Shown here: positions 1-64,000 of the stretch, piece after piece | Position numbering within the stretch: position 1 is the first letter of the stretch | Layout: each line of letters begins with the position of its first letter | From: a virus | Lineage: Duplodnaviria > Heunggongvirae > Uroviricota > Caudoviricetes | IMG/VR virus record: IMGVR_UViG_3300028888_005256 | Length of the DNA stretch: 64,000 nt | Reading direction: 5' to 3' (one strand) | Position numbers and translations under genes: made by a program | Notes under the pieces: model-generated | Told to the model about the DNA's origin: nothing | Database searches by the model: none | What the model saw: only the letters and a program-made list of their open reading frames with translations

Positions 1-76
1 TTACTGCTTTTTCAATTTTTTCGTTTTCCTGAAGATCTTCGTCTCTGTCTTCAATGTTATTTGTGCTGAAAGCCAC
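1..76 (-). CDS. 5' end of a gene running off the window start (GTG start, MAFSTNNIEDRDEDLQENEKIEKAV...)
   Basis: GTG at 76-74, GGAGG RBS at 88-92 and ACTAATTTT motif at 100-104 on the minus strand; frame open to position 1; not in the ORF track. Confidence 0.6.
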   Translation of the reverse strand, partial: MAFSTNNIEDRDEDLQENEKIEKAV

Positions 77-121
77 TTCTAGTGTTTCCTCCGAAAAAAT
101 TAGTTTTTTAACTAAAAAGTG

Positions 122-155
122 AAAAAAAAAAATCCCTGCTGTAAAAAGCAGGGAT
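122..155 (-). terminator. intrinsic terminator ending the 185-3125 minus-strand operon
   Basis: ATCCCTGCT-gtaaaa-AGCAGGGAT hairpin with an A-run on its left (U-tail on minus). Confidence 0.8.
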
Positions 156-184
156 GCTGTGTTTCGTTTCTAAAAAATTAGCTA

Positions 185-1078
185 TTAGCTAGCTAACGCT
201 TTTGAAATTAAGTCTGGGCTTCTTTTCATTGCTTTTGCAAGGTCTTCCATGTCAATGTCATGCTTCTGGAGCTGGTCTAAAAGAACTCCATCTTTTCCAG
301 CAATCTTGTATCTTACGATATTTCCGCCAATATTGTACTTGCTTGCAATGTTCATAAGAGACTCACCTGCAAAGATATCTGCAGCAATTTGTCTAAGAGG
401 ATATTCTGAATTCAACTTGTCAAAATCTTTCCCCATAGACTTGAGCTTTTCAAAGATCTCATAGTCTTCATCGTCTACTGAATACATGTTGTTTGATACT
501 TGAGAAGCAATTTTATCCCATCCGAATCCAGCTCTTTTGCCTTCCTCTTCATCTACTGCATCAGGATGGACCTCATCAGTGTTAAGCTCAGAAATTTTGC
601 CATTTTCTGATCTGCACATCATGTCAAGATATCCGCCAAAGTAGTACTGCCAACCACCAATCAAAGCCTGCATGCTTTTTGATCTGGTGTAGTCGAATCC
701 TGTACCGCCACGGCCATGCTCACTTGCGCCAAAAAGAGCTCTATTAGCAGCCTCAAAACAAAGACCATAGAAAAGCTCCATGTCACCGTTTGCAATTCTT
801 ACAGGCCAGAATTTTTTCTCTGGTCCAAGAAACTTTGCTCTTGAAGACATTATTCTCATAAATGCAAGAGTAAGAAGAACCTTCATTCCTGTATCTGAAA
901 TTTTTCTTGCGTTCTTTTCTGTCTCAAAGAGTGCTTTCAATGATTCAAAAGTCTGGCCTCTTACAAGCTCAATAACATTATCATTGATGCCGAAATACTT
1001 TTTGAATGCTTTTGTCCAGGGATTCTCTGAGTTCAATGCACTTAGAATGCCTTCAATATCTCTATAATCTTTAGCCAT
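185..1078 (-). CDS. hypothetical protein, possible C-terminal helix-turn-helix
   Basis: 297-aa ORF with GGAG RBS; C-terminal GESLMNIASKYNIGGNIVRYKI is HTH-like. Confidence 0.6.
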   Translation of the reverse strand: MAKDYRDIEGILSALNSENPWTKAFKKYFGINDNVIELVRGQTFESLKALFETEKNARKISDTGMKVLLTLAFMRIMSSRAKFLGPEKKFWPVRIANGDMELFYGLCFEAANRALFGASEHGRGGTGFDYTRSKSMQALIGGWQYYFGGYLDMMCRSENGKISELNTDEVHPDAVDEEEGKRAGFGWDKIASQVSNNMYSVDDEDYEIFEKLKSMGKDFDKLNSEYPLRQIAADIFAGESLMNIASKYNIGGNIVRYKIAGKDGVLLDQLQKHDIDMEDLAKAMKRSPDLISKALAS

Positions 1079-1106
1079 CTCTTAATCTCCAGTCTTGTAT
1101 TTATAT

Positions 1107-1394
1107 TTAGTTTGAATTTATTTTAGAGAATAGATCAATCAGTTCATCTTTCTCTATTGTAGACATTCTCTTAATCAATTCATCTGAATTTATAATTTCA
1201 TTTGCTATGCTCGGGAGTCTATCACCGAAGCTATGTCCCACACTCAAAACTAAACCAACACTTATGCATTTGTCGTGCAATTCATGTAAGTCTTCAGCAC
1301 TTATGTTTCCGAAATCTTTAGATAGTCGAGCAGCAATCTCATGCAACTCATTGAGTCGTTTTTTAACTATAATTTTATATTGATCGAAAATCAT
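1107..1394 (-). CDS. hypothetical protein
   Basis: 95-aa ORF abutting its neighbour in the operon. Confidence 0.6.
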   Translation of the reverse strand: MIFDQYKIIVKKRLNELHEIAARLSKDFGNISAEDLHELHDKCISVGLVLSVGHSFGDRLPSIANEIINSDELIKRMSTIEKDELIDLFSKINSN

Positions 1395-1811
1395 CTAAAA
1401 TCCTTTAAGATAGAAATTGTCTACTTCTTTGCTCTTGACAAATCCGCATCGTTCGTAGAAACTCTGCTTTTCATCACTTGCATATAAAGTCCATTTGTTT
1501 GCTCTTGTCAAAGACTTTATTATTCTAGTGCCATGACCGATATTTCTTAAGTCTTTACTCACTTCAAAAACTGAGATATGTACTGAGTCTGGAAGCACTG
1601 ATTCTTGCCTAAATGCTATGAAAGCTAAAAGCTCATCATCTTCTGTTATAGCAAACCACTGAATCCACTTATCATCTAGATAGCAGTCATCTTTTTCAAG
1701 GTATTCCATGACCATAGGAAAGTTTTCGCAGACGCCTTCATAAAAAGAGAGAAAACTTTTGCAAGATGGGAAACATTCTAGCTTTATCATTTTATTTTCT
1801 GTGCCAACCAT
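1395..1811 (-). CDS. GNAT-family N-acetyltransferase
   Basis: acetyl-CoA motif A (FEVSKDLRNIGHGTRII) and motif B (FYERCGF). Confidence 0.8.
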   Translation of the reverse strand: MVGTENKMIKLECFPSCKSFLSFYEGVCENFPMVMEYLEKDDCYLDDKWIQWFAITEDDELLAFIAFRQESVLPDSVHISVFEVSKDLRNIGHGTRIIKSLTRANKWTLYASDEKQSFYERCGFVKSKEVDNFYLKGF

Positions 1812-2182
1812 TCAAGAGCTGTTTCGTCCTCAAGTCTCAAATACTTTTCGTACTGAGAATAGAGAACACCTGAAGAACCATAATCTTCTCTTAAATACTT
1901 GATTCTATTTTCTGAGTATCTGTACTGCTTGAAAATTTTCTTAGCTTGCTCGTATGTCTTCAAGTTCAATTGATATGTCAAGCAATCTCTAAAGACTTCA
2001 ATGACACCTGTCATTCTGAAGTTCGACAAATCTGACTTAAAGAACTCTTGAGCTATCGCGCAAAGCTCTGCTTCCTCATCTATGTAGTCTTCAGGCACAC
2101 GAGATAAAAGACGACTTTCTAGATATGTTTGTGAAATCTTATCGAGAGACTTCATTCTCAACTTGACTTCACTTATTTTCAT
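1787..2182 (-). CDS. hypothetical protein
   Basis: 131-aa ORF overlapping both neighbours in the operon. Confidence 0.6.
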   Translation of the reverse strand: MKISEVKLRMKSLDKISQTYLESRLLSRVPEDYIDEEAELCAIAQEFFKSDLSNFRMTGVIEVFRDCLTYQLNLKTYEQAKKIFKQYRYSENRIKYLREDYGSSGVLYSQYEKYLRLEDETALEWLAQKIK

Positions 2183-2787
2183 AGCAATATCCCTGTAGAA
2201 AAGAGCTCAGCAGTCTTAAAATGCTGGAGCTCTTTGTTTTCGTAGCCTTCTGCGTCTTCCTCTGCTTGAGAGTTCAATTCATCACCAAGACCACTTGTTG
2301 GATCGTCTTCAGTAATATCGTCTGCATCTTCAACAATAACTTCAGGCACTTCAGCAGCTGTCATCTGTCTTGAAGAGTTTTTGTAATCAATCTCTTTATG
2401 CCAGAATCTGCTTATAGAGTTTACATATTCTGCATCATGACTTTTAAGTTCTTCAAGATTGTCAAAAGCATCTAAAAGAAGTTTACCTTTCTCACTAAGC
2501 AAATCTGTAAACTTGTCCCAGTCATAGAGTTCTTTATCATCAGGCTCCCACTGAGAACGATCGACGTATTCAAAAACTTTTGCAAGATTGTGTACAGACT
2601 CTCCAAGTGCAATAGCCATTTGAGACAATTCCTGAATTTGGAAATAAGACTCTTCTCTCAGAGTAGTAGCAATCTGTCTTATTCTGTCAAACTGCTCGCC
2701 AGCTGCATGAAGATATGCATTCTGCAATTCCATGTCAAATAGATGCAAACAATATATAAGGTAGCTCAATGTTCTTTTCTCATTCAT
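2179..2787 (-). CDS. ferritin/Dps-like four-helix protein with acidic tail
   Basis: YLHAAGEQFDRIR...EESYFQIQELSQMAIALGE resembles the Dps pattern HW..G..F..LH...EE.Y....D..AER...LG. Confidence 0.45.
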   Translation of the reverse strand: MNEKRTLSYLIYCLHLFDMELQNAYLHAAGEQFDRIRQIATTLREESYFQIQELSQMAIALGESVHNLAKVFEYVDRSQWEPDDKELYDWDKFTDLLSEKGKLLLDAFDNLEELKSHDAEYVNSISRFWHKEIDYKNSSRQMTAAEVPEVIVEDADDITEDDPTSGLGDELNSQAEEDAEGYENKELQHFKTAELFSTGILL

Positions 2788-2801
2788 TTATAAGTCTCCT
2801 C

Positions 2802-3125
2802 TTACTCTACATCTGTAAGATTGCTCTTTACTTTTTTAGGGTCAAGAGTCTTTACAATCTCGCTAATAGCAGCTTTTTCAGAATCTTTGATTTGTTCTGC
2901 AACGCCTTCAGACTTCTCATCAGCCTTATAGTCACTCAAATCATCTTGTGCTTTTGCTTGTGCCTCTGCTTGCTGCTTTGATTTATTTGCTGCACCAGCA
3001 TAAGACAAAAGTTGAGAATGAACTTCTTCTTTTACATTATCGTCTTGTGCATTAAGTCCAGAAGCTTTTGCTACTTTATCAACAATCAAGTCAGTAACAG
3101 CTTCAATCATTCTAAAACTATTCAT
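2802..3125 (-). CDS. hypothetical acidic/alanine-rich protein
   Basis: 107-aa ORF with ACTAATTTT motif just upstream of the ATG. Confidence 0.65.
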   Translation of the reverse strand: MNSFRMIEAVTDLIVDKVAKASGLNAQDDNVKEEVHSQLLSYAGAANKSKQQAEAQAKAQDDLSDYKADEKSEGVAEQIKDSEKAAISEIVKTLDPKKVKSNLTDVE

Positions 3126-3150
3126 AGAAAATTAGTAAAAGACTTTAAAA

Positions 3151-3271
3151 TTATTAATTAATAATTAATTAAATAGCTAGCACCCAACCAATTTTTATCT
3201 TAGCGCGTAGCGCCATTAATAGTTGACGAATTGGTAACCTAATGATAACATTTGTTAACCATAGGTAACAA
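3151..3271 (+). repeat. dispersed bipartite element copy E1 (core 3213-3234) with extended GNTAAC array
   Basis: AT-rich (TTAA)n + TAGC, 35-nt spacer, CCATTAATAGTTGACGAATTGG, then TTGTTAACCATAGGTAACAA at 3252-3271. Confidence 0.9.
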
Positions 3272-3282
3272 ATTAAGAAAGT

Positions 3283-3315
3283 TTGAAAAATTGTTAATCT
3301 TTTTATTATATTATT
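3283..3315 (+). promoter_or_regulatory. sigma70-like early promoter (TTGAAA ... TATTATATTATT)
   Basis: the same TATTATATTA motif precedes genes at 12018, 26751(-), 33988, 34330, 45990(-) and 58247. Confidence 0.55.
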
Positions 3316-3344
3316 TATGTAATTCTCTAAAAAGAGGTTTTTGA

Positions 3345-4256
3345 ATGAAACAGAAAATAAAATCTTTGATTCACAATGGACCAATCTTCCCGCAGAGAAA
3401 AGAAATTAAAGAAACAGTTCTTGTAGCTGGTTCTGATCTTTCTCCACTTGCAAAAAGAATGATTTACAAATGGGCTGCACTTTCTGAGACAGACTACGCA
3501 AAAGACGCTGTTTTCCAGAAAAACTTCTATTCAAACTTTAAGCTTGAACTTTCTGCTGAGCAGAAAAAATTGAAGTTCCCTGAAGATTGGCAGTCAATTA
3601 TTAAAAACATTAAGTCTACCCTTGACAAGCAGAAAGAACAAACCGCTCAGTATCGCAAAGAACATAAAGAAGAGATTGCTAAAGAAAAAGAGCTTATGAA
3701 AGAAAAATATGGCTGGGCTCTTGTTGATGGCAAAAAGCAGCCGCTTGGTGGTTATCTCATTGAAGATGAGGGAATTTTTATTGCTCGTGGAGATGCAGTC
3801 CATCGTGGGTGCTGGAAATACGCTGTTCTTCCTGAAGATGTTACGATAAACTTTATCGGACCGAAGAAAGACATTCCTGCTGCACCCGAGGGACATTCAT
3901 GGAAAAAAGTCGAATCAAACAATAATTCACTCAATGCAGTTACCTACAAAGTAAGTATTGGCGGAAGATTTTATGTAAACAAAAAAATTCGACTTGGTGG
4001 AAATTCAGACCAGCAGATTGCTAAAACGCAGCTTAAGTTTGAAAAAGCTAAAAAACTCTCTCAGAATTGGGATAAGATGGTAAAACACATCGAAGAAGGT
4101 CTCAAGTCTACTGAGATGAAACGAAAGCAATCAGCTTTAGTAGCTTGGCTCATTATGAACACAGGCATTCGAGTTGGTGCTGAAGTCTCTGAAGACATGG
4201 ATGCTGGAATTGAAGGTGCATCTACTTTGAAAGTAAAGTCTATTCAGTGGAAATAA
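3345..4256 (+). CDS. DNA topoisomerase IB, eukaryote/archaeal-type, N-terminal (core DNA-binding) half only
   Basis: HNGPIFP, VFQKNF, YGWALVDG, EGIFIARG..HRGCWK, PEDVTIN, PEGHSWKKV, KFEKAKKL, GIRVG (first catalytic Arg), GASTLKVKSI; stops before the remaining catalytic residues. Confidence 0.8.
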   Translation: MKQKIKSLIHNGPIFPQRKEIKETVLVAGSDLSPLAKRMIYKWAALSETDYAKDAVFQKNFYSNFKLELSAEQKKLKFPEDWQSIIKNIKSTLDKQKEQTAQYRKEHKEEIAKEKELMKEKYGWALVDGKKQPLGGYLIEDEGIFIARGDAVHRGCWKYAVLPEDVTINFIGPKKDIPAAPEGHSWKKVESNNNSLNAVTYKVSIGGRFYVNKKIRLGGNSDQQIAKTQLKFEKAKKLSQNWDKMVKHIEEGLKSTEMKRKQSALVAWLIMNTGIRVGAEVSEDMDAGIEGASTLKVKSIQWK

Positions 4257-4261
4257 GAATT

Positions 4262-4290
4262 AAGCTGGCATTTACGCCAGCTTTTTCTTT
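4262..4290. terminator. bidirectional intrinsic terminator
   Basis: AAGCTGGC-atttac-GCCAGCTT plus T-run between convergent genes. Confidence 0.8.
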
Positions 4291-5025
4291 CTATACACAG
4301 ATTCTTGTAATGCTGTTGAGATTCTGACCATCACAACAAATAGCTGCTTCACTATCAGTCGCTACAAGATATTTGTTGCTGTGACCAAGAACGATTTTTT
4401 GAGCTGAGAATTCTATAACAGGCGTTGTAATCTGTATTCCTGTACTTCTCATATTTATTTGAGAATATTGTCTATTTCCTGTTCCGACACCATTTCTAGC
4501 AGTAAGAACTATGCTATCATCACCTATGAAAATCATAGAACCATAACTGTTCATTATCCATTTTGCACCTGTCTTAATAGACATAAACTCTACAAGAGTG
4601 TTGTTCGGATTTTGTAAAGTTACACTTAGGTCAGAGTAGTTCATTTCAGAAACTTCTGAAGAGTTTCTTTCTGCTACTTGCAAAGATTCCTCATAGTTCC
4701 AGCTACCGACCATAGCTTTGCTGTACTCACCAAATACATTTGCAGGACCGAGCACATAGCCAAAAGTAAAATCATAATTTGCAATAACCCAAATCAAATC
4801 ACCTGACTTTGTATCTGGATTAGGGTTTATTTCAGTGTAGTACTTTGGTGCTTGGCCTTTGAACAGAGGCGGATATATTGGCAAGTAGTCTAAGTCATTT
4901 CCGTCTAAGTCGGCCATAAATGGCAAGATTCTGACTTTAAGTCTATCATCACCATTCGACATGCTATCATAGACTCTTGCTTTATAGAGTTTTAAAGTAT
5001 CATTTTGCTCATTCATTATTAGCAC
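4291..5025 (-). CDS. baseplate spike / gp5-VgrG-like OB-fold protein
   Basis: YKARV...DDRLKVRILP...GDLIWV.....YVLG OB-fold pattern, beta-rich C-terminus, position after hub gene. Confidence 0.55.
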   Translation of the reverse strand: MLIMNEQNDTLKLYKARVYDSMSNGDDRLKVRILPFMADLDGNDLDYLPIYPPLFKGQAPKYYTEINPNPDTKSGDLIWVIANYDFTFGYVLGPANVFGEYSKAMVGSWNYEESLQVAERNSSEVSEMNYSDLSVTLQNPNNTLVEFMSIKTGAKWIMNSYGSMIFIGDDSIVLTARNGVGTGNRQYSQINMRSTGIQITTPVIEFSAQKIVLGHSNKYLVATDSEAAICCDGQNLNSITRICV

Positions 5026-6308
5026 TCCTGAAGCATTGAAGGCATTGTCAAAGTTGTTTTATTTGCATCATACAAGAATGTCGGTCTTCGAACAGTTAGG
5101 GTTGTTGTCATAATCTCATTAGGCTTGTCTAGAATATGACGAACTGCTTTCACATTCCATAAGCCGCTAATCCAGTGAATTTCTTTCTGAGGAACTGATA
5201 CTGTTCCATCTGGGTTTAGAGCAGGAAAGAATAGATTTATATTGTCACCAGTCTTCAAGTCTGGTCCAGAGAATCTTCCTGAGATGCTAAGCGTGAACAA
5301 ATCATAGAAATTGCCAAGTGAAGACTTTACTGAAGCTAATCCGTCTTTCGTCAAAGAATCATATTGAGCTTTTTTCGCTGTGCAGTCAAGCTTTCCCAAA
5401 TACGAAATAGCTACAGGCATTTTATTTCCAACCATGCTCAAGCTGTTTATTTTTATCTGAGGCGCAAAAGTGCTCCAAACAGTTGAGCCTGCAATTGACT
5501 GACCGTCTGACAAAACGTCTATTTTCAAATTGTCAATGATTCTGCTGTAGTTCTCATCATTCACATTAAGCTTCATAGAATTGTACATAAAGACATTATC
5601 TGCATTGTCGTTCACGAGATCTTTCATTAAGTCTCTGTACTCAAGAATTGAAGGTTCATAAGCTGCTACAGCTACATAGTCTTTTCTGAAGAGATTATTG
5701 AATGTTGTCAAATGCGGTCTATTTACTTCATCAATCCAAAAAATTGGAGGATCTCTATTTATGAGTGTATTTGGAAGTATCTTATTCAGAATGAAGTCTT
5801 TATCTGATTCACAAACCATGTATCTCGGCTGTGAGCCAGACTCATCTGACTGTTCAATCAAGTCTCTGTCTATATTAAATTCCCATGATCGTCCGCTTTT
5901 TCCCAATATGTCTAGAATTATCTCAGAGTTACATTTGTCATGGAATATTTTTGATGAGTGCTCTTTAAAGAATTCCCAAGGATGGACTGCTAAGATCTGG
6001 ATAGCTCCTGTAAGTCGAGACATGTTCTCAAAAGCGTCACCAATAGCAGAGATTCGTAATTCACAAAATTTGTTTAGAGCTCTGCTAGGGTTTGTCTGTC
6101 CCTCAATCTCGTCAACAACTGAAAATCTTACTACTGAGCCTATTGCTAGATTATAGAATCTTGATAACTTTTCTCCGCTTTTGTCATTGATGACAAATAT
6201 CGCTTTCGGAAAACCTGTGTCTATATCACAAGTATACTCAAAAGAGAGTATATCTTCTGTCTCAATTCTTTCATTTTCAATAGCCAAGAGCAGTCTTGGG
6301 TTTACCAT
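5019..6308 (-). CDS. baseplate hub protein (gp27/gpD-like)
   Basis: ESDKDFI; C-terminal GDNINL...ISGLWNVKAVRHIL...TTLTVRR typical of hub proteins; tail module context. Confidence 0.55.
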   Translation of the reverse strand: MVNPRLLLAIENERIETEDILSFEYTCDIDTGFPKAIFVINDKSGEKLSRFYNLAIGSVVRFSVVDEIEGQTNPSRALNKFCELRISAIGDAFENMSRLTGAIQILAVHPWEFFKEHSSKIFHDKCNSEIILDILGKSGRSWEFNIDRDLIEQSDESGSQPRYMVCESDKDFILNKILPNTLINRDPPIFWIDEVNRPHLTTFNNLFRKDYVAVAAYEPSILEYRDLMKDLVNDNADNVFMYNSMKLNVNDENYSRIIDNLKIDVLSDGQSIAGSTVWSTFAPQIKINSLSMVGNKMPVAISYLGKLDCTAKKAQYDSLTKDGLASVKSSLGNFYDLFTLSISGRFSGPDLKTGDNINLFFPALNPDGTVSVPQKEIHWISGLWNVKAVRHILDKPNEIMTTTLTVRRPTFLYDANKTTLTMPSMLQEC

Positions 6309-6314
6309 TAAAAT

Positions 6315-6641
6315 TTACTCCTCATCAGTTCCAGGCAATTTCTGAGTTGCAAAATTACTTAAGTCAGATGCTTTAATAAGAAACAAGACATCACCAGGTC
6401 TCATTGTTCCAATGTACGGAACATTGTTTATGTTCAAGAGAATATCGTCTAAATATGTGATACCATACATGTCGTACATCCAAGACCAAAGTTTCTCTAA
6501 GTCTGCAGATGTCATTTGGACGTGCTTCGGGATCTCAGTCAATTGCACATCATTGTATGTGACACTTAATGGGTCTGGAAAAGCCTCCCCGTCTATGTCT
6601 TTTGCATTTGACTCACTCATGTAGTCATATCGACTAGTCAT
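6315..6641 (-). CDS. baseplate wedge / tail-X (LysM-like, gp53-like) protein
   Basis: DILLNINNV....MRPGDVLFL LysM/tail-X-like pattern; between tube initiator-like and hub genes. Confidence 0.45.
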   Translation of the reverse strand: MTSRYDYMSESNAKDIDGEAFPDPLSVTYNDVQLTEIPKHVQMTSADLEKLWSWMYDMYGITYLDDILLNINNVPYIGTMRPGDVLFLIKASDLSNFATQKLPGTDEE

Positions 6642-6644
6642 ACT

Positions 6645-7817
6645 TTATTCTCCATCAAAAAAGCCAAGAGGACTTGCTTGCATTTCATCAGATTGTCCTT
6701 TACCAGCTTTCATAATATTGTCCAAACTCTGATTAGAACTGAATGCAATAGATGCAAATGAATCTCTTGTTGCAGTAACGAATCCTTTGATACCAGAAAT
6801 TGTTATAGAGCCCTTTGCAGGCCAGCCATATTCATCTAGTAAAGATGTATCAAAGTTAACATTTACGCCTTCTATAGTGCAAGGACCAAAAGAGAACTTT
6901 CCAAGTCTTATGTTCCAAAAAGCATATTTTCCACTTTTAATGACTTCAGCACTTCCCTTTCTTAGCACTTTGTAGTAGTCTGTAAGAATAGTTTCTGCAG
7001 CATTTATAGCAGAAGTTGTAGCATCACCAGCTGTTGCAGAAGACAATGCATCGCCAGAGAGAAGCTTTTTTGCATTATCTCTTAAAGCTGAGCCTACTCC
7101 TGAAATATATGAAGCTGTGAACTCAGACTTTGTGGGATAAGGCGTTATGTACTTTCTGTCAAGGTCTGATTTTCCAGATTCTGCTCTAGGAAGTGTTATG
7201 TTTCCTAATGCCATGATAGGCTTCACAACCTCTTCTAGTCCTGAAAACAATCCATACTGTCCAAATGAAAAGTCAAATTCGAGAGAACCATCAATCTGCA
7301 ATGACGATGCTTCACCAAACAATCGAGGCTTTGTGTACGGTGAAAGTCGAGTAGATGCGACTCTATCATCTTTGCTTCCAATGCCAAATGCTTTCAATGT
7401 TTCAAGAAGATCAGTTGCTTTGTCAGCAAAGCCTCCTACACCACCAAATGTATTTGCATCTTTTAAGTCAAGATTATACATTATCTTAAAGCTCTGATCT
7501 TTCGGAAAAAGTGCTACATTTTCATGAACATCAAACAATCCATTTACAGAAGCTTTTTTCCAGTTGTCAAGTTGTGAAGCATTTGCCACTGTAGCAGGAG
7601 AACCAATTGAGATAAAGCATCGTTTATTGAGATTATAGTGCTTTGGCAAATTGTCGAGAATGCGTCCGTCATTACTCATCTCATAAGAAGAACTGTACTC
7701 AACGGGACTGGTCTCTGAACTACCGTCATTCTTAGTATTTAAGTGAGATGTGCCTGTTATTGATGCTTTTTTAGAGCCTGCAATTGCTTCTGCAAGCCAC
7801 TCATTTATTCCTGACAT
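6645..7817 (-). CDS. putative tail tube initiator / baseplate protein (gp48/gp54-like)
   Basis: GPCTIEGVNVNFD...GWPAKGSITIS tube-fold-like strand pattern; directly after the tape measure gene. Confidence 0.4.
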   Translation of the reverse strand: MSGINEWLAEAIAGSKKASITGTSHLNTKNDGSSETSPVEYSSSYEMSNDGRILDNLPKHYNLNKRCFISIGSPATVANASQLDNWKKASVNGLFDVHENVALFPKDQSFKIMYNLDLKDANTFGGVGGFADKATDLLETLKAFGIGSKDDRVASTRLSPYTKPRLFGEASSLQIDGSLEFDFSFGQYGLFSGLEEVVKPIMALGNITLPRAESGKSDLDRKYITPYPTKSEFTASYISGVGSALRDNAKKLLSGDALSSATAGDATTSAINAAETILTDYYKVLRKGSAEVIKSGKYAFWNIRLGKFSFGPCTIEGVNVNFDTSLLDEYGWPAKGSITISGIKGFVTATRDSFASIAFSSNQSLDNIMKAGKGQSDEMQASPLGFFDGE

Positions 7818-7834
7818 AATTCACTATTTCTCCA

Positions 7835-10800
7835 TTAAATCTTGAATATAGAAACTGGCATTGTTGGCTTATCTGTTGGAGCAGGTGTATTAGGACTATT
7901 GCTGTAGACCATAATTCCCTGCTCATTCCAAATCATAAGAATGTCTTTAATAGACTCTACATCTTTCTCTAGTTGACTCTTTGGTCCACCGCTTACTGTA
8001 GGGTTGACTTTGAAGTCGATTGCTGATGCATTTTTCACAACTTCACTTTGAATCTTCTTGTCAAGGTTCTTGTACTCTTTATTGAAGTCTTTAAGGGAGA
8101 GTGCACCGCTTGCAAGAGCAGATGACAATCTTTCTGTTGCGACTGCTAGTCTTACTATTGCATTTCCTGAATCATCAATGCTCGCTGGTGCAATTTGATT
8201 CAAGAAGTCCATTGAGATATTTATGCTCGAGAATGTAGTTGTAAATCCTGCTACAGACTTAGAGATTCTCTCAACTTTAGACACATCACTATTGCTCATG
8301 TCTGTGATAGCTTCAAAAGCAGTAGTAAGATTTGTAAGTTGTTTTTTGATATTGTCTGCTGAAGCAGTTCTGCTAGATGAGAGCTTCAGCATGACTTCAT
8401 TTATTATTCCAAGAGACTCAATGCAAGGTCTGATTTTGTTTACCATGAGATCTTTTGCTCTATCAAGAGTGTCTTCTGGAGATCCCTCCCAAAGTGTCTT
8501 AAATGCGCCTTTGATACCTTCAGGAGTGATGTTTGAAAGAACTGTCTGCAAAGACTTTACAAAGTTCACCATCTTCATAGTGTTGTTGATTGAAACTTGC
8601 ATGTCTTTCATATCTGCAATATTGTCAGCTACATACTTCAAAGAACTTATTGATGGTACAACTTGATCAGACATGAGCTTATTTGCATTAGTAATTTGCT
8701 CAAACGGATCACCAAGGAAGAATTCTCTCAAGCCGCCTGGAGTGAATGACCTCAAGACATCTGTAAGTTTCTTTACAAAATCGGTGACTTTCAAGAGTCT
8801 TTCAATGCTTTGCTCAATATTGTTTATCTGAGATGCTTCTTTAATAGTTTTTGTAACTGAAAGAATTGATTGTGAGACTTCTGGCATAACTTTAATCGTC
8901 TCTACAGCACTCTTTCTTACGCCTTTTACAGACTTCGTAACAAGATTGAATACTGCTAAGAAACCACTATTCTTTCCCTTTACACCACCCATGATTTTCT
9001 TCATCTGAGTGATAGCCATATTTATAGTCTTGTCATCAATCTTCTTGAAGCTTGTAATGAGTCCAGATATTTTTGTGATAGAATCTGCAATAGGGAGAAG
9101 TGCTTGAGAAACAAGTGCAAAGCTTTTTCTTCCCTGCTTGTCCATATTGTTCGCAACTGAAACAAGAGAATTTACAATATTGATGAATGGCTCAAAAGCT
9201 TTGTCCCATCCGCCCATTTGGTCTTCTTGTCTCTTAGCATCAAGATTCATTTTCTGAACTTGAGAAATTGAGTTTGCAATAACAACAATTGCTTCTGAAA
9301 GAGAAGTCAATTTCTTAGCTTGAGCAATTGTTTTGAAGATGCCAGGCAAGTCTATGCTTGTAAGCTGCTTTGCAATGTCACTAAATGCATCAAATCCTTG
9401 CTTACCAAGCTCAGGGTCATATTTGTAGAATTCGTATGTAGTTCCGTCCCAAGTAATCTTACCGCCAGTAGTCATCATTGTTGCAAATGTAAGTGCTTTA
9501 GCCATCAAGATTGTAGTACCAGCTACACCAAGACAAACACCTGCTGCAAGAGCTACAAATGGTCCGACTACAGTAAGAGCTAAACCAAGAGCTGCATAAG
9601 CCGTCAAGAAGCCTGTCATTAAGCCAAGTGATTCAAGGGCTGCGAGGCCCTTGTTTCCTTCTTTCATAGAGAAGTGACCAAGAGGGCCTGCATCCATGTC
9701 TCCGCCTTCAACTGCCCATACTGCTAGGCCAAGTGCAAGACCAAATGAAGCCAATGAAAGAGACATAAGCATTGTAGTTCCTGCAAACAATGCAATATTG
9801 CCTGCAAAGCTGTTTGCAAGAGTTGCTATGAGAACGAATCCGCCTATGAAAGCACCAAACATTCCAAGAGCTTCCCAGACTCTTGCAGTATTTACACCAC
9901 GAACTTTTGCACCGATAACTGGGACTGTGAACTCTGCGCCTTCGTCAAACACCCTGTCAACAATAAGCAATGAAAGAGAGAATACTGCAAGAGCACCAGC
10001 CATTGCCATTGTGCCAACTGCGAATTTTGTGAATTGAGCGCCGTTATTTCCAACAATTCTTGCAACAATGCCCATGCCAATTGCAAATGCTGTGAACATT
10101 CCAATAGCTGTCAAAGCAGACGCAACCTTTATAGCATCAAGCTCAATATTCAAAATAGGAATCTTAAGGCCAGTGCCCTCAAAAATCTTAGATGCAATTG
10201 ACAAAGAAAGCGCAAACACTGCAAGAGAAGATGCGAGCATAAATGAGCCCATTCCAAATTGCGCAAACTCTTTTGTGCTTTCTCCTGCTAATTTTGCTAA
10301 GCCAGTCACGCCAGCCATAAATGCACCAAATGTAACAAGTGCAGCAATAGCACCACCAAGATTTATTCCTGGGAGGTCAATAATGCCAGGTACATTGATT
10401 GATCCGCCACTAAAAATAGAAGATGCAATATAAAGAGAAACTGCAAATGTACTCAAAGCAGCAGACATGAGCATAGAGCCTTCTGCAAATGACACAAGAT
10501 TTTCTTTTTCAGGTTTGAGCAACTTTGCTAAGCCAACCATTCCTACAGTAAAAGCAGTGAAAGCGAGCAAGCCAACAATAGCTTTGCCCCAGTTTACAAA
10601 ATTAAATATAAGAGTAGCACCTGCAAAAGCTAGCAAAGCAACACCTAAAGCTGCAATGCCTGATACGCCCTCTAGCAGTCCTTTGAAGAATCCCGAGATT
10701 CCCCCGCCTTTTTTCTTTTTATCACTGCTTGTGTTCTTTGCAATTTCGTCAAGTTTCCACCAAATGAGAGCAAGACCTGTACCGAAATCACCCTTGTTTG

Positions 10801-11182
10801 CACTTTGAAACTCTACAGCTGCAGATTCTTTTATGTTCTTCTTTGTTTTTGCTTGTATTGCACTTCCGCCAGAAATATCTTCTGCTTGGCTAAAGAAGTC
10901 TGAATCTAGGCCTTGAAAAAGATCTCCATCTGAAGAGTCTTGATTGTCTTTCTCTTTTTCATTATTAGAAAGAATCTGATCACCAGAAACAGGCGCGATT
11001 GCAGCAGCTAATGAATCGAGTGTTTCTTTGAAGTAGCCATTTTTTCCGAAAGCTTCAATAAGCTCATCAAGCTTATCACCATTGCTTCTAGAGACATCAA
11101 TGCCTTCATTTATAGAACTATCAACGCTATCCATGCCACTGTCTATATTAGAAAGTGGTCCTAGTAAATTATCTGCTGCCAT
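7835..11182 (-). CDS. tail tape measure protein
   Basis: 1115 aa, Ala/Gly/Leu-rich helices with roughly 80-aa repeats (FAVSLYIASSIF / FALSLSIASKIF / FSLSLLIVDRVF); upstream of baseplate genes. Confidence 0.65.
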   Translation of the reverse strand: MAADNLLGPLSNIDSGMDSVDSSINEGIDVSRSNGDKLDELIEAFGKNGYFKETLDSLAAAIAPVSGDQILSNNEKEKDNQDSSDGDLFQGLDSDFFSQAEDISGGSAIQAKTKKNIKESAAVEFQSANKGDFGTGLALIWWKLDEIAKNTSSDKKKKGGGISGFFKGLLEGVSGIAALGVALLAFAGATLIFNFVNWGKAIVGLLAFTAFTVGMVGLAKLLKPEKENLVSFAEGSMLMSAALSTFAVSLYIASSIFSGGSINVPGIIDLPGINLGGAIAALVTFGAFMAGVTGLAKLAGESTKEFAQFGMGSFMLASSLAVFALSLSIASKIFEGTGLKIPILNIELDAIKVASALTAIGMFTAFAIGMGIVARIVGNNGAQFTKFAVGTMAMAGALAVFSLSLLIVDRVFDEGAEFTVPVIGAKVRGVNTARVWEALGMFGAFIGGFVLIATLANSFAGNIALFAGTTMLMSLSLASFGLALGLAVWAVEGGDMDAGPLGHFSMKEGNKGLAALESLGLMTGFLTAYAALGLALTVVGPFVALAAGVCLGVAGTTILMAKALTFATMMTTGGKITWDGTTYEFYKYDPELGKQGFDAFSDIAKQLTSIDLPGIFKTIAQAKKLTSLSEAIVVIANSISQVQKMNLDAKRQEDQMGGWDKAFEPFINIVNSLVSVANNMDKQGRKSFALVSQALLPIADSITKISGLITSFKKIDDKTINMAITQMKKIMGGVKGKNSGFLAVFNLVTKSVKGVRKSAVETIKVMPEVSQSILSVTKTIKEASQINNIEQSIERLLKVTDFVKKLTDVLRSFTPGGLREFFLGDPFEQITNANKLMSDQVVPSISSLKYVADNIADMKDMQVSINNTMKMVNFVKSLQTVLSNITPEGIKGAFKTLWEGSPEDTLDRAKDLMVNKIRPCIESLGIINEVMLKLSSSRTASADNIKKQLTNLTTAFEAITDMSNSDVSKVERISKSVAGFTTTFSSINISMDFLNQIAPASIDDSGNAIVRLAVATERLSSALASGALSLKDFNKEYKNLDKKIQSEVVKNASAIDFKVNPTVSGGPKSQLEKDVESIKDILMIWNEQGIMVYSNSPNTPAPTDKPTMPVSIFKI

Positions 11183-11234
11183 TAAGAAATTAGTAAAAAT
11201 CGAGAAAGACTGAACTTTGAATGTGCAAATCTAT

Positions 11235-11284
11235 AAAACATATATACAAATGTATATTATACATCTTAAAAACATATATACAAA
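11235..11284. repeat. 16-bp direct repeat flanking an inverted repeat
   Basis: AAAACATATATACAAA at 11235-11250 and 11269-11284; TGTATA-T-TATACA at 11251-11263. Confidence 0.75.
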
Positions 11285-11295
11285 ATTATAATATA

Positions 11296-11383
11296 CGAAT
11301 TCGTCAACTATTAATGGCCACGCTCACGCTATAAGGGAGGGGGGTTGGTTGGTCGCTATTAATTATTAATTATTAATTTAAAT
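11296..11383 (-). repeat. dispersed bipartite element copy E2 (core 11296-11317)
   Basis: reverse complement of AATTAATAGC...CCATTAATAGTTGACGAATTCG. Confidence 0.9.
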
Positions 11384-11426
11384 TTCTAGATCTGTTAATA
11401 TTTTTTAATAGGAGATTTATTGAACT

Positions 11427-12008
11427 ATGAGTGGTCTTAATTGGACGATTGGTGATATTGATGAGATGAAAAATTATGATGTCTTTACAACAAAGACTAT
11501 TAGAAAAATTGCACCAGATGGTGACAAAGTATCTTTTACTAAAATTTGCATGAAGAATGCTGTAGCAGTCATGGTTTTCAATACTATGACAAAGAAATTT
11601 GTTTTAGTAAAAGAATGGAAGCATGGCCTTGACAAAGTACTTGTTGAGTGCTATACAGATTTTATTGAAGACAATGAAGAAAGTGCTGATGCTGCTCTTA
11701 AAATTGTAGAAAACAAATTGAAATGCACAAATGCAAGAATTGCAGCACAGTTGTTTTCAGGCTCAATGAATCCTGATTTGTCTGACATGCATATTGACGG
11801 TTATCTTGTATTCGTAGACAGCAGAGAATCCTCAAACAACTTGCCCTACACTGAAGTAATCGAACTTCCAGAAGAAGAAATGTTCCAGACAATTGCAGAA
11901 GCAGATTCAGCTATCTGGCAGAAGCTTATGCTCTTTAATTACACAGCTATTCTTCGCAAAGTAGCTGAAGTTCAGAAAGCAAAAGCAGAAGATCTAGAAA
12001 AACTCTAA
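11427..12008 (+). CDS. NudF/ADP-ribose pyrophosphatase-like protein with degenerate Nudix box
   Basis: NAVAV...FVLVKEWK...VE...IEDNEESADAAL matches the NudF layout, but REUXEEXG is replaced by KIVENKLK. Confidence 0.6.
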   Translation: MSGLNWTIGDIDEMKNYDVFTTKTIRKIAPDGDKVSFTKICMKNAVAVMVFNTMTKKFVLVKEWKHGLDKVLVECYTDFIEDNEESADAALKIVENKLKCTNARIAAQLFSGSMNPDLSDMHIDGYLVFVDSRESSNNLPYTEVIELPEEEMFQTIAEADSAIWQKLMLFNYTAILRKVAEVQKAKAEDLEKL

Positions 12009-12050
12009 GAGCAACTTTATTATATTATTATAGCAAAGGAGATTCTTGCT

Positions 12051-12185
12051 ATGAGTAAAGTAGAGATGATTAAGAAAATGATTTCAGATGGTTCTTACGA
12101 TGTAGACAGTGCAGTAAAAACACTTGCAGAAAAAGCTGTTCTCATCAATGAAGTTTTTGGCTCTGTCTGGGGCATTGCACTCTAA
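12051..12185 (+). CDS. 44-aa FlgM C-terminal-like (anti-sigma-28-like) peptide
   Basis: not in the ORF track; AAGGAG RBS, TATTATATTA promoter motif; MSKVEMIKKMISDGSYDVDSAVKTLAEKAVLINEVFGSVWGIAL resembles FlgM (K/R)VE.IK..I..G.Y.VD...IA.K. Confidence 0.55.
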   Translation: MSKVEMIKKMISDGSYDVDSAVKTLAEKAVLINEVFGSVWGIAL

Positions 12186-12205
12186 GCAAGAATCACTAAA
12201 TTTCT

Positions 12206-12679
12206 ATGAAAGAAGAACAATACAAAATATTACCAAACGGACATGAAGTTACTTGCGCAGTAATCATTATTGGAGACAACGAGCAGATTCTTGGTTGTCA
12301 TTCAACTGGAAAGTCTTTTACTCTTGGTTCTTATGATTTACCAAAGGGTCACTCAGATGAAGGTGAAGACGATTTAGACGCTGCAGTTCGTGAAGTCAAA
12401 GAAGAGACAGGCTGGGACATTTCTGGCTTTAGAGATCGCATTGTAGATCTTGGAATTGTCCAGTACGTTTCTAAGAAAGATTTGCATGGATTCTTGCTGC
12501 AGTTATCTAATGAAGAGCTAAAAGACATAGAACATCTAAAGTGTAAGTCATTCTTTGACAGAAATGGCGTAAAGCTTCCAGAAGTAAATGGATTCAGATA
12601 TATCCAAAAATCTGAAAGAAACTTATTTTTCCAGTCCATTCAGAATGCACTTGTAAGACTAGGAGTTTCAGATGAGTAA
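12206..12679 (+). CDS. Nudix hydrolase (intact box)
   Basis: LPKGHSDEGEDDLDAAVREVKEETG = GX5EX7REUXEEXG. Confidence 0.9.
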   Translation: MKEEQYKILPNGHEVTCAVIIIGDNEQILGCHSTGKSFTLGSYDLPKGHSDEGEDDLDAAVREVKEETGWDISGFRDRIVDLGIVQYVSKKDLHGFLLQLSNEELKDIEHLKCKSFFDRNGVKLPEVNGFRYIQKSERNLFFQSIQNALVRLGVSDE

Positions 12680-13562
12680 GAATTTTTCAGCTTCTAGAAT
12701 CGGGTGCTTTACAGATTGTATTCTTAAGTATAAGTTTACTTATGTAGACGGTCTGAAACGAAGTGATGATGAAGTCTGTATGGCTGCTTTGAAAGGTAGC
12801 TGCTTTCATGAGACAGTAGAACATTATCACACAGGAATGTCTAAAGAAGAAATTACAAGTCTTCTTGAGAAGAAGATTGAAAAGTACGGCATTTATGCAA
12901 AAGAATATCTTGATGAGAACGGAAAGCCAATTTATAATGAGCATGAAGCTTTGGAGAGATTCCTTGTATGGTGGGAAAGATTTGTAAAGCCTCTTGAAGA
13001 ACAAGGCTACAAGTTCTCACCAGAAGAGTGGAAGAAGATGAGTATTCTTCGTCAGCCATTTGTAGGTGCTCTTGATGTTCAGCTTATGCCTAAGATTCCT
13101 GGTCAGATTGGTAAGCCAATTTATATCGTAGACTACAAGTCGGGTAAGACAACAGACGCACAGAAGTATAAGAATCAGCAGCTTTTGTATGCGTACTTTA
13201 TTGGACGAGAAAATGGCTGGAATTTTGAAGAAACAGCTAGAAATGTAAAGTGCTATATTTTCTTCCCGTTTGCAGAGCCTGGCCGCTCACCCGAGATTGC
13301 ACTCCGTCTTTTCAAAGAGATTAGGTACGATAGTGATGATTTACGACACATAATCGAAGACTACTACGGTGAGAACATAAAGAAGATTCTTGGAACAGAC
13401 TGGTCGACAATTGGTCCAGATAGTGGAAAAGAGTCTTTTGGCTGTAGATGGTGTCCTTTTGCTGGAGCTCCTGCTTCAGAAAATTTTTGTGGCTGCAATA
13501 TCTCTAAAAAGCTCAATATAGAATGGCCAGAGGGAGTTAAAATTATCTCAGTTGGTGACTAA
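12672..13562 (+). CDS. PD-(D/E)XK RecB-family exonuclease with Fe-S cysteines
   Basis: SASRIGCFTDCILKY, GALDV, IVDYKSG, CRWCPF...C. Confidence 0.8.
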   Translation: MSKNFSASRIGCFTDCILKYKFTYVDGLKRSDDEVCMAALKGSCFHETVEHYHTGMSKEEITSLLEKKIEKYGIYAKEYLDENGKPIYNEHEALERFLVWWERFVKPLEEQGYKFSPEEWKKMSILRQPFVGALDVQLMPKIPGQIGKPIYIVDYKSGKTTDAQKYKNQQLLYAYFIGRENGWNFEETARNVKCYIFFPFAEPGRSPEIALRLFKEIRYDSDDLRHIIEDYYGENIKKILGTDWSTIGPDSGKESFGCRWCPFAGAPASENFCGCNISKKLNIEWPEGVKIISVGD

Positions 13563-13574
13563 TTTTATTACATT

Positions 13575-13817
13575 ATGAAATCAACAACTGAGAAACTTTT
13601 TAACAAAGCAAACGAGACATTCAATAATAAGAAGTGCTCTGTCGGAATTCGATGGGGCGAGTGTCTTTGGAACACTGTAGAAGAGTATGCAAAAAATAAC
13701 GACAATGAATTGTATGATTTGCTCTACTCTTGGAGAGGCGGAGAAAATGATTGTTTCTTCGATGACAAAAAGACTACAAATTTTATAGAGTCGTTAGACA
13801 GATTCTTCAAGGAGTGA
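13575..13817 (+). CDS. hypothetical protein
   Basis: 80-aa ORF, ACTAATTTT motif upstream. Confidence 0.6.
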   Translation: MKSTTEKLFNKANETFNNKKCSVGIRWGECLWNTVEEYAKNNDNELYDLLYSWRGGENDCFFDDKKTTNFIESLDRFFKE

Positions 13818-15376
13818 TTAAGATGCAAGATTCAGACAAGAAACAAGAATGTCAATGTTCTAGCGGATTTTCTGCATGTGCACCAGAACATGTAGTTGGT
13901 GTTCAAAAACAAGAATTCTGGCCAACAGAGAATGTCTACACACGAATGAATGAGATGATCGATTTTATAAAGCCAGAAGCAGCTCTAGAGCTTGTAGATG
14001 CAGGCTTATCTATTGGAGCTAATACAGCAGATGTTTCTGAAGAGACCGACTATTCTATCTCACAAGACCCAGAAATGAGCAGAGTTCAAGAGTCTCTTTC
14101 AGATAGTGATACAATTGACTCATACATCATAGACTATCTCAATACTCATGATGAACCCTCATTTGAAGAATTTTGCACAGAATCAAATCTAGAGGGCAAC
14201 TTTAGACTAAGACAGAAATTTGAAAAGATTCTTGAAGAAAATAAGCCAGTTAGTGAATCAGACTACTCAAGCGCAGCATTAAGTCTTCTTAACGCATCTG
14301 AAAATTACCATGAGAGCTCTAAAGGTCCTGCTGAATCAGCTCAAGAGAAATTTGATACTATTTATGATTGTGTTTGCGGTGTGCTTATGGGAAATTCTCT
14401 TAAGAAACACTTCTTCTTGGCTGGCGATGCTGGGTGCGGAAAGTCACACACAGTAAAAACTTGCTTTAACCAAAACTGGGGCGCATCTCCTCTAAGAAAA
14501 GAGGGCTGGATCTATACATTTGACAAGGGCTCTGTTGGTAAGTCTTTGTCAGCTTTGACTGCATACCTCTATTCTCATAGAGACAGAGAAGTAATTGTTC
14601 TCGATGACTGTGATGGATTCTTAATGAGCAGCAATGACGATATAATGAATCTTCTTAAAGGTGTGCTTGACACAGAAAACACTTTAGAGAATCTTCAACC
14701 AATCAGCACTGATCCAAACATTAGGTCTCTTGGCGGAAAATACATCACTCCAAGGCCGAAAAGAGACACAATCGCGTACAAACCGATTAGAGAATGCAGG
14801 ATTGACTCTCACTTTGACGGAACAGAGCTCACAGTAAGCGTAAATGGTCACACATTTAGAGAGTCTGCAGACAAGGGGCCTCAGCTTCCAGAGAGCTTTA
14901 CATTCTCATCTCGTCTTATTATGATTTCTAATCTTTCCCCAAAAGACATTGATGATGCATTCCGCTCAAGATGTACAGTATATGCGCTTACTCTAACTCA
15001 TAAAGAGTTTGCAGCACATCTTTCTAAAATCATATCTGGAATGATGGAAGAGCTAGAGACTAGACTTGATAAGAATCTTGTTCGTCAAATTCGAGATACA
15101 GTTTACGAGTGGTTTGCCTCTTTGATTGAGCTTGAGGGCAAAGAGATTTTCGGTCGAAAAGTTGTCATAAAATGTCCTCTTCAGTTCAGATTGATTCCCG
15201 ACTTTGCGCAGTTCTTCTATGTTGCAATGATGTCTTATATTCAGAAATATAAAAATGATTTGAGACAAGTACCATCAGAAAAGAAATTTGAAGTGATAGC
15301 TCAAGGCATTCAGCCTAGAGTAATTCTGCAAATGCTTGATACTCTAAGTGATTCTGTCTACATTGCTAAAAAGTAA
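13814..15376 (+). CDS. AAA+ ATPase with acidic N-terminal extension
   Basis: Walker A GDAGCGKS, Walker B VIVLDDCD, sensor-1-like IMISN, Arg-finger FRSRC. Confidence 0.8.
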   Translation: MIKMQDSDKKQECQCSSGFSACAPEHVVGVQKQEFWPTENVYTRMNEMIDFIKPEAALELVDAGLSIGANTADVSEETDYSISQDPEMSRVQESLSDSDTIDSYIIDYLNTHDEPSFEEFCTESNLEGNFRLRQKFEKILEENKPVSESDYSSAALSLLNASENYHESSKGPAESAQEKFDTIYDCVCGVLMGNSLKKHFFLAGDAGCGKSHTVKTCFNQNWGASPLRKEGWIYTFDKGSVGKSLSALTAYLYSHRDREVIVLDDCDGFLMSSNDDIMNLLKGVLDTENTLENLQPISTDPNIRSLGGKYITPRPKRDTIAYKPIRECRIDSHFDGTELTVSVNGHTFRESADKGPQLPESFTFSSRLIMISNLSPKDIDDAFRSRCTVYALTLTHKEFAAHLSKIISGMMEELETRLDKNLVRQIRDTVYEWFASLIELEGKEIFGRKVVIKCPLQFRLIPDFAQFFYVAMMSYIQKYKNDLRQVPSEKKFEVIAQGIQPRVILQMLDTLSDSVYIAKK

Positions 15377-15379
15377 TTT

Positions 15380-16747
15380 TTAGATATGTCTTCCAACTAG
15401 AGGATTGTAAGAATTGATTTTTTTGGGAGTAGGAGCTGGATTTACCGACTTTCTACTCTCTTCTTTTATGTAGACATTAGAAGTTTCGTCAATTTCTTCA
15501 AGAATATCTGGCGTAGTGAAAGTGTACCTTACAATATTTGTAGTCCCGTTTGTTGAATACATAATAAAAGTACATTCATAAGTAGAACGAGGATAAAGAC
15601 AAGGTATCTCTAAGTGGTCTGCATCACAATCGTCAAGTGTCACATTTTCATGCCCAGGCACAAGCACAGTGCAATAATCAAAGAATTTTCTATCTGCTTT
15701 CTTTATGTTGATGTCAAGCCAAGCAACAACTTCTGTATTATTTATGTCACCATGCTTGATGATTCTTGACTTAGCTTTATTAAACTCAAGATGATTGAAT
15801 GTGACTTCTTCAGTTTCTGAGAAATATCCTCTTATTATGTCTCTTGTGTCTGTAGACGGCAATTTCATTACTGCATTCTTAGCTTCTTCATCAGTGATTA
15901 CAGTAGAAGGAGAGCAAATTCGTCTAATGTTTGCTTGGATGTCTTCATTTGAAAAGTCAACATCGTCAGTATTTTTCTTCCAATTGAATTTCTCACAGAA
16001 AAAGTCGAGGTCTACTTCATTAGTGATATAGATATTGTCATTTGACTCAGACCAGCTGTCATCATAAGTAGGAGAGAATCGAACTGGGAGAGAGATAACT
16101 TTGTTGCTCTTGTTTATGAGCAATTCGTATGAGCGAACTTTGCACTCTATCTCAACAGGATAGATTTTTTGCTTTTCAAGCCAATCTGTGCTTTTCCATT
16201 CTGGCTTAGAGTCTACTTTCTCTATTGTCACAAACACTGGAATGCCAATCATATTGCCACGCCAGCTTCTTCCTGTGTAAAGTCTAGCAGGTCCTTTTGG
16301 GCTTGCTTCCCAATTAAGCTTTTGAACTGCTTGTCGCACATCGTCTCGTCTTGAGAAAAACAACATAACTTTGAAGCTTGCCATTACAGCTCTTGATCTA
16401 ACGTATCTTCTAAGTTCTTGTGAATACTGTCCAAGAAGAATTTGACCAGTTTGAGTAGCAGCTGGTCTGTCATCATTCTCCCAGTCACTAGATTGATAAT
16501 ATGCACCAAAAGGCAGTTGAAGACTTATCGGAGACAAATCAAGTTTCTCTAGCTTTTTCTGGTCTAGCAAGTCTGTTCTTCGTCTAAAGATAAAATCTGG
16601 CATTGAGTAGAAGATTCTTGTAGTGTCATTAAAGAACAGCACTTTTGATAGATATTGCTCTAGACAAACTTTTGCTGAATCATGAATGTCTATAAAGCTC
16701 TTTGCATCTTCATAATAATATGCTTTTACTTGTTTCTCTACTGCCAT
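15380..16747 (-). CDS. putative tail completion/terminator (gp15-like) protein with beta-sandwich C-terminus
   Basis: 455 aa, ACTAA motif upstream; weak resemblance only (LP.GAY, FKVMLFF, FVTIEKV). Confidence 0.35.
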   Translation of the reverse strand: MAVEKQVKAYYYEDAKSFIDIHDSAKVCLEQYLSKVLFFNDTTRIFYSMPDFIFRRRTDLLDQKKLEKLDLSPISLQLPFGAYYQSSDWENDDRPAATQTGQILLGQYSQELRRYVRSRAVMASFKVMLFFSRRDDVRQAVQKLNWEASPKGPARLYTGRSWRGNMIGIPVFVTIEKVDSKPEWKSTDWLEKQKIYPVEIECKVRSYELLINKSNKVISLPVRFSPTYDDSWSESNDNIYITNEVDLDFFCEKFNWKKNTDDVDFSNEDIQANIRRICSPSTVITDEEAKNAVMKLPSTDTRDIIRGYFSETEEVTFNHLEFNKAKSRIIKHGDINNTEVVAWLDINIKKADRKFFDYCTVLVPGHENVTLDDCDADHLEIPCLYPRSTYECTFIMYSTNGTTNIVRYTFTTPDILEEIDETSNVYIKEESRKSVNPAPTPKKINSYNPLVGRHI

Positions 16748-16953
16748 AAAAAGTTAGTCTCTTCGAAAAAATAGTACTAATTAAAAAGATTCAATGATAC
16801 TTGAATTTCAATCAAAAGTTCTAAAAAGAAGTTCTTTTTAAGAATTCTTTGAAAGTGCTTTTGTTTAGAAATATCAGTCTACGTATGTAGCTGAAATTAT
16901 TGGCTTAGGGATGCGGCCATTACAAAAGACCCTACTTTATAAGGAGTTTCGTT

Positions 16954-17448
16954 ATGAACGATCTCATGTTCCATTCACCTTTTTCAATCTTTGATGACAT
17001 TATCGGAAAAGCCTTTGATGACTTTTATGAGCCAGCAAACAAGCTCACAAAAGAAATCTGCAGCAATGTGTTCCCGCCCTCAGACTTGTATGAAGACTCC
17101 AGCGATGGTTCATTCGTTATTGAAGCAGCTCTTGCAGGTTGCAAAGAAGAAGACATTCAAGTTGGCTATGAGAGCAACTATGTCAATGTCACTGTAGCAC
17201 CTAGTGCTGAAGACAAAGACAAAGTCATTTTCCAGCGTGGCATCAAGAGAAGACAGAGCGAATCAACTACATCTTACTTTGTAGATCCTACAAGATACGA
17301 TGCAAATGAAATCACTGTCACTTTTGAAAACGGTATGCTTAGAATCAAAGTACCTGCTCTTAAGACAAGAGCTAAGAAACAGCTTTTTGGAATCAATGGA
17401 AAGGCTCCAAAAGCTCTTCCTGAGAAGACTGATAAAGAAAGCAAGTAA
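16954..17448 (+). CDS. hsp20: small heat-shock protein, Hsp20/alpha-crystallin family
   Basis: FPPSDLYE, FVIEAALAG..EEDIQV, FQRGI.RR, FENGMLRIKVP; AAGGAG RBS. Confidence 0.9.
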   Translation: MNDLMFHSPFSIFDDIIGKAFDDFYEPANKLTKEICSNVFPPSDLYEDSSDGSFVIEAALAGCKEEDIQVGYESNYVNVTVAPSAEDKDKVIFQRGIKRRQSESTTSYFVDPTRYDANEITVTFENGMLRIKVPALKTRAKKQLFGINGKAPKALPEKTDKESK

Positions 17449-17467
17449 TCTGCTTTAATGTTCAGAA

Positions 17468-17497
17468 AGAGGCACTCTTTTATGGGGTGCCTTTTTT
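17468..17497 (+). terminator. intrinsic terminator after hsp20
   Basis: AGGCACTC-ttttat-GGGGTGCCT plus T-run. Confidence 0.75.
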
Positions 17498-17525
17498 AAT
17501 GCACTCGTCTACTAACTGTATTAAG

Positions 17526-19640
17526 ATGAGTCAGAACACATTATTCAGTTTTTGGAACCCAAATGATCAGCAATATCCAGAAGTAGATTCTCTCGACTTT
17601 GGTGCATGGTTCGTAACAGATCCGGGTGAATTCAGAGGGAAAGAATACAAAGCAGGCGATTGGCTTATTTTCTTCTGCAAGAACAGAGGCCAAGAGAATG
17701 AGCATGCTGAGTGGAGAGTCTCAAATGGCATTGCAGTCTTCAATCAGACAAATGAGCCTGTAAAGCTTCCAGATCCTGGTACATACTCTAAAGTAAAGCT
17801 TGATAACAAAGGAAATATTGTCGATGCGGGTGATTTGACAGAAGACGATTTGCCAGATTCTTTCTTAAAGAAGATAGATAAACTTGCTGCAGTTTTGCAA
17901 GACAAGAATACTGAAATTCTTAAAAATGCTTTTCAGCAAGATATTCTAAATCCTATTCAAGCAGATTTTGATGAAGACACAGGCAAAATTACTCTTAGCT
18001 TGAAGCTAGATGAAGCAAGTATTTTCATAAATAAATATGGTCAGCTTCAGTCTAATGGAGAAGGCGAAGCAAGCTTTAATTCAGAAAGAATAGAAACTCT
18101 TGTAGAGAGTCTTAAAGAAGACGTAGAACCAGCTGCAGAGCAAACATTTATAGCAACTAACGAGCAAAAACAAGAAGATGAAGACAACTTACTTTATAAG
18201 ATTAATGGCTTGTCTATCGGCGACATTCTTATAAAGTTTAACAAGCTCTTGTCAGACCAAGAAGGTGCAATCAAGTATCTCAAGCAGCAAACTGCTATTG
18301 AAGACTCTGAAGATGGATTTAGGATCAAGCCAGCAAAACCTAATGACATAACAAAGGCAGTCTTCTATGTAGAAGGCGACTCAGAAGAGATGATAGACGT
18401 AGAGTCTGGTGACAAAGTAGTTTGCTACAAAACTTGCAAAATTTGCACTGACTCAAGAATTCACAAAGAGCATGACCGGCTTAGAGTCTATATAGATGAT
18501 GAAGAAGTTGATTCTTTGCTTTGTACTGATGTGAACGATGTGACTTTCTGCAGTGGAAGAAAAGGAAATTTTGAAATAACTGAGGGAGAAGCATATCCTG
18601 AAATTTCTATGTTCCATGGTTACTACAGAGCATATTCTTTCAAGTACAATCTTCCAGAGCTTTCAGAAGGTCATCATGTAATTAGATTCAAGACAGAGAA
18701 CATTCTTGACGTAACTGACACAAAGTTATCTTACAAAGTGCATGTAAACATTCGAAAGAATCTTATTCCACAGATAAAAAATGTTTCAGTAAGCTCACCA
18801 GTAGTTTCTAAGTATGTGTCAGGCTTTGAAGCAAACGAAGCTCAAGATTTGAATGTATCTTGGCAAGTAGATATTGGAGACAGCAAGTATTTGCCTAGCA
18901 GAGTTTCTTACATTGATTCTAAAGAAGTAGAGTATGACTCTCTAGAAAACGGAATTTTGCAATTTAGCTCTAAGCTCTACTGTGATGAAGACTCTGTCAA
19001 AGAAGATCACTTTATCTTATATGCTGAGTCTAAGTCAAAAATAAATCTCCCAGAATTCAATTTCGACAAAACTGATGTAGAAGAGAAATACAGATGCCAT
19101 ATTGAAAGAATACCTACGATAGGAAGCAGCTTAGTCACTTTAATGAATTTTTCTACAAAAGCAAACTTGCTATTAGAAGGCTTTGAGAAAGAATGCATTA
19201 TTAGAAACAATATTGCAATGCATGATGAGAGAAAAGCAGGCAATCAATATGTAGCACTAAAGTTTTCTTTACCAGAAAAGACTTACTTGAACAACTTTTA
19301 TGTCGATATTGTTGATAAAGACGGTAATGCTTTCCAGAGAAGACGAGACGGTACTCTAAAAGACATTGAAATCTATGCTGCATTGTCTACAAACATTTCT
19401 GCGTCATATTGGATTAATGGTAATGCACCGTATGCAGGCTATGGAAATAACAAATCATCACCTTTATTCGATGGCTTAGATTTGTTCAAGTCTACAAACG
19501 TTCGTAGACACATTACTTGGGGCCATAATCCAGAATATATCACTGGCAATTTGATTTTGATTTTGTCTGTGTCAAATACATTGGACTTAAATCGCATAAT
19601 AAAATCTGTAGAGGACAGCATTGATGAACGAATTCGATAA
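17526..19640 (+). CDS. large virion/fibre-like protein (start at ATG 17526 preferred over GTG 17487)
   Basis: ACTAA motif at 17511; GTG 17487 lies inside the terminator; N-terminal FWNP...AGDWLIF module and a C-terminal domain shared with the next gene. Confidence 0.6.
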   Translation: MSQNTLFSFWNPNDQQYPEVDSLDFGAWFVTDPGEFRGKEYKAGDWLIFFCKNRGQENEHAEWRVSNGIAVFNQTNEPVKLPDPGTYSKVKLDNKGNIVDAGDLTEDDLPDSFLKKIDKLAAVLQDKNTEILKNAFQQDILNPIQADFDEDTGKITLSLKLDEASIFINKYGQLQSNGEGEASFNSERIETLVESLKEDVEPAAEQTFIATNEQKQEDEDNLLYKINGLSIGDILIKFNKLLSDQEGAIKYLKQQTAIEDSEDGFRIKPAKPNDITKAVFYVEGDSEEMIDVESGDKVVCYKTCKICTDSRIHKEHDRLRVYIDDEEVDSLLCTDVNDVTFCSGRKGNFEITEGEAYPEISMFHGYYRAYSFKYNLPELSEGHHVIRFKTENILDVTDTKLSYKVHVNIRKNLIPQIKNVSVSSPVVSKYVSGFEANEAQDLNVSWQVDIGDSKYLPSRVSYIDSKEVEYDSLENGILQFSSKLYCDEDSVKEDHFILYAESKSKINLPEFNFDKTDVEEKYRCHIERIPTIGSSLVTLMNFSTKANLLLEGFEKECIIRNNIAMHDERKAGNQYVALKFSLPEKTYLNNFYVDIVDKDGNAFQRRRDGTLKDIEIYAALSTNISASYWINGNAPYAGYGNNKSSPLFDGLDLFKSTNVRRHITWGHNPEYITGNLILILSVSNTLDLNRIIKSVEDSIDERIR

Positions 19641-21630
19641 TTACCAAAAGAACTCTGTGCAGGGTGCATTCAAGCAGAGCTTGCACAATGTCTCTAATAC
19701 TGATGATAATCTTGCTTGGTACGAGGAGATTGGAGAGACTTTTGCTCGTAGCGACTCTGCTACAATCTGGCATGACTACAAATACATAAATGATGATCCA
19801 GGCAATGCATCTGAGTTTTATGCAAATGTGAACTCTACAAAACTGCTTGTATGGAAGAAATATGAAAAACTCAGATTGAAGCCAGTGAATAATAAGAACA
19901 GCGTGTTCTATAATGAGTTGTTCAATAAGATTATCTTAAAAGAAAATTTCAGAGTATTCCTTTATGATGCGCAAGGTGATCAAATCCCTTTCGGACTAAA
20001 CAGATGGACTTACTCATCTAACAATGGTTATTTGTCTTTCTTAGACGGAAAACCAGAGGGATATGATTGTTCTTATGTATATGTAACATTCTATAGATAT
20101 GAAGGCAGAATGCTAAAAGACTCTGTTCTTTCTACTGAAGGCGATTGCAAAATGCTTGAAGGCTACACTCCTAGAGAAGACCTTGGCATTGCTACAAAAG
20201 GCTATGTAGACTCTGTAGAGAGAAAAGCTTTAGACACTCTGGACAGAATGACTCCACCAGAGCCTCTGTCTTTGAATGATGCAAATCTTACAATTGTATC
20301 AAAAACATTTTCTGCTAGAAGCTTAGTAACTGGAGAGATTGAGAAAAATATCATAATGTCTCATGATACAATAGAGATTGTTACTGATAGGTTCTGGAAA
20401 AGAGGCTTTACTGAATTTGAACTTTTAGTAAACAATGGTCTTGTCACAACATTCAATATCTTAGAAGATGAGAAAAATGACTTTCTGTCTGTAATCTATG
20501 ACGGAGACTTTTATGAGGAACAATTTGCATCTAGAGGATTCTATGAAGGACTTCAGCTAAAGATTACGATTATGCCAAACAAACTTCCGTATGTTATGAC
20601 AAACTGGGCTAAAGACTCTGTAACTGTGAGAGCTCGAGACAAGGCTGAGATATTTACTTCAAAGTCTGTAACTTTTGGCGTAGAAAAAGATGATATAAGA
20701 AAAACTGAGTCTATCTTCTTAGTAGAGCCTCGTCTATCTTTTGAATTTGGTCTAGACATCTCAAGACATGTATCGGGCGTATCTACTTTCAAAGCTGGTG
20801 CACCTCTAAGAATTTTCAACTACAAAAATGTTTCTTTGCATAACTTCTTCTTAGAAGATCAGAGAATCGGAAATTTGAAAGTTCTTGGCTATGATGTAGA
20901 CCAGTTTGCATCATGTGTGCATCAAAGAGAGCCAGAGTTTGAAGTAGTTCTTGATGGTGTAGTACCAGATAATTATTATGAAGAAGTTCCGCAACTTTAT
21001 TACAAGAGCTATGATTTGTCTGGCAAAGAAGTTCTTTCTCATCATGACTTCTGTTATGCAAGAATTGACACTATTTCTGATGAGTCAAATAGACTTACAA
21101 ATGATGAAGACCTCTCAGCATGGGACTCATCGAAGAGCATTGCAGACACAAATGAGCTTCAAATGTGTGGCGGAAAAATGATTTGGCCAGAGCATGACTA
21201 TTCTGTGAATGGTGTTTACTTCAACTTAAACAAGCTTGCAGATCTTGGTCCTGGCATCAACTACACGATGGTGCCAAAATCAGGCGTAAGGTATGCAGTT
21301 TTCTCTTGTAAAGCAGAAAGAGACACTTCTGGCATTTACATTGAGATTCCTGAGCTTGACCAAGACAGAGAAACTTTTGCATTTAAGATCACATCTGTAG
21401 AAATAAAAGTAATCGGAAAAACAGGTTGGCTTAATGCTAAAAAAGTTTTTGACGGCTTACATAATCCTACTAAAGACGGTGATGGATGCTTGTCTGCTCA
21501 GAAGTCGAACAAACATAAGATCTATTGCACATTCGGCTCTCAAGTATTCAAAGGCACTATTGCAGTAAGAATCGGCAGAACTTATGAAGAAAAAGATTTT
21601 ACAAAGCCTGTTTTAGAGATTGTGAACTAA
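19621..21630 (+). CDS. large virion-like protein, paralogous C-terminus to the upstream gene
   Basis: 669 aa; HVSGV and GWLNA..FDG...GDGCL...CTFG versus YVSGF and YWING...FDGL...ITWG in the previous gene. Confidence 0.6.
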   Translation: MMNEFDNYQKNSVQGAFKQSLHNVSNTDDNLAWYEEIGETFARSDSATIWHDYKYINDDPGNASEFYANVNSTKLLVWKKYEKLRLKPVNNKNSVFYNELFNKIILKENFRVFLYDAQGDQIPFGLNRWTYSSNNGYLSFLDGKPEGYDCSYVYVTFYRYEGRMLKDSVLSTEGDCKMLEGYTPREDLGIATKGYVDSVERKALDTLDRMTPPEPLSLNDANLTIVSKTFSARSLVTGEIEKNIIMSHDTIEIVTDRFWKRGFTEFELLVNNGLVTTFNILEDEKNDFLSVIYDGDFYEEQFASRGFYEGLQLKITIMPNKLPYVMTNWAKDSVTVRARDKAEIFTSKSVTFGVEKDDIRKTESIFLVEPRLSFEFGLDISRHVSGVSTFKAGAPLRIFNYKNVSLHNFFLEDQRIGNLKVLGYDVDQFASCVHQREPEFEVVLDGVVPDNYYEEVPQLYYKSYDLSGKEVLSHHDFCYARIDTISDESNRLTNDEDLSAWDSSKSIADTNELQMCGGKMIWPEHDYSVNGVYFNLNKLADLGPGINYTMVPKSGVRYAVFSCKAERDTSGIYIEIPELDQDRETFAFKITSVEIKVIGKTGWLNAKKVFDGLHNPTKDGDGCLSAQKSNKHKIYCTFGSQVFKGTIAVRIGRTYEEKDFTKPVLEIVN

Positions 21631-21641
21631 CTTTTATAATT

Positions 21642-21851
21642 ATGAAACAATTAATCAAAGATATTTATGATATATGCGGTTTGAAAGTCACAGAAGACTA
21701 TCTTGAAGAGATCTTCGATGATTTTATTTTTACAAAAAAAGACTTGAAAGAAATCTTCAGATTGTTATCTCCTGAGCTTTCAGATACTGCTTTGACTAAA
21801 ATCGCAGATAGAATTGTTGAAGCTTATTCTAATGGAGAGTATTGGGTATGA
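21642..21851 (+). CDS. hypothetical protein
   Basis: 69-aa ORF, coupled to the next gene. Confidence 0.55.
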   Translation: MKQLIKDIYDICGLKVTEDYLEEIFDDFIFTKKDLKEIFRLLSPELSDTALTKIADRIVEAYSNGEYWV

Positions 21852-22087
21852 AAAACAAAATCATTCCTGAATTTTGCGAAAAAGCAAAAGAGTTCCTCAC
21901 TGATGAGGAAATGGAAAAAGCAGTAAAGATTGTTGAAGATTCAGTATTGTTTGACTTCTTTCAGAAAGACTTGTCTGAAGAGCCAGTTGATTCTTTTGTA
22001 GAGAGACTGGACAAAGAATTCGACTCTACGACTGCGATGAAAATTGCAAATATCTATTTTGACATTGTTGAAGAGCATAAATGCTAA
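21842..22087 (+). CDS. hypothetical protein, similar to the preceding small ORF
   Basis: 81 aa; both end in an acidic helix (DTALTKIADRI / DSTTAMKIANI). Confidence 0.55.
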   Translation: MGMKNKIIPEFCEKAKEFLTDEEMEKAVKIVEDSVLFDFFQKDLSEEPVDSFVERLDKEFDSTTAMKIANIYFDIVEEHKC

Positions 22088-22593
22088 AAACTACTTTTGA
22101 AGCTGGGCCAGTCTTAGACTGGCCTGATGAATATAATTTACTAGTCTCAGACGCAAAGACTTTGAGAAAGTTTTATGAAGCCAACAAAGACTTTTATGAA
22201 GCACATCTCGACTTAGATGATATTGATGACTCTCAAATAGAGACTGCTTCTGACACTATATGTGAAATGCTTAATGGAAAAAGTAAGTCCACAGACAAAA
22301 TAACTCTTTATAGAGGGATTGTTTTGTTTGATGATGAAAAAGTTGATTTAGAGAAACCTGGCTACTGCTGGTCTTGGAATGAAGGCACTGCAGAACACTT
22401 GGCAACTGAATTGAATGACCCTTGCTTAGATGCAAGAACTGTTGTCTTAGAAGCTGAATGTGAGCTTAGAAACTTAGACTTACTTTATATGATTCTTCTT
22501 AATGCACTTGAGCCTGATGAAAAAGAGGCAAGAGTTATTGATGATTGTCTCTTAGAGAATGTGCATATACTAAAAGACTTTAAGCCAGAATAA
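22081..22593 (+). CDS. ADP-ribosyltransferase-fold protein
   Basis: ITLYRGI (R motif), CWSW...AEHLA (S motif), EPDEKEARV (ExE motif). Confidence 0.5.
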   Translation: MLKTTFEAGPVLDWPDEYNLLVSDAKTLRKFYEANKDFYEAHLDLDDIDDSQIETASDTICEMLNGKSKSTDKITLYRGIVLFDDEKVDLEKPGYCWSWNEGTAEHLATELNDPCLDARTVVLEAECELRNLDLLYMILLNALEPDEKEARVIDDCLLENVHILKDFKPE

Positions 22594-22804
22594 GATCGTC
22601 TGTCGCAACAATAGTCAATTTAGACTTATCGTCTACTGGCGATACTAAGCAAAATCTTCCAAGAACATCTGTTATAATCATTTTTTCTGTTCTTTTATAT
22701 ACGCAAGGACAAACCAAAGGAAGTCCTCTGCGTAGATACTTAGCATGCTCCTTCAAAGAAGGAGCAGATGCTTGTGCTATATAGCAAATATCGCCTTTTT
22801 GCAT
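22580..22804 (-). CDS. hypothetical protein
   Basis: 74-aa ORF following 22808-23608. Confidence 0.5.
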   Translation of the reverse strand: MQKGDICYIAQASAPSLKEHAKYLRRGLPLVCPCVYKRTEKMIITDVLGRFCLVSPVDDKSKLTIVATDDLILA

Positions 22805-22807
22805 CTT

Positions 22808-23608
22808 TTATGGAAGTTTTACGTCCAATACTGAATCAGATGCAGGAAGACTAAGAGAAACTCTTAATCCAATTTTTCTTGCAATGTCGGCAACTTCTGT
22901 AAATTTAGCAGGGTCAGTAACAACTGCAATGAATCTGTCAATTGGCTGTACACCCTGACAAGACTGGAAGAACTTTCCAAACTCTTCAAGATCTTCTGCA
23001 GAATTGACTTTCATTGCACAGTGCGCAAAATTTGAATTCAAAGCATCAAGAATAGCAAGATTGTTCAAGCTGTCTCTTGTAGCTTTGTCACTCGGTACAA
23101 GAACATATATAAGATTGAAATGCTCATACCAAGACTCTTCATGAGTGCCTTCACTGTCATCATTTGAAATCTGAATACCAAGAGCCATTTCAGTAGGCGT
23201 TCCAATGTACTGAATGAGAGGTGAATTCTTTGGAGTGCGACCATCAAATCTTACAAATGAGTTCTGAGGTCCCTGATAGAGCCAGAATTCATGATAAAAA
23301 GCTTCGAACAATGCAGAGAATGCTTTCTTATTTGCTTCTACCATAAGGCCATCGCCTCTAATGAACAATCGTCTCTTTCCATCAAGAACTTCGTCCCAGT
23401 CTTCTTGAAGCTCTTTCTTAGAAATAATTGCATGAATGTCATTAAGAAGACTCATTCCAATCTTCTTTGCATTCCCTGATGCATTTGCTTTGTCTGCAAG
23501 TTCTTCGTACTCTTTGCTGTCTGTCTCTACATCTACATAGAAAACAATCTGACCTGCTAGAGGCTCAAAAGGGAAGTAACCGCAATCAACATTAGCTATT
23601 TTTAGCAT
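22808..23608 (-). CDS. QueE/NrdG-like radical-SAM-fold protein lacking CxxxCxxC
   Basis: MLKIANV..F..EPLAGQIVFY, FIRGDGLM in place of GGEPL, MKVNSAEDL and GLRVSLSLP follow the QueE layout. Confidence 0.3.
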   Translation of the reverse strand: MLKIANVDCGYFPFEPLAGQIVFYVDVETDSKEYEELADKANASGNAKKIGMSLLNDIHAIISKKELQEDWDEVLDGKRRLFIRGDGLMVEANKKAFSALFEAFYHEFWLYQGPQNSFVRFDGRTPKNSPLIQYIGTPTEMALGIQISNDDSEGTHEESWYEHFNLIYVLVPSDKATRDSLNNLAILDALNSNFAHCAMKVNSAEDLEEFGKFFQSCQGVQPIDRFIAVVTDPAKFTEVADIARKIGLRVSLSLPASDSVLDVKLP

Positions 23609-24023
23609 TTAAGCTCTCCTTGTACTCATTGAGTTTTTCTTTATTTTTTTCCATTAAAGCTTTAACAGAATTTTTGTCTGCAAAGTCTTCTGGCATGATA
23701 AGCTGAAGAATAGGCTGATTTATGCCATTTGCAAAATCAACAAGCTCTGGCCCGTTAAGCTGGCTTAATGAAACGCCTACGTTTTTAAGACCGATTTTCG
23801 CTGCGTAGCCAAGAACAGTGTTTATAAATTCTTGCTGTAGATTGTCTCTGTTCTCTTCTTTTGCATTTTTGAATGTTTCTCGTTTCTTTTCCAATGCTGG
23901 AACAAAAAGAATTATAGAGCCGAGAGCCCACAATAAAACAGCTACGTACTGTGATTCACGAGTAGCTGCAAAAATACTTGAAATCATCATGGCACTAATA
24001 GCCAATCTATCTAATAATGACAT
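23592..24023 (-). CDS. hypothetical membrane protein
   Basis: two N-terminal hydrophobic segments; GTTAATATT motif upstream. Confidence 0.6.
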   Translation of the reverse strand: MSLLDRLAISAMMISSIFAATRESQYVAVLLWALGSIILFVPALEKKRETFKNAKEENRDNLQQEFINTVLGYAAKIGLKNVGVSLSQLNGPELVDFANGINQPILQLIMPEDFADKNSVKALMEKNKEKLNEYKESLNAKNS

Positions 24024-24042
24024 AAAGAAATATTAACATTCT

Positions 24043-24217
24043 AAAAAAATTAATAGCAGCTTCATACCTCCTACAATACCCTGATCGTCCCCACTAATAG
24101 TTGACGAATTCGTTATTATGCATAAAAACATAGAGATAAACTTAAATAAGAAAAAATAATTAATAGCAGCCCCTCCCCTCAGTACTGATCGTCCCCATTA
24201 ATAGTTGACGAATTCGT
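24043..24217 (+). repeat. tandem pair of dispersed elements E3 (core 24091-24112) and E4 (core 24195-24216)
   Basis: TAATAGCAGC...CTGATCGTCCCCA(C/T)TAATAGTTGACGAATTCGTT twice, 104 bp apart. Confidence 0.9.
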
Positions 24218-24248
24218 TTTTCTAAAATGAATTGTTAATATACATTTT

Positions 24249-24608
24249 ATGGAATATAAAGATGTAAAACCGCTCTTGAATTTTAAGGGCAAAGACATTT
24301 ATGAAGGCATTTACTATGAATGCGAAAATTACAAAGTGGGTGATGTCACTTACACAGCAGTTAGCTTCTTTTCTGTAGAAGATGTAATTAGAGTCAGATT
24401 TGTAAATACAGTAGATCCAAATATCTCTGAGTACAAATTCAACAAAGACATCGAAGACAAGCTTACACTTACTGGTGACATTAATGTCGAAAAGACAACT
24501 GGCAAGCTTAATGCATTAGAAGAACTGCATAAAGAAGCTATGCAGAGACTTTCTGACTATGCAGTCACTTTTGCTATTGCAGTTTCAAAAAATGGAAGTA
24601 AAAGCTAA
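24249..24608 (+). CDS. hypothetical protein
   Basis: 119-aa ORF after GTTAATA motif. Confidence 0.6.
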   Translation: MEYKDVKPLLNFKGKDIYEGIYYECENYKVGDVTYTAVSFFSVEDVIRVRFVNTVDPNISEYKFNKDIEDKLTLTGDINVEKTTGKLNALEELHKEAMQRLSDYAVTFAIAVSKNGSKS

Positions 24609-25163
24609 ATGATTGTTGTTGTAATGGGCTCTTCTGGTAGCGGAAAAAGTGTCTTCATTGAGAAAGTTCTTAAAGAGAAATGCTCATCTGAAGAGAATAT
24701 TTGTTTAATGAAGAATCTTATAAAAGCATCTGAATCAGTAGAGAGCTTTATTGCGAATGAAAGACTTATAAAGGAGTCTAAATCAAAAGCTGAGACTGAT
24801 GCAAAGACTCTCAGAACAGGAATAGAAATTGCAGATTGTCTTTCAGGATTTTTGAGTAAGTTCTCTAAAGAACAGCTTGAGTCAGATGATTTGTTTGTCA
24901 TTGACAATCCAGTGAAATCTTATCATCAAGCAAAGCATGTCGGTAATCTCTTGAAAGACTACTCTAATGTGAAGCTTGTTTCTATTGAGAATACTCGTAA
25001 TGATGATGATTCTTTAGAGAAAAGAGATGAAGCAGAGAATCTTTCTTTTACAAGAGAGTGGCTCCCTATAAGAAAAACTCTAGAGGCTGCTACTGGCAAG
25101 AAAGTCATTATTGTAGAAAATACTGATGATGGCTTTAAGAATTACGAGCAAATTTTTGAGTAA
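24609..25163 (+). CDS. P-loop kinase-like protein
   Basis: N-terminal IVVVMGSSGSGKS; FVIDN. Confidence 0.7.
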   Translation: MIVVVMGSSGSGKSVFIEKVLKEKCSSEENICLMKNLIKASESVESFIANERLIKESKSKAETDAKTLRTGIEIADCLSGFLSKFSKEQLESDDLFVIDNPVKSYHQAKHVGNLLKDYSNVKLVSIENTRNDDDSLEKRDEAENLSFTREWLPIRKTLEAATGKKVIIVENTDDGFKNYEQIFE

Positions 25164-25200
25164 AAAAATAAAGGGTGCCAAAAGCACCCTTTTTCTTTTT
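25164..25200. terminator. bidirectional intrinsic terminator
   Basis: AAGGGTGC-caaaa-GCACCCTT with A-run and T-run. Confidence 0.8.
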
Positions 25201-25203
25201 AAG

Positions 25204-26736
25204 CTAAACTAAAAATTGTTGAATTTTCATTTTAGGAAAATATCCACTCACATCCATTGGCTCAACACCCTTCTCATAAGACCACTGAAGACCATATTGA
25301 TATGAGAATTTTTTAAGTGGCTCTTCCCAGGTACTAAGGCTGTCCTGAAAATCAGATATTACGATAAAAACTCCGTCTTTGTCATGGATAAGATAATTGT
25401 CTGCAATGTACTGAATGCCCCTTGCCAAATAGGTGCAATCGCCCTGCGGCACATAGTCCAAAGACTCGTGCAATCGTTTTGCACATAGCAGTTGAGTGTC
25501 CCAATAAACTACTCTTGAATTTCTGCCAACTTTTGGTGCGACATTTTTACAGACATTTACAATTCTCTCTACAGCATCTGTTGGGACTGAGCTAGAGCAG
25601 TCTACGAGAATATAAACATTTTCAAGTTTTCTAAGAGTATTTTCTCTTGTTCGAGGAACTAAGACCTGCTTAGTCTTTCCTCGATTATAATTGAACAATT
25701 GATCATGCTTTTGAGTGACTTTTGACTGCTTGACAGCTGCGTCGATGATAAAGCTCTCAATGCTTTTTAGGCTCTCCTTAAATGCTTTAGAGAGCTTATG
25801 CAGTTGTGAACCATTGTCACCACCATTTGAGTAGGAAAAACTATGGCGCTCAAATATCTGCTCTTCACTTTGGTCTTTAGACTCATCAATGCTCTGCGCA
25901 ACCGGCTGGTCATCAGAGAAAGTGTCACGAGTAGAGGAACCGTCAATGTCACCTTTGTCAATAGCACTTTTAGGAATTTTTCCACCAGAGGAAGGTCCAC
26001 TAGAGGGACTACCGCTATTATCAGGACTCCCCTGACTAAGACGATTGTTGTAGTTTTTGACAAGCTCCTGCATAAATTTTTCAGGATTAGCTAAAATCAG
26101 GTCTAAGTATGCAATCCAGTTTAGCTTTCTTGGAAATTTGTAGTCGTCAGGGAACATTCCCTTTGCAACAGGTTTTTTAGTTTTTGCATACTCCTGGAGA
26201 ATTTTTTTATTTGCAGGATTGTCTGACATTGTAGCAAGAACATGCGTCTCAAGAGCGTAGTTCAACATGTCTTTTTCATCTTCATCGAAGAAAGTAGTGT
26301 TGACTTCAAAATCTTGTGCAATATTTGCAATCATTGAAATAAGATTTTTCTGTGTTTCCTGTATTTCTTGAAAAGTGGGCTGTCTGTCCATTTCCCAGTC
26401 AACATACTTTTTAAGTCCTGGCCAATGAGCTTTTATTGCAATTGCAACTCGTTCAAACTCTTTCTCAAAGCCAAATCTTATATGCTGCAATAAAAGGTGA
26501 CCACATTCATGGATATTAAAAGCGTCATAGCACTCAGGGACTCTGTTACTTACGAATTTTTCATAAATAGAGCTATCGCCTTTCCTAGTGACATAAGCGA
26601 TTGAGTCCTTTACAGTAGAGCTGCTAAGATTGTTTACGACAATCGAGTCCATCATGTCTTCAACTCTCTTCTTGTGATGGAAAGAATATTTGGATAATTT
26701 TTCAGCTCTAGATTTTAAGTAGTCAGAAAATTTCAT
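25204..26736 (-). CDS. HExxH metallopeptidase-like plus VWA domain protein (DUF2201-like)
   Basis: IHECGHLL; Ser/Gly/Pro linker; MIDAS-like ILVDCSSS, YWDTQ, GDCT, VISDFQ. Confidence 0.8.
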   Translation of the reverse strand: MKFSDYLKSRAEKLSKYSFHHKKRVEDMMDSIVVNNLSSSTVKDSIAYVTRKGDSSIYEKFVSNRVPECYDAFNIHECGHLLLQHIRFGFEKEFERVAIAIKAHWPGLKKYVDWEMDRQPTFQEIQETQKNLISMIANIAQDFEVNTTFFDEDEKDMLNYALETHVLATMSDNPANKKILQEYAKTKKPVAKGMFPDDYKFPRKLNWIAYLDLILANPEKFMQELVKNYNNRLSQGSPDNSGSPSSGPSSGGKIPKSAIDKGDIDGSSTRDTFSDDQPVAQSIDESKDQSEEQIFERHSFSYSNGGDNGSQLHKLSKAFKESLKSIESFIIDAAVKQSKVTQKHDQLFNYNRGKTKQVLVPRTRENTLRKLENVYILVDCSSSVPTDAVERIVNVCKNVAPKVGRNSRVVYWDTQLLCAKRLHESLDYVPQGDCTYLARGIQYIADNYLIHDKDGVFIVISDFQDSLSTWEEPLKKFSYQYGLQWSYEKGVEPMDVSGYFPKMKIQQFLV

Positions 26737-26789
26737 TTTAGTAATCCCTCAATAATAATATAATAAAAGAAGTGCACTAATTTTATAAG

Positions 26790-28187
26790 ATGAAGATTTA
26801 TGCACATCCGCCTTTTGAAACAGGCGTAAGCACAGCTGAGATAAAATTTGCTAATGAGAAAGAGAATCTCCACAAAAGAACTCTAAATGTAAATAAAGAG
26901 ACTCTCCTCGGTATAAAAGATGCTGATGGAAACTTTACTGTACCAGCCAAGCCTGTTTTATCTTTTAGCAAGAATGCTGGCAAGAATACAGTTAGTGATG
27001 ATACGCCACTTTCTGACTTGAGAGCTAAATTGAGAGACTTGTGGAAAGTCGGTTACACAAATGAAGCAGACTATTATTGGAGAAAAGAGTCAAGATACTC
27101 TATCACAATCGATCTTCATAACGAAAACTATAGATCTTCAGATGCAGTAGATACATCTAAAATAACTGCATCTACTGTTCATATGCTTAATGGTGGCATT
27201 AGCGGTCAGCATTGCTTATTAGATGGCAATACCCTAATGAGCACTTACAATGGTGGCTATAATAATGTATCTGGTAAGTTATCTTCATTAAAGTTTCTAT
27301 ATTTGTCAGACTTTGAGGATCCTGAAACTATAAAAAGCATTCTTACTCAAGTTGCAAACATACTGTACTACGACCCAAAAGATTTATCGAATGATAAAAA
27401 AGGTCTTTTGCTTGCACCCACTAGATTTTCAGAAAAAATAAATTGTCTTGATGACATTTTCTTTGACAAAGATGGTAATATGAACTTTTATTGCAAGTCA
27501 TTCTCAGTGCCGCCAAAGAAAAGAACTTTAAAGAATGACTATCTTGTCTACGCTACAATAGATGAGCTTTACATATCAAAGCTTACAGATGAAATTTCAA
27601 CAAAAGCTCTCAATATGAATAATATTGGAAAAATTGATATCGAGGCAAATGTTGATGAGAGCGGGAATATTCTAGATGAATGGCTTTTCTCAGGTGTCTA
27701 TACAAAGAGCAATGATCTTTTCATAAATACAGGTGTCGGAATTGTTCTCCAAGAAGAGTTGAGCTCAAAAGATGAGGGCGTCTATGAAGACGAATTCGGA
27801 GTATTTCATGTGAAAAAGCTCACAAAAAAGATTCTATCTTTACTTAATAGAAGCAATGGCTTGCTTAGAAGAGAGACTGAGGAAAAGATCAGCACAAAAT
27901 TCAATTGCACCTCAAGACAGGAAGTAAGCACATACATTTTTTATGATCCTTGTCTAATCACTGAAGAGACAGTTCAAGAAGTTAAAGAAGTTGTACGAAA
28001 TCAAGAACGAGTTGAATTGTTCAAAGAACCCGAAGAAGTAACGAGACTCTTTGATTTGAAATTATGCTACTTGCCCGATGAGAATGGTGTATCAGAACCC
28101 GTTGAGGGCCCAGCTGACAGAAAGTTCCATCCTTTGATGGACGATGTTTTATCTAGTGAAGTAGAAGTTATCGATGTTACAAATTAG
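26790..28187 (+). CDS. hypothetical protein
   Basis: 465-aa ORF, ACTAATTTT motif at 26776. Confidence 0.65.
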   Translation: MKIYAHPPFETGVSTAEIKFANEKENLHKRTLNVNKETLLGIKDADGNFTVPAKPVLSFSKNAGKNTVSDDTPLSDLRAKLRDLWKVGYTNEADYYWRKESRYSITIDLHNENYRSSDAVDTSKITASTVHMLNGGISGQHCLLDGNTLMSTYNGGYNNVSGKLSSLKFLYLSDFEDPETIKSILTQVANILYYDPKDLSNDKKGLLLAPTRFSEKINCLDDIFFDKDGNMNFYCKSFSVPPKKRTLKNDYLVYATIDELYISKLTDEISTKALNMNNIGKIDIEANVDESGNILDEWLFSGVYTKSNDLFINTGVGIVLQEELSSKDEGVYEDEFGVFHVKKLTKKILSLLNRSNGLLRRETEEKISTKFNCTSRQEVSTYIFYDPCLITEETVQEVKEVVRNQERVELFKEPEEVTRLFDLKLCYLPDENGVSEPVEGPADRKFHPLMDDVLSSEVEVIDVTN

Positions 28188-28198
28188 GAGATAGAGAA

Positions 28199-28717
28199 AT
28201 GGGCAAAAAAATGTCAGGTAAAAATTTTGCTGCTATGATGAGGTCTCGTCATACAGGCATTGCAATGTCTCCAGCAGAGTGGGACTCATACTTAGATAAT
28301 TTTGATACTATTGATGATGTCAAATGTGCGCCAAACTGGACAAGCGGTAAAGGCATGCAGGGTACAAGAGGCTATGGAAAAGATGGTACAAAATTTGACT
28401 CTAAATGGGAATATGCATATTACCTCTGGAAAAAAGACATCAAGGGCGAGTTCATTGAAAGAAATGACCATGAAGATTTCATAGAGTACACTGACACGAA
28501 TGGAAAGCTTAGAAAGTTTTATCCCGACTTTAGAGTAGCAGATGGATATTGTTTCACTGAGATTAAGGGAATCTGGCGAGATGCCGACTTGCGCAAGAAA
28601 GACCAATGCCCTCAAGTAAGATTTCTAGATGGCAATGACTTGAAGCCTATTATCCAAGAAGTGAACAAGAAGATTCCGAACTGGAAAGACTCTTATCAAG
28701 AGATCATTCATTTTTAG
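28199..28717 (+). CDS. PD-(D/E)XK endonuclease (TnsA-N / T7 endonuclease I-like)
   Basis: KFDSKWE, RKFYPDF, FTEIKG. Confidence 0.7.
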   Translation: MGKKMSGKNFAAMMRSRHTGIAMSPAEWDSYLDNFDTIDDVKCAPNWTSGKGMQGTRGYGKDGTKFDSKWEYAYYLWKKDIKGEFIERNDHEDFIEYTDTNGKLRKFYPDFRVADGYCFTEIKGIWRDADLRKKDQCPQVRFLDGNDLKPIIQEVNKKIPNWKDSYQEIIHF

Positions 28718-28738
28718 TGTTAATATTTTATATACGTT

Positions 28739-29677
28739 ATGAAAGTCAATATTATTGATGGCAGCAACATTTTCTTTATTTGTTATTCAATACTTCAAGC
28801 AAATATTGCAGATGAATGCAAAGCCAATGGAAAAGAGCCAAGACCAGTTGAAAAAAGAGACATACCTGAACTTTTAGACATTTTTGTTATGAAGCTCAAG
28901 CTTTTCTTAAATCAACGAAATAACATTGTTTGCTTTGAGGGTAAGAACTCTTCAAAATGGAGAAAAGACATTTATCCTGAATACAAAGGAAACAGAAACC
29001 GTTCAAGTGAAGATGCGCTTTTTGATTGTCTGGAAGAATGTCAGAAGATTTGTAAGTATCTCCCTTGCAAAGTGATGAAGGTAGAAAACTGTGAGGGTGA
29101 TGATGTAATGTTCGCTCTTGCAGAAAGAATCATCACAACTACAAATCATGATGTAGAGCTTATTTCTTCTGATGAAGACTGGACTCAAGTAGAAGTGTTC
29201 TTCCCTGGAAGAGTTCAGTGTTTTCACCCTATTAAAAAAGAATATAGAGTAGTAAACCCTAAGATTGTTCAGGAAAAAGTTTATGTAGGCGATGGTTCAG
29301 ACAATATTAAATTCAAAAAAGGTCTTGGACCAAAAACTCTTGAAAAGATGAGAGAGTCTAAAGCAGTCTATGATAAATGGGTCACTTCAGAAGAAGATAA
29401 AGAAAGGCTTAGAAGAATTCACAAAATTGTCGATTTGAGATGCTTTCCTCTAGAATACAGAAAGAGTATCATTAAGAGCTTTAATGAAGAGAAATACAAC
29501 AAAACTGATTACGAAGAGCTTAGCAAAAAGCTGTCAGACTTCACAATCAACTGTATTGAGGGAGCTTTTGATAGTAGAGCTAGACGATGCGTCGAAGATG
29601 ATTACATTGAGTCTTTGCCAGAACCGTTCTTAGAACTTGACTCCTCAGATGTTTGGATTAGAGATTTAGCAAGTTGA
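28739..29677 (+). CDS. 5'-3' exonuclease / flap endonuclease (T4 RNase H-like)
   Basis: IIDGSN, YPEYKGNR, EGDDV, SSDEDWTQ, GDGSDNI..KGLGPKT (H3TH). Confidence 0.9.
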   Translation: MKVNIIDGSNIFFICYSILQANIADECKANGKEPRPVEKRDIPELLDIFVMKLKLFLNQRNNIVCFEGKNSSKWRKDIYPEYKGNRNRSSEDALFDCLEECQKICKYLPCKVMKVENCEGDDVMFALAERIITTTNHDVELISSDEDWTQVEVFFPGRVQCFHPIKKEYRVVNPKIVQEKVYVGDGSDNIKFKKGLGPKTLEKMRESKAVYDKWVTSEEDKERLRRIHKIVDLRCFPLEYRKSIIKSFNEEKYNKTDYEELSKKLSDFTINCIEGAFDSRARRCVEDDYIESLPEPFLELDSSDVWIRDLAS

Positions 29678-29680
29678 GTG

Positions 29681-29711
29681 AAAGAGCTGCAGAAATGCAG
29701 CTCTTTTTTTT
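29681..29711. terminator. bidirectional intrinsic terminator
   Basis: AAAGAGCTGCA-gaaa-TGCAGCTCTTT plus T-run. Confidence 0.8.
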
Positions 29712-30053
29712 TCACTTTCCCTCGAATTGTTCTACTTTTTCTACTGTAACAGTAGTTTTTCCGTCAGAGTCTGCTGTAGTAGTTGTCTTAGCAGTTGCTT
29801 CATTGCCAGTCTCAAAGCCCTGAAGAGCTTTTGAAGTTGTGACAATGCCTGTAAGAATGCCAAGCAAAACTGCTGCACCACTTATAAGATCATTGCTGAA
29901 GTCTTTTCCAAGAAAATGTGCAACAATGTATGACACAAGAATCATGAGAATGACTATAATGTCAAATTTCACTACTGAAGCAAAAGCCCATCTTGTAGAT
30001 GAGATGCTTGAGTTGTCATCTGCTATCTCTCTCAATGATATAAAGTTTTTCAT
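29712..30053 (-). CDS. two-TM membrane protein, holin-like
   Basis: SSTRW followed by two hydrophobic helices and a charged C-terminus. Confidence 0.45.
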   Translation of the reverse strand: MKNFISLREIADDNSSISSTRWAFASVVKFDIIVILMILVSYIVAHFLGKDFSNDLISGAAVLLGILTGIVTTSKALQGFETGNEATAKTTTTADSDGKTTVTVEKVEQFEGK

Positions 30054-30068
30054 TTATCTGTCTCCTTT

Positions 30069-31001
30069 TTATGTCCATTTACCGCAGTTTACAAGTTGCT
30101 CACCGTCTATTGTAAGCAATGTTCCGCTATCTTCATTTCTCTTTTTTGACAAGCCTATTCTATAGAAATAATCTGGCTGGTCAGTATCGAGAATTGCTGT
30201 GAGATATGAGAATGTTTGGATTTTTGACGTAATGTCTCCAATTTGACCTCGTTTGCCTTCTGGTAAAGAAAGAACAATTGGCTTAGTATTATCAGAGTAG
30301 GGCTCTATATAGACTGACGAGTCTCCTACAATAGTTGCTTTAGCCAAGCCTTTTGTCATGTCTGTAGTAATCTCATATTTAGCTGATGCACCGTCAAGTC
30401 TTATGAGTGCCCATCCGCCATATATCGGAAAACGTCTTGTAATGTATGGTCTACACCAGTCTGTAACAGGATCATAAGATCCGCTCGAGTTAAGTTCGTA
30501 GCCAATGTAAATTGCAAGCACTGCACATTCAAAAATGCCATAGTTCTGACCATTTGCAGGCTTCTTAAAATTCATGAGATTATCTTTGTTTGTGAGCATA
30601 TAAGCATCGCCAATATGCAATTCTTTCAGAGTGCTCTGCGAGGCTCCACGCTCCCATCCTAGAAGCTCAAATGGACTTTTTCTGCTTATAGCTTCGTAGT
30701 CAAAGCCTTCCAAAATAGTGTCAATCTCTTCTGTATAAATGGCACCTTTGAAATTGAATGAATCCGCAGGACTGACTTGTTCCCATTTATTTGTAGGTAG
30801 ACCTGTGCTTAGGTCTATGCCCCCAATGTACAAGACCCTCTCTTTTACATCATAGAAAGGCATGCCAGGCGGAACTATATGATTGCCATCTTTATCAACG
30901 CCAAATTTGTCGAACTTGTCTTTGTCACCGCGAGCAAAGAGAATTATATTCACATTATCAGAGTATGCACTGATAGGATCAGACATAGTAGCCTCCGTCA
31001 A
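30069..31001 (-). CDS. putative virion/fibre-associated protein
   Basis: FNFKGAIY...IGDAYM module shared with the upstream gene; overlaps it. Confidence 0.55.
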   Translation of the reverse strand: MTEATMSDPISAYSDNVNIILFARGDKDKFDKFGVDKDGNHIVPPGMPFYDVKERVLYIGGIDLSTGLPTNKWEQVSPADSFNFKGAIYTEEIDTILEGFDYEAISRKSPFELLGWERGASQSTLKELHIGDAYMLTNKDNLMNFKKPANGQNYGIFECAVLAIYIGYELNSSGSYDPVTDWCRPYITRRFPIYGGWALIRLDGASAKYEITTDMTKGLAKATIVGDSSVYIEPYSDNTKPIVLSLPEGKRGQIGDITSKIQTFSYLTAILDTDQPDYFYRIGLSKKRNEDSGTLLTIDGEQLVNCGKWT

Positions 31002-33966
31002 TTACGCTATTATTTGTAAGCAATGTTCCAGACTCTGCAGGCATCTCAACAAAAACATCAATTTTGTCTACAGGATTTCCTGTAAGAGGATCTCTTGCTT
31101 GAGGTGTGTCGGGACTGTAGCTTTGCGGCACAATGAATCCTGTCTGACCATTCTCACTTCCAACTCCGAGAGCTTGCTTAGCAAGCAATGTGCCATTAGA
31201 GAAATCGTCATCACCTACTACAACATTTGCTTTGATGCTGATGTCTTTGCTGTCAACAGTAGCGCCTGTTCTTGCAATAGAATTCTGTACTGAAGAACTT
31301 TCTGTTCCTGAGATTGAGCCAGACTCAGTTCTTCTATTGAGAACACTTCTGAGAAGTCCCTTTATGAGCTTGATAGGAGATGATACAAGAGGATTGAGAA
31401 CCACCTTGTCTTTTTGATTGTCTACATTTATTCTTTTGCCAAAAATCGGGATCTCATTCTCTCTGTCAATAGGCAGACTCTCATCATCTATCTCTTTGAA
31501 CAGAGAATAAATGTCTTTCTGAGAAGCTAGAGTGCTTCCCTCAGATGGAAGGCTGAATATTTCATTTTTTGTAGAGGTTACATTTCTTTGCAAAGAAGAA
31601 ACGGAGCCCACTAAAGTGCCAGAATCATTGAAGCTCTGCGAATTTGTGTTTCCAAGTTTAAGACTGAAGCTCTCAAGCTGCTTTGCACTTACAGATTTAT
31701 TATTGCCAATGTTGATCGCATTCTGCTTTTCAACTATAGAAGATGATTCAAGATGTTCTCCAGTAAAGTCGGCAATTGGTACAGTGTTCTCAGCAATTTT
31801 CTTTCTTGTAGCAAGCAAAGTTGACTGATAATCGGTAGCAGCATCCGTTGCAATTGAGTTCTTGTCGTAAGAAAATCTTGGCAAGAAAACTGTATGCTTA
31901 TCTTGCTTATTTATATCATTGTCGTAGCTAGAAGGTCTAAGACTTATTTTAGCATTTTTCTTATTTAAGAAGTTTATGCTTGAAAGCTCATGGCTGTCTG
32001 CAGAGGACTGATTTACTATTTTCTTTGCATGAACATTGATATCACCTGTAATGTCTAAGTCTCTATTAGACTTTGCCATGCCAGTACTGTCGAACTCACC
32101 AATCTGAACATTGTCATGCAAAGTAGTCTTTGCAGAAGATTCAAGCTTGTCTAACTCATCAAGACGCTCTTTATCAGTTCTAGCTGAAGTAGATATAGAA
32201 GAGTTTCTAATTGTGCCACTGTTATTGTCATACTCAGGAATGAAGTTTTCTTTAGATTCTTCATATCCTTCATTAGATACTTTCTGGTCTACAAGATTCT
32301 TGCCAACAATAGTTACAGAATTTGAGCCAGAATTCATAAGACCAATCTTAGCACCAGCTTTCAAAATTGGCGTACCAACAAGAGTCAAGTCTGACTGGCT
32401 AACATCTTGTATGTGTACATTATCTTGAGTAGCTGAGTCAATCTTGTATTGCAGGCTTGACAATCTTTCAGAATTGTCTATCTTGAGATATGAGACCTGG
32501 TCATTTTCGTCTTTATATCTTACAATCCAGTCACCATTGTTGAGTTCTAGAGTTCTTTCTTCTTTTGTGCCATCACTAGCTACTTCAACGTATTTGTATT
32601 GCAAGTTCACAATGTTTTTGCTCATTGTGACTACATAGTAATCTGCTCTAGAGTCTTCTTCTACTACGCCATTCTCTGGTGTCTTAAACTCATAATTTGG
32701 AAGAGATGCAAAATTGTCGCTGTTAGTAGAAGTAGTTCCGTTACCATTATCAGTGACTTGGTCTTCATTCTTTAGGGGACACCATTCACCTTTGAACTGA
32801 AGCGCACCAAGAACTGTATCATGCAACTGTGATAAAGGAACTTTTCCACTTTCATCAAGCTGAGCTTTGCTACTCATCAAGAAGTCAAGTGCTTGCTTTA
32901 CATTTTCGCTATTGCCCACAAAGTTATCTTTATGACTTTGAGAGAAAGTGCTACTTAGAGAGTTGACAAACTCTTGTCTATCTGATTTTGATGGATAGTA
33001 GTTTATCTCTTCTGCTCTATTATAGCCACAGTGTATGATTTCCCAGTGACATGAGTCCCAGCAGTCATGAGGATCACCGCTGTCAGACTCTAAGTAAGAG
33101 GGATTGCTTGTACCATGATAGATAGCAAAATCGCCTTTATATGCTGTTCCTGCATCAATGCCAAATTGTATATTATCACTCTTGACCAAGTAAAGTCCGC
33201 CCATAACAGGACTTGATGGTATGTCTTTTTGAGTGTATATCTCTCCAGCAAATTGAAGTTTCTCACATTGTAGCTCTATGAGAGCGTCTCTTACAGTAGT
33301 ATTGTTGAACTGCGACTTCTTTGTTGGCTGTATTTCGTAATCAGTCTCGCCCCAGCTAGGTCTGCCGTCGTCAAAGAAAACATGACCAGCATCCATCTCA
33401 GTAGTAGAGAGCTTTATGTACTTAATTGTGCAACGCTGTTGATAAGTCCATGTAGTAGTTCGTCCACTATTGTCTGGCGTATCAGTAATAAGCAAAATAT
33501 CGCCTTTCTGAAAACGGTCAAACGTGAACGAATTGTCTTTCATAAAGTTCAAATGATCATTTTCAGGGTCTGCACCAAGATTCTCATAAGCATACTCTCT
33601 AGTTTTACTGTAACCGTATCTTTCGTAGTACAGAGTGTTTTTGCTTTTGCTAAATGACCAGAAATCACCTACTTGTGCATGCTCAAATATAGGATTAGAA
33701 ATTCCGCCTACTGCATCGTCAATTTCTCCTCTGTATACTAAGCTCTTCTGAACTCTTGCACCTGCAATAGGGATAGCAGGTTCATCTATGCTATTATCAT
33801 TAAGAGAAGGACGACCTATCCACAAAGTACCTTCATTGTACTTTTTATGATTCTCATTCTTATACTCGTCAGAAGTTCTTGCTTCCCAGAAAAGCTCAGC
33901 TTGACCAAAGCCAGCTTCTTCTTTTTTAGATAGAGTACCTCTAGAAATCTCAGTAATATTTGCCAT
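30979..33966 (-). CDS. large tail-fibre-like virion protein
   Basis: 995 aa; GKVPLSQL..LGALQFKGEW, repeated (Y/F)xG...GD(F/W) modules, LPxxxGTL motifs, terminal IDGG. Confidence 0.6.
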   Translation of the reverse strand: MANITEISRGTLSKKEEAGFGQAELFWEARTSDEYKNENHKKYNEGTLWIGRPSLNDNSIDEPAIPIAGARVQKSLVYRGEIDDAVGGISNPIFEHAQVGDFWSFSKSKNTLYYERYGYSKTREYAYENLGADPENDHLNFMKDNSFTFDRFQKGDILLITDTPDNSGRTTTWTYQQRCTIKYIKLSTTEMDAGHVFFDDGRPSWGETDYEIQPTKKSQFNNTTVRDALIELQCEKLQFAGEIYTQKDIPSSPVMGGLYLVKSDNIQFGIDAGTAYKGDFAIYHGTSNPSYLESDSGDPHDCWDSCHWEIIHCGYNRAEEINYYPSKSDRQEFVNSLSSTFSQSHKDNFVGNSENVKQALDFLMSSKAQLDESGKVPLSQLHDTVLGALQFKGEWCPLKNEDQVTDNGNGTTSTNSDNFASLPNYEFKTPENGVVEEDSRADYYVVTMSKNIVNLQYKYVEVASDGTKEERTLELNNGDWIVRYKDENDQVSYLKIDNSERLSSLQYKIDSATQDNVHIQDVSQSDLTLVGTPILKAGAKIGLMNSGSNSVTIVGKNLVDQKVSNEGYEESKENFIPEYDNNSGTIRNSSISTSARTDKERLDELDKLESSAKTTLHDNVQIGEFDSTGMAKSNRDLDITGDINVHAKKIVNQSSADSHELSSINFLNKKNAKISLRPSSYDNDINKQDKHTVFLPRFSYDKNSIATDAATDYQSTLLATRKKIAENTVPIADFTGEHLESSSIVEKQNAINIGNNKSVSAKQLESFSLKLGNTNSQSFNDSGTLVGSVSSLQRNVTSTKNEIFSLPSEGSTLASQKDIYSLFKEIDDESLPIDRENEIPIFGKRINVDNQKDKVVLNPLVSSPIKLIKGLLRSVLNRRTESGSISGTESSSVQNSIARTGATVDSKDISIKANVVVGDDDFSNGTLLAKQALGVGSENGQTGFIVPQSYSPDTPQARDPLTGNPVDKIDVFVEMPAESGTLLTNNSVIDGGYYV

Positions 33967-34002
33967 AGAAAATTAGTAAGTAGAAGCTATTATATTATTG
34001 AT

Positions 34003-34179
34003 ATGGAAAGAGAGAAATTAGAATTGTTGAGAGAAGAACTCATTCGGTACAGACAGATCTTTCTCATGGACCGTTTAGAGAACTTTAAGCATGAGAGATT
34101 CCTGACAACTATTGACTGCCATATAGAAGACTTAGACATTCTTCTAGACGATACAGAAGACAAATCTATTAATAATTAA
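34003..34179 (+). CDS. 58-aa hypothetical protein (MEREKLELLREELIRYRQ...)
   Basis: not in the ORF track; directly after the TATTATATTATT motif; stop lies inside element E5. Confidence 0.4.
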   Translation: MEREKLELLREELIRYRQIFLMDRLENFKHERFLTTIDCHIEDLDILLDDTEDKSINN

Positions 34180-34285
34180 TTAATAATTAATAGCAAGTCA
34201 ACCACTTTCGTATTCGGCGCGTAGCGCCATTAATAGTTGACGAATTCGTAATCATAAGGTAACAGTTGTTAACCATAGGTAACAA
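34167..34285 (+). repeat. dispersed bipartite element copy E5 (core 34227-34248) with TTGTTAACCATAGGTAACAA at 34266-34285
   Basis: exact core match; shares GCGCGTAGCG with E1. Confidence 0.9.
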
Positions 34286-34377
34286 GTTTTAGAAAAATAT
34301 TTTATTTTGTGAAAAAACAAACTTTTCTCTATTATATTATTATCATCTTAAACAACTTAAACCTTGGAGGTTACAAT

Positions 34378-34833
34378 ATGAAATCAACAATCAAAGAATT
34401 TGTCTATACAAAAGCTAATGGTGAAACTGCAGTTCGCAAAGTTTTCGTAATGAATGAAACAGACTCTCACATTCAGGGATTTGAAATCAACTACCTTTCA
34501 AAAACTGCAGCTCGTAAGCTTAAGAAACTTCTTGCAAACCATTCAGTTCACAACAACCTGGCTACAAGAGCCAATCCTTCTTCTACACAGATTGCTGGAC
34601 TTAATCCTGATTGGATTCATTCAGCATGGCGCACATTCAAAAAATCAGGCATCAAAAATGATGTTATGACTCGCAAACAGCTTATCTCATACTTCGTTGA
34701 TAACGGATATGCAAAAAGCCGCAAAGCTGCTTCAAACAACATCAGCTCAGTCCTTCTTGCTAAGAATGGCCGCAAATCAGCTTATGGATTTAAGCTTTCA
34801 CTTGGTGCAGATGGAGTGGTTTGTCTTCACTAA
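34378..34833 (+). CDS. small basic DNA-binding protein, SH3/WYL-like N-terminus and NUMOD1-like C-terminus
   Basis: GGAGG RBS before ATG 34378; FVYTKANGETAVRKV; ISSVLLAKNGRKSAYGFKL. Confidence 0.5.
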   Translation: MKSTIKEFVYTKANGETAVRKVFVMNETDSHIQGFEINYLSKTAARKLKKLLANHSVHNNLATRANPSSTQIAGLNPDWIHSAWRTFKKSGIKNDVMTRKQLISYFVDNGYAKSRKAASNNISSVLLAKNGRKSAYGFKLSLGADGVVCLH

Positions 34834-34845
34834 TCTTCTTAAATC

Positions 34846-34868
34846 TGGCTGGCTTTTTGCCAGCTAGT
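34846..34868 (+). terminator. probable intrinsic terminator
   Basis: CTGGCTGGC-ttttt-GCCAGCTAG hairpin. Confidence 0.55.
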
Positions 34869-34889
34869 TGGAGTTAATTTTCTATAATT

Positions 34890-36527
34890 ATGATTGACTT
34901 TAAAAAATTTTTTCCATACCCGACGATAAGAGACCAGCAGGAAAAGACACTTCAAGAAATTGCATCTCATTGGTACGACAAAAAATACTTTATTCTTGAA
35001 TTGGGAACGGGAATCGGAAAATCTGCTATTGCAAAATGTATTGCAAGTTTTTCATCTTCTGCCTACATTGTCACAGAGACAAAGCAGCTTATGGACCAGT
35101 ATATAAAAGATTTTTCTGGTTCTAGAGACTTGGTTGACATTAAAGGTCGTAATAATTATGAGTGTGTCAAATACCCAAATTTTGACTGCTCAAATGCTCC
35201 ATGCATGTCTATGACATCTAAGTCGGCAGCTCGTATGAATTGCATGTCTTCTTGTAAGTATATTCAGCAAAGACAGGCAGCTATTAATGCTCACACAGCT
35301 CTTACAAGTTACAGCTTCCTTTTTAAGATTGCAAACTCTTTGAAAAAGACTCAGGGCTCAGATTCAAGGTCTTGGCAGAGACGACAGACAATTATTTTTG
35401 ATGAAGCACACAGTCTTGAAGACCAGATTGTTACAATGGCTCAATTCGCGTTGTCACCAGAAAAGCTTAACGAGCGTCATGCATTATTTGACAACTGTAG
35501 TCCTGAAGAGAGAAAGGATCTTTTGAGCAAGTTCTCTGCTGCGGGATTTGATGCCAATGCTGCAAAAATCAATCGAATAAACTCTCTTATTATACAGAAA
35601 TTGAATGAGTACGAAAGTGACATTGAGAGTTTCTCAGACAGTCTAAATGATGAAGTTGCTGAAGAGAATATAAAAGAACTTGTAAAGAAGAAGCATGGAC
35701 TTTCAGATCTGAAGAAAAAACTTGATGCATTTGCCTCTACATACAAAGACGATTCTAGCTGGATTGTCCAGCCAGACATAGAGGGTGATTTAGTTTTCAC
35801 TCCCCTTGAGATTAACGATTTGTTTAAGCTGTACTGTGATGCATGGGCAGACAAATTCGTATTTATGAGTGCGTCTCTTCTCGATACAGAAGGCTACATT
35901 AAGATGCTTGGAATTGAAAGAGACAAATGTCTTGTAATCAAGAAAGACTCTCCATTTGATCCAGCAAAAAGTCCTATTTACTTTATGCCTTGTGGAAAAA
36001 TGACTTATTCTGACATAGCAAATTCTATGCCAAAAGTTATTCAAATCGTAGGCAAAGTCCTTGATAGCAAAAAAGACCAAAAAGGTATTATTCACACAGG
36101 CACTTACAAGATTGCAAAAGAGATTTATGACTCAATTCAGAGTCCCAGATTTTTGATGAGAAGCAGTGATAAAGTGTCAAATCAGAATCTTCTTGATGTG
36201 CATTCACGCAGTAAGAATTCTGTTCTTTTAAGTCCCTCTATGACAACTGGTGTAGACTTGAAAGATGACCTGTCTAGATGGCAAATAGTTATCAAGATGC
36301 CATTTGCATCTTTATCAGATGAGCGAATAAAAGCAAAATCAGCAAAAGACTTCAACTGGTATGTTTGCAATGCACTTCGTACAATGCTTCAGGCTTGTGG
36401 TCGCTCAACTCGCTCAGAAGATGACTCGTCAGTTACTTATGTGCTTGACTCTTCTTTTGAGAAGTGGATAAAGCAGTACAGACACTGGTTACCAAAAAGC
36501 TTTGTAGACCGAATCAAAGGCTTCTAA
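34890..36527 (+). CDS. DinG/XPD-family SF2 helicase with Fe-S cluster
   Basis: Q motif (RDQQ), GTGIGKS, four Cys, IFDEAH, MSAS, TGVD, QACGRSTR. Confidence 0.9.
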   Translation: MIDFKKFFPYPTIRDQQEKTLQEIASHWYDKKYFILELGTGIGKSAIAKCIASFSSSAYIVTETKQLMDQYIKDFSGSRDLVDIKGRNNYECVKYPNFDCSNAPCMSMTSKSAARMNCMSSCKYIQQRQAAINAHTALTSYSFLFKIANSLKKTQGSDSRSWQRRQTIIFDEAHSLEDQIVTMAQFALSPEKLNERHALFDNCSPEERKDLLSKFSAAGFDANAAKINRINSLIIQKLNEYESDIESFSDSLNDEVAEENIKELVKKKHGLSDLKKKLDAFASTYKDDSSWIVQPDIEGDLVFTPLEINDLFKLYCDAWADKFVFMSASLLDTEGYIKMLGIERDKCLVIKKDSPFDPAKSPIYFMPCGKMTYSDIANSMPKVIQIVGKVLDSKKDQKGIIHTGTYKIAKEIYDSIQSPRFLMRSSDKVSNQNLLDVHSRSKNSVLLSPSMTTGVDLKDDLSRWQIVIKMPFASLSDERIKAKSAKDFNWYVCNALRTMLQACGRSTRSEDDSSVTYVLDSSFEKWIKQYRHWLPKSFVDRIKGF

Positions 36528-36625
36528 GTAGTATTTAAAAACCCTAGAAATCTTCTTACAGATGTCCAACTAATTTTTTTAAATATTTATAGAAAAAAGT
36601 TGGATATTCTTTTAAGGGGACTTTC

Positions 36626-37144
36626 GTGGCTGCTTCATTAGAGGTTATAATTGGTCTAATTACTATAGCTTCTGCTATAGGGACAGTATTTTTAGTTGTT
36701 TTTAAACTCGGTAAGAGGGTCGCATCTTTTGAGCAGACTACTAAACAGCAAAAAGAAGATCTCCAGAAAGTAGATGAAAAGTTTTCTAACATAGAACTTG
36801 AATTCCTCAAAGAGAAAGAACGCAATAAAGAAAACTATATCAAGCTTGATACAAAGATTGATCTCTCATTTGAGAAAACTAACGATAAGATCGAAGAATC
36901 TATTGATAGAGTAAGAAAAGAACTTACAGAACAAATCACCAAATTTGCTGAGGCTCTTGATAGACAGAGCGACATTTTCCACCAAGACTTGGAAAAGTTC
37001 AATGAAAAACTTATTAGTGTAAAAGAAGAGCTTTCTACTGTAACGAAAGACACTACTGAAATAAAATCAGATGTATCGCATCTAAAAGAAGATGTAAAAG
37101 ACTTAAAGTCTGAAATGAAATCAATGTACAAAAAAGAAGATTAA
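36626..37144 (+). CDS. single-TM coiled-coil membrane protein
   Basis: hydrophobic N-terminus followed by heptad-rich K/E helix. Confidence 0.6.
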   Translation: MAASLEVIIGLITIASAIGTVFLVVFKLGKRVASFEQTTKQQKEDLQKVDEKFSNIELEFLKEKERNKENYIKLDTKIDLSFEKTNDKIEESIDRVRKELTEQITKFAEALDRQSDIFHQDLEKFNEKLISVKEELSTVTKDTTEIKSDVSHLKEDVKDLKSEMKSMYKKED

Positions 37145-37147
37145 AAT

Positions 37148-37181
37148 AGAAAAGGGTGCTCTTAAAGCACCCTTAGTTTTT
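37148..37181. terminator. bidirectional intrinsic terminator
   Basis: AAGGGTGC-tcttaaa-GCACCCTT; same stem as at 25171. Confidence 0.8.
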
Positions 37182-37182
37182 T

Positions 37183-37257
37183 CTACTTCTGCTGCTTACG
37201 CAGTTTTTTCAATTCTTCCTTCTTTTTCTTAGAAATCACAATTTTCTTGTTTTTCAT
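37183..37257 (-). CDS. 24-aa Lys-rich peptide MKNKKIVISKKKKEELKKLRKQQK
   Basis: not in the ORF track; AGGA RBS, GTTAATTT motif and element E6 upstream, terminator immediately downstream. Confidence 0.45.
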   Translation of the reverse strand: MKNKKIVISKKKKEELKKLRKQQK

Positions 37258-37296
37258 AAGCAATTCTTCCTAAATGAAAATTAACTTTATTTTAGA

Positions 37297-37410
37297 TTGT
37301 TAACCATAGGTAACAAATGTTATCATTAGGTTACCAATTCGTCAACTATTAATGGAGACGACACGCTTATGGGGGGGATTGGTTGGCTTGCTATTATTTA
37401 TTAATTTAAA
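37297..37410 (-). repeat. dispersed bipartite element copy E6 (core 37334-37355), extended version
   Basis: identical to E1 over CCATTAATAGTTGACGAATTGGTAACCTAATGATAACATTTGTTA, then the 8-bp core is inverted. Confidence 0.9.
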
Positions 37411-37432
37411 GATTTAAAGTTAATTTTTCTTT

Positions 37433-37816
37433 ATGAGTTGTAAGATAAAAAGAGAAAGACATTCTATTGAGGGCGGAAATCGCTCTTACTTTCAAACAAT
37501 TTTCGATTTTTCATCACTTGAAGCTCGCCTTGCAGCAATAGATACTGTTCTTAACGATCAGGGACTTGATCCAGTTTTGTACAACATTTACAAAGATGGT
37601 GCAGATGGTGATTTGCATTCTGTGACAGGCTTTAATACTTTTGCAAGAGGCAGAAAATGCTATAAAATTCATGATGACAAAACAGGAAAAGACTACAGAT
37701 TGGATAAGCAGCAGTATGTGCTTGTAAATCGCAATGGAAAAGAAGTTGCTGTGCAAGTAGAAAATCTTGATGTAAATGATTCTATTCTTGAAGTTCTTGA
37801 AAAGGAGCCAAAGTAA
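37433..37816 (+). CDS. stand-alone fragment of family A DNA polymerase (motif A region) with intein/HINT-like tail
   Basis: DFSSLEARLAA (motif A, cf. DYSQIELR) and GDLHSVTG; no motif B or C; tail YVLVNRNG...VENLDVNDSI. Confidence 0.65.
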   Translation: MSCKIKRERHSIEGGNRSYFQTIFDFSSLEARLAAIDTVLNDQGLDPVLYNIYKDGADGDLHSVTGFNTFARGRKCYKIHDDKTGKDYRLDKQQYVLVNRNGKEVAVQVENLDVNDSILEVLEKEPK

Positions 37817-38809
37817 ATGAGCAATTTCTTTTTTGGTGATGCACATTTTAGTGCAATGAATCCTTGGAATAGAGACGCTGTAGACACATTCATTGAGTGG
37901 TTCAAGACAGAATTTTGTTCTCCACATAAATCAGACAATGTTTGGTTTCTTGGTGACTTGTCTGATGCAGCTATAAATCCTGGATTTGTTACAGAACGAA
38001 TTCATCAGTTGATTAAATATGCAGCAAGTGTTTTTAAGCATGTGTATATTCTCACTGGCAATCATGAACTAAAACTTGTTCGTGGCTTAGTTCAGTCTTC
38101 TATTTCATTTCTCAATGACATTGATAATGTGACTGTTATTGATAAGCTTTCAGTAATAAATGAAGGTATTTCTGTGCTATGTCTTCCGCATTTAAGACTC
38201 CCTGCAGGCCAGTCTCTTGGCGATTACTACAGTGAGTTTGACTACAGCACTTTACTCTCTGGGAAAGCAGATATCTGTATAGGACATCTTGCGATAAAAG
38301 ATGATTTTAGATACAAAGATGGTCTTGATATCTCTAAAGTGCCTGCTGAGAATTTTATCTTTGGCCATATTCATACAAGAACTCAGAAAGAGTATATTGG
38401 CTCTTTGTGGCCATGCAAAGAAGATGAAGTGCGGACAAAGTTTCCACGGTGTTATATCGAAGTAGACGAGAGTAAGCATATCACTGAAATTCCGCTTCCA
38501 GTATTTTTGACATACAAGACTGTTAATTATCCAGAAAAAATTGAACCACAGAATGTTACTACAGTCTGGACAGTAAATGGTCTTCAGAACTTGACAGAGG
38601 CAAAGTCTTTTTATGAAGGACATTATGTTAAATCAGTTTTCAAAGAGCCAGAGAGAAAAGATGAAGATGGCTCTTCTATTGATACAGAATGGAAAGTTTT
38701 CGCATCTGGAAAAGAAGCTTTGGACAGTGCAATTGCAGAAGGTCAGATTAAAGTGTCTCGACCAGTCTACTCTCAAATTGTGAAGACACTTGGAGAACAT
38801 AATGCTTAG
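37817..38809 (+). CDS. sbcD: SbcD/Mre11 (T4 gp47-like) nuclease
   Basis: metallophosphoesterase motifs GDAH, GDL, GNHE, GHL, GHIH; coupled to SbcC. Confidence 0.85.
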   Translation: MSNFFFGDAHFSAMNPWNRDAVDTFIEWFKTEFCSPHKSDNVWFLGDLSDAAINPGFVTERIHQLIKYAASVFKHVYILTGNHELKLVRGLVQSSISFLNDIDNVTVIDKLSVINEGISVLCLPHLRLPAGQSLGDYYSEFDYSTLLSGKADICIGHLAIKDDFRYKDGLDISKVPAENFIFGHIHTRTQKEYIGSLWPCKEDEVRTKFPRCYIEVDESKHITEIPLPVFLTYKTVNYPEKIEPQNVTTVWTVNGLQNLTEAKSFYEGHYVKSVFKEPERKDEDGSSIDTEWKVFASGKEALDSAIAEGQIKVSRPVYSQIVKTLGEHNA

Positions 38810-40796
38810 AATAAAATCTATAGATTTAAAGAACTTTATGAGCATTTCAGATGCTCATCTTGAATTTGATAAGAAAACTACTTTTTTGAAAGGTCATAAC
38901 GGTTTTGGCAAGTCGGCTATCTTTGAAGCAGTATATCTTTGTCTTAGCAATGAGAAAAGAGGCGATAAGATCAAAGACTACATCAAGACTAGCTCAGATT
39001 TCTTTGAAATCAAAATTTCAGCAGACATCTTCAACGACCCTCTAGAAGTGTACTATAAAGTAAGTGATGATAAGGGCACTTCTAAAATCATGACTTTTAA
39101 GGACACTGAGTACAAAGCTTCAGAATGCGATTCTCTTATTGAAGAGCTTAATTTGAAGTTTTACTCTAAGCTTTTGTTCTCAAGACAGAATGAAGAGCTT
39201 ATCTCAGAGATGTCTCCGACTGACAGAAGATGGTATCTTTCTCGTCTTCTTGAGTTTGACTTCTCAGAAGCAAGAGAAGCTCTTGGAAAGGAAATTGATG
39301 AACTTACAGATAAAAAAGAATCTTCTGAATCTAACATTGAGTTCTTGAAGAAGTCAATTGAAGAACAGAAAGACTTGATGCAAGTCTATAAAGTTCTTCC
39401 CTACTCTCTCAGTACTCATGAAGAGATGAAACAGAAAGTTGTAGAATTCGATGATTCAAGAATGTCGGCTTTAGTAGAGAATATCTCTGATGCAGATAAA
39501 GATATTTTCAAACTTGAGTCAAAGAAATCAGACTTACTCAAAGAACGGGAGTTCTACAAAAGATTTGAAGACAAAAAATCTCAGCTTGAGATCAAAATCA
39601 AAGAAACTGAGACTGAAGAGCTGAATTTTGACAAAGAAGATGCACGAATCAAAGAGATTGATGAGAACATCTCCCAATTAGACGCAGCTCTTTCTGATGC
39701 TTCAAAATTGTCTAACATTGAGTCTGAGACAAAAATTCTTGAAAAAGAGAAAGACCTCTGCAAGCAAGGGAAATGTCCTACATGTGGCAAACCTTATGAA
39801 GGCGCAAGCATAGAGGAGATTGAGAAGAAACTTGAAGATTTGTTTGCTGCCAAGACAGAATTCTTTGCTAATAGAGACAAATTGTCTAAAGATAAAGCAG
39901 AACTGCAAAAAGAGAAAAGAGACATTCAGAATAAAGTTTCTGAAGAGAAAAATGCTAAAGCCATCAAAGACTCTGAGAACAAGCAATACAAGTCGCAATT
40001 AGATGCTCTCTTAAAAGAATCTGAGTCTCTTGAAAAAATTGACTATGAATCTGCTATTGAAGACACAGACAAGTGTATTGAGAAGTCGAAGTCGATAAAA
40101 GAAAAGTTTCAGAAAGAACTGAATGTTCTTAAAGAAGAATCTGCAGAAATTCAAGAGCTTAAAAGAAAAATTCTTGAATTTGAAAAGCTTCAAGACGACA
40201 TTAAGCGAATTGAAGAGAACAACAAGAGAATAGAAGAGCTCATTGAAAAGAAGAGTGAAGAGATTAAGTCTCTTCAAGAAGACATTGTTAATCTTACTAA
40301 GAGCATCGAAACTAAAAATGAAGCTTATAAAGTTATTCAGAAAGACTTGCCGTCGTACATGACATTCAAGACTTGTGCTCTTATCGAAAAAGAGATGAAT
40401 GACTTTATTAAGTCTACAATGCCTCTTATTACGCTTTATTTTGAGCCTGTCAAGAACGGTATTGACTTCAAATATGCAGAATACCCTGAAACAAAAGAAG
40501 ATGCTAAGAGTGTAAAGATGGCTTCAGGCTTTGAAAAGAAGCTTCTTTCTATCGCATTTAAAGTTGCACTCAACAAAGCATATTCTTTAGGATTCATCAT
40601 TCTTGATGAGATTGATGGTGATGCTGATGAAGAGAATTCAGAGTCAATGCTCAATTCAATAATTGAAGACAAGTTCTTCAATCAAGTTTTCGTAATTTCT
40701 CACAAAAGCTTAGTTGTAGATTCTATCACTTCTGGCACAAGTGATGTCAAGATTCTTACAATGCCTCAAAAGGGTGTTTTTGTTGAAGATAATTAA
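38790..40796 (+). CDS. sbcC: SbcC/Rad50 (T4 gp46-like) ATPase
   Basis: GHNGFGKS, coiled coil, zinc hook CPTCG, signature ASGFE, Walker B ILDEID, VISH. Confidence 0.9.
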   Translation: MENIMLRIKSIDLKNFMSISDAHLEFDKKTTFLKGHNGFGKSAIFEAVYLCLSNEKRGDKIKDYIKTSSDFFEIKISADIFNDPLEVYYKVSDDKGTSKIMTFKDTEYKASECDSLIEELNLKFYSKLLFSRQNEELISEMSPTDRRWYLSRLLEFDFSEAREALGKEIDELTDKKESSESNIEFLKKSIEEQKDLMQVYKVLPYSLSTHEEMKQKVVEFDDSRMSALVENISDADKDIFKLESKKSDLLKEREFYKRFEDKKSQLEIKIKETETEELNFDKEDARIKEIDENISQLDAALSDASKLSNIESETKILEKEKDLCKQGKCPTCGKPYEGASIEEIEKKLEDLFAAKTEFFANRDKLSKDKAELQKEKRDIQNKVSEEKNAKAIKDSENKQYKSQLDALLKESESLEKIDYESAIEDTDKCIEKSKSIKEKFQKELNVLKEESAEIQELKRKILEFEKLQDDIKRIEENNKRIEELIEKKSEEIKSLQEDIVNLTKSIETKNEAYKVIQKDLPSYMTFKTCALIEKEMNDFIKSTMPLITLYFEPVKNGIDFKYAEYPETKEDAKSVKMASGFEKKLLSIAFKVALNKAYSLGFIILDEIDGDADEENSESMLNSIIEDKFFNQVFVISHKSLVVDSITSGTSDVKILTMPQKGVFVEDN

Positions 40797-40811
40797 ATAA
40801 AGGAGTTTTAC

Positions 40812-41570
40812 TTGTATTTTTGGGGTAAACATGCCAGTCTTCCAAAAGGAAGACTTGGCGACGATGACGATTTAGAAGAGCAGCATTCAATTTATGATTG
40901 CTATACAAACCTTTCAAGAAAGGGCTCTCATATCTATTTCTATGATGAAATCAATGAAGTAACTGCTCGAGTATTCAGAAAGCTGTATGAAGATGCTAAA
41001 GAATACTTGACAATGAAATATGCTGACGAAGCACTTATGACAAATAAGCTTCCAGAAACAGTTACAATTCACATCAACTCACCTGGTGGAAACGTTCTTG
41101 AGTCTTTCGCTTTGTATGATTACTTGTCAACATGTCCAATTCCTTGTGTTGCAGTAGTTGAAGGCATTGCAGCATCAGGTGCAACAATTCTTCTTATGGG
41201 CTGTATGCATCGTATGATGACAGAAAACTCAATGATTCTTATTCATGAACTAAGAAGCGGATGGGAATTCAGCAAGTATTCTTCAATCAAAGATGAGACT
41301 GAGAATCTCGACATTCTTATGAAGAGAATTAAAAGCATCTATGCAGCAAATACAAAAATTCCTGCTAAAGAACTTGATGAGATTCTTCGTCATGATGTTT
41401 TCTTTGATGCAAGCACAAGTCTTCGTCTTGGCCTTACAGACCAGACAATTCATAACAACAATTTGAGAGACTTAATTACTGTAGCTACTGAAGAGAAAGC
41501 AAAGACAAAGAAAAAGCCTGCTAAGAAGACAGCATCTAAAAAGAAAGAAGAGCCTGCTAAAGAAGAGTAA
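40812..41570 (+). CDS. clpP: ClpP-family serine protease with Lys-rich tail
   Basis: INSPGG, AASGA (Ser), LIHE (His), HDVF (Asp); TTG start with AAGGAG RBS. Confidence 0.85.
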   Translation: MYFWGKHASLPKGRLGDDDDLEEQHSIYDCYTNLSRKGSHIYFYDEINEVTARVFRKLYEDAKEYLTMKYADEALMTNKLPETVTIHINSPGGNVLESFALYDYLSTCPIPCVAVVEGIAASGATILLMGCMHRMMTENSMILIHELRSGWEFSKYSSIKDETENLDILMKRIKSIYAANTKIPAKELDEILRHDVFFDASTSLRLGLTDQTIHNNNLRDLITVATEEKAKTKKKPAKKTASKKKEEPAKEE

Positions 41571-41593
41571 GTTCTTTCTTTTAAAATGTGTAA

Positions 41594-44110
41594 ATGCCAA
41601 AGTTTGATTTAGAAACAGCATTTACACATTTTTTGTCTAATGATTCTCTAAAGAACTATAAAGAGAAACTTAGACAATCTGACCCAGAAACTAAATTAAT
41701 TCCTAAAGAGGTTTTAATGGTTGTACACAAAAGAGACGGAAACACTGAAGACTTCGATGCGTCAAAACTTCTTAGAGCAATTAAGAAGGCAAATGCAAAG
41801 TCTCCAGAGAAAGAAGAAGAAGCAAAATTAGAGAAAGTTGCAGCATCTGCTACATCATTCATCAAATCTTTGAAAAAAGATGTTATTGACGTAGAAGAGA
41901 TTCATAAGGCTATCGAAAATGCACTTATGAAAAATAACTGTTTTGAAGTAGCAAGACAGTACATGAATTATCGTCGTGAAAGAGACTTAAAGAGATTCAA
42001 GAAACTGCCCATTGTAGGCGTAATGGAATCAAAGCTCTTTGTAAAGAAATCAGAAGGTGGCGAGCATCAGAATGCAAACCTTGATGAGTTTTCTTTTGGT
42101 GGCAAAAAGGGAGAGATGGACTCTGCCTTCTTGAAAGAGCATGCGTTAAACTACTACATTCCTCCAAAATCTGCTAAGAATCATCTTCAGAACAGAGTTT
42201 ACATTCATGATCTTGATTCTTACATTCTGGGCCTACATAATTGTCTCTCGGTTCCAATGGACGAGCTGCTCTCAAATGATGTATACACAAGACAGACAAT
42301 TATCAGACCTGCAGGTTCAGTTAACACAGCAATGCAGCTTATTGCAGTCTACTTCCAATTGCAATCTTTGCAGCAATTCGGTGGCGTAGCAGCGACACAT
42401 GTAGACTGGACTCTTGTGCCGTATGTGCGCAAGTCCTTTATGAAGCACTACATTGTAGCATATCTTAAGTCTACAGACGAGTTTGAGAAACTAGACTTGC
42501 CTGCTCTTATGTTCAAAGACTACAAAGACAATAATGGTGTCTGGCATAATGAGCTTGAAGACTGGATTGACTTTAAGAAAGACGACTATCTGAAGAGACT
42601 TGGTCTTACAAAAGAAGATTTTACTTTTGACAACAAAAAACTTGACAAGACTTTGCGTCAGCAAGCAATCTTTGATACAATTCAGGAAACAAAACAGGCT
42701 GCTGAAGGAATGATTCATAACTTGAATTCACTTCAGTCACGTTCTGGAAATCAGCTTCCATTCTCAAGCATCAACTACGGTACATGTACTCTTGAAGAGG
42801 GCCGCATTGTAACACGAGCAATTCTTTCTGCTACTATCAAAGGAACTGGAAATGGTCAGACTTCTATTTTCCCATGTCAGATTTTCCAGAAAATGAAAGG
42901 CGTAAATGATAAAGGCTCTCCAAACTATGATTTGTATAAGTATGCAATTCGCTGTACTGCAAAGAGAATGTACCCGAATTATGTAAATTGTGACTGGTCT
43001 CAAGACCAGGGCTATAATAAAGATGACCCAAGAACGTTCCCATCAACTATGGGTTGCCGCACATATTCAGGTTGGGATGTAAATGCACCTGATGAAGCTC
43101 ATAAGCATATGAAAGACGGGCGCGGTAATATTGCACCTGCAACAGTTATTCTTCCTACAATTGCAATGGAAGCAAAGCGAAAAGCAGAGAAAGATGAAGC
43201 ATTAGACTACGTAGTAGACTACTTTATGGAAGCTCTTGAGAAAGCAATTGGTGACTGCAAAGATGAGTTGATTGAACGTTTCGATTGGATCTGCTCTCAA
43301 GATCCTGCTTCAGCCGACTTTATGTATCATAATCACACATTCTTCTCTTATGGAGATGAATTTGAGAAAGAAGGCATTCGTGGTGCATTGAAGCATGGAA
43401 CTCTTGCTATTGGACAAATTGGTCTTGCAGAAACATTGCAGATTCTTATTGGCTGCGATCATACTACTGAAAAGGGCATGGAACTTGCTAAGAGAATTGA
43501 ATCATTGTTCCAGAAAAAATGCAAAGAGTACAAAGAGAACTACAAGTTGAACTTCGGAGTATACTACACTCCCGCTGAGAACTTATGCTTTACTTCATAC
43601 ACAAAGTTTGTTAAGAAGTATGGTCTTATTGAGAATGTAACAGCTTACAGAGACGAGAATGGCAAGCTTGTTCCAAGAGGCTACTTCACAAACTCAATTC
43701 ATGTACCTGTTTGGACTAAAGTTGATCCTTTCGAGAAAATTGACATTGAAAGTCAGCTCACAGGATATAGTTCAGCAGGCTGCATCACTTATGTAGAGAT
43801 CGGTGATAAAGCAGAGTACAATCTTGAAGCTCTTGAGCAGATTGTAGACTATGCTATGGAGAAAGATGTTCCGTACTTTGCTTTGAATGTTCTTTTCTCA
43901 GATTGCACGAAATGCGGCTACTCTGGCTATATTGCAGATGACGAGCCTTGTCCTTGCTGTGGTGCAGACCACGAGACTTACATTAATGACTATGCTCGAA
44001 TCACTGGATATCTTGCAATGAAGACTGCTTTCTTTAATAGTGGAAAGAAACTTGAGAAGAAAGACAGATATGTCAATGTAAATAAGCTATCTACTTGGAA
44101 GACTGCATGA
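41594..44110 (+). CDS. nrdD: anaerobic (class III) ribonucleoside-triphosphate reductase with ATP cone
   Basis: KRDG ATP cone, IHDLD, SSINYG, MGCR, TPAE, FTNS, Zn site CTKCG/CPCCG, glycyl-radical motif RITGY. Confidence 0.95.
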   Translation: MPKFDLETAFTHFLSNDSLKNYKEKLRQSDPETKLIPKEVLMVVHKRDGNTEDFDASKLLRAIKKANAKSPEKEEEAKLEKVAASATSFIKSLKKDVIDVEEIHKAIENALMKNNCFEVARQYMNYRRERDLKRFKKLPIVGVMESKLFVKKSEGGEHQNANLDEFSFGGKKGEMDSAFLKEHALNYYIPPKSAKNHLQNRVYIHDLDSYILGLHNCLSVPMDELLSNDVYTRQTIIRPAGSVNTAMQLIAVYFQLQSLQQFGGVAATHVDWTLVPYVRKSFMKHYIVAYLKSTDEFEKLDLPALMFKDYKDNNGVWHNELEDWIDFKKDDYLKRLGLTKEDFTFDNKKLDKTLRQQAIFDTIQETKQAAEGMIHNLNSLQSRSGNQLPFSSINYGTCTLEEGRIVTRAILSATIKGTGNGQTSIFPCQIFQKMKGVNDKGSPNYDLYKYAIRCTAKRMYPNYVNCDWSQDQGYNKDDPRTFPSTMGCRTYSGWDVNAPDEAHKHMKDGRGNIAPATVILPTIAMEAKRKAEKDEALDYVVDYFMEALEKAIGDCKDELIERFDWICSQDPASADFMYHNHTFFSYGDEFEKEGIRGALKHGTLAIGQIGLAETLQILIGCDHTTEKGMELAKRIESLFQKKCKEYKENYKLNFGVYYTPAENLCFTSYTKFVKKYGLIENVTAYRDENGKLVPRGYFTNSIHVPVWTKVDPFEKIDIESQLTGYSSAGCITYVEIGDKAEYNLEALEQIVDYAMEKDVPYFALNVLFSDCTKCGYSGYIADDEPCPCCGADHETYINDYARITGYLAMKTAFFNSGKKLEKKDRYVNVNKLSTWKTA

Positions 44111-44454
44111 GTGAAAAGATTCTGTTAGACAGTATCTGTTATCTAGGCACGTTACTCACTTTAGTGAGCTACTGCTTTAGAACAGTAAAGCTTAGAGTTT
44201 TCGTTATTTGCGGAAATATCGTAAATATCATTTGGGCAATCTTAGACAATCAGCAAGCGATTCTTATTTCAAATCTCTTGTATTTGTCTGTGAATACATG
44301 GGGCTTGAGAAAAGAACTTAAAGCACATTCAATGAAAAAAGACTTCAGGTCTTTGAACCCAGTTTTCAAAGATGGATTGTTTCATTGTAATGGCTACTCA
44401 GCGAAAACTGAAAAAGAGCTTATCTCTATTTTGAAAAAACAAAAAATACTTTAA
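44095..44454 (+). CDS. small membrane protein (YgjV-like)
   Basis: three short hydrophobic segments, KLRVFVICGNI. Confidence 0.55.
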   Translation: MEDCMSEKILLDSICYLGTLLTLVSYCFRTVKLRVFVICGNIVNIIWAILDNQQAILISNLLYLSVNTWGLRKELKAHSMKKDFRSLNPVFKDGLFHCNGYSAKTEKELISILKKQKIL

Positions 44455-44465
44455 AACTTAAAAAT

Positions 44466-44492
44466 AAAGGCTGCATTTTAGCAGCCTTTTTC
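44466..44492. terminator. bidirectional intrinsic terminator
   Basis: AAAGGCTGC-atttta-GCAGCCTTT. Confidence 0.8.
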
Positions 44493-44509
44493 TATTTTAG
44501 ATGAATTCT

Positions 44510-45496
44510 CTATTCATAAAGTCTTTTAAGAGACTCTTGTTCTTTTGAGAGAATTGCTCTCATCTGCTCAATGCTCTCTTTGTACTCTTTTCTTGTGCAG
44601 CCAACTTCTTTGCAGATGTCGGTTAGTTTTTTATTTGATGATGAGTGAATAGACCAGATTTTTCTTTGCTGCGGTGTAAACTGCTTCTTAGCATTGCTAA
44701 TTGCTGTTTCAAGAATTTTTTTGTCTAGTGAGCGAAGATACTGTTCTTCAGGATCAATTACAACTTGAGCCTGAGAATTTTGATACACCATTGCATCTGA
44801 GAAGTCTTTGTGATCGTCAGTCTCATAATTCGAAAGAGTGACTTCATTACAAACACGAGAATAGCTGTCTCGGAGAATGTCTCTGTTCTTCGACATCAAG
44901 TAACCATTCAAGCAAGTCCAGAACTTCCATTTGTCTTTTGAAATCGTTTTCTTTGCAACTTCTTTGAGATGACTTTTTACTGTATCGAGTTCTTCAACTG
45001 ATTCTGCTTCAACACTTCGAATGCGTTCAAGATGAACTGAGTCAATAGCCTTTGAGAAAGTCTCATACATATCAATAAGATAATCTGACAAATCAAGACC
45101 CTTGATATTGTGCTCAAAAATCTTATTCTGCAAAAGTTTTCTCTGAGCAAGAATTGTATACTTGTACCTCTCAAAAAGAACTTCAATTGCAGCCTTTCGA
45201 ATTGCATCAGAACCGTATTTGATACGGTCTAAAACCTGATAGTCTGTTGCGTCTTTCAGCTGTGCTTTAGTGTTAAAAGAATTATGCACAATCGGGAACA
45301 AAGGATAGACTTTCTTGCCCTGCCCCTTTTCAAAAGCTGCATTTACATTAAAGTCAATTGTTTCGTTTACACTTTCCGCTAGAAATTTCATTCGTTCAAT
45401 ACACCTCGATGAATAATAAGAGAATTTTTGTCTTTCTAAATAAGATAAGATTTGCGTTAAAGTTTTTTGAATTTTACACCATTCAGTGCAAGCCAC
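44510..45496 (-). CDS. sigma-70-family RNA polymerase sigma factor (true start possibly 45391)
   Basis: region 2-like AAIEVLFERY...DLSDYLIDMYETFSKAI...KFWT.L...RDILR; region 4-like FTPQQRKIW...LTDICKEVGCT. Confidence 0.7.
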   Translation of the reverse strand: MACTEWCKIQKTLTQILSYLERQKFSYYSSRCIERMKFLAESVNETIDFNVNAAFEKGQGKKVYPLFPIVHNSFNTKAQLKDATDYQVLDRIKYGSDAIRKAAIEVLFERYKYTILAQRKLLQNKIFEHNIKGLDLSDYLIDMYETFSKAIDSVHLERIRSVEAESVEELDTVKSHLKEVAKKTISKDKWKFWTCLNGYLMSKNRDILRDSYSRVCNEVTLSNYETDDHKDFSDAMVYQNSQAQVVIDPEEQYLRSLDKKILETAISNAKKQFTPQQRKIWSIHSSSNKKLTDICKEVGCTRKEYKESIEQMRAILSKEQESLKRLYE

Positions 45497-45960
45497 TTTG
45501 CCATATTTACAAATCGATTGCTCATAGACTGAATAAGGGGCATTTTGTTACTGTCTTCGCCAACAAGCACTAATGTGTTAGAGCGATCTACTCCACTCTC
45601 AATGTCTTTGTTTACTCTTCTCTGGCAAAGCTTCCAATCATAAGAGTCTTTGAAGAGAAGCACTTCAACATTTGCATTTACAGAATCTGCAATTTCTTTT
45701 ACTGCTTTGTAGCTCTTGGGACTGAGTGTTGTAGCGCTGAAATACGCATCGTTGCCAGATTCGAGTGCATTTTTGAGTCTATTGTATGCAAGGTCCCAAA
45801 CTTCTTTATCTCTGGATTGGTCGGAGATATTGCCAGTCAATTCTTTTCGAATGTCATCTGGACAAATAACTTTAAGAGATGGATTTTGTGTTTTCATGAT
45901 TTCGCCATATCTAGATTTGCCAGAACCAGAAATGCCTACTGTAAGGTACACCGTGGACAT
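45457..45960 (-). CDS. polynucleotide kinase (AAA_33-type kinase domain)
   Basis: YLTVGISGSGKS, ICPDDIRKELTG, CQRR. Confidence 0.75.
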   Translation of the reverse strand: MSTVYLTVGISGSGKSRYGEIMKTQNPSLKVICPDDIRKELTGNISDQSRDKEVWDLAYNRLKNALESGNDAYFSATTLSPKSYKAVKEIADSVNANVEVLLFKDSYDWKLCQRRVNKDIESGVDRSNTLVLVGEDSNKMPLIQSMSNRFVNMAKWLALNGVKFKKL

Positions 45961-46040
45961 AATTTGCTATTAACCTCTCTAGTATAGAAATAATATAATA
46001 AAAAATTCTCAAAATTTTCAAATAAAAGACTAATTTATTT

Positions 46041-47261
46041 ATGACAAAGGAAAATTTTTTACTTAAGCTTAAAGAAACGAATCCCGCAGAGATTAGAGAC
46101 ACTTGGTCTGCTCTTGGTGAGACAGTTTGCACTACAAGAACAAAAATGTACACGAAAGATACTCTCTTCAAAATGATTGAAGAGAATTGTCCGCTTACAA
46201 ATGCTTACATTTTCGTAAAGAATACTTACTCAGTTGACAACAAAATCTATCCTTGTATAGACTGGAAGACTTGCACAGTTGATGAGCTTGAATCAAAAGT
46301 CGTTACTTGGCAAGGGGTAACTACTCCATTCTTTAGAGTCATTGCTCTTGATTCAGACTTACCATCTATTGATGAAGTCCCTATAAATGAAGACTACATT
46401 CCTTTCTCAAATATGAAAGCTATAGATGAAGTGAACATAGATGATGATGAACTTATAAGATTGCTCATTGGCTTAGGTGTTCCTTTCTTGCGACTTGATG
46501 AGCTTGAATACGATAGACATACAATTTGTGAGTATATGATTAAGCCAGCTCTTGATGTTATCTTTGGCTTGTTTCCTATAGTTGATGAAGAGGGGATTGG
46601 TGCTTTATCGCCTAATCAAGAATTTCTTATTCCATTTCCAAAAGGCGCTCATGGATGTCAGATGTTCTACACAACTGGTGCTGGAGCTGCTACAGCAGCT
46701 GGCTTGACAAAAATGACGAATGCTTTTGCTTTCTGTAGAGAACAAATGATGAGTGGCTCTGGTAATGTCGGAGGCGGATCTGGCTTTGGAAGATGGGGAA
46801 ATGGGCTTAGATACTCGAAAGCTGTCCCAGGGTTTACAGGACAGCACTCAGGACTTCCGGGCTCTTCTTACATGAATCAGATGATAGACTCAAATGCTGC
46901 CGCTCAAGGAATGATAAACTATTTCAGAGCTGAGAAGTACTCTAAGAAGAAGATAGACGGTCAGATGTATGCATACGGATTCTCGACAGTTGGTGGATTC
47001 CTGAATGCTCGTTGGCTAAAGCATTCTTATGATTTTGATGATGTAAGATATGAACTCATAGACCACACAAGAAGACTTTGTCAAGCATACATCTATATGA
47101 ACTTTGGTCTTCTTAGAAATATGGTAAAAAGCGATGTACCAGGTCAAATTGACTATGACAGTCTAAAACAAAGAGGCGAAAAGCTAGAGCAAGAAGTAAG
47201 AGATGAGCTTAAAAAGCAGAATTATGCTCTTAGCTTAGCTGTTCAAAGAGGCGGAAAGTAA
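46041..47261 (+). CDS. neck/head-completion protein (T4 gp13-like C-terminus)
   Basis: YMNFGLLR...VPGQIDY..LKQRGEKLEQEV resembles the gp13 C-terminal pattern; ACTAATTTT upstream. Confidence 0.5.
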   Translation: MTKENFLLKLKETNPAEIRDTWSALGETVCTTRTKMYTKDTLFKMIEENCPLTNAYIFVKNTYSVDNKIYPCIDWKTCTVDELESKVVTWQGVTTPFFRVIALDSDLPSIDEVPINEDYIPFSNMKAIDEVNIDDDELIRLLIGLGVPFLRLDELEYDRHTICEYMIKPALDVIFGLFPIVDEEGIGALSPNQEFLIPFPKGAHGCQMFYTTGAGAATAAGLTKMTNAFAFCREQMMSGSGNVGGGSGFGRWGNGLRYSKAVPGFTGQHSGLPGSSYMNQMIDSNAAAQGMINYFRAEKYSKKKIDGQMYAYGFSTVGGFLNARWLKHSYDFDDVRYELIDHTRRLCQAYIYMNFGLLRNMVKSDVPGQIDYDSLKQRGEKLEQEVRDELKKQNYALSLAVQRGGK

Positions 47262-47266
47262 TTTCT

Positions 47267-47584
47267 TTAAATGTCTACATCAAATTCTTTTGCCAAGATG
47301 TCAGACTCAATCTTTCCGCATGGCGTTGTTCGCATTTCATAAAGGACTGATTTGTAGACTTTCTTCTCAAAGAGCTTGCGAGTTCTTTCAAGTTCTCTTA
47401 AATGAAAGATGAGTCCATCAATAGTTCTGTGAAGCCAATAGAATTCTATAGCTGTAGCAGGTATGAGCGCTAGAAAAATAAGATAATTGAAAGTGTACGC
47501 AAGAACTGATACTGCTATAACGGTAATTGTATAGATTGCAATAGTCAAAATTACATATCTAGCTAATCGAATCTGGTCTTTCAT
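47267..47584 (-). CDS. two-TM membrane protein
   Basis: hydrophobic N-terminal half. Confidence 0.55.
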   Translation of the reverse strand: MKDQIRLARYVILTIAIYTITVIAVSVLAYTFNYLIFLALIPATAIEFYWLHRTIDGLIFHLRELERTRKLFEKKVYKSVLYEMRTTPCGKIESDILAKEFDVDI

Positions 47585-47601
47585 TCGGAATTCCTCAAAA
47601 A

Positions 47602-47632
47602 ATAAGGGCTCTAAACGAGCCCTTTTTATTTT
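47602..47632. terminator. intrinsic terminator
   Basis: AAGGGCTC-taaac-GAGCCCTT with A-run and T-run. Confidence 0.75.
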
Positions 47633-47651
47633 GCAATAAATATTTGTAAAA

Positions 47652-48203
47652 TTACTCTTTTACAATTCCAACTTGACAGCTTGCCATTACATCAAGTGCA
47701 TGCTCATGCTTCTCAGGAGTAAGTCCAGCACAAAGATTTGCAAGAACAGAAACTTTTACTTCAGGGAAAGCTGCTTTAAGAATAAGAGCATTTGAGATAA
47801 CACAAATGTCTGTACATGTACCACAAATTTCAATTTCAGCAGGGACACCAACTTTCAAGAACTCAAGAACAGTCTGAGGCAATGCCATTGAGCCAAATGT
47901 GTTCTTAACGTGATCCTTAAGGCGAGGATAGCCCTTGATAGCAGTCTCAATTTCTTCAACAAGACGCCATCCATCAGACTGGAAGATACAATGCTCTACA
48001 GGGAGATTCTCGCCTTCCTGAGTTTCAAGATAGCCCTGCGTATGAGAATCAAGAGTGCAAACAATAGGATAGCCCTTTTCTTTGTAGTCTTCGATCTTCT
48101 TTACAATGCCTGGTACAATTTTTTCTGCATCTTTATTTGCTAAGCTGCCTGTTACAAAATCTTTCTGCATGTCGACAACGACAAGAATTTTAGACTTCAT
48201 CAT
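47652..48203 (-). CDS. pncA: nicotinamidase / isochorismatase-family cysteine hydrolase
   Basis: VVVDMQKDF, DSH, EHC, KNTFGS, GTCTDICV. Confidence 0.85.
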   Translation of the reverse strand: MMKSKILVVVDMQKDFVTGSLANKDAEKIVPGIVKKIEDYKEKGYPIVCTLDSHTQGYLETQEGENLPVEHCIFQSDGWRLVEEIETAIKGYPRLKDHVKNTFGSMALPQTVLEFLKVGVPAEIEICGTCTDICVISNALILKAAFPEVKVSVLANLCAGLTPEKHEHALDVMASCQVGIVKE

Positions 48204-48218
48204 ATAAAATATTCTCCT

Positions 48219-48836
48219 TTATTCTTCATATAGCTCTTTCTTAGAAGATGTCAATTCTGCAATTGAGTTCCTTGAAAGCTGACCAAGATTGAATCCGTAG
48301 TTATTCCACAAATCAATTGATTTCTGCAAGAAGCTTCTTTTTGACTCTGCAAGATTTACAGCTGTATGGAGAGCTGAGTATTCTTTCCTGTACTTAACTC
48401 TTACAAGACGCTCAATCTCATCTTTTGAAAGCCACTTGTTCTTTGCTTTGTCGTCAGTGTTTACTTCTCTTGCGACTTCTACGTACTTCACATCCATCCA
48501 ATCCTGGAGGACATCTGTTGCATCTTGCTTGTCCCATCTGTTCTGCTCGTAAAGAGCTACAAGAGCAAGCATGATTTTTGCATGAGAAGAAAGTGCATAA
48601 TTTAACTTATCAAGAGTTGGCGCAGCAGAACCGTCAAACAAAAGTTTCTGATCCATTTTTTGAATCTGGTCAGTAACAAATGCAATAAACACTTTCTCTG
48701 CCTTTTCCATGTCCTGCTTTACAGGAGACTCTGACAAAATCACATCTGCAGCTTCAAGAGCACTTTTCTCTGAAGGCTTCTTTTCCTCGACTTTTTCGAG
48801 GAATTCATTATCATCTGTTGTCTGAATTTGTCTCAT
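48219..48836 (-). CDS. helical protein, possibly UvsY-like recombination mediator
   Basis: KDEIERLV...SKRSFLQKSI....GFNLGQL loosely resembles the UvsY C-terminus. Confidence 0.35.
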   Translation of the reverse strand: MRQIQTTDDNEFLEKVEEKKPSEKSALEAADVILSESPVKQDMEKAEKVFIAFVTDQIQKMDQKLLFDGSAAPTLDKLNYALSSHAKIMLALVALYEQNRWDKQDATDVLQDWMDVKYVEVAREVNTDDKAKNKWLSKDEIERLVRVKYRKEYSALHTAVNLAESKRSFLQKSIDLWNNYGFNLGQLSRNSIAELTSSKKELYEE

Positions 48837-48852
48837 AAGAGAATATTAACAT

Positions 48853-49749
48853 TTATCTGTATGAATCTATGATAGACTTGATTTTTTTGAATGCGGTTTC
48901 CCAGCTTATGTCTTGCTTTATTGGCTTGAAGTCTTCTTTAAGCAAATCGTCTAGACAAACTGTATCATTTACATCATAAACATTATCATAGTCTTTGGAT
49001 GCAGGACAATTGCTCTGAAGAACTGGCAAATGTGCGTCTAAATATTGAAGTAGTTTTAATGGCAATTGTCCGTCTGTGTATTCCGACTTTACAAACGGAA
49101 CTAAGCCTACATGACATTTCTTTAGCTCATCATATATGAGCTTTTGATCCATGAACTCACAAAGCTCTATATTAGAATCTTTTAGAGGAAATTCTTCTAT
49201 CTCGTTGAGACCGATAAGTTTGATAGACCAATCTGGGTTTGCAACAGCAATTTTATGCAGCACATCAAGATCAATTTTGCCTACTTGACCAATATAAACA
49301 GCTGTTTTCTTGCTGTACTTCTCTGAAAGAACGAAATCATGAATCTCGCAGCCATTCGGAATAAAGAAAGAGTTTTTATTTAATGAGATTGCGTCTTCAT
49401 ATAAGACTTTTGCACTACAAGTAACTGCGTCTGCAATCTTCATAGTAGGAACATCAAAATCTTTCGTTGACAGCTCACTATAATTCCATCTGTCTGTTCT
49501 GTCATAAATAATTGAGCAATTATGTTTTTTAAGAAATTCTAAAAAGAATGGTGAAAAAGAGGGCCTAGACAGAAGCACTACAGCATCTTTTAAGTATTCT
49601 AGCAAAGACAAAGCATTTGCTTCTGTATGAATCTCTGCAAAAATGTAATCTTCGCTAGAGTACCTCTGCTCTAAAAACTTCTTAAGTCTAGCTCTACGAT
49701 AGTAGTCTTGCCCAGTCACTTTCTCTGCGAAATGAAGCACTTTTTTCAA
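48853..49749 (-). CDS. GT-B glycosyltransferase (GT4-like)
   Basis: IIYDRTD, ADAVTCSAKVL, IPNGC, VYIG, VGLVPF...PLKLLQYL..LPVL. Confidence 0.85.
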   Translation of the reverse strand: MKKVLHFAEKVTGQDYYRRARLKKFLEQRYSSEDYIFAEIHTEANALSLLEYLKDAVVLLSRPSFSPFFLEFLKKHNCSIIYDRTDRWNYSELSTKDFDVPTMKIADAVTCSAKVLYEDAISLNKNSFFIPNGCEIHDFVLSEKYSKKTAVYIGQVGKIDLDVLHKIAVANPDWSIKLIGLNEIEEFPLKDSNIELCEFMDQKLIYDELKKCHVGLVPFVKSEYTDGQLPLKLLQYLDAHLPVLQSNCPASKDYDNVYDVNDTVCLDDLLKEDFKPIKQDISWETAFKKIKSIIDSYR

Positions 49750-50234
49750 AATACTGTCTCTTTCGTAATAATGCTTGTATTGAACGGAAGAGGACCAGTT
49801 GGATCGATCTCCTCTACTTCAGCAGACTGGAAAAGTGCTTTTAAAAGCTCAATTTGGTCTTTATCCATTGAGCCTTTGTCTATAAGAATTTTTTTCAAAT
49901 TTTTAAGTTTTGGAACTTGGTCAAAGGGGAATGATGACAGATTGTCTACATAAATCCAGCTTTCTTCAGTATTGATCTCTTCTACAGTGGGCCATCTATC
50001 AGCTAAAATATGTTCACCACAGAATAGCACAGCCGGAACATCAGACAAGTCGGAAACTATGAATTTTGCAAGTACTTGTTTTCCTGCATAATAAGACTTA
50101 ATGTAATTTCTCAAGTCTAATGGCATCTCTTCGTCACTTATGAAAGTGATAGAGTCACCAGACGAGAAAAACTCAATAGCGGGTAATACAAAAACATCAC
50201 CCTTCAAGAATGTTTTATATAAAGAATTAGCCAA
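49746..50234 (-). CDS. hypothetical protein in the radical SAM operon
   Basis: 162 aa; 4-bp overlap with the glycosyltransferase start. Confidence 0.65.
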   Translation of the reverse strand: MANSLYKTFLKGDVFVLPAIEFFSSGDSITFISDEEMPLDLRNYIKSYYAGKQVLAKFIVSDLSDVPAVLFCGEHILADRWPTVEEINTEESWIYVDNLSSFPFDQVPKLKNLKKILIDKGSMDKDQIELLKALFQSAEVEEIDPTGPLPFNTSIITKETVF

Positions 50235-50248
50235 AGTTTCTCTCCATT

Positions 50249-52192
50249 TTAGCCAAGAGGATTATAGAATCTATTACAGTCTGTATGCTTGTAGTAACAA
50301 TTTTTGTAAAGAGTCTTGCATTCAGAGTATACATTAATGCATTCAGCGTATTTTCTCCAGCATTCTGTTGTGTAGTCTTTTCTGTAGCATTCAGTATAGA
50401 AATTTATGCACTCTTTATAATAGTACGTACAGTTGCCGTAATACTGAAGATGAATACAATTAGCATACTTCACATGCGTATAGCATTCAGGGTACACCAT
50501 GTAGCAGTCAGAGTATACTGTATTTTCTCTCCAGACATAATGATTCCTGTTAAGATATCCTTGACTAAGTCCAGCACCTGTGGTCTTAGTAGAACAGTTA
50601 CAGTTGCAGTCATAGTCTGAGCAGTCAACGAAACATGCCCAATAACAATCACGTGATGCGACAGATCTGCCGCTCCAATGTGTACCAAAAGTAGCAACAT
50701 TGCTTGTTTGACAATGATAGGGTGTGCCTCTCGAAACAACAGGACAGTCAGTCTCTAAGAGCGAGCCCCACAGATTCCCACTCCATGAAGCATAACTAGT
50801 TTGCTGCGGTGTGGTGTACTCGATCCAGTCATTAGTACTGCCGTATGCCTTTGAATAAGCTTCTCTGTAATGATACTGATCAGAGCTCAAAAAACTAGAT
50901 GCTACTGTATTGTACTTTTGCTTATAAGTTGTTTTAGGGTCAGACCAAAATGCATAAGAATTATATTTTGTGGGAGAAAGATTATTTGCAGAGAGACTCA
51001 GATCTTGCGTATAGCCCGTAGCCTTATAGACTACAGAGCCAGTTTTGTCTATGTCATTTCTTGCGCTCACACAGTCAGTACAGTCATAAGTGTTTGTAGC
51101 TCTTGTTGTTCGATTTGAGAGCATTGTATCAGCTTCAGCTGAGCCAAATGTGTTGTTTAACTCAGATTTTGTAGAAAATGCTTTAGTACTGTTTCCATTC
51201 TTCCAATAGGCAGCAGAACATTCTTGATGCTGTGAATTTGTCACTTCATCAGATATTTTATATGATGTTGTGTTAGAGCCAGCTCTGTAAAAATGACCCA
51301 TGTCTGCAGTAGTCAGACCTGTTCCTGCAGAATTGAAGTCTGTAGACCTTGCTGCGTAATACTTTACGTATTTGTAGTCGCCTGAGCCAGAAGCTGGAAC
51401 ATCTGCTGCTTGTGAAATAGTTGGATTCGGCGGATTTCCCCATTCAGGTGCTTTGTCTTCATTGTACTTTTTAGTAGGTATAAGACTATTATCAATAGCT
51501 GGATAATTTTTATAAAGTCTACCACTGGAAATATTTGAACTAACAGAGCTTCCATTTTTCAATGTTATGTTTGTAGGACCGTTTCCGTCTAATTCAAGTC
51601 CGCCATCTGCTGTGTTTTTCCAGAAGGGCATTGACTCATAGTCACCTTTATTATCATTCGCAGTGTCAAAGTTTTGCACATACGCATTGTTTACTTTTAT
51701 TGCAGTGCAGTCGCCTTGTCTTTTCTCAACATGTCCTGCAGAATCTTCAGATGAGTAAGATGGCCTTATAGCAGTACACACCTTATCACCACCAGCAGTA
51801 CAGTCACAATCGAAGTCTTTAGAGGAGTACATAGACTGGTCTAGTCTATAAATTGTGCCTGATGGTACAGTAACTCCATTCTGCAATACTGCGTTTTGAG
51901 CTTTGAGTTTATTGTACGGCAACACTGTTACTGAAGATTGTGTCTTTGGGAAATTGCTATTTCCTGCATCAGCAGAGTTCATTTTCAGAGTAGTCTTGCC
52001 ATCTTTAAGAAGACGAGCATATAATGTGTGTTTCACATTGCTGTCATCTACGTACTCGACTTTAAGGTACTTACCGCCCTCACTTTTTACATCATCTGTA
52101 GAAGTCCAGAGCGGCACAATTACTGTCTCACCAGTCGCAGTACCACTATCATTCAAGACTTTAAGTATTAAATTTTTGCTGTATCTGCTCAT
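50249..52192 (-). CDS. 647-aa Ser/Thr/Tyr/Cys-rich protein with C-terminal periodic Cys repeats; candidate radical SAM substrate
   Basis: 4-bp ATGA overlap with the rSAM gene; CxC clusters; 11 (Y/H)x(D/E/N)C units at the C-terminus. Confidence 0.8.
   Translation of the reverse strand: MSRYSKNLILKVLNDSGTATGETVIVPLWTSTDDVKSEGGKYLKVEYVDDSNVKHTLYARLLKDGKTTLKMNSADAGNSNFPKTQSSVTVLPYNKLKAQNAVLQNGVTVPSGTIYRLDQSMYSSKDFDCDCTAGGDKVCTAIRPSYSSEDSAGHVEKRQGDCTAIKVNNAYVQNFDTANDNKGDYESMPFWKNTADGGLELDGNGPTNITLKNGSSVSSNISSGRLYKNYPAIDNSLIPTKKYNEDKAPEWGNPPNPTISQAADVPASGSGDYKYVKYYAARSTDFNSAGTGLTTADMGHFYRAGSNTTSYKISDEVTNSQHQECSAAYWKNGNSTKAFSTKSELNNTFGSAEADTMLSNRTTRATNTYDCTDCVSARNDIDKTGSVVYKATGYTQDLSLSANNLSPTKYNSYAFWSDPKTTYKQKYNTVASSFLSSDQYHYREAYSKAYGSTNDWIEYTTPQQTSYASWSGNLWGSLLETDCPVVSRGTPYHCQTSNVATFGTHWSGRSVASRDCYWACFVDCSDYDCNCNCSTKTTGAGLSQGYLNRNHYVWRENTVYSDCYMVYPECYTHVKYANCIHLQYYGNCTYYYKECINFYTECYRKDYTTECWRKYAECINVYSECKTLYKNCYYKHTDCNRFYNPLG
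50252..50515 (-). repeat. protein-level tandem repeat, Cys every 7 or 9 residues
   Basis: YSDC YPEC YANC YGNC YKEC YTEC YTTEC YAEC YSEC YKNC HTDC. Confidence 0.9.
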
Positions 52193-53379
52193 TTGTCCTC
52201 AGTAGCTGAACAGTCACACTCCTCAATAGTAACGTCTTTCTCTGTAAGAACATTTTCTGGTCTGGCTGGTGCAGGCTCTATAGGAGAGGCGCCCATTGAA
52301 GCAGCAATGAGGTCTGTTCTGTGTCTGTCAAACTCAATATATTCTTTCATATAAGTATAAAAGTTTATATAGTTAGTACAGTTGGCTCTTCTCTGGTCAT
52401 CTGTAAGGACAGCACAAATACCACCACACATATTTTTTACAGGACAAGTATCGCATTCTGGAAGCAGTTTGAAATTCTCTTTTTTCATGAGCTCTGCGTA
52501 GGTCTCAGAGTCTACTACACTTCGTCTTTCACAATCTTGAACACATCTGTATTCTTTTCCTGAAAGGCCGACAGTCAATGACTCAAATGTTGCGCAGGGA
52601 TACTCAGCTTTATCACCAAATAGAAGATAATTGAGAGCTCTGTCTTGGTCTGTAGAGAACATAAAACGAACTTTTGGCCTATGCAATCTGTCAGTAACGC
52701 TATCTGCCATCTGTCCAAAAGTGTAATCAAGGAACTCATTGTGCTTATTGATGTCTGGCATAAAGTCTTTTGTCCATTCATCAGTCTCTCTAAAGATGGA
52801 CCAAGAAACTTCTACTGGGAACTCAATGACATTATCTGCGACATTTGTCCAGTAGTCTATCTGCTTATCAAGATCGCAGCTTTCAGAAGTAAGGACAATG
52901 TGGAAAGAGCCAAAACAGTCATTAAGCTTTAAGAGCTTGATTGCTTCAACCTGCTCTGAGTTCGCAATCAAAAAATCTTTGCCACGAAGTGACTGACCTG
53001 AGCCATCATGAGAGATATTTACGCTTACTTTATGCTTTATGAAAAACTTCGCTTTCTCTTTTGTAAGAAGAGATCCATTTGTAATAAGAATAAGATGCGC
53101 ATACGGAAATTTCGCTCTTGCATACTCTACAACTTTTTGAAGAGTTTCATAGTTTGCAAGGGGCTCACCGCCCCAGAACTTGATGCCGCCTGCATAGTCT
53201 GGTGCTACACGTCTAAGAGCTTTGTCAAGAATATCTGGATTAAAGTCGGCTACTTTTCCAGTATGTCCATTGTGACCATCAATGTAACCGCCGAAGCAGT
53301 ACTTGCATTTCATATTACAGATTGCATTTTCCATGCAAATCTCAATTATAGAAGGGTATCTTTTAAAATCTCTGTTCAT
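52189..53379 (-). CDS. radical SAM enzyme with SPASM domain (anSME/peptide-maturase-like)
   Basis: CNMKCKYC (CxxxCxxC), FWGGEPL, ITNG, ISHDG; auxiliary C...GKEYRC and CDTCPVKNMCGGIC...C. Confidence 0.92.
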   Translation of the reverse strand: MNRDFKRYPSIIEICMENAICNMKCKYCFGGYIDGHNGHTGKVADFNPDILDKALRRVAPDYAGGIKFWGGEPLANYETLQKVVEYARAKFPYAHLILITNGSLLTKEKAKFFIKHKVSVNISHDGSGQSLRGKDFLIANSEQVEAIKLLKLNDCFGSFHIVLTSESCDLDKQIDYWTNVADNVIEFPVEVSWSIFRETDEWTKDFMPDINKHNEFLDYTFGQMADSVTDRLHRPKVRFMFSTDQDRALNYLLFGDKAEYPCATFESLTVGLSGKEYRCVQDCERRSVVDSETYAELMKKENFKLLPECDTCPVKNMCGGICAVLTDDQRRANCTNYINFYTYMKEYIEFDRHRTDLIAASMGASPIEPAPARPENVLTEKDVTIEECDCSATEDK

Positions 53380-53398
53380 TAATAAATATTAACAGAGC

Positions 53399-53428
53399 AA
53401 AAAAAGCTGCAGAAAAACTGCAGCTCAT
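53399..53428 (-). terminator. intrinsic terminator between 53450-54061 and the rSAM operon
   Basis: AGCTGCAG-aaaaa-CTGCAGCT with A-run on its left. Confidence 0.75.
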
Positions 53429-53449
53429 TAAAGTCTTTTAAATCAAAAA

Positions 53450-54061
53450 TTATGACGAAGTAAATACTATAGAGCCTACAGCAAGCTGACCCTTGACTGT
53501 CAAGTTACCATCAAAGACCGAAGGACTACCTGAGTTTTCTACCACAAGTTGTCCTTGCATAGTTGTTTTGCATGTCTTTGCTGTAGAGCCTTTAGTAACC
53601 TGAAGTGCATAGCTACTGCTTGAGCCTATTTGACCTGCTTTAAAAGTCTCATTTACTGCAAGAGGTGCAGACATTGTTTGCGTAACTTGTTGACCGGAGC
53701 TATTTACCTCTGATTTCTTAACAGAATTGCTTGCAGTGCTTGTTAATGACTTCATAGTAGAAGTCAAGGTTGACTCAACTTTTCTAAGTCTTGCATCATT
53801 TGTAATCTCAGTAAGAGTTGCTAGGTTGTTATTGACAGAGACTTTGAACATTCCATGATTTACAATTCCGATAACTTCGCCTTCTACAAAACCGTTTGTG
53901 TTTGCAGTAACAGATTGTTCAGTTATAGATGATACTAAGCCAGTTGTCGTATCTGTCGTAACTTTAAAAAACGAATCATATGCATTTTCATTAAAAATTC
54001 TTATTTGTAATGCACTGACTTCTTCAAGCTCAGTAGCGTTTTTCTTTCTATACAATACCAT
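53450..54061 (-). CDS. Ser/Thr/Val-rich beta-strand protein, fibre-like
   Basis: 203 aa, GNLTVKG-type C-terminal strands; ACTAATTTT upstream. Confidence 0.55.
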   Translation of the reverse strand: MVLYRKKNATELEEVSALQIRIFNENAYDSFFKVTTDTTTGLVSSITEQSVTANTNGFVEGEVIGIVNHGMFKVSVNNNLATLTEITNDARLRKVESTLTSTMKSLTSTASNSVKKSEVNSSGQQVTQTMSAPLAVNETFKAGQIGSSSSYALQVTKGSTAKTCKTTMQGQLVVENSGSPSVFDGNLTVKGQLAVGSIVFTSS

Positions 54062-54115
54062 GAAAAATTAGTATATGCTTACTAATTTTTTAACTTACTA
54101 AAAAGAAGGTTATCT

Positions 54116-54706
54116 ATGGAAAATTTAGACTACACATCTGCAGTAGAAGAAACAAAGGACCTCTTCAATCCTTTTAATTCTGCAGAAGACACAGTGCAGA
54201 GCAATGATATTTCAGAATATATTGATGCGCTAAAGGAGAAAGTTCAGACAAGTGATTACTCTTTTGAAAGAGTTGACAATGAGACTGCTAATATCAGAAA
54301 TGAATCATCTGAGAAAATTGCATCTTTCAGAACTCACTCAGACGGAACAATTTCATTCTTTGATGAGAATGGTCAGCCAACATTTGAGTATGACACTGTA
54401 GATGATGACTTCGACACAATTGTACAGTCTATAGCTGATCTTGTTCAGAAGACTGTAAACATCAGACATGAAGAAGACACTAGTGCTGAAGACTTCTTGC
54501 CTGAAGGCGGCGTAGAAGTTCTTGATGAGGCAACAAATCTCCTTGAAAAGACTCTTTCTAAGTTGAATGAGATAAGAAACTTTAATGAGCTCCATTTGAA
54601 TGAAGGTGCTACAAAAGAAGAGTCTGATAGAATGCTTGAGGACAAACTCACATACGCTTCTAAGTTGTGGAGAGAAGCTTGCGCAAAGCTTAACGGAATT
54701 TTGTAA
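54116..54706 (+). CDS. hypothetical acidic protein
   Basis: 196 aa; GAAGG RBS, ACTAA motifs upstream. Confidence 0.65.
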   Translation: MENLDYTSAVEETKDLFNPFNSAEDTVQSNDISEYIDALKEKVQTSDYSFERVDNETANIRNESSEKIASFRTHSDGTISFFDENGQPTFEYDTVDDDFDTIVQSIADLVQKTVNIRHEEDTSAEDFLPEGGVEVLDEATNLLEKTLSKLNEIRNFNELHLNEGATKEESDRMLEDKLTYASKLWREACAKLNGIL

Positions 54707-54719
54707 TTTCTAATTCTTT

Positions 54720-54757
54720 AAAAAAAAAATAGCCACTCATTACGAGTGGCTTTTATT
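54720..54757. terminator. bidirectional intrinsic terminator
   Basis: AGCCACTC-attac-GAGTGGCT with A-run and T-run. Confidence 0.8.
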
Positions 54758-54785
54758 TTGTAATTTTGGTTTTTAATGAATCAGC

Positions 54786-55178
54786 TTAATCACTGAGAGC
54801 AACTTTTCCGCCTTTAATATTTCCAGCAACCTGAGCTGTTTTAATAAGGTCTGTCAAATCGTGCTCAAACTCTTCAATTGTATGGCTTTCCCAGTAACTG
54901 TCTTCACCAGCAAGAACTGAGCTCAAGAAGATGGTTGTTCCTGGCTCAGTCTCAACGTATCCTCTGTACAATGTTGCAATAATATCATCAGCATACTCTG
55001 AACCATCAAGACCAACCTGGAATATGGCGCTCGGACCACTGCCATGTGTAGGAAAATACTTAATGTCGCGTATTGTGATTCCGAAGTCGCTTTCAAGGAC
55101 GTCTCTAAGACATTCCTCTATCTTTACTTCATCAATACGATCAGTCTCTTTATTTTGACGCATTTCATTCAATGTCAT
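54786..55178 (-). CDS. hypothetical protein
   Basis: 130-aa ORF in operon. Confidence 0.6.
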   Translation of the reverse strand: MTLNEMRQNKETDRIDEVKIEECLRDVLESDFGITIRDIKYFPTHGSGPSAIFQVGLDGSEYADDIIATLYRGYVETEPGTTIFLSSVLAGEDSYWESHTIEEFEHDLTDLIKTAQVAGNIKGGKVALSD

Positions 55179-55196
55179 AGTTATGCTCTCTTAATC

Positions 55197-55442
55197 TTAG
55201 TCGAGTCTCTTAAGAGCGCTTTCTGCAATATCTTTTGCCTGGCTTTCTGCAATTCTTCCAAATTTGCGTTCTGCCCAAGCAAGACCTGCATCTTCTGATT
55301 CTTGGATTGCACTTGAAATGCCGTTTGCACCCCAAAGATGCTGTCCAGTCTTTCCAGTTCTCTCAAGTGAACCTGTTGAAGAAGCACCTGCGATAAACAT
55401 TGCCTCTCTCAAAGATTTGTTCTCTTTTTCATCTGCTTTCAT
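55197..55442 (-). CDS. hypothetical protein
   Basis: 81 aa with AAGGAG RBS. Confidence 0.6.
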   Translation of the reverse strand: MKADEKENKSLREAMFIAGASSTGSLERTGKTGQHLWGANGISSAIQESEDAGLAWAERKFGRIAESQAKDIAESALKRLD

Positions 55443-55455
55443 CTTATAATTCTCC

Positions 55456-56310
55456 TTAGTTATCGATAGCTCTCATTGAAGAGCGACCATCTACTGGTGT
55501 GCTTTCAGTATCTTTCATGCTGAAGGAAATTCCAGAATTTCTTGCAATTGACATCCAGTTTCCCGGCTGAACTGAGCTTGAGACTGAAGTTGGATTGCTG
55601 TCAAAGTCATCAAAATCATCTTCATTCTGGAAAGAAGACTCAAACTCTTCAGTGCCAAATTCATCTTCATCAAATGAAGGTTCTTCATCATATAAATCGC
55701 CTTGTGAAGCAATTTCATCTGGATCGTAATAAGTGTTTCCGTCTGAGACTTCATCACCAATATCATAGTTTGTCATGTCTTCATTATGACTTATTGCGTC
55801 CCATGAAGATGGATCATATCCAGCATCGCCTTCTTTAAGATGTCTCTTTCCGAAAGAGTCTTTATACCAAGACTTAAGCTCTTCTCTTTCAAGGTCTTCT
55901 CTGTAAACAGGTCTTGAGTTCTCCTGCATTGGCTCTCTTGCTGCAATTGCTGAGCGTGGCCCATTAGACAAATCTGGTTGTGTAGAGGGTGCTGGTGCTG
56001 GAGCTGCTACACCATTCTGTCTCTGTGTAGCCATCTTAGCTCTTTCTACAGCTGAGACTCTTCCTACTTGAGAAGGTGGGATATTTGATACGAAATCTGC
56101 AATTGCCTGCAAAGAATTCTCGCCTTCGATAAATGACCAAAGCTGTTCTGAGATATAGTTGATTTTTGTAGGGACCTGCTGTCCAATGATATTTCCGCGT
56201 CCTATATCGTCAGCTATACGGTTGGCGTCTTCAAGATCATCTACAATCTTAGCAAGGTCGTAGCTAATTGAATTAAGCTTGTCTGCCAAATCCTGTTGTG
56301 TTGCTGCCAT
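55456..56310 (-). CDS. hypothetical protein, helical N-terminus, Pro/Ala linker, acidic tail
   Basis: 284 aa, AGGAG RBS, ACTAATTTT upstream. Confidence 0.65.
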   Translation of the reverse strand: MAATQQDLADKLNSISYDLAKIVDDLEDANRIADDIGRGNIIGQQVPTKINYISEQLWSFIEGENSLQAIADFVSNIPPSQVGRVSAVERAKMATQRQNGVAAPAPAPSTQPDLSNGPRSAIAAREPMQENSRPVYREDLEREELKSWYKDSFGKRHLKEGDAGYDPSSWDAISHNEDMTNYDIGDEVSDGNTYYDPDEIASQGDLYDEEPSFDEDEFGTEEFESSFQNEDDFDDFDSNPTSVSSSVQPGNWMSIARNSGISFSMKDTESTPVDGRSSMRAIDN

Positions 56311-56377
56311 GAAGAATATTCTCCTATAGTTAAAAAGTATACTTTAAAAATTAGTATTACAAGACAAAAAGACATCT

Positions 56378-56459
56378 AAAAATTTAAAATTAATAATTAA
56401 TAGCACGCCAGTCCAACCAATTAATGCGAGTCGTCTCCATTAATAGTTGACGAATTCGT
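56378..56459 (+). repeat. dispersed bipartite element copy E7 (core 56437-56458)
   Basis: AATTAATAATTAATAGC...GTCGTCTCCATTAATAGTTGACGAATTCGT. Confidence 0.9.
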
Positions 56460-56479
56460 TTTCAGTTAATATAGATTTT

Positions 56480-57634
56480 ATGATGAAAGAAGATTTGCTT
56501 ATAGAATTTATTGAGTCTCATTCAGACTGGAAGGAGCAGCTTAAAAAAGCGCCTTATTTTCTCAAGATCAAGAATTCTGAAACACATCCAAATTATTGGA
56601 TGCTCGCTTATAATCTTTTTGACTCAGATTTCACAAATGACATTACAAAGACTTGCAGAGGGATTGTTCTAGACATCGATCCCGATACAAATAAAGTTCT
56701 TGGAATTGTAAATTATGCAATGTCTAAGTTTTTCAACTATGGAGATCCAAACTGCGCTCCGATAGATTGGACTACTGCAAAAGTTCTTTCTAAGAAAGAC
56801 GGTCAGCTTATTAGGGTTTCAAAATACAAAGGTGAGATTATCTGGTGCACTAACGGTGCATTTGGTCTTAATACGCCTGTAGATTTCACAGATGATAAAG
56901 TGCATGATTATGTAAGTCTTGTAAAGCTTGCTTTGAACAATGATTTAAGTTGGATAGACAGAATTCCAGAGGGCGTTACAGTCTTTATGGAACTTTGTTC
57001 TCCATACAATCGAATCATTTGTAGATACTCTGATGTGAAGATGTGGCTTCTTGGTGCTCGTAGTAATGTCAGCCCGTATTCTGAAATTATGCCTGAAGAC
57101 ATAAAAGCTCAGATAGACATTCCTCTAGATATCCCTGAGTCATACGATTTGCATAGCATAGAGTCAGTTCTCAAAGAGCTAGACAAATTCGTCGGCTACG
57201 AGCAAGAGGGTGTTGTTGTAAGAGATGCAGCATTCAACAGAATCAAAGTAAAGTCGAAAGACTACTTACGAATTCATTATATGCTTGGAGAAAATGGCAT
57301 AACGCAAGACTCTATTCTTACTGCTATTTTGACAGATTCTACAGATGATTTGCTTGAGTTTGACCCGTCTTTAAGCAAGAATATTGATGCCCTTAAAAAA
57401 GACATTATAGCATGTGAAGACAACTTGCGAGAATTATTCTCTATAGTCAAAGAAAAATTTGATGAGTGCAATAATGATCGAAAGACTTTTGCTCAATGGG
57501 CTATCTCTCAAGACAACACAAAAACTTTGTTCAGACTTCTAGATTGCAAAGATGTAGAAGACATTATAAAAGAAAACCGAGAAAGAATGAAGAATTCTAA
57601 AAAGCCTACTAAGGAGCTTTACAATTGCAAATAG
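56480..57634 (+). CDS. RNA ligase (T4 Rnl1-like nucleotidyltransferase); ATG 56480 preferred over TTG 56447 inside the repeat
   Basis: CRGIVL, KFFNYG, motif I KKDG, FMELCSP.NRII, EGVVVRD, RIKVKS..Y. Confidence 0.85.
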   Translation: MMKEDLLIEFIESHSDWKEQLKKAPYFLKIKNSETHPNYWMLAYNLFDSDFTNDITKTCRGIVLDIDPDTNKVLGIVNYAMSKFFNYGDPNCAPIDWTTAKVLSKKDGQLIRVSKYKGEIIWCTNGAFGLNTPVDFTDDKVHDYVSLVKLALNNDLSWIDRIPEGVTVFMELCSPYNRIICRYSDVKMWLLGARSNVSPYSEIMPEDIKAQIDIPLDIPESYDLHSIESVLKELDKFVGYEQEGVVVRDAAFNRIKVKSKDYLRIHYMLGENGITQDSILTAILTDSTDDLLEFDPSLSKNIDALKKDIIACEDNLRELFSIVKEKFDECNNDRKTFAQWAISQDNTKTLFRLLDCKDVEDIIKENRERMKNSKKPTKELYNCK

Positions 57635-58239
57635 ACAAAAATCTTGAGTCTTTAATCACAGAATCTTACTTAGATTGTTGTGAAGAACTGCAAAAGATGC
57701 AAGAAGACTCAAAATTTGATTCAGATAGATTTTCCTGTGCAAAAGCTCAAGAAAGCCGATTAGTGGAGTCTTTTGTAAAGCACGGACTTAAAGCAGAAAC
57801 AGTTTCTTTTTTCTTTAGAAAAAGAGGTGTGATAGATAAGTTTCATTTCTTAGACTTAGTGCATGGAGACATTTTTATTTTTTATGAAGACAGGCTTATT
57901 GCACTAGACTTAAAAATGGGACTTAACAAAGAGTCGCCTGGCTCTATTTCTGCAAAGTCTTTGCAGTTTTTCTCTGGAAATGGTGACAAAGAGCTTTGGT
58001 CTCTGTGTCCAATACAGCATTTGTATTTATGTGGTTTTGGCTTAGGAAGCAAAGAGCTCTACATTATAGACGCAAAAGACTTGTTTAATGCTGTAAAAAA
58101 GACTCACTTAGCTTGGAAAGACAGCTATAAGAAGTCGGACTTGATAGATTATGATGTCTACAATGCAAGAGTAAAAGAATCAGACTTCATTTCAAAAGAT
58201 TTTTTATTAAAAAATTTTTCAAAAAAAGAAAAAATCTAA
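57625..58239 (+). CDS. hypothetical protein, possible PD-(D/E)XK nuclease
   Basis: QESRL...HGDIFI...ALDLKMG spacing. Confidence 0.45.
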   Translation: MQIDKNLESLITESYLDCCEELQKMQEDSKFDSDRFSCAKAQESRLVESFVKHGLKAETVSFFFRKRGVIDKFHFLDLVHGDIFIFYEDRLIALDLKMGLNKESPGSISAKSLQFFSGNGDKELWSLCPIQHLYLCGFGLGSKELYIIDAKDLFNAVKKTHLAWKDSYKKSDLIDYDVYNARVKESDFISKDFLLKNFSKKEKI

Positions 58240-58298
58240 AAATCTTTATTATATTACTATTACAAAAACAAATTCAATTTTATAAGGAGATTTCGCTA

Positions 58299-58544
58299 AT
58301 GAAATCAACAAATGTATCAGTTCAGAAGAAAACAGTCGGCCGCCCATCAACAATCTCTGTAGTTGGACAGAAAATCCTGAAAACTGGTAAGCTTGGAAAG
58401 CCTGCAACTTTTGAGTCTATCAGCAAAGCAGCAAAGAAAGTTGCAGCAGATCGCAAAGCAGTAACAGCTTACAACAACATTCTTTCAGCAGCTCGCGGAA
58501 AAACAAAGACCGCTTATGGCTACAAATGGACAATTGAAGGCTAA
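58299..58544 (+). CDS. stand-alone NUMOD1-like DNA-binding protein
   Basis: FESISKAAK...ILSAARGKTKTAYGYKW; AAGGAG RBS; early promoter motif at 58247. Confidence 0.7.
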   Translation: MKSTNVSVQKKTVGRPSTISVVGQKILKTGKLGKPATFESISKAAKKVAADRKAVTAYNNILSAARGKTKTAYGYKWTIEG

Positions 58545-58558
58545 TTGATCTTCTGAAT

Positions 58559-58594
58559 AAAAAAGCCGCTCTTTTTAAGGAGCGGCTTTTTTTT
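58559..58594. terminator. bidirectional intrinsic terminator
   Basis: AAAAAGCCGCTC-ttttaag-GAGCGGCTTTTT. Confidence 0.8.
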
Positions 58595-58611
58595 TGCTCT
58601 ATTCTAAAGAA

Positions 58612-61491
58612 TTAAAGCGTATCAGTCTGAGAAACATTTGTAAGTGTAAGGTCTACCATCTCAGAGAATGGTGAAACTTGTACAAATACAGGAATGATAA
58701 ACTTCTTTTCAGCTTTTGTCTCATTTGTGTTTGCAGATGCAATGTCCGACTTGTAAGCTCTCCAGATTTTCTGCTTACCTGAAACTCTCTTGTTGAGAAT
58801 TGCATTGACTTGCTTCTGTCTCTTTTCAATCCAGAAATCGTCAATAGGCTTTTTAATCTGAGGAATCATAACATTGTCACGGATTTCTCGTTTACAAACA
58901 ACAAATGCCATAGTGTGCTCAAGGTAACCCCAGTCTGTGAGGTTGTTTGGATCTTGAGTAGTCTTTGAAGACGTAATCATCAAGCCATATTCTGGGTTAT
59001 AGATGATTGGGTTAATGCCCTTCTCATCCATAATCTTTGTTGCTGTATCAGAGAATCTCCACTTAGCTGCAAGAACACTTCTTGAGAGCTGTCCGCCCAC
59101 ATCATCAAAGTTTGTCCAAGCAGGTGGCCAACCACCCATTTTCTTATCCATGATTCTAGCACACATTGCTGCTACATTGCCCATTGGCTGAATGTAAATA
59201 GTCTTACCAGTGTAGCTATCATAGTACTGGAATTCACCTGCAAAAAGAGCAAGCTGCTTATGTCTTGTGCTTACAACCATTGTGCTTGGGTTTGCAAATG
59301 TAGACTTTGTCACCTCAAAAGGAGCAAGTGCAATTGCAAGAGTATGAGTATTTGTGACAAGTGCTGCAAGGTTGTCAACTTCTGTTGGTTTACCAGTCAA
59401 ACCAAAGAATACAAATACATCATCATAGTTGTCGTCGAATGCTTCTTCACCCCAACCAGCTTTAAGAATCTGGTCAAACTCATCTCTCCAAGCACATCCA
59501 GGAAGTCCCTGACTCTTGTTGTCTTCTACAAGATGAGTTACGTATCTCTGACCCTTGAGAGTAAGAATCTTATTTGAAGATACGTCATTGCCTGCAAAGT
59601 CTTCAGTGAGAACATCATCTACAATACGAGCACCCTCATAGATACCGTACTTGTTTACTATAATCTCTTTCAGAGGATCTACTTCAACAAATGAGAAGTC
59701 TCTTTCATTAAGAACATTTGGCCAGTAAATATTTGAGCCTGATGCATCTTTTCCGTTTGGATTCAAAGAACCTGTATAAGTACCACCATTTGTAGTCTTT
59801 CCAGGATAAACTTCTTCAGAAATAGAGAGTGTTACTGTGTTGAAAGCATTATCTGCTCTAAGAGGATAATTGCTAGCATTCTCTTTCTCAAGATACATTT
59901 TTGATTCATTTGCAACGTAGAAAATATGGTATTTCGCAAAGCAACTTTCGTCCCAATTTGCCAAAGTGCCGTCAGAAGACAAAAGAGACTTTGTAATAAG
60001 AACATCTTGAGAAATGTACTTTGATGTGACATCACTACAAATTAGATTTGCGTATTCACCAACTTTGTCACTGTCTACTTGCATAATCTTGAAACTGAAT
60101 GAAGATTCGTTGTCGTCTGGTATTTTAGTAGCCCAAACAAACTGCTTCAATCCGCTAACTTCACTTGCTTTAAGATTTCCAAGATCACCAACTATGACAA
60201 GAGGCAGTGCCATATTATACTTCCACTTATCATAACCGATACCAGTAATGTTGACTTTTGTCACGTTCTCTGTAGGGCTTTTCTGGAAGACACTAAGGAA
60301 TGTGTCATTCTTAAAGTAAAGCATTCCAAAGAAAATGTCAGATTTGATTGAAGGTGCTTTTACTTCAACTATAGTTGTTACTCCATTATTCTCAATAGCC
60401 ATTGACTGATTTTTGAGTGAGAAGTTTGGTACGCCTTCAAGAGCATTTTTCACATCGTACCAATCATACGATGCGCCTGAATTGTTGCCCGGAACAGCTG
60501 CTCTTTCAAAGTATTTTGACAATCCTGCAAGAGAAAGGAAAGGAATTCCAATATCATCAGAAGAGTAATCACTTGTCACAGTAGTGAGTCCAGCCTTTCC
60601 AAGAATTGCATTAGCGCTATTTGTAATAAGGCTTAGCAAAAGTCGTCTTACTTCAGACTTATCCTCATTTCTTGAAGTGACAGGCTCGCCATTTTCATCT
60701 GTAGAAGTTGCTTCACTTCTTCCAAGAACACCATCTGAGTCCTCTGAAATTTCTTCAGCAAGCCAGTCACCGCCGCCAAGAACAATAAAGTAACCGCCGT
60801 TTACAGTGTCTTTACCCCAAATACCACAGTATCTGTCTTCAAATGCAACATTGTCTTTTTCTACGTAGATCTTATGTGAATCTTTGTCGATCTTGTAGTA
60901 GTATGTCCCTTTTGGAGTGCTACCACCGTCACCGCCATAAGAGCTGCCCCAATACTCAAATGCAAACTCGCTCATTGACGACCAAGAAGACTGAGAGATT
61001 CCTGTGATGAGGAATGCGAGGTGCTCTTGATTGTTTCTGCTAGCAGCCTCTGTTGAGATATACGCATAATTTGATCTTACAATTGTATGAACTTGACAGT
61101 CAGGGCCGAGCTGAGAAATTTTAGCTTTAGATGTAAAGTCGATATTCTCTTTTTCACTGACATTGAAAAAGTCTCTTACACCATTTGTTGTGAGATAACT
61201 ACCGCCAATGTATGATGGGTATGATTTGCTTGTTCCAGCAGGTGTAGACAGATACAAGCCATACTGCTTGTTGAACTCAATAGCTTCATAAATGTCTTGC
61301 CAGTCTGCATTGTCAAGGCCTATATAAGCTCTAATAGCTTCAGCATTTCCTTTCTCAAAGTAAACAGGTTCTGTTTCACCTTTTGGTGCTCTAAGAACTG
61401 TGTAGCCTTTTATTGTGCCTGCTTCAGTAGAGACAGAAAATGAAAGATCTATGTCAGTGAAGTTCAATCGCCATGATTTCTTACTTGCCAT
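58612..61491 (-). CDS. contractile tail sheath protein (gp18-like)
   Basis: VAAMCAR...WPPAW...GG, GINPII, SKTTQ, C-terminal sheath fold pattern; AGGAG RBS. Confidence 0.85.
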   Translation of the reverse strand: MASKKSWRLNFTDIDLSFSVSTEAGTIKGYTVLRAPKGETEPVYFEKGNAEAIRAYIGLDNADWQDIYEAIEFNKQYGLYLSTPAGTSKSYPSYIGGSYLTTNGVRDFFNVSEKENIDFTSKAKISQLGPDCQVHTIVRSNYAYISTEAASRNNQEHLAFLITGISQSSWSSMSEFAFEYWGSSYGGDGGSTPKGTYYYKIDKDSHKIYVEKDNVAFEDRYCGIWGKDTVNGGYFIVLGGGDWLAEEISEDSDGVLGRSEATSTDENGEPVTSRNEDKSEVRRLLLSLITNSANAILGKAGLTTVTSDYSSDDIGIPFLSLAGLSKYFERAAVPGNNSGASYDWYDVKNALEGVPNFSLKNQSMAIENNGVTTIVEVKAPSIKSDIFFGMLYFKNDTFLSVFQKSPTENVTKVNITGIGYDKWKYNMALPLVIVGDLGNLKASEVSGLKQFVWATKIPDDNESSFSFKIMQVDSDKVGEYANLICSDVTSKYISQDVLITKSLLSSDGTLANWDESCFAKYHIFYVANESKMYLEKENASNYPLRADNAFNTVTLSISEEVYPGKTTNGGTYTGSLNPNGKDASGSNIYWPNVLNERDFSFVEVDPLKEIIVNKYGIYEGARIVDDVLTEDFAGNDVSSNKILTLKGQRYVTHLVEDNKSQGLPGCAWRDEFDQILKAGWGEEAFDDNYDDVFVFFGLTGKPTEVDNLAALVTNTHTLAIALAPFEVTKSTFANPSTMVVSTRHKQLALFAGEFQYYDSYTGKTIYIQPMGNVAAMCARIMDKKMGGWPPAWTNFDDVGGQLSRSVLAAKWRFSDTATKIMDEKGINPIIYNPEYGLMITSSKTTQDPNNLTDWGYLEHTMAFVVCKREIRDNVMIPQIKKPIDDFWIEKRQKQVNAILNKRVSGKQKIWRAYKSDIASANTNETKAEKKFIIPVFVQVSPFSEMVDLTLTNVSQTDTL

Positions 61492-61600
61492 AAAGTCTCC
61501 TAAATCTTTGAAATATTCTTAAAAATTAGTTTATGGCCTTATCCTAGATTGTAAGACTTTGAACATAACTAATTTACTTTAAGAGGACTGACTACACAAA

Positions 61601-62035
61601 ATGATTCTAATGCAAACACAGAAAGAGGTGCCTGATTTCCTTAGAGATCTTGGATTTGTAGCACCGAAAGGCTATACTTTGCAGAGCATTACAGCGCCAT
61701 CTGCACCTACAGAAGACACTGATAAGACTTTGCAAGTAGACTTTGTAAAGCAAGAGACACCAAACAACAATGTGCAATATACTAAGAAAGATTTGTCTCA
61801 AACATTCTCTTTCTCAGATGTGAAGAACACAAATGCACCGCAAGTAGCTGAGTCTTTTCCAAAGCATAATCCATCAGCGCCAGCTCAGCCAGCTTCATCT
61901 AGACCTGAGCAGATAAAAGCTTATGCACCGCTAAAGGAAACTGCAATTGGCAAGTACTTTATTTTGAAAGAGTCTGTTTGCGGACTTCCGAAGAATACAG
62001 TACTTTTCTATAAGAAAGTAGAGGAACAACTTTAA
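61601..62035 (+). CDS. hypothetical protein
   Basis: 144 aa, GAGGA RBS, ACTAATTT upstream. Confidence 0.6.
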   Translation: MILMQTQKEVPDFLRDLGFVAPKGYTLQSITAPSAPTEDTDKTLQVDFVKQETPNNNVQYTKKDLSQTFSFSDVKNTNAPQVAESFPKHNPSAPAQPASSRPEQIKAYAPLKETAIGKYFILKESVCGLPKNTVLFYKKVEEQL

Positions 62036-62502
62036 TGAGCGATTTAGTAAGTCAAATTGAGCAGAAAAACAGCACAGTTTTGAAGTCTCTTGCAGGCTCA
62101 GCATCAAGTGCTAGTACAAAAGCAATCTCTGACATAGAGCAATTAAAGACTATTCTTGAAGGCTTCAAAGACACTCTTTTAGAGTATCAAGAACTTGCAA
62201 AAGAAAAGGCAATGATTATCTCTAAGTACTCAAAACAGGGTGCAAGCGGAAGCTACAATCTCCCTGGAGTGTTCAGTTCTTCTGTGGGCCATACTGATGT
62301 CACTCTTATGAAAGCTGACAATGCAAGAATTGGTGAGATAGGCCCTGTTATTGAAAGACTAAAAGATCAGAAAGACTCTTACCAGAAAATGCTTACAAGA
62401 TATGTAAATGAATTGATTTATCAAATTCGACTTCTTACTCGTTCTTCTGATGATATCGAGTCATATCTTGCACAGCTTGAACAAGCTACCAACTGGAATT
62501 AA
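62035..62502 (+). CDS. hypothetical coiled-coil protein
   Basis: 155 aa, 1-bp overlap with the previous gene. Confidence 0.6.
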   Translation: MSDLVSQIEQKNSTVLKSLAGSASSASTKAISDIEQLKTILEGFKDTLLEYQELAKEKAMIISKYSKQGASGSYNLPGVFSSSVGHTDVTLMKADNARIGEIGPVIERLKDQKDSYQKMLTRYVNELIYQIRLLTRSSDDIESYLAQLEQATNWN

Positions 62503-62692
62503 AAATCGATATTCTCGAAAAATTCAGAGAGAGCTTCATTTTTCAAAATCTCTTCGAAGCTCTCTCTTAAGTCTCTTATCAAATCTTCAAAAACAAACAA
62601 ATACTTAAGAAAAAAGACTATCACTTCTGTAGAAAAATTATATGCTTTTAACAGCAACTCTAACTGATCCATGAAAGATTTAGTGCACATCT

Positions 62693-62770
62693 TGAATTCG
62701 TCAACTATTAATGGAGACGACACAGCTATGTGAGAAGTAGGGGGAGAGATAGCGTAGAGCTAATATTTTT
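62693..62770 (-). repeat. dispersed bipartite element copy E8 (core 62693-62714)
   Basis: reverse complement of TAGC...GTCGTCTCCATTAATAGTTGACGAATTCA. Confidence 0.85.
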
Positions 62771-62789
62771 ATTTTTAGCTATGTAAATT

Positions 62790-64000
62790 TTAAATGAATC
62801 TACTTCTAAGAATAGGTACTCTTACAACTTCATTCATAAGATGCCACTCACCATCAGCTCCCATGTATACTTGAGCTGCTGTATAGTTATTCTGGCTTGT
62901 GGTTACAGACTTGTCAACACCATAGTTTTTTGCATATCTGACTAAGCCATTTACAGTTTTTACATCACCGTCAAGTCCTTTGAAGTTATTTTCTTCAGAC
63001 TTACCTGCATCTGAAAGAGAATCATAATCATAATGCTTTACATCTTTTGAGCTATTGTCAGATGCAGATGCGCCAGTCTCAAATACTGTGTTCGGACTAT
63101 CTGGCTTGAAATTATAGTCTTTATGAAGCTGGTACAATGAGCCTGCTGAATCGACTCTATCATTATCAGTGTGTACTTTGCCAAGGCCACCTACTACTGT
63201 GAAGTTCTTTGTAATGTATTGAAAGTTTGTAGCAATAGAGAACCTGTTTCCAAGAATTCTTGCTTCAAGCTCTCTTAATGAAAGCGGATATTCTCTTGGG
63301 AGCCACTTTTTATACTCAGACATGTCTTCACCAGTCTTCTGAGAAGCTTTACTGATAGGTTTGCTGTCCTCAGTATATGCATTAGTGCCCTTAAGAGTGA
63401 TGCTTGTCAACTTTGTATAGCCAGTTTTGCTACCAGTTGCACCTGTTTCAATGGCTTCTACTGCTGCTAGGTCATCTGTATTATATGCAAAAACGGACTC
63501 CTCTGGCTGGACAACATATTCTTTTACAGATACTTTACTGATCTTGCCTTTTGCTGAATTATACTCAATGTCAAAGTCTAGAGGATCTCCCTCAATAGCA
63601 GTGTTGCCAAACTTGAAACTGAAAGGATTGTCTACTTCTTTAATTCTAGTGTCTACTAAAGACTTACGCTTGTCTTGAGTACCTCTAGATCTTGAGAAGT
63701 CCTGATCGTACACAGTGTCTTTATTCTGACCAGAAATAATTTTCTTAATCATGTACCAGATTTCATCTGCTGACGGTCCCATAAAACGAGACTCAGCCAT
63801 GACATTTCCGTATTTAGGAATTATGACAGGTACACGATTATAGTCTGAAGCTTTTCTTGCAGAATCTGGCTCAAAGAACATAAGAGGTGTTGCATCACCG
63901 TCATCATCAGAAGACTTTTTCTGATCAAAGCCAATGTCATTACTCTTAGACGCTCTTGACTCAGACCATAAACTGCCAATCTTAGAATCAATCTTAGAAG
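62790..64000 (-). CDS. 3' part of a probable virion protein; frame is open past 63881 to the window edge
   Basis: manual translation of 63882-64000 in frame shows no stop; Ser/Thr/Asp-rich. Confidence 0.65.
   Translation of the reverse strand, partial: SKIDSKIGSLWSESRASKSNDIGFDQKKSSDDDGDATPLMFFEPDSARKASDYNRVPVIIPKYGNVMAESRFMGPSADEIWYMIKKIISGQNKDTVYDQDFSRSRGTQDKRKSLVDTRIKEVDNPFSFKFGNTAIEGDPLDFDIEYNSAKGKISKVSVKEYVVQPEESVFAYNTDDLAAVEAIETGATGSKTGYTKLTSITLKGTNAYTEDSKPISKASQKTGEDMSEYKKWLPREYPLSLRELEARILGNRFSIATNFQYITKNFTVVGGLGKVHTDNDRVDSAGSLYQLHKDYNFKPDSPNTVFETGASASDNSSKDVKHYDYDSLSDAGKSEENNFKGLDGDVKTVNGLVRYAKNYGVDKSVTTSQNNYTAAQVYMGADGEWHLMNEVVRVPILRSRFI

What the first reader, a model, noticed from the sequence alone, without database searches (positions are those of the whole stretch)
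3345..4290. Eukaryote-type topoisomerase IB that stops halfway: split enzyme or catalytically dead DNA clamp
The ORF has the long core DNA-binding region typical of eukaryotic and thaumarchaeal Top1, which the short poxviral/bacterial type lacks. It ends with TAA right after GASTLKVKSIQWK and is followed at once by a terminator and a convergent gene. Only the first catalytic Arg (GIRVG) is present; the equivalents of human K532, R590, H632 and Y723 are missing. Two-gene Top1 enzymes are known (kinetoplastids; Caldiarchaeum). Its own promoter and terminator argue against decay.
Basis: partly seen in the sequence, partly recalled or inferred. Interest (0 to 1): 0.75.

Follow-up and report, generated by a model that had tools for sequence, protein, structure and literature searches.

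The report
Two-gene topoisomerase IB in giant phage
An uncultured giant gut phage encodes a human-type DNA topoisomerase IB as two separate genes 6 kb apart, cut through the middle of the active site at a point never seen in the known two-part versions, and related phages show a selfish endonuclease converting one-piece genes into this two-piece form.

Summary
Confirmed and resolved: not a dead clamp. ORF 3345-4256 (303 aa) is the N-terminal half of a long, eukaryote/archaea-type topoisomerase IB (human residues ~217-515; carries only catalytic R488). A 326-kb contig identical to the window over 7.26 kb (no mismatch) encodes the missing half as its own 264-aa gene, 2.7 kb before the window starts and 6.08 kb upstream of the N-half, with K532/R590/H632/Y723 equivalents, its own Shine-Dalgarno and a near-identical promoter. 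The halves meet at a beta-hairpin turn with nothing lost. About 25 N-half and 30+ C-half clusters share this break; the N-half is under strong purifying selection (dN/dS 0.02); the pair co-folds (0.80, control 0.18; possibly from memory of solved Top1). Relatives show fused, adjacent, endonuclease-interrupted and dispersed forms, and a sharp ~310-nt co-conversion tract around an HNH endonuclease marks homing into fused alleles. The break differs from the kinetoplastid one; Caldiarchaeum Top1 is not split. No match in PHROGs or 50,697 GenBank phages; no paper found; the scan had not noted it elsewhere. Activity is untested.

The parts
3345..4256 (+). Top1B N-half gene (303 aa): CAP module, hinge, first part of the catalytic domain; human ~217-515
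4170..4172 (+). Codon of R276, equivalent of human catalytic R488; invariant in 27 N-halves
3786..3788 (+). Codon of R148, equivalent of human R364 (lip/DNA minor-groove contact); invariant
   Evidence: human numbering from own knowledge
4236..4256 (+). Last beta-strand and stop: the conserved break point, the turn of a beta-hairpin whose second strand is the first strand of the C-half protein
3278..3321 (+). Promoter segment (TTGAAA-18-TATATT) 93% identical over 45 columns to the segment before the C-half gene (L015:9934-9978); the -10 core is a general promoter type of this phage
3333..3337 (+). Shine-Dalgarno-like AGAGG, 7 nt before the ATG
4262..4283 (.). Bidirectional intrinsic terminator-like hairpin shared with the convergent gene ending at 4291
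3213..3232 (+). 20-bp intergenic repeat also present twice before the C-half gene, but at 7 other places in the window too; not specific to the pair
1..7261 (+). Stretch identical (no mismatch, one gap) to L015:13534-20795; this anchors the partner gene (C-half, 264 aa, L015:10001-10795, protein P0046) 2,738 nt before window base 1, same strand, outside the window

Best explanation
The ORF is the large subunit of a two-chain, long-type topoisomerase IB of an uncultured ~326-kb myovirus from the sheep gut. SHOWN: a second gene 6.08 kb upstream encodes the rest of the enzyme; the halves are exactly complementary, each has its own promoter, ribosome-binding site and start, and the break is conserved in dozens of relatives under purifying selection. 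INFERRED: the two proteins are made separately from same-class promoters and assemble by re-forming the catalytic domain: the last strand of the N-half pairs with the first strand of the C-half and the helix carrying R276 packs on the C-half core. R276 is thereby supplied in trans to K11, R69, H112 and the nucleophile Y218 of the C-half. The heterodimer clamps DNA, nicks one strand through a 3'-phosphotyrosine and relaxes positive and negative supercoils without ATP during phage replication and transcription. ORIGIN (inferred, about 0.6): a free-standing HNH homing endonuclease inserted at the hairpin turn, the one spot where a break is tolerated; it spreads the split allele by homing (a co-conversion tract is shown in two relatives); in the window's lineage the endonuclease was lost, other genes filled the gap, and the halves drifted apart and changed order.
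For: Partner gene in a contig identical to the window over 7,262 nt. C-half P0046 hits PF01028 positions 87-227 and PF14370, continuing where the N-half stops at 81, and aligns to human Top1 from E526 to the end with K, R, H, Y kept; K11, R69, H112, Y218 invariant in 11 C-halves. N-halves cluster at 300-313 aa and end at the same place; 30 of 33 further C-half clusters start with Met 7-13 residues before the GKD motif. Both halves found together, never one with a degraded partner, in seven loci (L002, L007, L014, L015, L017, L085, L086). dN/dS 0.022 (51 synonymous, 5 non-synonymous changes) against the nearest strain, 0.036-0.11 in other split N-halves, 0.08-0.10 in most fused pairs. Co-fold score 0.80, best control 0.18; mark reached by 58 of 80 solved complexes and 2 of 110 mismatched pairs; runs agree in 95% of contacts, partner pLDDT 90; a pass expected from likeness to solved one-chain Top1, so it shows complementarity, not binding. 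Homing: the gene between the halves in L002 and L017 matches phrog_655 homing endonuclease (E 3e-34, 8e-38); from -120 to +192 nt around the break 80 of 82 informative sites group the two split alleles together, outside it 179 of 179 group each split allele with its fused relative; the fused tract is the native one in that lineage.
Against: No biochemistry. The C-half was read from a separate, near-identical assembly, since no whole genome is held for the window. For six N-half loci (L001, L006, L050, L055, L070, L071) no C-half was found in the DNA available, which is fragmentary. No endonuclease lies between or beside the halves in the window's own lineage (L014, L015, L085, L086, L087), so the endonuclease origin is not shown there; one origin for all split alleles is allowed, not shown (p-AU 0.09-0.51). 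The residue before the catalytic Tyr is Ala where human has N722, which may lower or alter activity.
Confidence: 0.88

Rival explanations
1. Catalytically dead DNA clamp: the N-half works alone as a DNA-binding protein, with or without the C-half being present.
For: No C-half in the 64-kb window or in the fetched flanks of six other N-half loci. The N-half holds the whole CAP module.
Against: The C-half is in the same phage with intact catalytic residues. R276 is invariant. The N-half ends in half a catalytic domain whose hydrophobic face is covered only by the C-half in the model. The break point is the same in all lineages, which fits complementation and not trimming.
Confidence: 0.04
2. One polypeptide is restored by trans-splicing of a split intron, a split intein, or ribosomal bypassing as in T4 gene 60.
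For: In L007 only 38 nt separate the halves; phage introns often begin with a stop codon (own knowledge).
Against: No intron family in L002 or L001; only 30 nt between the stop and the endonuclease ATG in L002, and the endonuclease stop abuts the C-half start. In this phage the terminator starts 5 nt after the stop, and the C-half lies upstream with nine genes between. Every C-half has its own SD and start codon. No intein-like extension on either half. Contigs of RNA-library runs pass the stop collinearly with no joint (they may include DNA).
Confidence: 0.04
3. The enzyme is a two-chain Top1B, but the split arose without an endonuclease (point nonsense mutation plus a new start, as in L007), and the HNH gene later invaded an already split gene.
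For: Endonuclease present in only 2 of 7 loci with both halves; absent from the window's lineage. The same ambiguity is acknowledged for split gene 43 of Aeromonas phages (PMC2988022).
Against: The tract that travels with the endonuclease is centred on the break and replaces fused alleles; endonuclease genes are commonly lost after fixation (own knowledge).
Confidence: 0.35
4. Pseudogene or assembly artefact.
For: Many fused relatives exist.
Against: Same stop in independent runs; dN/dS 0.022; conserved break in about 25 clusters at 36-57% identity.
Confidence: 0.01

Closest known systems
Long-type topoisomerase IB of eukaryotes and Thaumarchaeota (human TOP1, PDB 1K4T; Caldiarchaeum CsTOP1, PDB 6Z01; PF02919 + PF01028 + PF14370)
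   Same: Same three Pfam domains across the two genes, same catalytic pentad, coiled-coil linker and C-terminal Tyr domain.
   Different: Two genes and two chains; encoded by a bacteriophage, whereas PMC4824112 (2016) states that among prokaryotes the long version occurs only in Thaumarchaeota; Ala at the N722 position.
Kinetoplastid heterodimeric TopIB (Leishmania LdTopIL/S; PDB 2B9S)
   Same: Natural two-gene, two-chain long Top1B with unlinked genes.
   Different: Leishmania splits in the linker: the large subunit holds R-K-R-H and the small one only the Tyr (PMC2063514). Here the break is inside the catalytic domain: one Arg on one chain, K-R-H-Y on the other. Independent origin.
Phage genes split by free-standing HNH endonucleases: mobE in Aeromonas phage Aeh1 nrdA; mobA in T4 topoisomerase II genes 39/60
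   Same: Free-standing HNH gene sits in an essential gene and leaves two polypeptides that reassemble a composite active site without splicing (PMC2988022, PMC3045599).
   Different: Different enzyme class (type IB). No added interaction tails, which Aeh1 NrdA-a/b need; here the halves sum to the fused length. Whole series visible from fused to adjacent, interrupted and dispersed/reordered.
Short topoisomerase IB of poxviruses, mimivirus, bacteria and some jumbo phages (Lu11, PaBG, phiRSL1; PMC7824862)
   Same: Type IB chemistry in a virus.
   Different: These lack the large CAP module; neither half found any of 50,697 GenBank phage records by tblastn or any PHROG.

Membership tests
Long-type (eukaryote/archaeal) topoisomerase IB | CAP/DNA-binding module PF02919 | tested here: met
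   E 3.8e-38, profile 2-207 of 213
Long-type (eukaryote/archaeal) topoisomerase IB | Catalytic pentad R488, K532, R590, H632, Y723 | tested here: met
   Met only by the two genes together: R276 in the N-half; K11, R69, H112, Y218 in P0046
Long-type (eukaryote/archaeal) topoisomerase IB | Linker and C-terminal Tyr domain PF14370 | tested here: met
   In P0046, E 7.5e-14
Long-type (eukaryote/archaeal) topoisomerase IB | Single polypeptide (usual form) | tested here: not met
   Two genes 6.08 kb apart in reversed order
Long-type (eukaryote/archaeal) topoisomerase IB | ATP-independent relaxation through a 3'-phosphotyrosine | not testable with these tools
   needs an assay
Kinetoplastid-type bi-subunit TopIB | Break in the linker; tetrad on the large subunit, Tyr alone on the small | tested here: not met
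   Break at human ~515/522, between R488 and K532
Genes split by a free-standing homing endonuclease | Endonuclease gene between the halves | tested here: inconclusive
   Met in L002 and L017; absent in this phage and its nearest relatives
Genes split by a free-standing homing endonuclease | Co-conversion of flanking target-gene sequence | tested here: met
   In L002/L017 against L049/L051: tract -120 to +192 nt
Genes split by a free-standing homing endonuclease | No self-splicing intron or intein; second half has its own start | tested here: met
Genes split by a free-standing homing endonuclease | Endonuclease cuts the unsplit allele | not testable with these tools
   needs an assay

The most novel reading that the evidence does not exclude
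A large clade of uncultured giant gut phages carries a eukaryote-type topoisomerase IB not catalogued in phages before, and a mobile HNH cassette has been turning it, lineage by lineage, into a heterodimer whose active site is completed only when two independently expressed chains meet; all split alleles descend from one such event, and the separated halves have since become a stable, separately regulated two-subunit enzyme.
Probability: 0.45. Interest if true: 0.8.

Novelty: new variant of a known kind. Interest (0 to 1): 0.7.

Why it matters
It gives a second natural two-chain architecture for the enzyme family that camptothecins target, at a break nobody has described, and shows that the Top1 catalytic domain tolerates a cut between R488 and K532. 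That is directly testable and suggests a site for split-Top1 tools and for separating DNA clamping from cleavage. It extends long-type Top1B, used as an archaeal-eukaryotic hallmark, to bacteriophages, which bears on where the enzyme came from. And it captures in sequence the full path by which a selfish endonuclease turns one essential gene into two: fused, interrupted, endonuclease lost, halves dispersed.

Tried and rejected
No whole genome was held for the window, so the partner was found through a search with a relative's C-half. tblastn and HMM searches of the window for a C-half: nothing. Rfam on L001 and L002: no intron. GenBank phages, PHROGs and GTDB genomes (one peptide pattern only): no match, so the host could not be named. 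Metagenome records behind L050, L055, L070 could not be searched whole, so their C-halves are unlocated. The first trees labelled short database proteins as split; several are contig fragments of fused genes (P0042 clearly; P0015, P0025, P0043 probably), so their change counts (11 and 8) were discarded and the trees rebuilt on DNA-verified loci. The Fisher test used tract limits chosen after looking, so its p value is not cited. The shared promoter and the 20-bp repeat were considered as a pair-specific regulator and rejected as such: both types recur across the window. RNA-library contigs cover the gene in three runs but cannot prove transcription; the gap over the promoter region is only a weak hint. 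'Top1B is the sole topoisomerase of these phages' was tested and failed: the complete split-type genome G003 also has a type II subunit. Literature searches found no report of a long-type or split Top1B in phages; the library lacks most subscription journals.

Full report
Setting. The window is AT-rich (37% GC) phage DNA: tail sheath (phrog_23), tape-measure-like and baseplate-like genes, nrdD, SbcCD-like genes, Shine-Dalgarno sites and sigma-70-like promoters. The best-holding run is a sheep gut metagenome. The same sequence lies on public contigs of about 326 kb. No host could be named.

Observation. The ORF 3345-4256 is as described. It has the full CAP module (PF02919) and the first third of the catalytic core (PF01028 positions 6-81 of 228), aligns with Caldiarchaeum and human Top1 up to the equivalent of human I512, holds one catalytic Arg (R276) and stops. 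A promoter-like site precedes it and a strong bidirectional hairpin follows 5 nt after the stop. Nothing in the window encodes the rest.

The truncation is a family trait. The protein search returned a set of relatives of 300-313 aa at 36-57% identity that end at the same motif. The stop is internal to a contig, and so real, in the window, L001, L002, L006, L007, L014, L015, L017, L050, L055, L070, L071, L083, L084/L085 and L086. Against the nearest strain (L083) there are 51 synonymous and 5 non-synonymous changes, dN/dS 0.022, as low as the neighbouring structural gene (0.032); other split N-halves give 0.036-0.11, most fused pairs 0.08-0.10. This is not decay.

The missing half. Locus L002 showed an N-half followed by a second gene with PF01028 and PF14370. 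Searching with it gave a family of free C-halves. One, P0046 (264 aa), lies on a 326,521-nt contig whose downstream genes are those of the window. Window 1-7261 equals L015:13534-20795 with no mismatch and one gap, and the N-half is identical; a second assembly (L016) also joins the C-half gene to window 1-3230. So in this phage the C-half gene ends 2,738 nt before window base 1, on the same strand, 6,083 nt upstream of the N-half start, with nine genes between (an NAD-dependent ligase, one more on the same strand, seven on the other). P0046 covers PF01028 positions 87-227 and PF14370 and aligns with human Top1 from E526 to the end: K11 = K532, R69 = R590, H112 = H632, Y218 = Y723; all four are invariant among C-halves. 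It has its own GGAGG and ATG, and a promoter segment 93% identical over 45 columns to that of the N-half, although the core of that promoter is a general type in this phage. A search with P0046 gave 33 further C-half clusters, 30 of which begin with Met 7-13 residues before the GKD motif.

Where the cut falls. In fused relatives the two parts are joined by the turn of a beta-hairpin; in the alignment the split pairs add up to the fused length with no residue lost or tail added. In human numbering the break is at about 515/522, inside the catalytic domain, between R488 and K532. The co-fold puts the last strand of the N-half (299-301) against the first strand of the C-half (5-7) and the helix bearing R276 on the C-half core, about 200 contacts: score 0.80, best control 0.18, a mark reached by 58 of 80 solved complexes and 2 of 110 mismatched pairs, runs agreeing in 95% of contacts, partner pLDDT 90. 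Because one-chain Top1 structures are solved, this pass may come from memory; it shows that the halves are complementary, not that they bind.

No splicing. L002 has 30 nt between the stop and the next ATG, and that gene's stop abuts the SD and ATG of the C-half; Rfam finds no intron. In this phage the gene order is reversed and a terminator follows the stop. Neither half carries intein-like sequence. Contigs from RNA-library runs cross the stop without a joint, with the caveat that they may include DNA.

How the split spreads. Related phages show a series: fused (for example L005, L048, L049, L051, L053, L059, L074); split with an HNH/NUMOD3 homing endonuclease between (L002, L017; phrog_655, E 3e-34 and 8e-38); split with 38 nt between (L007); split with two unrelated genes between (L014, L085, L086); dispersed and reordered (this phage; C-halves without a nearby N-half in L087 and L088). 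L017 (split) is 97% and 94% identical to the fused L051 in the two flanks but 60% in a tract around the break; L002 (split) pairs likewise with the fused L049 (82%, 59%, 90%); within the tract the two split alleles are 89% identical against 75-76% outside. Of the informative sites, 80 of 82 between -120 and +192 nt group by architecture and 179 of 179 outside group by lineage. The tract of L049/L051 stays with their fused sister clade L053/L054 (97/96), so the split tract is the incomer. This is the co-conversion signature of homing. On the N-terminal flank the split alleles are not one clade (p-AU 3e-6), but once L002 and L017 are removed one clade is not rejected (p-AU 0.09), nor is it on the tract itself (p-AU 0.51). 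One origin followed by homing is therefore allowed but not shown, and whether the endonuclease made the first cut or invaded an existing one is open.

Mechanism. Most likely (0.88) the two proteins are made separately, assemble into a 1:1 heterodimer that rebuilds the catalytic domain, and relax supercoils as any Top1B does, with R276 supplied in trans. Shown: genes, residues, complementarity, selection, co-conversion in relatives. Inferred: assembly, activity, role in phage replication and transcription. It is not necessarily the only topoisomerase: a complete split-type genome also has a type II subunit.

Comparison. It works like human or archaeal Top1 and meets the domain and residue tests only as a pair. 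It is not the kinetoplastid type, whose large subunit has the whole R-K-R-H tetrad (PMC2063514); human and yeast fragment complementation was also at the linker (same paper). Caldiarchaeum Top1 is one chain (PMC4824112). The closest process is mobE in Aeh1 nrdA and mobA in T4 topoisomerase II (PMC2988022, PMC3045599), but no assembly tails are needed here. Long-type Top1B was said to be confined, among prokaryotes, to Thaumarchaeota; neither half matches PHROGs or any of 50,697 GenBank phages, and five literature searches found no report, within the limits of the library. The scan had not noted this protein on other DNA.

Verdict. Real; a two-gene long-type topoisomerase IB of giant gut phages with a new break point and visible endonuclease-driven spread. 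New variant of a known kind; interest 0.7.

Noticed in passing
window 4262-4283; L083:945-966: The terminator hairpin is inverted (exact reverse complement) in the nearest strain, a micro-inversion that keeps the stem.
   Followed up: partly
window 3213, 11317(-), 24091, 24195, 34227, 37355(-), 56437, 62714(-); L015:2855, 9760, 9888: A 20-bp intergenic repeat recurs eight times in the window and twice before the C-half gene.
   Followed up: partly
L015:10001-10795 (P0046) residue 217; L014, L085-L087: The residue before the catalytic Tyr is Ala or varies (Ala, Asn, Cys-adjacent variants) where human has N722, a camptothecin-sensitivity residue; L007 has Ser in place of the D533 equivalent.
   Followed up: no
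L014:9439-9936; L086:4200-4850: In two separate lineages a 5'-nucleotidase-like (NT5C) gene sits between the two halves.
   Followed up: no
L015:10861-11952: NAD-dependent DNA ligase of 363 aa directly after the C-half, with adenylation and OB domains only; L003 shows a ligase with its BRCT part as a separate gene, possibly another split enzyme.
   Followed up: no
L005:9896-11917; L059; P0025: Some fused phage Top1B proteins carry long insertions in the CAP module (up to 673 residues open frame).
   Followed up: no
L021-L047: Many giant-virus (GVMAG) contigs encode one-chain long-type Top1B, a sister group to the phage and archaeal sequences in the trees.
   Followed up: partly
L003, L025, P0023, P0031, P0032: Other large T4-like phage contigs outside the gut clade also carry fused long-type Top1B, so the enzyme is broader in phages than the split form.
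   Followed up: partly

Follow-up and report, generated by a model that had tools for sequence, protein, structure and literature searches.

A phage radical SAM enzyme encoded beside a 647-residue cysteine-motif protein as a candidate enzyme–substrate pair

Radical SAM enzymes with SPASM domains build ranthionine links in whole proteins in two cases, QhpD acting on QhpC and CrpC acting on the 28.8-kDa CrpA (PMC13692751). QhpD (TIGR03906) places Cys-to-Asp/Glu thioethers inside a protein subunit (PMC13692751); an RRE and a leader are used, and three links are made in an enzyme subunit of ~110 aa. CrpC of Methanococcus voltae (TIGR04463; PMC13692751, 2026) is a seven-Cys SPASM enzyme with an RRE. 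As described in PMC13692751, its substrate begins with a leader-like stretch, has a conserved domain at the N-terminal end and, towards the C-terminus, repeats Cys motifs that adjoin acidic or amide residues; the RiPP-like gene cluster has no obvious protease or exporter.

Ranthipeptide and sactipeptide systems such as PapB/freyrasin (six CX3D rings) and CteB/SCIFF (PDB 5WGG, 5WHY) work on short, exported, leader-bearing peptides, and CteB, like QhpD, carries a leader-binding N-terminal RRE. On the other hand, anSME (PDB 4K36-4K39) has no RRE and acts on large proteins. Short peptides and two cellular proteins, QhpC and CrpA, are the known targets of radical SAM cross-linking, and the literature searched describes no virus particle among them.

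Here we describe a locus of an uncultured giant phage from a sheep gut metagenome. ‘The window’ refers to the whole stretch of 64,000 nucleotides that was analyzed. As in CrpC/CrpA, a RiPP-like gene cluster with no obvious protease or exporter encodes a seven-Cys SPASM-type enzyme together with a whole Cys-rich protein, whose N-terminal domain is conserved and whose C-terminal part bears Cys motifs adjoining acidic or amide residues. Unlike CrpC/CrpA, which belongs to an archaeal host, the locus is of a phage, its enzyme has no room for an RRE, and its 647-aa protein carries 7/9-residue units with D/E/N directly before Cys, whereas CrpA has a 17-residue repeat with C-x-x-Q/D. The repeated Cys and Asp/Glu/Asn motifs are like those of freyrasin, although the acceptor spacing differs.

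The best explanation of the locus is a phage-encoded enzyme–substrate pair. On balance, the enzyme probably modifies the cysteines of the 647-aa protein, most likely by thioether cross-links as in QhpD/QhpC and CrpC/CrpA, and the target is probably a virion protein. An earlier, sequence-only reading of this DNA had guessed that such a phage system is new; the guess holds for the literature searched, where no paper on one was found.

Layout of the locus

Four ORFs lie on the minus strand, where the sequence-only reading had placed them, and encode the radical SAM enzyme, the 647-aa protein, a 162-aa protein and a probable glycosyltransferase. The features of the locus are as follows.

53404–53426, minus strand: terminator-like hairpin with T-run (9 pairs, 5 GC), closing the upstream gene
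53385–53393, minus strand: GTTAATATT motif, 5 nt 5′ of the radical SAM ATG, called by motif count and position
52189–53379, minus strand: radical SAM enzyme, 396 aa, with CX3CX2C at residues 21/25/28 and a seven-Cys SPASM-type half
50249–52192, minus strand: Ser/Thr/Tyr/Asn-rich Cys-motif protein, 647 aa, proposed substrate, its start in an ATGA overlap with the radical SAM stop
51818–52192, minus strand: its N-terminal domain, residues 1 to ~125, with the motif P-L-[FW]-T..D-V...Y-x-R, common to proteins encoded directly 3′ of radical SAM homologues
51776–51808, minus strand: its C-x-C-x(2-7)-C motif, Cys129/131/139, invariant in 5/5 aligned partners
50594–50647, minus strand: its Cys cluster, residues 516–533, with a short D-C-N-C-N-C ladder
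50252–50515, minus strand: its C-terminal repeat, 11 units of [Y/H]-x-[D/E/N]-C at 7- or 9-residue spacing
49746–50234, minus strand: 162-aa protein with a weak leucine-rich-repeat-like lead, dN/dS 0.07
48853–49749, minus strand: probable GT-B-fold glycosyltransferase, TuaH/GT4-like, 298 aa, its TTG start overlapping the upstream TGA
48842–48850, minus strand: second GTTAATATT copy, 5 nt 5′ of the 205-aa ORF ATG, called by motif count and position
48219–48836, minus strand: 205-aa ORF, before the next terminator
47652–48203, minus strand: isochorismatase-family hydrolase gene (PF00857, 2.3e-24), the last before the terminator
47604–47624, minus strand: bidirectional terminator-like hairpin, the first one downstream of the unit

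The terminator and motif upstream of the unit and the motif copy downstream had all been called from the sequence before, and each was found again. The window has five copies of GTTAATATT where 0.7 would be expected, a count never reached in 100 shuffles. Four of the five copies are 5–11 nt ahead of an ATG that has no Shine-Dalgarno sequence, and by these counts and positions GTTAATATT is likely a phage promoter yielding near-leaderless mRNA. Two ATGA overlaps had been proposed. The one that joins the radical SAM stop and the 647-aa start stands, but the junction of the 162-aa and glycosyltransferase genes is TTGA, with an alternative GTG start three codons on. Because the next minus-strand terminator comes only at 47604–47624, the transcription unit may also take in the 205-aa ORF and the isochorismatase-like gene.

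The Atlas model of the 298-aa protein (pLDDT 0.82) reaches TM 0.80–0.87 to GT1/TuaH clusters. Its profile matches are TuaH at 6e-14 (51.7 bits versus a cut-off of 550) and PF13692 at 21.5 bits versus a cut-off of 27. The 162-aa gene is under strong purifying selection. Both genes recur only in near-identical relatives, so that the idea of four genes forming one system was not borne out; the conserved core is the enzyme and the Cys-rich protein only. For the same reason, only the operon layout suggests that the glycosyltransferase may add sugars to the Ser/Thr-rich body of the 647-aa protein, which we regard as doubtful and as the weakest step of the proposal.

The enzyme and its proposed substrate

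The enzyme matches Pfam Radical_SAM (PF04055, 3.2e-13, above the cut-off) and Fer4_12, and C21/C25/C28 and GGEP70-73 are invariant across 18 homologues. Invariant in the same homologues are C262, G274, C279, C309, C312, C318 and C322 of a SPASM pattern CX9-15GX4C...CX2CX5CX3C...C, and C334 is nearly so. The superfamily match and this seven-Cys C-terminal half agree with the previous assignment as a radical SAM/SPASM enzyme. Pfam SPASM (PF13186) is not matched even at E ≤ 5, and TIGR04085 gives 19.5 bits versus a cut-off of 27; by these profiles the SPASM domain is divergent. The dN/dS of the gene is 0.06.

At full length, the family profile matches anSME at 1.9e-30 and the thioether synthase CteB, also a seven-Cys SPASM enzyme, at 2.2e-30. 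The AF2 model (pLDDT 84.7) superposes on anSME, ChlB, SuiB, CteB and TigE, each with a Foldseek probability of 1.00 for the whole chain and TM of 0.53–0.67, the best being anSME (0.60–0.67). Which reaction is carried out does not follow from the enzyme class by itself. The best fold match, anSME, oxidizes and does not cross-link.

No curated NCBIfam cut-off is reached by the enzyme. It scores 68.9 bits versus 340 for PapB, 44.9 versus 425 for SCIFF, 57.6 versus 453 for QhpD (generic core only), 41.6 versus 445 for YhhB and 29.4 versus 425 for AmcB, and the anSME models TIGR03942 and PRK13758 give 43.7 versus 349 and 31.7 versus 441. The CrpC model TIGR04463 is not in the best 25 of 55 NCBIfam matches, all 25 of which are far below cut-off. 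A CXXX-repeat target system (TIGR04114/04115/04117) was considered as well and rejected, as the Cys are spaced by 7 or 9 and not every fourth residue, and the 647-aa protein matches no target model at E ≤ 0.1; TIGR04115 is likewise not in the best 25 matches of the enzyme.

An N-terminal RRE is excluded by space, with the cluster motif beginning at residue 21, where RRE-bearing models align at 86–121. No Cys in the enzyme family aligns to the extra upstream Aux-I Cys of anSME, and the arrangement is therefore a seven-Cys one with an open iron. As discussed for CrpC, this arrangement leaves an iron able to bind a substrate Cys (PMC13692751).

The 647-aa protein contains 68 Ser, 64 Thr, 57 Tyr and 26 Cys. 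D/E/N precedes 23 of the 26 Cys (88%), and the rule is also seen among the 15 Cys outside the Tyr repeat. Eleven Cys fall in the last 85 residues at spacings of 7, 9, 9, 7, 7, 9, 7, 7, 7 and 7, and all of them follow D/E/N (0/100,000 shuffles match). At −3 of ten of them, two residues before the D/E/N, there is Tyr (nine) or His (one). The distance from Cys to the next D/E/N in the repeat is 6 or 8 residues, which presumably resembles the spacing in QhpC. Alternating Cys also occur as C-N-C-N-C (three Cys, residues 529–533) and D-C-D-C, but four or more Cys in alternation are found neither at the C-terminus nor near it.

The C-terminal repeat is not a tandem repeat at the DNA level. It is 93.5% identical in amino acids and 96.7% in nucleotides to that of L001, a near relative. 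The low divergence between these two known copies reaches silent sites (dS 0.03), and the comparison therefore gives no sign of protein-level constraint. In the middle of the protein dN/dS is 0.62, as expected of a host-contact protein. Its structure prediction is poor (Atlas pLDDT 0.27; AF2 of the N-terminal part pLDDT 39), NCBIfam gives nothing at E ≤ 0.1, and no signal peptide was recognized by eye. The partner family is tiny by the searches made: one homologue came from exhaustive HMMER, and one further cluster from a profile built on the N-terminal domain. BLASTP of that domain gives 6e-13 to L003 and 1e-5 to L006.

Conservation of the pair and its wider family

The sequence-only reading had asked whether the genes co-occur in other genomes. 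The enzyme/Cys-rich pair does, tightly coupled, in the near relative L001 with the same order and in three further lineages. The Cys-rich gene is directly 3′ of the enzyme gene in L001 (enzyme 84% identical), L002/L003 (67%), L004/L005 (44%) and L006 (43%), with the two genes overlapping or no more than 4 nt apart. The partners in L001–L006 share the N-terminal domain and the CxC..C motif.

In L002/L003 and L004, whose contigs are long enough, fibre genes homologous to each other come directly ahead of the pair. No neighbor within the window itself is demonstrably a fibre, the upstream 203-aa protein having no detectable relative, and so it is on the relatives that a virion role is based. Because the pair directly follows tail-fibre genes there, this gene order favors one of two alternatives put forward earlier, a virion appendage, over the other, a free RiPP-like effector.

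Relatives of the enzyme are encoded on 467 viral stretches, and the distant phage relatives in the loci examined sit in tail-fibre modules; the one of Achromobacter phage JWF is inside an annotated module. A CxCxCxC protein was found within 6 kb in 47 of 80 loci examined, against far fewer than one by chance, mostly with the motif at the extreme C-terminus (e.g. NCNCDCNC). Proteins with the alternating-Cys run are fibres or small proteins; of the longer ones that were tested, two have matches to tail-fibre PHROGs. D/E/N stands at −1 of Cys in 72% of cases in close-clade partners and 69% in distant alternating-Cys fibre tails, versus 21% in the background.

These alternating Asn/Cys fibres beside radical SAM/SPASM genes (e.g. 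JWF gp028/gp030) are like the window locus in having a phage SPASM-type enzyme, target Cys preceded by N/D/E/Q and a motif close to the C-terminus, and the window protein has its own short D-C-N-C-N-C run. However, the window enzyme is in a separate clade (SH-aLRT 97), which groups with multi-radical-SAM loci apart from the 75-row alternating-Cys fibre clade. The window target is also much bigger and carries Tyr-rich units of 7/9 residues where the fibres have a period of 2, its gene follows that of the enzyme, and a ~300-aa partner gene common in the fibre family is absent. No description of this phage fibre and radical SAM family was found in the literature.

Nearest to the window enzyme in the tree are the multi-radical-SAM loci L008/L009, which resemble the radical SAM gene clusters of Campylobacter phages CP220/CPt10 (PMC2853527). 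L008/L009 encode 150–170-aa proteins with Ser/Gly/Asn/Cys-rich tails. Matches of the window enzyme by tblastn in CP220/CPt10 cover the N-terminal third only, and unlike the window, loci of this type have five to seven paralogous enzymes, without assigned function since 2010.

Proposed reaction, alternatives and meaning

We infer the action of the enzyme on the 647-aa protein, the chemistry and the virion location as follows. The enzyme, for which three [4Fe-4S] sites are predicted and which has a seven-Cys half of SPASM type but no RRE to bind a leader, would be co-produced with the 647-aa protein and target its cysteines inside an anaerobic rumen host, where the cytoplasm is reduced. The unit recognized would be a Cys directly after Asp, Glu or Asn, and the likeliest product would be sulfur-to-carbon thioether (ranthionine-type) links to Asp/Glu/Asn side chains, so that the C-terminal 85 residues could become about eleven small rings in a row. 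Once modified, the protein would most likely be a virion fibre or host-contact component, for which disulfides would be unreliable in an anoxic, reducing habitat. That the habitat is anaerobic is supported by the sheep gut source and an anaerobic ribonucleotide reductase in the window.

A fuller picture is offered tentatively, as possible rather than probable. The rumen phage's own radical SAM enzyme would turn a 72-kDa virion host-contact protein into a thioether-ring chain, with about eleven contiguous C-terminal rings and [D/E/N]-Cys staples along the body, replacing disulfides in an anoxic, reducing, protease-rich habitat. The neighboring transferase might possibly glycosylate the protein as well.

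Instead of thioethers, the enzyme could join tyrosine rings, as three-residue cyclophanes or other C-C/C-O links at Tyr-x-[D/E/N], with Cys being structural or metal-binding. Aromatic-X-X, the pattern of triceptides, is shown by 10 of the 11 repeat units. Models for such a reaction are triceptide (3-CyFE), YhhB, AmcB and darobactin-type SPASM enzymes. ChlB is among the best fold matches, and the sub-threshold NCBIfam matches YhhB (7e-11), AmcB (4e-7), DynA and WgkB are, like the window enzyme, without a long N-terminal extension, although these four span the generic N-terminal core only, far below cut-off. The [D/E/N]-Cys rule applies to the 15 Cys outside the Tyr repeat, and the L004/L006 partners and the alternating-Cys fibre tails carry Cys motifs without a regular aromatic residue. 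Tyrosine linking is unlikely on balance.

Equally unlikely is that the two genes are no pair at all, with Cys binding metal or iron-sulfur clusters or forming disulfides after lysis, and the enzyme serving metabolism, nucleic-acid modification or another target. Many Cys-rich proteins beside radical SAM genes are indeed metal binders (PMC13692751), and Campylobacter-phage-like relatives have many radical SAM genes without assigned role. However, the overlapping or near-overlapping gene order is kept down to 43% enzyme identity, CxCxCxC proteins recur near the enzyme far beyond chance, and the profile similarity is to SPASM enzymes that modify proteins and peptides.

We give a similarly small chance to the same chemistry with a product outside the virion, a very large RiPP-like effector or a host-directed protein freed at lysis. 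Neither the 647-aa protein nor its neighbors in the window showed structural homology, and the glycosyltransferase and isochorismatase-family genes of the unit look auxiliary. But genes for a protease, a transporter or immunity are missing from the unit, the 647-aa protein shows no signal peptide by eye, the pair comes directly after fibre genes in relatives, and the Cys motif forms the C-terminus of tail fibres in distant ones.

Least probable is an anSME-like oxidation of selected Cys (or Ser) to formylglycine or otherwise, giving reactive aldehydes and no cross-links: anSME is the best profile match (tied with CteB) and best full-length fold match, likewise RRE-less and active on large proteins, and the 647-aa protein has two C/S-x-P/A-x-R strings, but these are near chance (an estimated ~0.3 expected per such protein), the eighth, Aux-I Cys is missing from the enzyme family, Pfam and NCBIfam profile searches found no sulfatase family match, there is no sulfatase partner at the locus, and the conserved feature is [D/E/N]-Cys, not a sulfatase motif.

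Under the preferred reading, Cys modification of the 647-aa protein by its neighboring enzyme, the window adds a divergent branch whose recognition rule, a Cys immediately behind Asp, Glu or Asn, is simple and can be tested. The protein brings a new layout, eleven Tyr-x-[D/E/N]-Cys units that share the −1 D/E/N grammar with the alternating-Cys fibres, and its many sites make it a good test case of whole-protein processing by an RRE-less enzyme. On the fuller, tentative picture, no larger RiPP-like substrate would be known, and the protein would be the first part of a phage fibre to be cross-linked by an enzyme. Should the host-recognition parts of phages be stapled with non-reducible thioethers, this would be a new principle of virion stabilization in anoxic habitats such as gut and rumen, and very large cross-linked protein scaffolds would have a new source. 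The long-unexplained radical SAM genes of many phages, the Campylobacter CP220 group included, might also be accounted for in this way.

Cys-rich partner of the radical SAM enzyme

The best-supported reading of the locus is an enzyme–substrate pair, in which a radical SAM/SPASM enzyme of 396 aa (52189-53379, minus strand) would modify Cys at [D/E/N]-Cys sites of the 647-aa protein encoded next to it (50249-52192, minus strand). The sequence-only reading had placed both in a four-gene modification system, and all four of its ORFs are present at 48853-53393 on the minus strand.

The enzyme is of the class proposed at that time, as it exceeds the Pfam thresholds for Radical_SAM and Fer4_12 and shows a seven-Cys SPASM pattern when aligned with 17 homologues. 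C21, C25, C28 and GGEP (70-73) are invariant in these 18 sequences, as are C262, G274, C279, C309, C312, C318 and C322, and C334 is nearly so. The SPASM domain appears divergent, with PF13186 (Pfam SPASM) absent even at E ≤ 5 and TIGR04085 (SPASM) below threshold (19.5 vs 27 bits). None of the curated NCBIfam cut-offs was approached. The cluster motif begins at residue 21, where the equivalent residues of RRE-bearing NCBIfam models lie at 86-121; therefore, the enzyme has no N-terminal RRE. Its C-terminal tail (52189-52230) ends in E-C-D-C, the [D/E]-Cys grammar of the proposed substrate, and its relatives likewise carry Cys in this tail, which may be a pseudo-substrate or a self-modification site.

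The giant Cys/Tyr-repeat protein is as it had been described. Ser, Thr, Tyr and Asn are abundant in it, and of its 26 Cys, 11 form a Tyr-x-[D/E/N]-Cys repeat in the last 85 residues with a spacing of 7 or 9 residues. D, E or N stands immediately before all 11, a result that none of 100,000 shuffles matched, and at position -3, 10 of the 11 show Tyr or His. Over the whole protein, D/E/N directly precedes 23 of the 26 Cys. No tandem repeat was seen in the DNA of the repeat, and therefore the Cys pattern is held at the protein level.

No match for the 647-aa protein was found with Pfam, PHROG or NCBIfam, or by tblastn in 50,697 phage records. Word-index search and exhaustive HMMER search of 1.84 billion representatives each returned one homologue, and a profile of the N-terminal domain added one further cluster but matched nothing in viral contigs. 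The homologue shares 84% identity, and the gene order on its 2959-bp contig is unchanged. Against this locus, dN/dS is 0.06 for the enzyme, 0.07 for the 162-aa gene and 0.62 for the middle of the 647-aa protein. The C-terminal repeat is near-identical between the two copies even at silent sites, making its dN/dS uninformative on selection. An Atlas model of the whole protein has a pLDDT of 0.27, and an AF2 model of residues 1-175 from a five-row alignment was unusable (pLDDT 39). Complex prediction of the enzyme, SAM and three clusters with target residues 505-647 scored 0.00 (partner pLDDT 32-34), which counts neither way.

Enzyme homologues with 67%, 44% and 43% identity were followed to their contigs. 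In all three lineages, the gene just downstream overlaps the enzyme gene or begins within 4 nt of its end, and it encodes a Cys-rich partner whose N-terminal domain is common with the window protein (BLASTP 6e-13, 1e-5). A C-x-C-x(2-7)-C motif is invariant across the window protein and these partners, of which the 194-aa forms finish in runs such as C-N-C-Q-S-D-C-Q-C-N-C-C-C. The proteins directly upstream of the pair in these relatives match tail-fibre PHROGs, and those of the 67% and 44% lineages are homologous to each other. Given this coupling and these upstream matches, the pair is conserved over wide divergence and lies within a fibre module.

The 203-aa protein upstream of the pair in the window was considered as a fibre and dropped, as it is not significantly similar to the fibre genes found ahead of the enzyme in L003 (67% lineage) and L004 (44% lineage). 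Because it has no detectable relative, nor a tblastn match in phage records, a virion role of the 647-aa protein is suggested by the relatives of the pair.

Transcription unit and its other genes

The window is part of a 326.5-kb contig of an uncultured giant phage from a sheep gut metagenome, and its genes include tail sheath, anaerobic ribonucleotide reductase, SbcC, helicase and T4 gp63-like RNA ligase. When the 20 kb around the locus was compared with 50,697 phage records, no DNA match was found. A terminator upstream of the unit had been proposed, and a terminator-like hairpin indeed closes the upstream gene there.

Signals and the last gene of the block
53404-53426, minus strand: terminator-like hairpin ending the gene upstream of the enzyme
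53385-53393, minus strand: GTTAATATT motif, 5 bases 5′ of the ATG of the first (enzyme) gene
48842-48850, minus strand: second copy of the GTTAATATT motif of the unit, 5′ of the next gene (205-aa ORF)
47652-48203, minus strand: isochorismatase-family hydrolase gene (PF00857, 2.3e-24; PHROG 19305), last gene before the terminator of the block
47604-47624, minus strand: next terminator

The motif GTTAATATT occurs five times in the window (11394, 24029, 28719, 48842 and 53385) vs 0.7 expected, and four of these copies sit 5-11 nt ahead of an ATG that has no Shine-Dalgarno sequence. Such an arrangement suggests a phage promoter class whose mRNAs would be leaderless or near-leaderless. Because the next minus-strand terminator is only at 47604-47624, the 205-aa ORF and the isochorismatase-family gene may share the transcript of the unit. 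ATGA overlaps had been claimed at two junctions; the one between the enzyme and 647-aa genes is confirmed, but the junction of the third and fourth genes reads TTGA, and an alternative GTG start of the fourth gene is possible three codons downstream of the TTG.

The 298-aa product of the fourth gene (48853-49749, minus strand) is predicted to be a GT-B fold glycosyltransferase, as it matches a TuaH model (6e-14), falls just below threshold for Glyco_trans_1_4, and in an Atlas model resembles TuaH/GT1 clusters (TM 0.80-0.87). The 162-aa protein gave a weak leucine-rich-repeat-like lead and nothing else. Neither has a tblastn match in phage records. Except for the 162-aa gene in the near-identical locus L001, the glycosyltransferase, 162-aa, 205-aa and isochorismatase-family genes do not recur in 90 loci, and thus lie outside the conserved core. 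Of the co-occurrence expected for the four genes, the enzyme and its Cys-rich partner stay together in the 67%, 44% and 43% lineages, but the glycosyltransferase and 162-aa genes were not found with them in these loci.

The region lies between a polynucleotide-kinase-like gene (45457-45960) and a T4 gp63-like RNA ligase/tail-fibre attachment gene (56447-57634). The two could form an RNA-repair pair; alternatively, the ligase may work in fibre attachment.

In a bovine gut RNA library, one contig of 2473 nt, ~93% identical, covers five genes of the block (window 48025-50496), running from the isochorismatase-family gene into the 3′ end of the 647-aa gene; this is synteny in one close relative only. 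A sheep gut RNA library contains identical short contigs of the locus. Gut RNA libraries of both animals (two studies) thus include the locus, which cannot prove transcription. Runs with a small share were left out of the habitat assignment.

Enzyme relatives in other phages

A scan of viral contigs with the window enzyme alone gave no match, and a profile scan gave 467 stretches coding for relatives with 24-39% identity. ORFs were called in 80 loci kept from these. In 47 of the 80, a protein with CxCxCxC (at least four alternating Cys) lies within 6 kb of the enzyme, where far below one such locus is expected by chance (Cys frequency ~1%). Of 43 distinct proteins, 33 have an alternating-Cys run that ends no more than 7 residues from the C-terminus, and the remaining 10 have at least 54, mostly about 170-190, residues beyond it. 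N/D/E/Q precedes Cys in 69% vs a background of 21%, and the run opens with N-C in 36 of the 43. The window protein follows the same residue-before-Cys rule.

Two of the longer alternating-Cys proteins tested match tail-fibre PHROGs. Achromobacter phage JWF has its enzyme, gp030, in an annotated fibre module, two genes past the alternating-Cys fibre gp028 (L010:2631-4082). This fibre and similar ones (e.g. L021, L027, L028, L034, L079, L081) carry, directly after the run, a ~180-residue extension that begins CFPAGT and is annotated in JWF as a Hint domain. Hint self-cleavage would put the Cys run at the new C-terminus of the fibre.

A family of ~300-aa proteins, with 24 members in 23 viral loci (e.g. 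L017:3502-4335, L048:2296-3231, L077:3840-4724), is encoded between the Cys-run fibre gene and that of the radical SAM enzyme. Three members tested had no Pfam or PHROG match. The family might serve as a partner or chaperone, and the window lacks it.

Small ORFs at 3.4-4.3 kb in L035, L047, L051, L057 and L058 carry C-T-T-[IV]-x-C units with a period of 6 (five residues between Cys), and also C-N-x-[IV]-x-C. The Cys spacings that accompany the enzyme family thus vary (2, 6, and 7/9 in the window). In L007:698-9783, an enzyme homologue with 37% identity follows a fibre-like ORF ending in C-R-D-C-N-D-N-G-D repeats. Because an integrase, two DNA methylases and CI-like repressors adjoin, this branch also occurs in temperate phages.

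When 94 enzymes were placed in a tree, the window clade (SH-aLRT 97) stood beside enzymes of multi-rSAM loci, apart from a 75-row clade holding nearly all enzymes from alternating-Cys loci. Two loci, L008:1900-11800 and L009:4900-11750, have five to seven paralogous radical SAM genes each, alternating with 140-170-aa proteins that have a common K-L-A..H-T-H motif; 5 of 6 run into a Ser/Gly/Asn/Cys/His-rich tail ending in Trp. These loci, of the nearest clade to the window enzyme, resemble the radical SAM clusters of Campylobacter phages CP220 and CPt10. The CP220 genes have gone without an explanation since 2010 (PMC2853527).

Proposed modification and its alternatives

Thioether (ranthionine-type) links are the favoured modification because of the seven-Cys SPASM arrangement, the full-length similarity to CteB, the Cys grammar common even to targets without aromatic residues, and the precedents on whole proteins. 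QhpD/QhpC and CrpC/CrpA perform whole-protein cross-linking, and in CrpA the cross-linked parts are Cys-rich repeats that lie beside Q/D (PMC13692751). Since the next D/E/N falls 6 or 8 residues after each repeat Cys, the C-terminal repeat could form a contiguous string of rings. Alternatively, Cys might be linked to the residue just before it.

A rival that the Tyr of the repeat brings up is the formation of tyrosine cyclophanes at Tyr-x-[D/E/N], against which stand the Cys motifs of targets that lack regular aromatic residues. Another is anSME-like oxidation instead of cross-links. With the enzyme-family profile, full-length matches were obtained to anSME (1.9e-30) and to CteB, a thioether synthase (2.2e-30), and anSME is nearest to the AF2 enzyme model (pLDDT 84.7; TM 0.60-0.67), followed by ChlB, SuiB, CteB and TigE. 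However, anSME has an extra Aux-I Cys ligand, with which no Cys of the window family aligns, so that the family keeps the seven-Cys arrangement. In CteB-like enzymes and CrpC, this arrangement is thought to leave iron free for a substrate cysteine (PMC13692751). The Cys motifs could also bind metal, the role of the enzyme being unrelated, a rival against which stands the conserved coupling of the two genes. Lastly, the product could be a non-virion effector, against which stand the fibre genes of the relatives.

It had been supposed that no characterised phage system has such a layout, and a literature search for radical SAM, SPASM or thioether in connection with phage fibres agrees, having found nothing relevant. 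The enzyme class and ranthionine formation at the protein level are already known. The variant seen here is new: the phage encodes an RRE-less enzyme together with a target of 647 aa whose Tyr-x-[D/E/N]-Cys repeat has units of 7/9 residues, and its clade is distinct from the alternating-Cys fibre systems.

Follow-up and report, generated by a model that had tools for sequence, protein, structure and literature searches.

A radical SAM/SPASM enzyme and its adjoining Cys/Tyr-rich protein in a jumbo myovirus form a candidate protein-stapling system

Introduction

Radical SAM (rSAM)/SPASM enzymes are known mainly for small cross-linked peptides and seldom act on proteins (QhpC, sulfatases). A locus in a giant gut-type phage raises the question of whether such an enzyme could modify a large phage protein, and by what chemistry. 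The locus lies in a 64,000-nucleotide stretch of DNA (the window, meaning the whole stretch analysed) from a ~326 kb jumbo myovirus contig (IMG/VR record IMGVR_UViG_3300028888_005256). A first-pass annotation had read four genes as a candidate new modification system, in which an rSAM/SPASM enzyme cross-links a giant Cys/Tyr-repeat substrate that is also glycosylated. Megablast and tblastn searches of GenBank phages identified no relative of the contig or the locus.

Results

Layout of the locus

The minus strand does carry the four ORFs first described: an rSAM gene (396 aa), a gene for a 647-aa protein, a 162-aa gene and a glycosyltransferase (GT)-like gene (298 aa). Neighbouring genes in the window are a mixture of nucleotide-metabolism and tail genes, including a tail sheath gene. 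The upstream terminator of the first-pass annotation corresponds to an intrinsic-terminator-like hairpin (53404..53426, minus strand; 9 bp stem plus T-run) that ends the upstream gene and marks the 5' border of the unit. The motif that it had noticed on both sides of the unit is GTTAATATT, found on the minus strand at 53385..53393, 5 nt ahead of the rSAM ATG, and at 48842..48850, 5 nt ahead of the ATG of a 205-aa gene. The window contains 5 copies of GTTAATATT (0.7 expected; 5 reached in 0/100 shuffles), and the motif-N5-ATG spacing recurs at 48842 and 24029. The copy before the rSAM gene is possibly a phage promoter yielding a leaderless mRNA, and the copy at 48842..48850 is possibly an internal promoter.

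The rSAM and 647-aa genes are joined by an ATGA overlap, as claimed. The second ATGA overlap that had been reported, between the 162-aa and GT-like genes, is instead TTGA, in which the TTG start overlaps the TGA stop. No minus-strand terminator directly follows the GT-like gene, and transcription may thus continue through the 205-aa gene and an isochorismatase-like gene. The first downstream terminator-like hairpin (47604..47624, minus strand) lies after these two genes and is the probable 3' end of such read-through transcription.

The enzyme belongs to the broad rSAM/SPASM class

The rSAM gene (52189..53379, minus strand) encodes a 396-aa protein whose start ATG at 53379 is backed by an N-terminus (DFKR.P.IIEI) kept in homologues. 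Its cluster motif CX3CX2C (C21/C25/C28) is invariant among 15 homologues, and its PF04055 (Radical_SAM) score of 50.6 bits, against a cutoff of 29.5, places it in the superfamily. Seven cysteines (C262, C279, C309, C312, C318, C322 and C334) make up a full SPASM motif, CX11GX4C...CX2CX5CX3C...C (with G274), that is invariant or nearly so in the same 15 homologues. The Pfam SPASM model finds no match in the enzyme at an E-value cutoff of 0.01; the SPASM region is covered by the profile alignments to both CteB and anSME. The rSAM/SPASM identity assigned from the letters alone is thereby borne out. A C-terminal extension of ~60 aa occurs only in the close subfamily.

By profile, the nearest solved structures are CteB (5wgg, 2.7e-32) and anSME (4k37, 8e-31), which are about equal. 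The enzyme lacks an N-terminal RRE: 20 residues precede CX3CX2C, and the CteB match begins at CteB residue 104. The best NCBIfam matches are maturases of Cys-containing peptides (nif11, PapB, HxsB, CcpM and QhpD), and all maturase matches fall within the common core. The best equivalog scores (PapB, QhpD, SCIFF, CcpM and anSME) are 44-70 bits against cutoffs of 340-519. Since none of these cutoffs is passed, homology cannot tell the enzyme's chemistry, and on these scores the enzyme is a member of the broad class and an orthologue of no curated equivalog.

The 647-aa protein carries patterned cysteines

The putative substrate is a Cys/Tyr/Ser/Thr/Asn-rich protein of 647 aa (50249..52192, minus strand) with 26 Cys, 57 Tyr and 20% Ser+Thr. 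An exhaustive HMMER search of 1.8 billion representatives identified a single full-length homologue, at 84% identity. The protein has no match in Pfam, PHROG or PDB and no tblastn match in GenBank phages, and IMG/VR scans with single proteins found nothing. Structure models (AF2 pLDDT 29; ESM Atlas 0.27) are too poor for a fold search. Comparison with the 84% homologue indicates purifying selection on the gene overall (dN/dS 0.45).

Four segments can be distinguished, all given on the minus strand. An N-terminal domain (aa 1-135; 51788..52192) is common to proteins encoded directly downstream of orthologous rSAMs. A patch at aa 391-460 (50813..51022) is hypervariable, with 31 nonsynonymous and 1 synonymous codon differences from the 84% homologue (Fisher p 2e-6 compared with the remainder of the gene), a pattern that fits a host-contact surface. 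A DGR origin of the patch was rejected, as all substitution types are present and the window has no template repeat. A Cys cluster, CYWACFVDCSDYDCNCNC (aa 516-533; 50594..50647), contains a CxCxC motif, as in related phage proteins. Finally, a C-terminal array (aa 560-647; 50252..50515) consists of eleven 7- or 9-residue units.

The C-terminal Cys/Tyr repeat of the first-pass annotation is strongly non-random. Residues 556-647 contain nine exact Y-x-[DEN]-C sequences (0.44 expected; matched in 0/20000 shuffles), all ten Cys-Cys spacings in the array are 7 or 9, and every unit holds a Cys plus D/E/N. Across the whole protein, D/E/N precedes 23/26 Cys (p 2e-14) and Tyr stands at -3 of 10/26 (p 4e-5). 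Every Cys is retained in the 84% homologue, and dN/dS falls to 0.18 across aa 516-647. The periodicity is at the protein level; the C-terminal repeat is not a DNA tandem repeat, and recent DNA tandem duplication was rejected as its origin.

The enzyme and a Cys-rich partner recur as a pair

The gene directly 3' of rSAM homologues with 67%, 44% and 43% identity carries the N-terminal domain of the 647-aa protein (E 6e-13, 1e-5 and 9e-5, respectively). These partners are small (193-194 aa) and Cys-rich (15-18 Cys in ~194 aa). In searches that started from the substrate, every protein recovered was again encoded 2-4 nt after an rSAM gene. Altogether, the rSAM/N-domain pair is found in 11/11 contigs from only four lineages, two of them known from short contigs alone, and the two genes overlap by up to 25 nt or are separated by up to 4 nt. 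In the rSAM tree, enzymes with N-domain partners form one clade. A metagenome scan with a profile of the close rSAM subfamily returned distant relatives alone (41% identity or less) and thus no further lineage of the pair. In one locus (L002), a head-fibre-like gene neighbours the pair, which, together with the hypervariable patch, lends indirect support to a fibre role of the partner.

The bias toward D/E/N before Cys is present in the partners of other lineages as well; Cys and a preference for [DEN(Q)] in front of it are retained, mostly without Tyr at -3. NCBIfam RiPP-precursor families gave no match for ten Cys-rich partner proteins. Complex prediction for the enzyme and the N-terminal domain (score 0.02) is neutral on binding. 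The N-domain shared in 11/11 contigs, the Cys-rich character of the partners and their D/E/N-Cys bias give good support to the 647-aa protein as the probable substrate of the adjoining rSAM/SPASM enzyme. The substrate role proposed for it at the outset thus very probably stands, as the pair is coupled in four lineages when approached from either side.

Thioether stapling is the likeliest chemistry

We propose, at roughly an even chance, that the rSAM/SPASM enzyme is a dedicated maturase that thioether-staples the downstream, translationally coupled 647-aa protein. A 5'-deoxyadenosyl radical, together with two auxiliary clusters, would abstract hydrogen from side-chain or backbone carbons of Asp/Glu/Asn, and these carbons would be joined to Cys thiols as thioether bridges, as done by QhpD on QhpC and by CteB and PapB on ranthipeptides. 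This would put staples into the CxCxC cluster and the eleven units of the C-terminal array, connecting residues of one chain or linking different chains of an oligomer. For the conserved N-terminal domain of ~135 residues, two roles are conceivable, a recognition handle for the enzyme or a virion anchor. More tentatively, given the mixed gene neighbourhood in the window, the product may be a virion-associated, host-contacting, fibre-like protein in which redox-insensitive staples stand in for disulfides in a reducing anaerobic habitat.

The same pair could carry out a different reaction, forming three-residue cyclophanes in which a Tyr ring is linked to the beta-carbon two residues on (Y-x-[D/E/N]). 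This would be a C-C bond of the kind made by triceptide-forming rSAM/SPASM enzymes, and Cys would serve another purpose. The nine exact Y-x-[DEN] sequences directly before Cys and the Tyr preference at -3 agree with this reading, as do NCBIfam matches to the cyclophane formers YhhB (7e-11) and AmcB (4e-7). However, the scarcity of Tyr at -3 in other lineages, whose partners keep the Cys and their acidic or amide neighbours, argues against cyclophanes, and Cys is invariant and common to the whole wider class described below. Thioether-type maturases also score higher in NCBIfam, though all within the common core. We consider cyclophane formation improbable, and thioether cross-linking the likeliest chemistry for the pair.

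The two downstream genes are confined to close relatives

The 162-aa gene (49746..50234, minus strand) has a TTG start behind a GGAGAG RBS, and its product has a weak LRR-like lead (TM no higher than 0.5; ESM Atlas model 0.53, below the quality for a fold search). The GT-like gene (48853..49749, minus strand; also a TTG start) encodes a 298-aa protein with weak GT-B/GT4-like matches: Glyco_trans_1_4 at 21.5 bits against a Pfam cutoff of 27, TuaH at E 6e-14 in the C-terminal half (51.7 bits against a cutoff of 550) and a PHROG glycosyltransferase at 2e-4. It has no PDB sequence match, and its AF2 model (pLDDT 47) falls short of the quality needed for a fold search. The glycosyltransferase call is a weak one, below the Pfam threshold.

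As originally proposed, all four genes could form one system, with the GT-like protein glycosylating the Ser/Thr-rich substrate and the 162-aa protein as an accessory. All four genes run in one direction with little space between them, as the TTGA overlap and a 13-nt gap holding the RBS show, and in the 84% relative, too, the large gene is followed by the 162-aa gene; the substrate's Ser+Thr content and the TuaH-like half of the GT-like protein are further points in favour. Jumbo phages, however, pack unrelated genes tightly, and both extra genes are confined to this phage and its 84% relative: they are missing from all other loci with the rSAM/N-domain pair and have no relative in GenBank phages (tblastn). 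The sub-threshold Pfam match and the poor model of the GT-like protein also weigh against a four-gene system, to which we give little credence. The co-occurrence that the first-pass annotation had put up for checking thus extends to the enzyme and its Cys-rich partner but not to the other two genes, and its four-gene system is not supported. Because the GT match is sub-threshold and the gene is absent from related loci, glycosylation of the 647-aa protein, which had also been put forward, is a conjecture. The GT-like and 162-aa genes may simply be neighbours transcribed along with the pair.

Cys-rich proteins accompany rSAM/SPASM genes in many phages

Near phage rSAM/SPASM genes, at a distance of up to two genes, Cys-rich ORFs show a ~10-fold enrichment (40/445 vs 6/602, p 4e-10; 125 dereplicated loci, with related loci treated as independent by the statistic). 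Cys is the feature that this wider class of phage proteins near rSAM genes has in common, and neighbours in these loci match Dit and tail-fibre PHROGs. Two loci (L008 and L009) contain arrays of rSAM paralogues. The cultured Achromobacter phage JWF encodes an rSAM homologue (25.9% identity over 77% of the query, E 6e-16) that carries an anSME annotation. This gene (gp030) lies two genes after a tail fibre (gp028) with the sequence NCNCDCNCNCS just before a Hint domain. The frequent occurrence of related pairs in tail-fibre modules fits the idea of a stapled virion appendage.

The Cys regions may instead bind metal (Zn, Fe or Fe-S, with metallothionein-like CxC), the rSAM enzyme acting elsewhere and its adjacency reflecting operon packing. 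Such an enzyme might generate formylglycine in the manner of anSME, to give one example, or catalyse some unrelated step in metabolism. CxC and CxCxC are typical metal ligands, and metal binding is known in trimeric phage fibres (HxH sites in T4 gp12 and gp37). Two sequences in the 647-aa protein, CTAIR at 139 and SVASR at 510, fit the anSME-type motif (~0.2 expected); both are retained in the 84% homologue, and anSME is one of the enzyme's two closest structures. Yet the motifs are absent from other lineages' partners, and the enzyme scores 43.7 bits on the anSME equivalog against a cutoff of 349; a Pfam search found no sulfatase domain in the 647-aa protein. Mere packing is also hard to reconcile with an adjacency kept down to 43% rSAM identity, overlapping or near-abutting in every contig, and with an enrichment that spans many unrelated phages. 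We judge metal binding quite unlikely as an explanation of the pair.

Another possibility is that the 647-aa protein and its ~190-aa relatives are precursors of a RiPP-like effector or bacteriocin and not virion parts. The N-terminal domain would be a leader for the maturase, and lysis would set free a product directed at competitors or the host. A conserved N-terminus followed by a variable Cys-rich C-terminus parallels leader and core, the relatives are small, and the locus in the window lies outside any clear structural module. There is also precedent for rSAM-matured protein effectors, such as the HxS system (PMC13128918). Against this, none of the loci has an adjoining peptidase or exporter gene, 647 aa and an internal hypervariable patch are atypical of a RiPP, and tail modules contain related rSAM/Cys-rich pairs, with bona fide tail-fibre proteins among them. 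An effector role is thus unlikely, if somewhat less so than the metal-binding reading.

Returning to stapling, these neighbourhoods suggest that phages may chemically cross-link fibre-like proteins, a habit with no description in the full-text literature searched. More broadly, many phages (gut jumbo myoviruses, siphovirus-like prophages and an Achromobacter phage) might use rSAM/SPASM maturases to thioether-staple Cys-rich segments of tail-fibre or receptor-binding proteins, a tentative generalization that we hold at clearly less than even. The staple sites in this broader reading would be CxCxC and [DEN]-Cys segments, and the staples would be covalent and redox-insensitive.

Discussion

Implications of phage protein stapling

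In the full-text literature, with most subscription journals outside its reach, our search found no rSAM/SPASM enzyme acting on phage structural or Cys-rich proteins; as far as the literature was searched, the early guess of novelty is therefore upheld. If our reading is correct, the system would add a new class of post-translational modification to those recognised in virions, and RiPP-type radical chemistry would gain its first large structural-protein substrates, of which the 647-aa protein, with eleven staple units, would be an extreme example. The stapling of large fibre-like proteins by phages would widen the substrate scope of rSAM/SPASM chemistry and could account for long-puzzling arrays of radical SAM genes in phage genomes. 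It would also offer a route to protease and redox stability of virions where disulfides fail, in anaerobic, reducing habitats. In practical terms, an enzyme combined with short Y-x-[DEN]-C or CxCxC tags could serve as a genetically encoded stapling module for protein engineering, and when receptor-binding proteins of such phages are expressed heterologously, their folding or function may depend on the maturase.

Comparison with known systems

Among phages, multiple rSAM genes of unassigned function are carried by the Campylobacter group II phages (CP220 and CPt10) and by other large phages; the authors suggested a role in host metabolism and proposed no substrate proteins (PMC2853527). Their rSAMs are weak relatives of the enzyme described here, with the N-terminal rSAM core alone aligning (~29% over 130 aa), and their arrays resemble those in L008 and L009. 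JWF is similar to the present locus in that an rSAM/SPASM gene lies near a CxCxC-bearing phage protein. It differs in having an rSAM of another clade and a Hint self-processing domain after the CxC run, and it has neither the N-domain nor the Tyr-Cys heptad array.

Among characterized enzymes, anSME shares with our enzyme the lack of an RRE, an rSAM motif near the N-terminus and a full-length profile match (4k37), and its substrates are proteins that are large or already folded. Unlike in anSME systems, there is no sulfatase gene here, and C/S-x-P/A-x-R motifs are not conserved over the partner family. Maturases of the CteB/PapB/Tte1186 type (ranthipeptide/SCIFF) act on Cys-rich substrates with Asp/Glu/Asn/Thr acceptors and likewise have seven conserved SPASM Cys (PapB NCBIfam E 4.5e-19). 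CteB has an N-terminal RRE, whereas the rSAM motif of our enzyme starts at residue 21 with no such domain before it. Ranthipeptide/SCIFF substrates are peptides of 40-60 aa with leaders, in contrast to the phage-encoded 647-aa partner, and the phage system has no protease or exporter.

The QhpD/QhpC system of quinohemoprotein amine dehydrogenase maturation differs from the phage pair in several respects. The enzyme scores 57.6 bits on the QhpD NCBIfam model (E 8e-16) against a cutoff of 453 and is thus not a QhpD orthologue. It lacks the ~100-aa N-terminal extension of QhpD, and no Qhp genes lie near the locus. QhpC is a periplasmic protein of ~80-110 aa, whereas the enzyme here is paired with a phage protein of 647 aa that has 26 Cys. 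The likeness lies in the substrate: QhpD, an rSAM/SPASM enzyme, forms its cross-links between Cys and carbons of Asp/Glu that belong to a protein subunit, not to a short peptide that is excised. In QhpC, Cys and acceptor stand 5-8 residues apart, a spacing that resembles the C-x5-[DEN] and C-x7-[DEN] units of the 647-aa protein.

A cysteine-rich protein and its radical SAM/SPASM enzyme form a conserved pair

We identified the 396-aa product of window 52189-53379 (minus strand), judged by its sequence, as a genuine radical SAM (rSAM)/SPASM protein that represents a new subfamily. The enzyme scores above threshold for Pfam Radical_SAM and carries a CX3CX2C motif at residues 21-28; this motif and the full seven-cysteine SPASM signature are both kept across 15 homologues. 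Just 20 residues precede the cluster motif, and a RiPP recognition element is thus absent. Public gene calls start the enzyme 15 codons downstream (381 aa), but the 396-aa form, with its start at 53379, is backed by a DFKR.P.IIEI segment conserved in homologues and by a motif-N5-ATG geometry. The family profile gives near-equal, almost full-length matches to CteB (5wgg, 2.7e-32) and anSME (4k37, 8e-31), and the NCBIfam matches are Cys-peptide maturases (nif11, PapB, HxsB, CcpM, QhpD and SCIFF), each far under cutoff. Homology therefore cannot reveal the chemistry. The enzyme also has a C-terminal extension (window 52189-52240) that finishes ...TIEECDCSATEDK, an [E]-C-D-C motif resembling that of the putative substrate. 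The extension is restricted to the rSAM subfamily paired with N-domain proteins (see below), while CDC itself is not kept in the comparison proteins P0004 or P0005.

The adjoining 647-aa protein (window 50249-52192, minus strand) has no match in Pfam, PHROG, NCBIfam or the PDB, and a search of 5.8 billion clustered and 1.8 billion representative proteins retrieved a single full-length relative (84% identity). The ORF is a real gene and evolves under purifying selection; its dN/dS against this relative is 0.45 for the whole gene and 0.18 for the Cys region. D, E or N precedes Cys in 23 of 26 cases (p = 2e-14). The C-terminal 88 residues consist of eleven units of 7 or 9 residues, each of which offers exactly one Cys and one D/E/N, spaced C-x5 or C-x7. 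Nine units contain an exact Y-x-[DEN]-C, a count matched by 0 of 20000 composition-preserving shuffles, and no tandem repeat was found at the DNA level under this array.

rSAM homologues with 67%, 44% and 43% identity occur in other metagenomic phage contigs. Directly 3' of each, at junctions ranging from a 25-nt overlap to a 4-nt gap, lies a gene for a Cys-rich protein that has its N-terminal ~60-135 residues in common with the window protein (E 6e-13, 1e-5 and 9e-5), contains CxC motifs and has the same [DEN(Q)]-Cys bias. A reciprocal profile search with the N-domain (aa 1-135) retrieved only proteins encoded directly 3' of an rSAM gene, and the enzymes paired with N-domain proteins form one clade in the rSAM tree. 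The first-pass annotation had proposed a four-gene modification system and suggested gene co-occurrence as a check. The rSAM/Cys-rich pair is present in 11 of 11 contigs from four lineages, whereas the 162-aa and glycosyltransferase (GT)-like genes are found outside the window only in the 84% sibling among related loci. Comparative analysis shows an enzyme/Cys-rich-protein pair that is conserved and translationally coupled. The GT assignment of the 298-aa product (window 48853-49749) is below threshold in Pfam, PHROG and NCBIfam profile searches and its predicted model is unusable; structure and complex predictions for the locus likewise gave no usable result.

In lineages with a 190-aa partner, two more conserved genes flank the pair, encoding 318/329 aa upstream and 256/254 aa downstream (L004 7041-7997 and 9715-10485; L006 6419-7408 and 9122-9886). 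Pfam yields no match for these genes, which could be extra system components in those lineages.

Gene layout and transcription signals

All four annotated minus-strand ORFs are present, and the terminator placed upstream of them is real (53426-53404). The reported ATGA overlap exists at the rSAM/large-protein junction, but the junction between the 162-aa gene (49746-50234) and the GT-like gene is TTGA. The annotated GTTAATATT motif is over-represented in the window (5 copies versus 0.7 expected) and lies 5 nt upstream of the ATG of the rSAM gene and of the gene after the GT-like gene. At 53385-53393, 48842-48850 and 24029-24037 on the minus strand, and as one-mismatch copies at 24234, 37419 and 56465 on the plus strand, it stands 5-6 nt ahead of an ATG that lacks a Shine-Dalgarno sequence; GGAG-type ribosome-binding sites are used elsewhere, for instance by the 162-aa gene. 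Since a -10-like TAATAT at this distance would initiate transcription at the ATG, GTTAATATT may be a phage promoter that gives leaderless mRNAs.

No terminator was found directly 3' of the GT-like gene, so transcription may run on to the nearest downstream hairpin (47624-47604). Two genes occupy this interval, one of the isochorismatase (cysteine hydrolase) family (window 47652-48203) and one a 205-aa orphan (window 48219-48836). Both may share a transcript with the four genes, though no connection to the rSAM system was found for either.

Proposed chemistry and role

Established SPASM chemistry includes that of QhpD on QhpC and that of CteB and PapB. By analogy, and given the enzyme's NCBIfam and CteB/anSME profile matches, we infer that the enzyme would join Cys sulfur to Asp, Glu or Asn carbons of its partner. 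The main chemical rival, cyclophane formation on Y-x-[DEN], is less likely because relatives retain Cys and [DEN]-Cys but not Tyr. The window protein also has two C/S-x-A-x-R motifs that would suit an anSME-type reaction; both are missing from other lineages, making this an unlikely conserved function.

A hypervariable patch at aa 391-460 (window 50813-51022) has 31 nonsynonymous and 1 synonymous changes relative to the 84% homologue, versus 67:56 in the rest of the gene (p = 2e-6). Such an excess is typical of host-contact surfaces and suggests diversifying selection on one. A diversity-generating retroelement (DGR) was rejected as the source of the patch, as substitutions are not adenine-specific and a template repeat is absent. 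Together with the tail-module context of relatives, the patch suggests that the partner product may be a virion fibre, although its gene has mixed neighbours in the window phage. This phage is a jumbo myovirus from an anaerobic habitat: its contig (~326.5 kb), of which the window is part, has 36-40% G+C and carries tail sheath, RnlA-like ligase, NrdD, SbcC-like and helicase genes. No close relative was found among GenBank phages.

Related phage loci and known systems

We retrieved 59 IMG/VR and 80 metagenome loci with a broader rSAM profile. Cys-rich ORFs show an approximately ten-fold enrichment among genes at most two positions from an rSAM/SPASM gene, as counted over 125 dereplicated loci (40/445 versus 6/602; p = 4e-10, which is optimistic because the loci are related). 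Many of these ORFs have CQxCQ runs and the terminus ...NCNCDC(S/G)DD; others are fibre-like, their C-termini running from a helix through HxH to a CxCxC tail. Next to these ORFs lie genes that match Dit and tail-fibre PHROGs. Extremely Cys-rich ORFs (13-37 Cys) adjoin rSAM/SPASM genes at L031 6061-6821, L033 6067-6810, L022 6028-6921, L016 3-377 and 2559-2888, L024 400-834 and 3070-3510, L049 4369-4926 and L066 240-1070. These contain CQxCQ, CNNCS or CxxCD repeats, often preceded by an amphipathic helix (..ELQ.A...L..) and frequently ending in NCNCDC(S/G)DD, and have 0 matches to curated RiPP-precursor families.

In the sister clade to the window's enzyme, five to seven rSAM/SPASM paralogues are arrayed together (L008 1910-11793; L009 4923-11740), interleaved with 116-170-aa proteins. 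Most of the latter carry ...L..LA..(S/A)H(T/N)H and, after it, a tail rich in Ser/Thr/Asn/Gly that has 1-4 Cys; the final residue is mostly Trp. The arrays resemble the rSAM gene sets of Campylobacter phages CP220 and CPt10, which have 11-12 unexplained rSAM genes (PMC2853527).

The cultured Achromobacter phage JWF (L149, NC_029075) encodes an rSAM/SPASM protein, gp030 (6827-8191), inside its tail-fibre module, two genes 3' of the fibre gene gp028 (4670-6121). In gp028, ...QNCNCDCNCNCS (run NCNCDCNCNCS) abuts a Hint domain (PF05203, 47.5 bits versus a cutoff of 32.1). Cleavage by this intein-like, self-processing domain would put the CxC run at a new C-terminus, similar to the ...CNCDCSDD in which many phage proteins from metagenomes terminate.

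A full-text literature search retrieved no account of an rSAM/SPASM enzyme whose target is a structural or Cys-rich phage protein. The class of chemistry is already known; what appears to be new is the type of substrate (large phage proteins), the family of N-domains and the association with phage tail modules.
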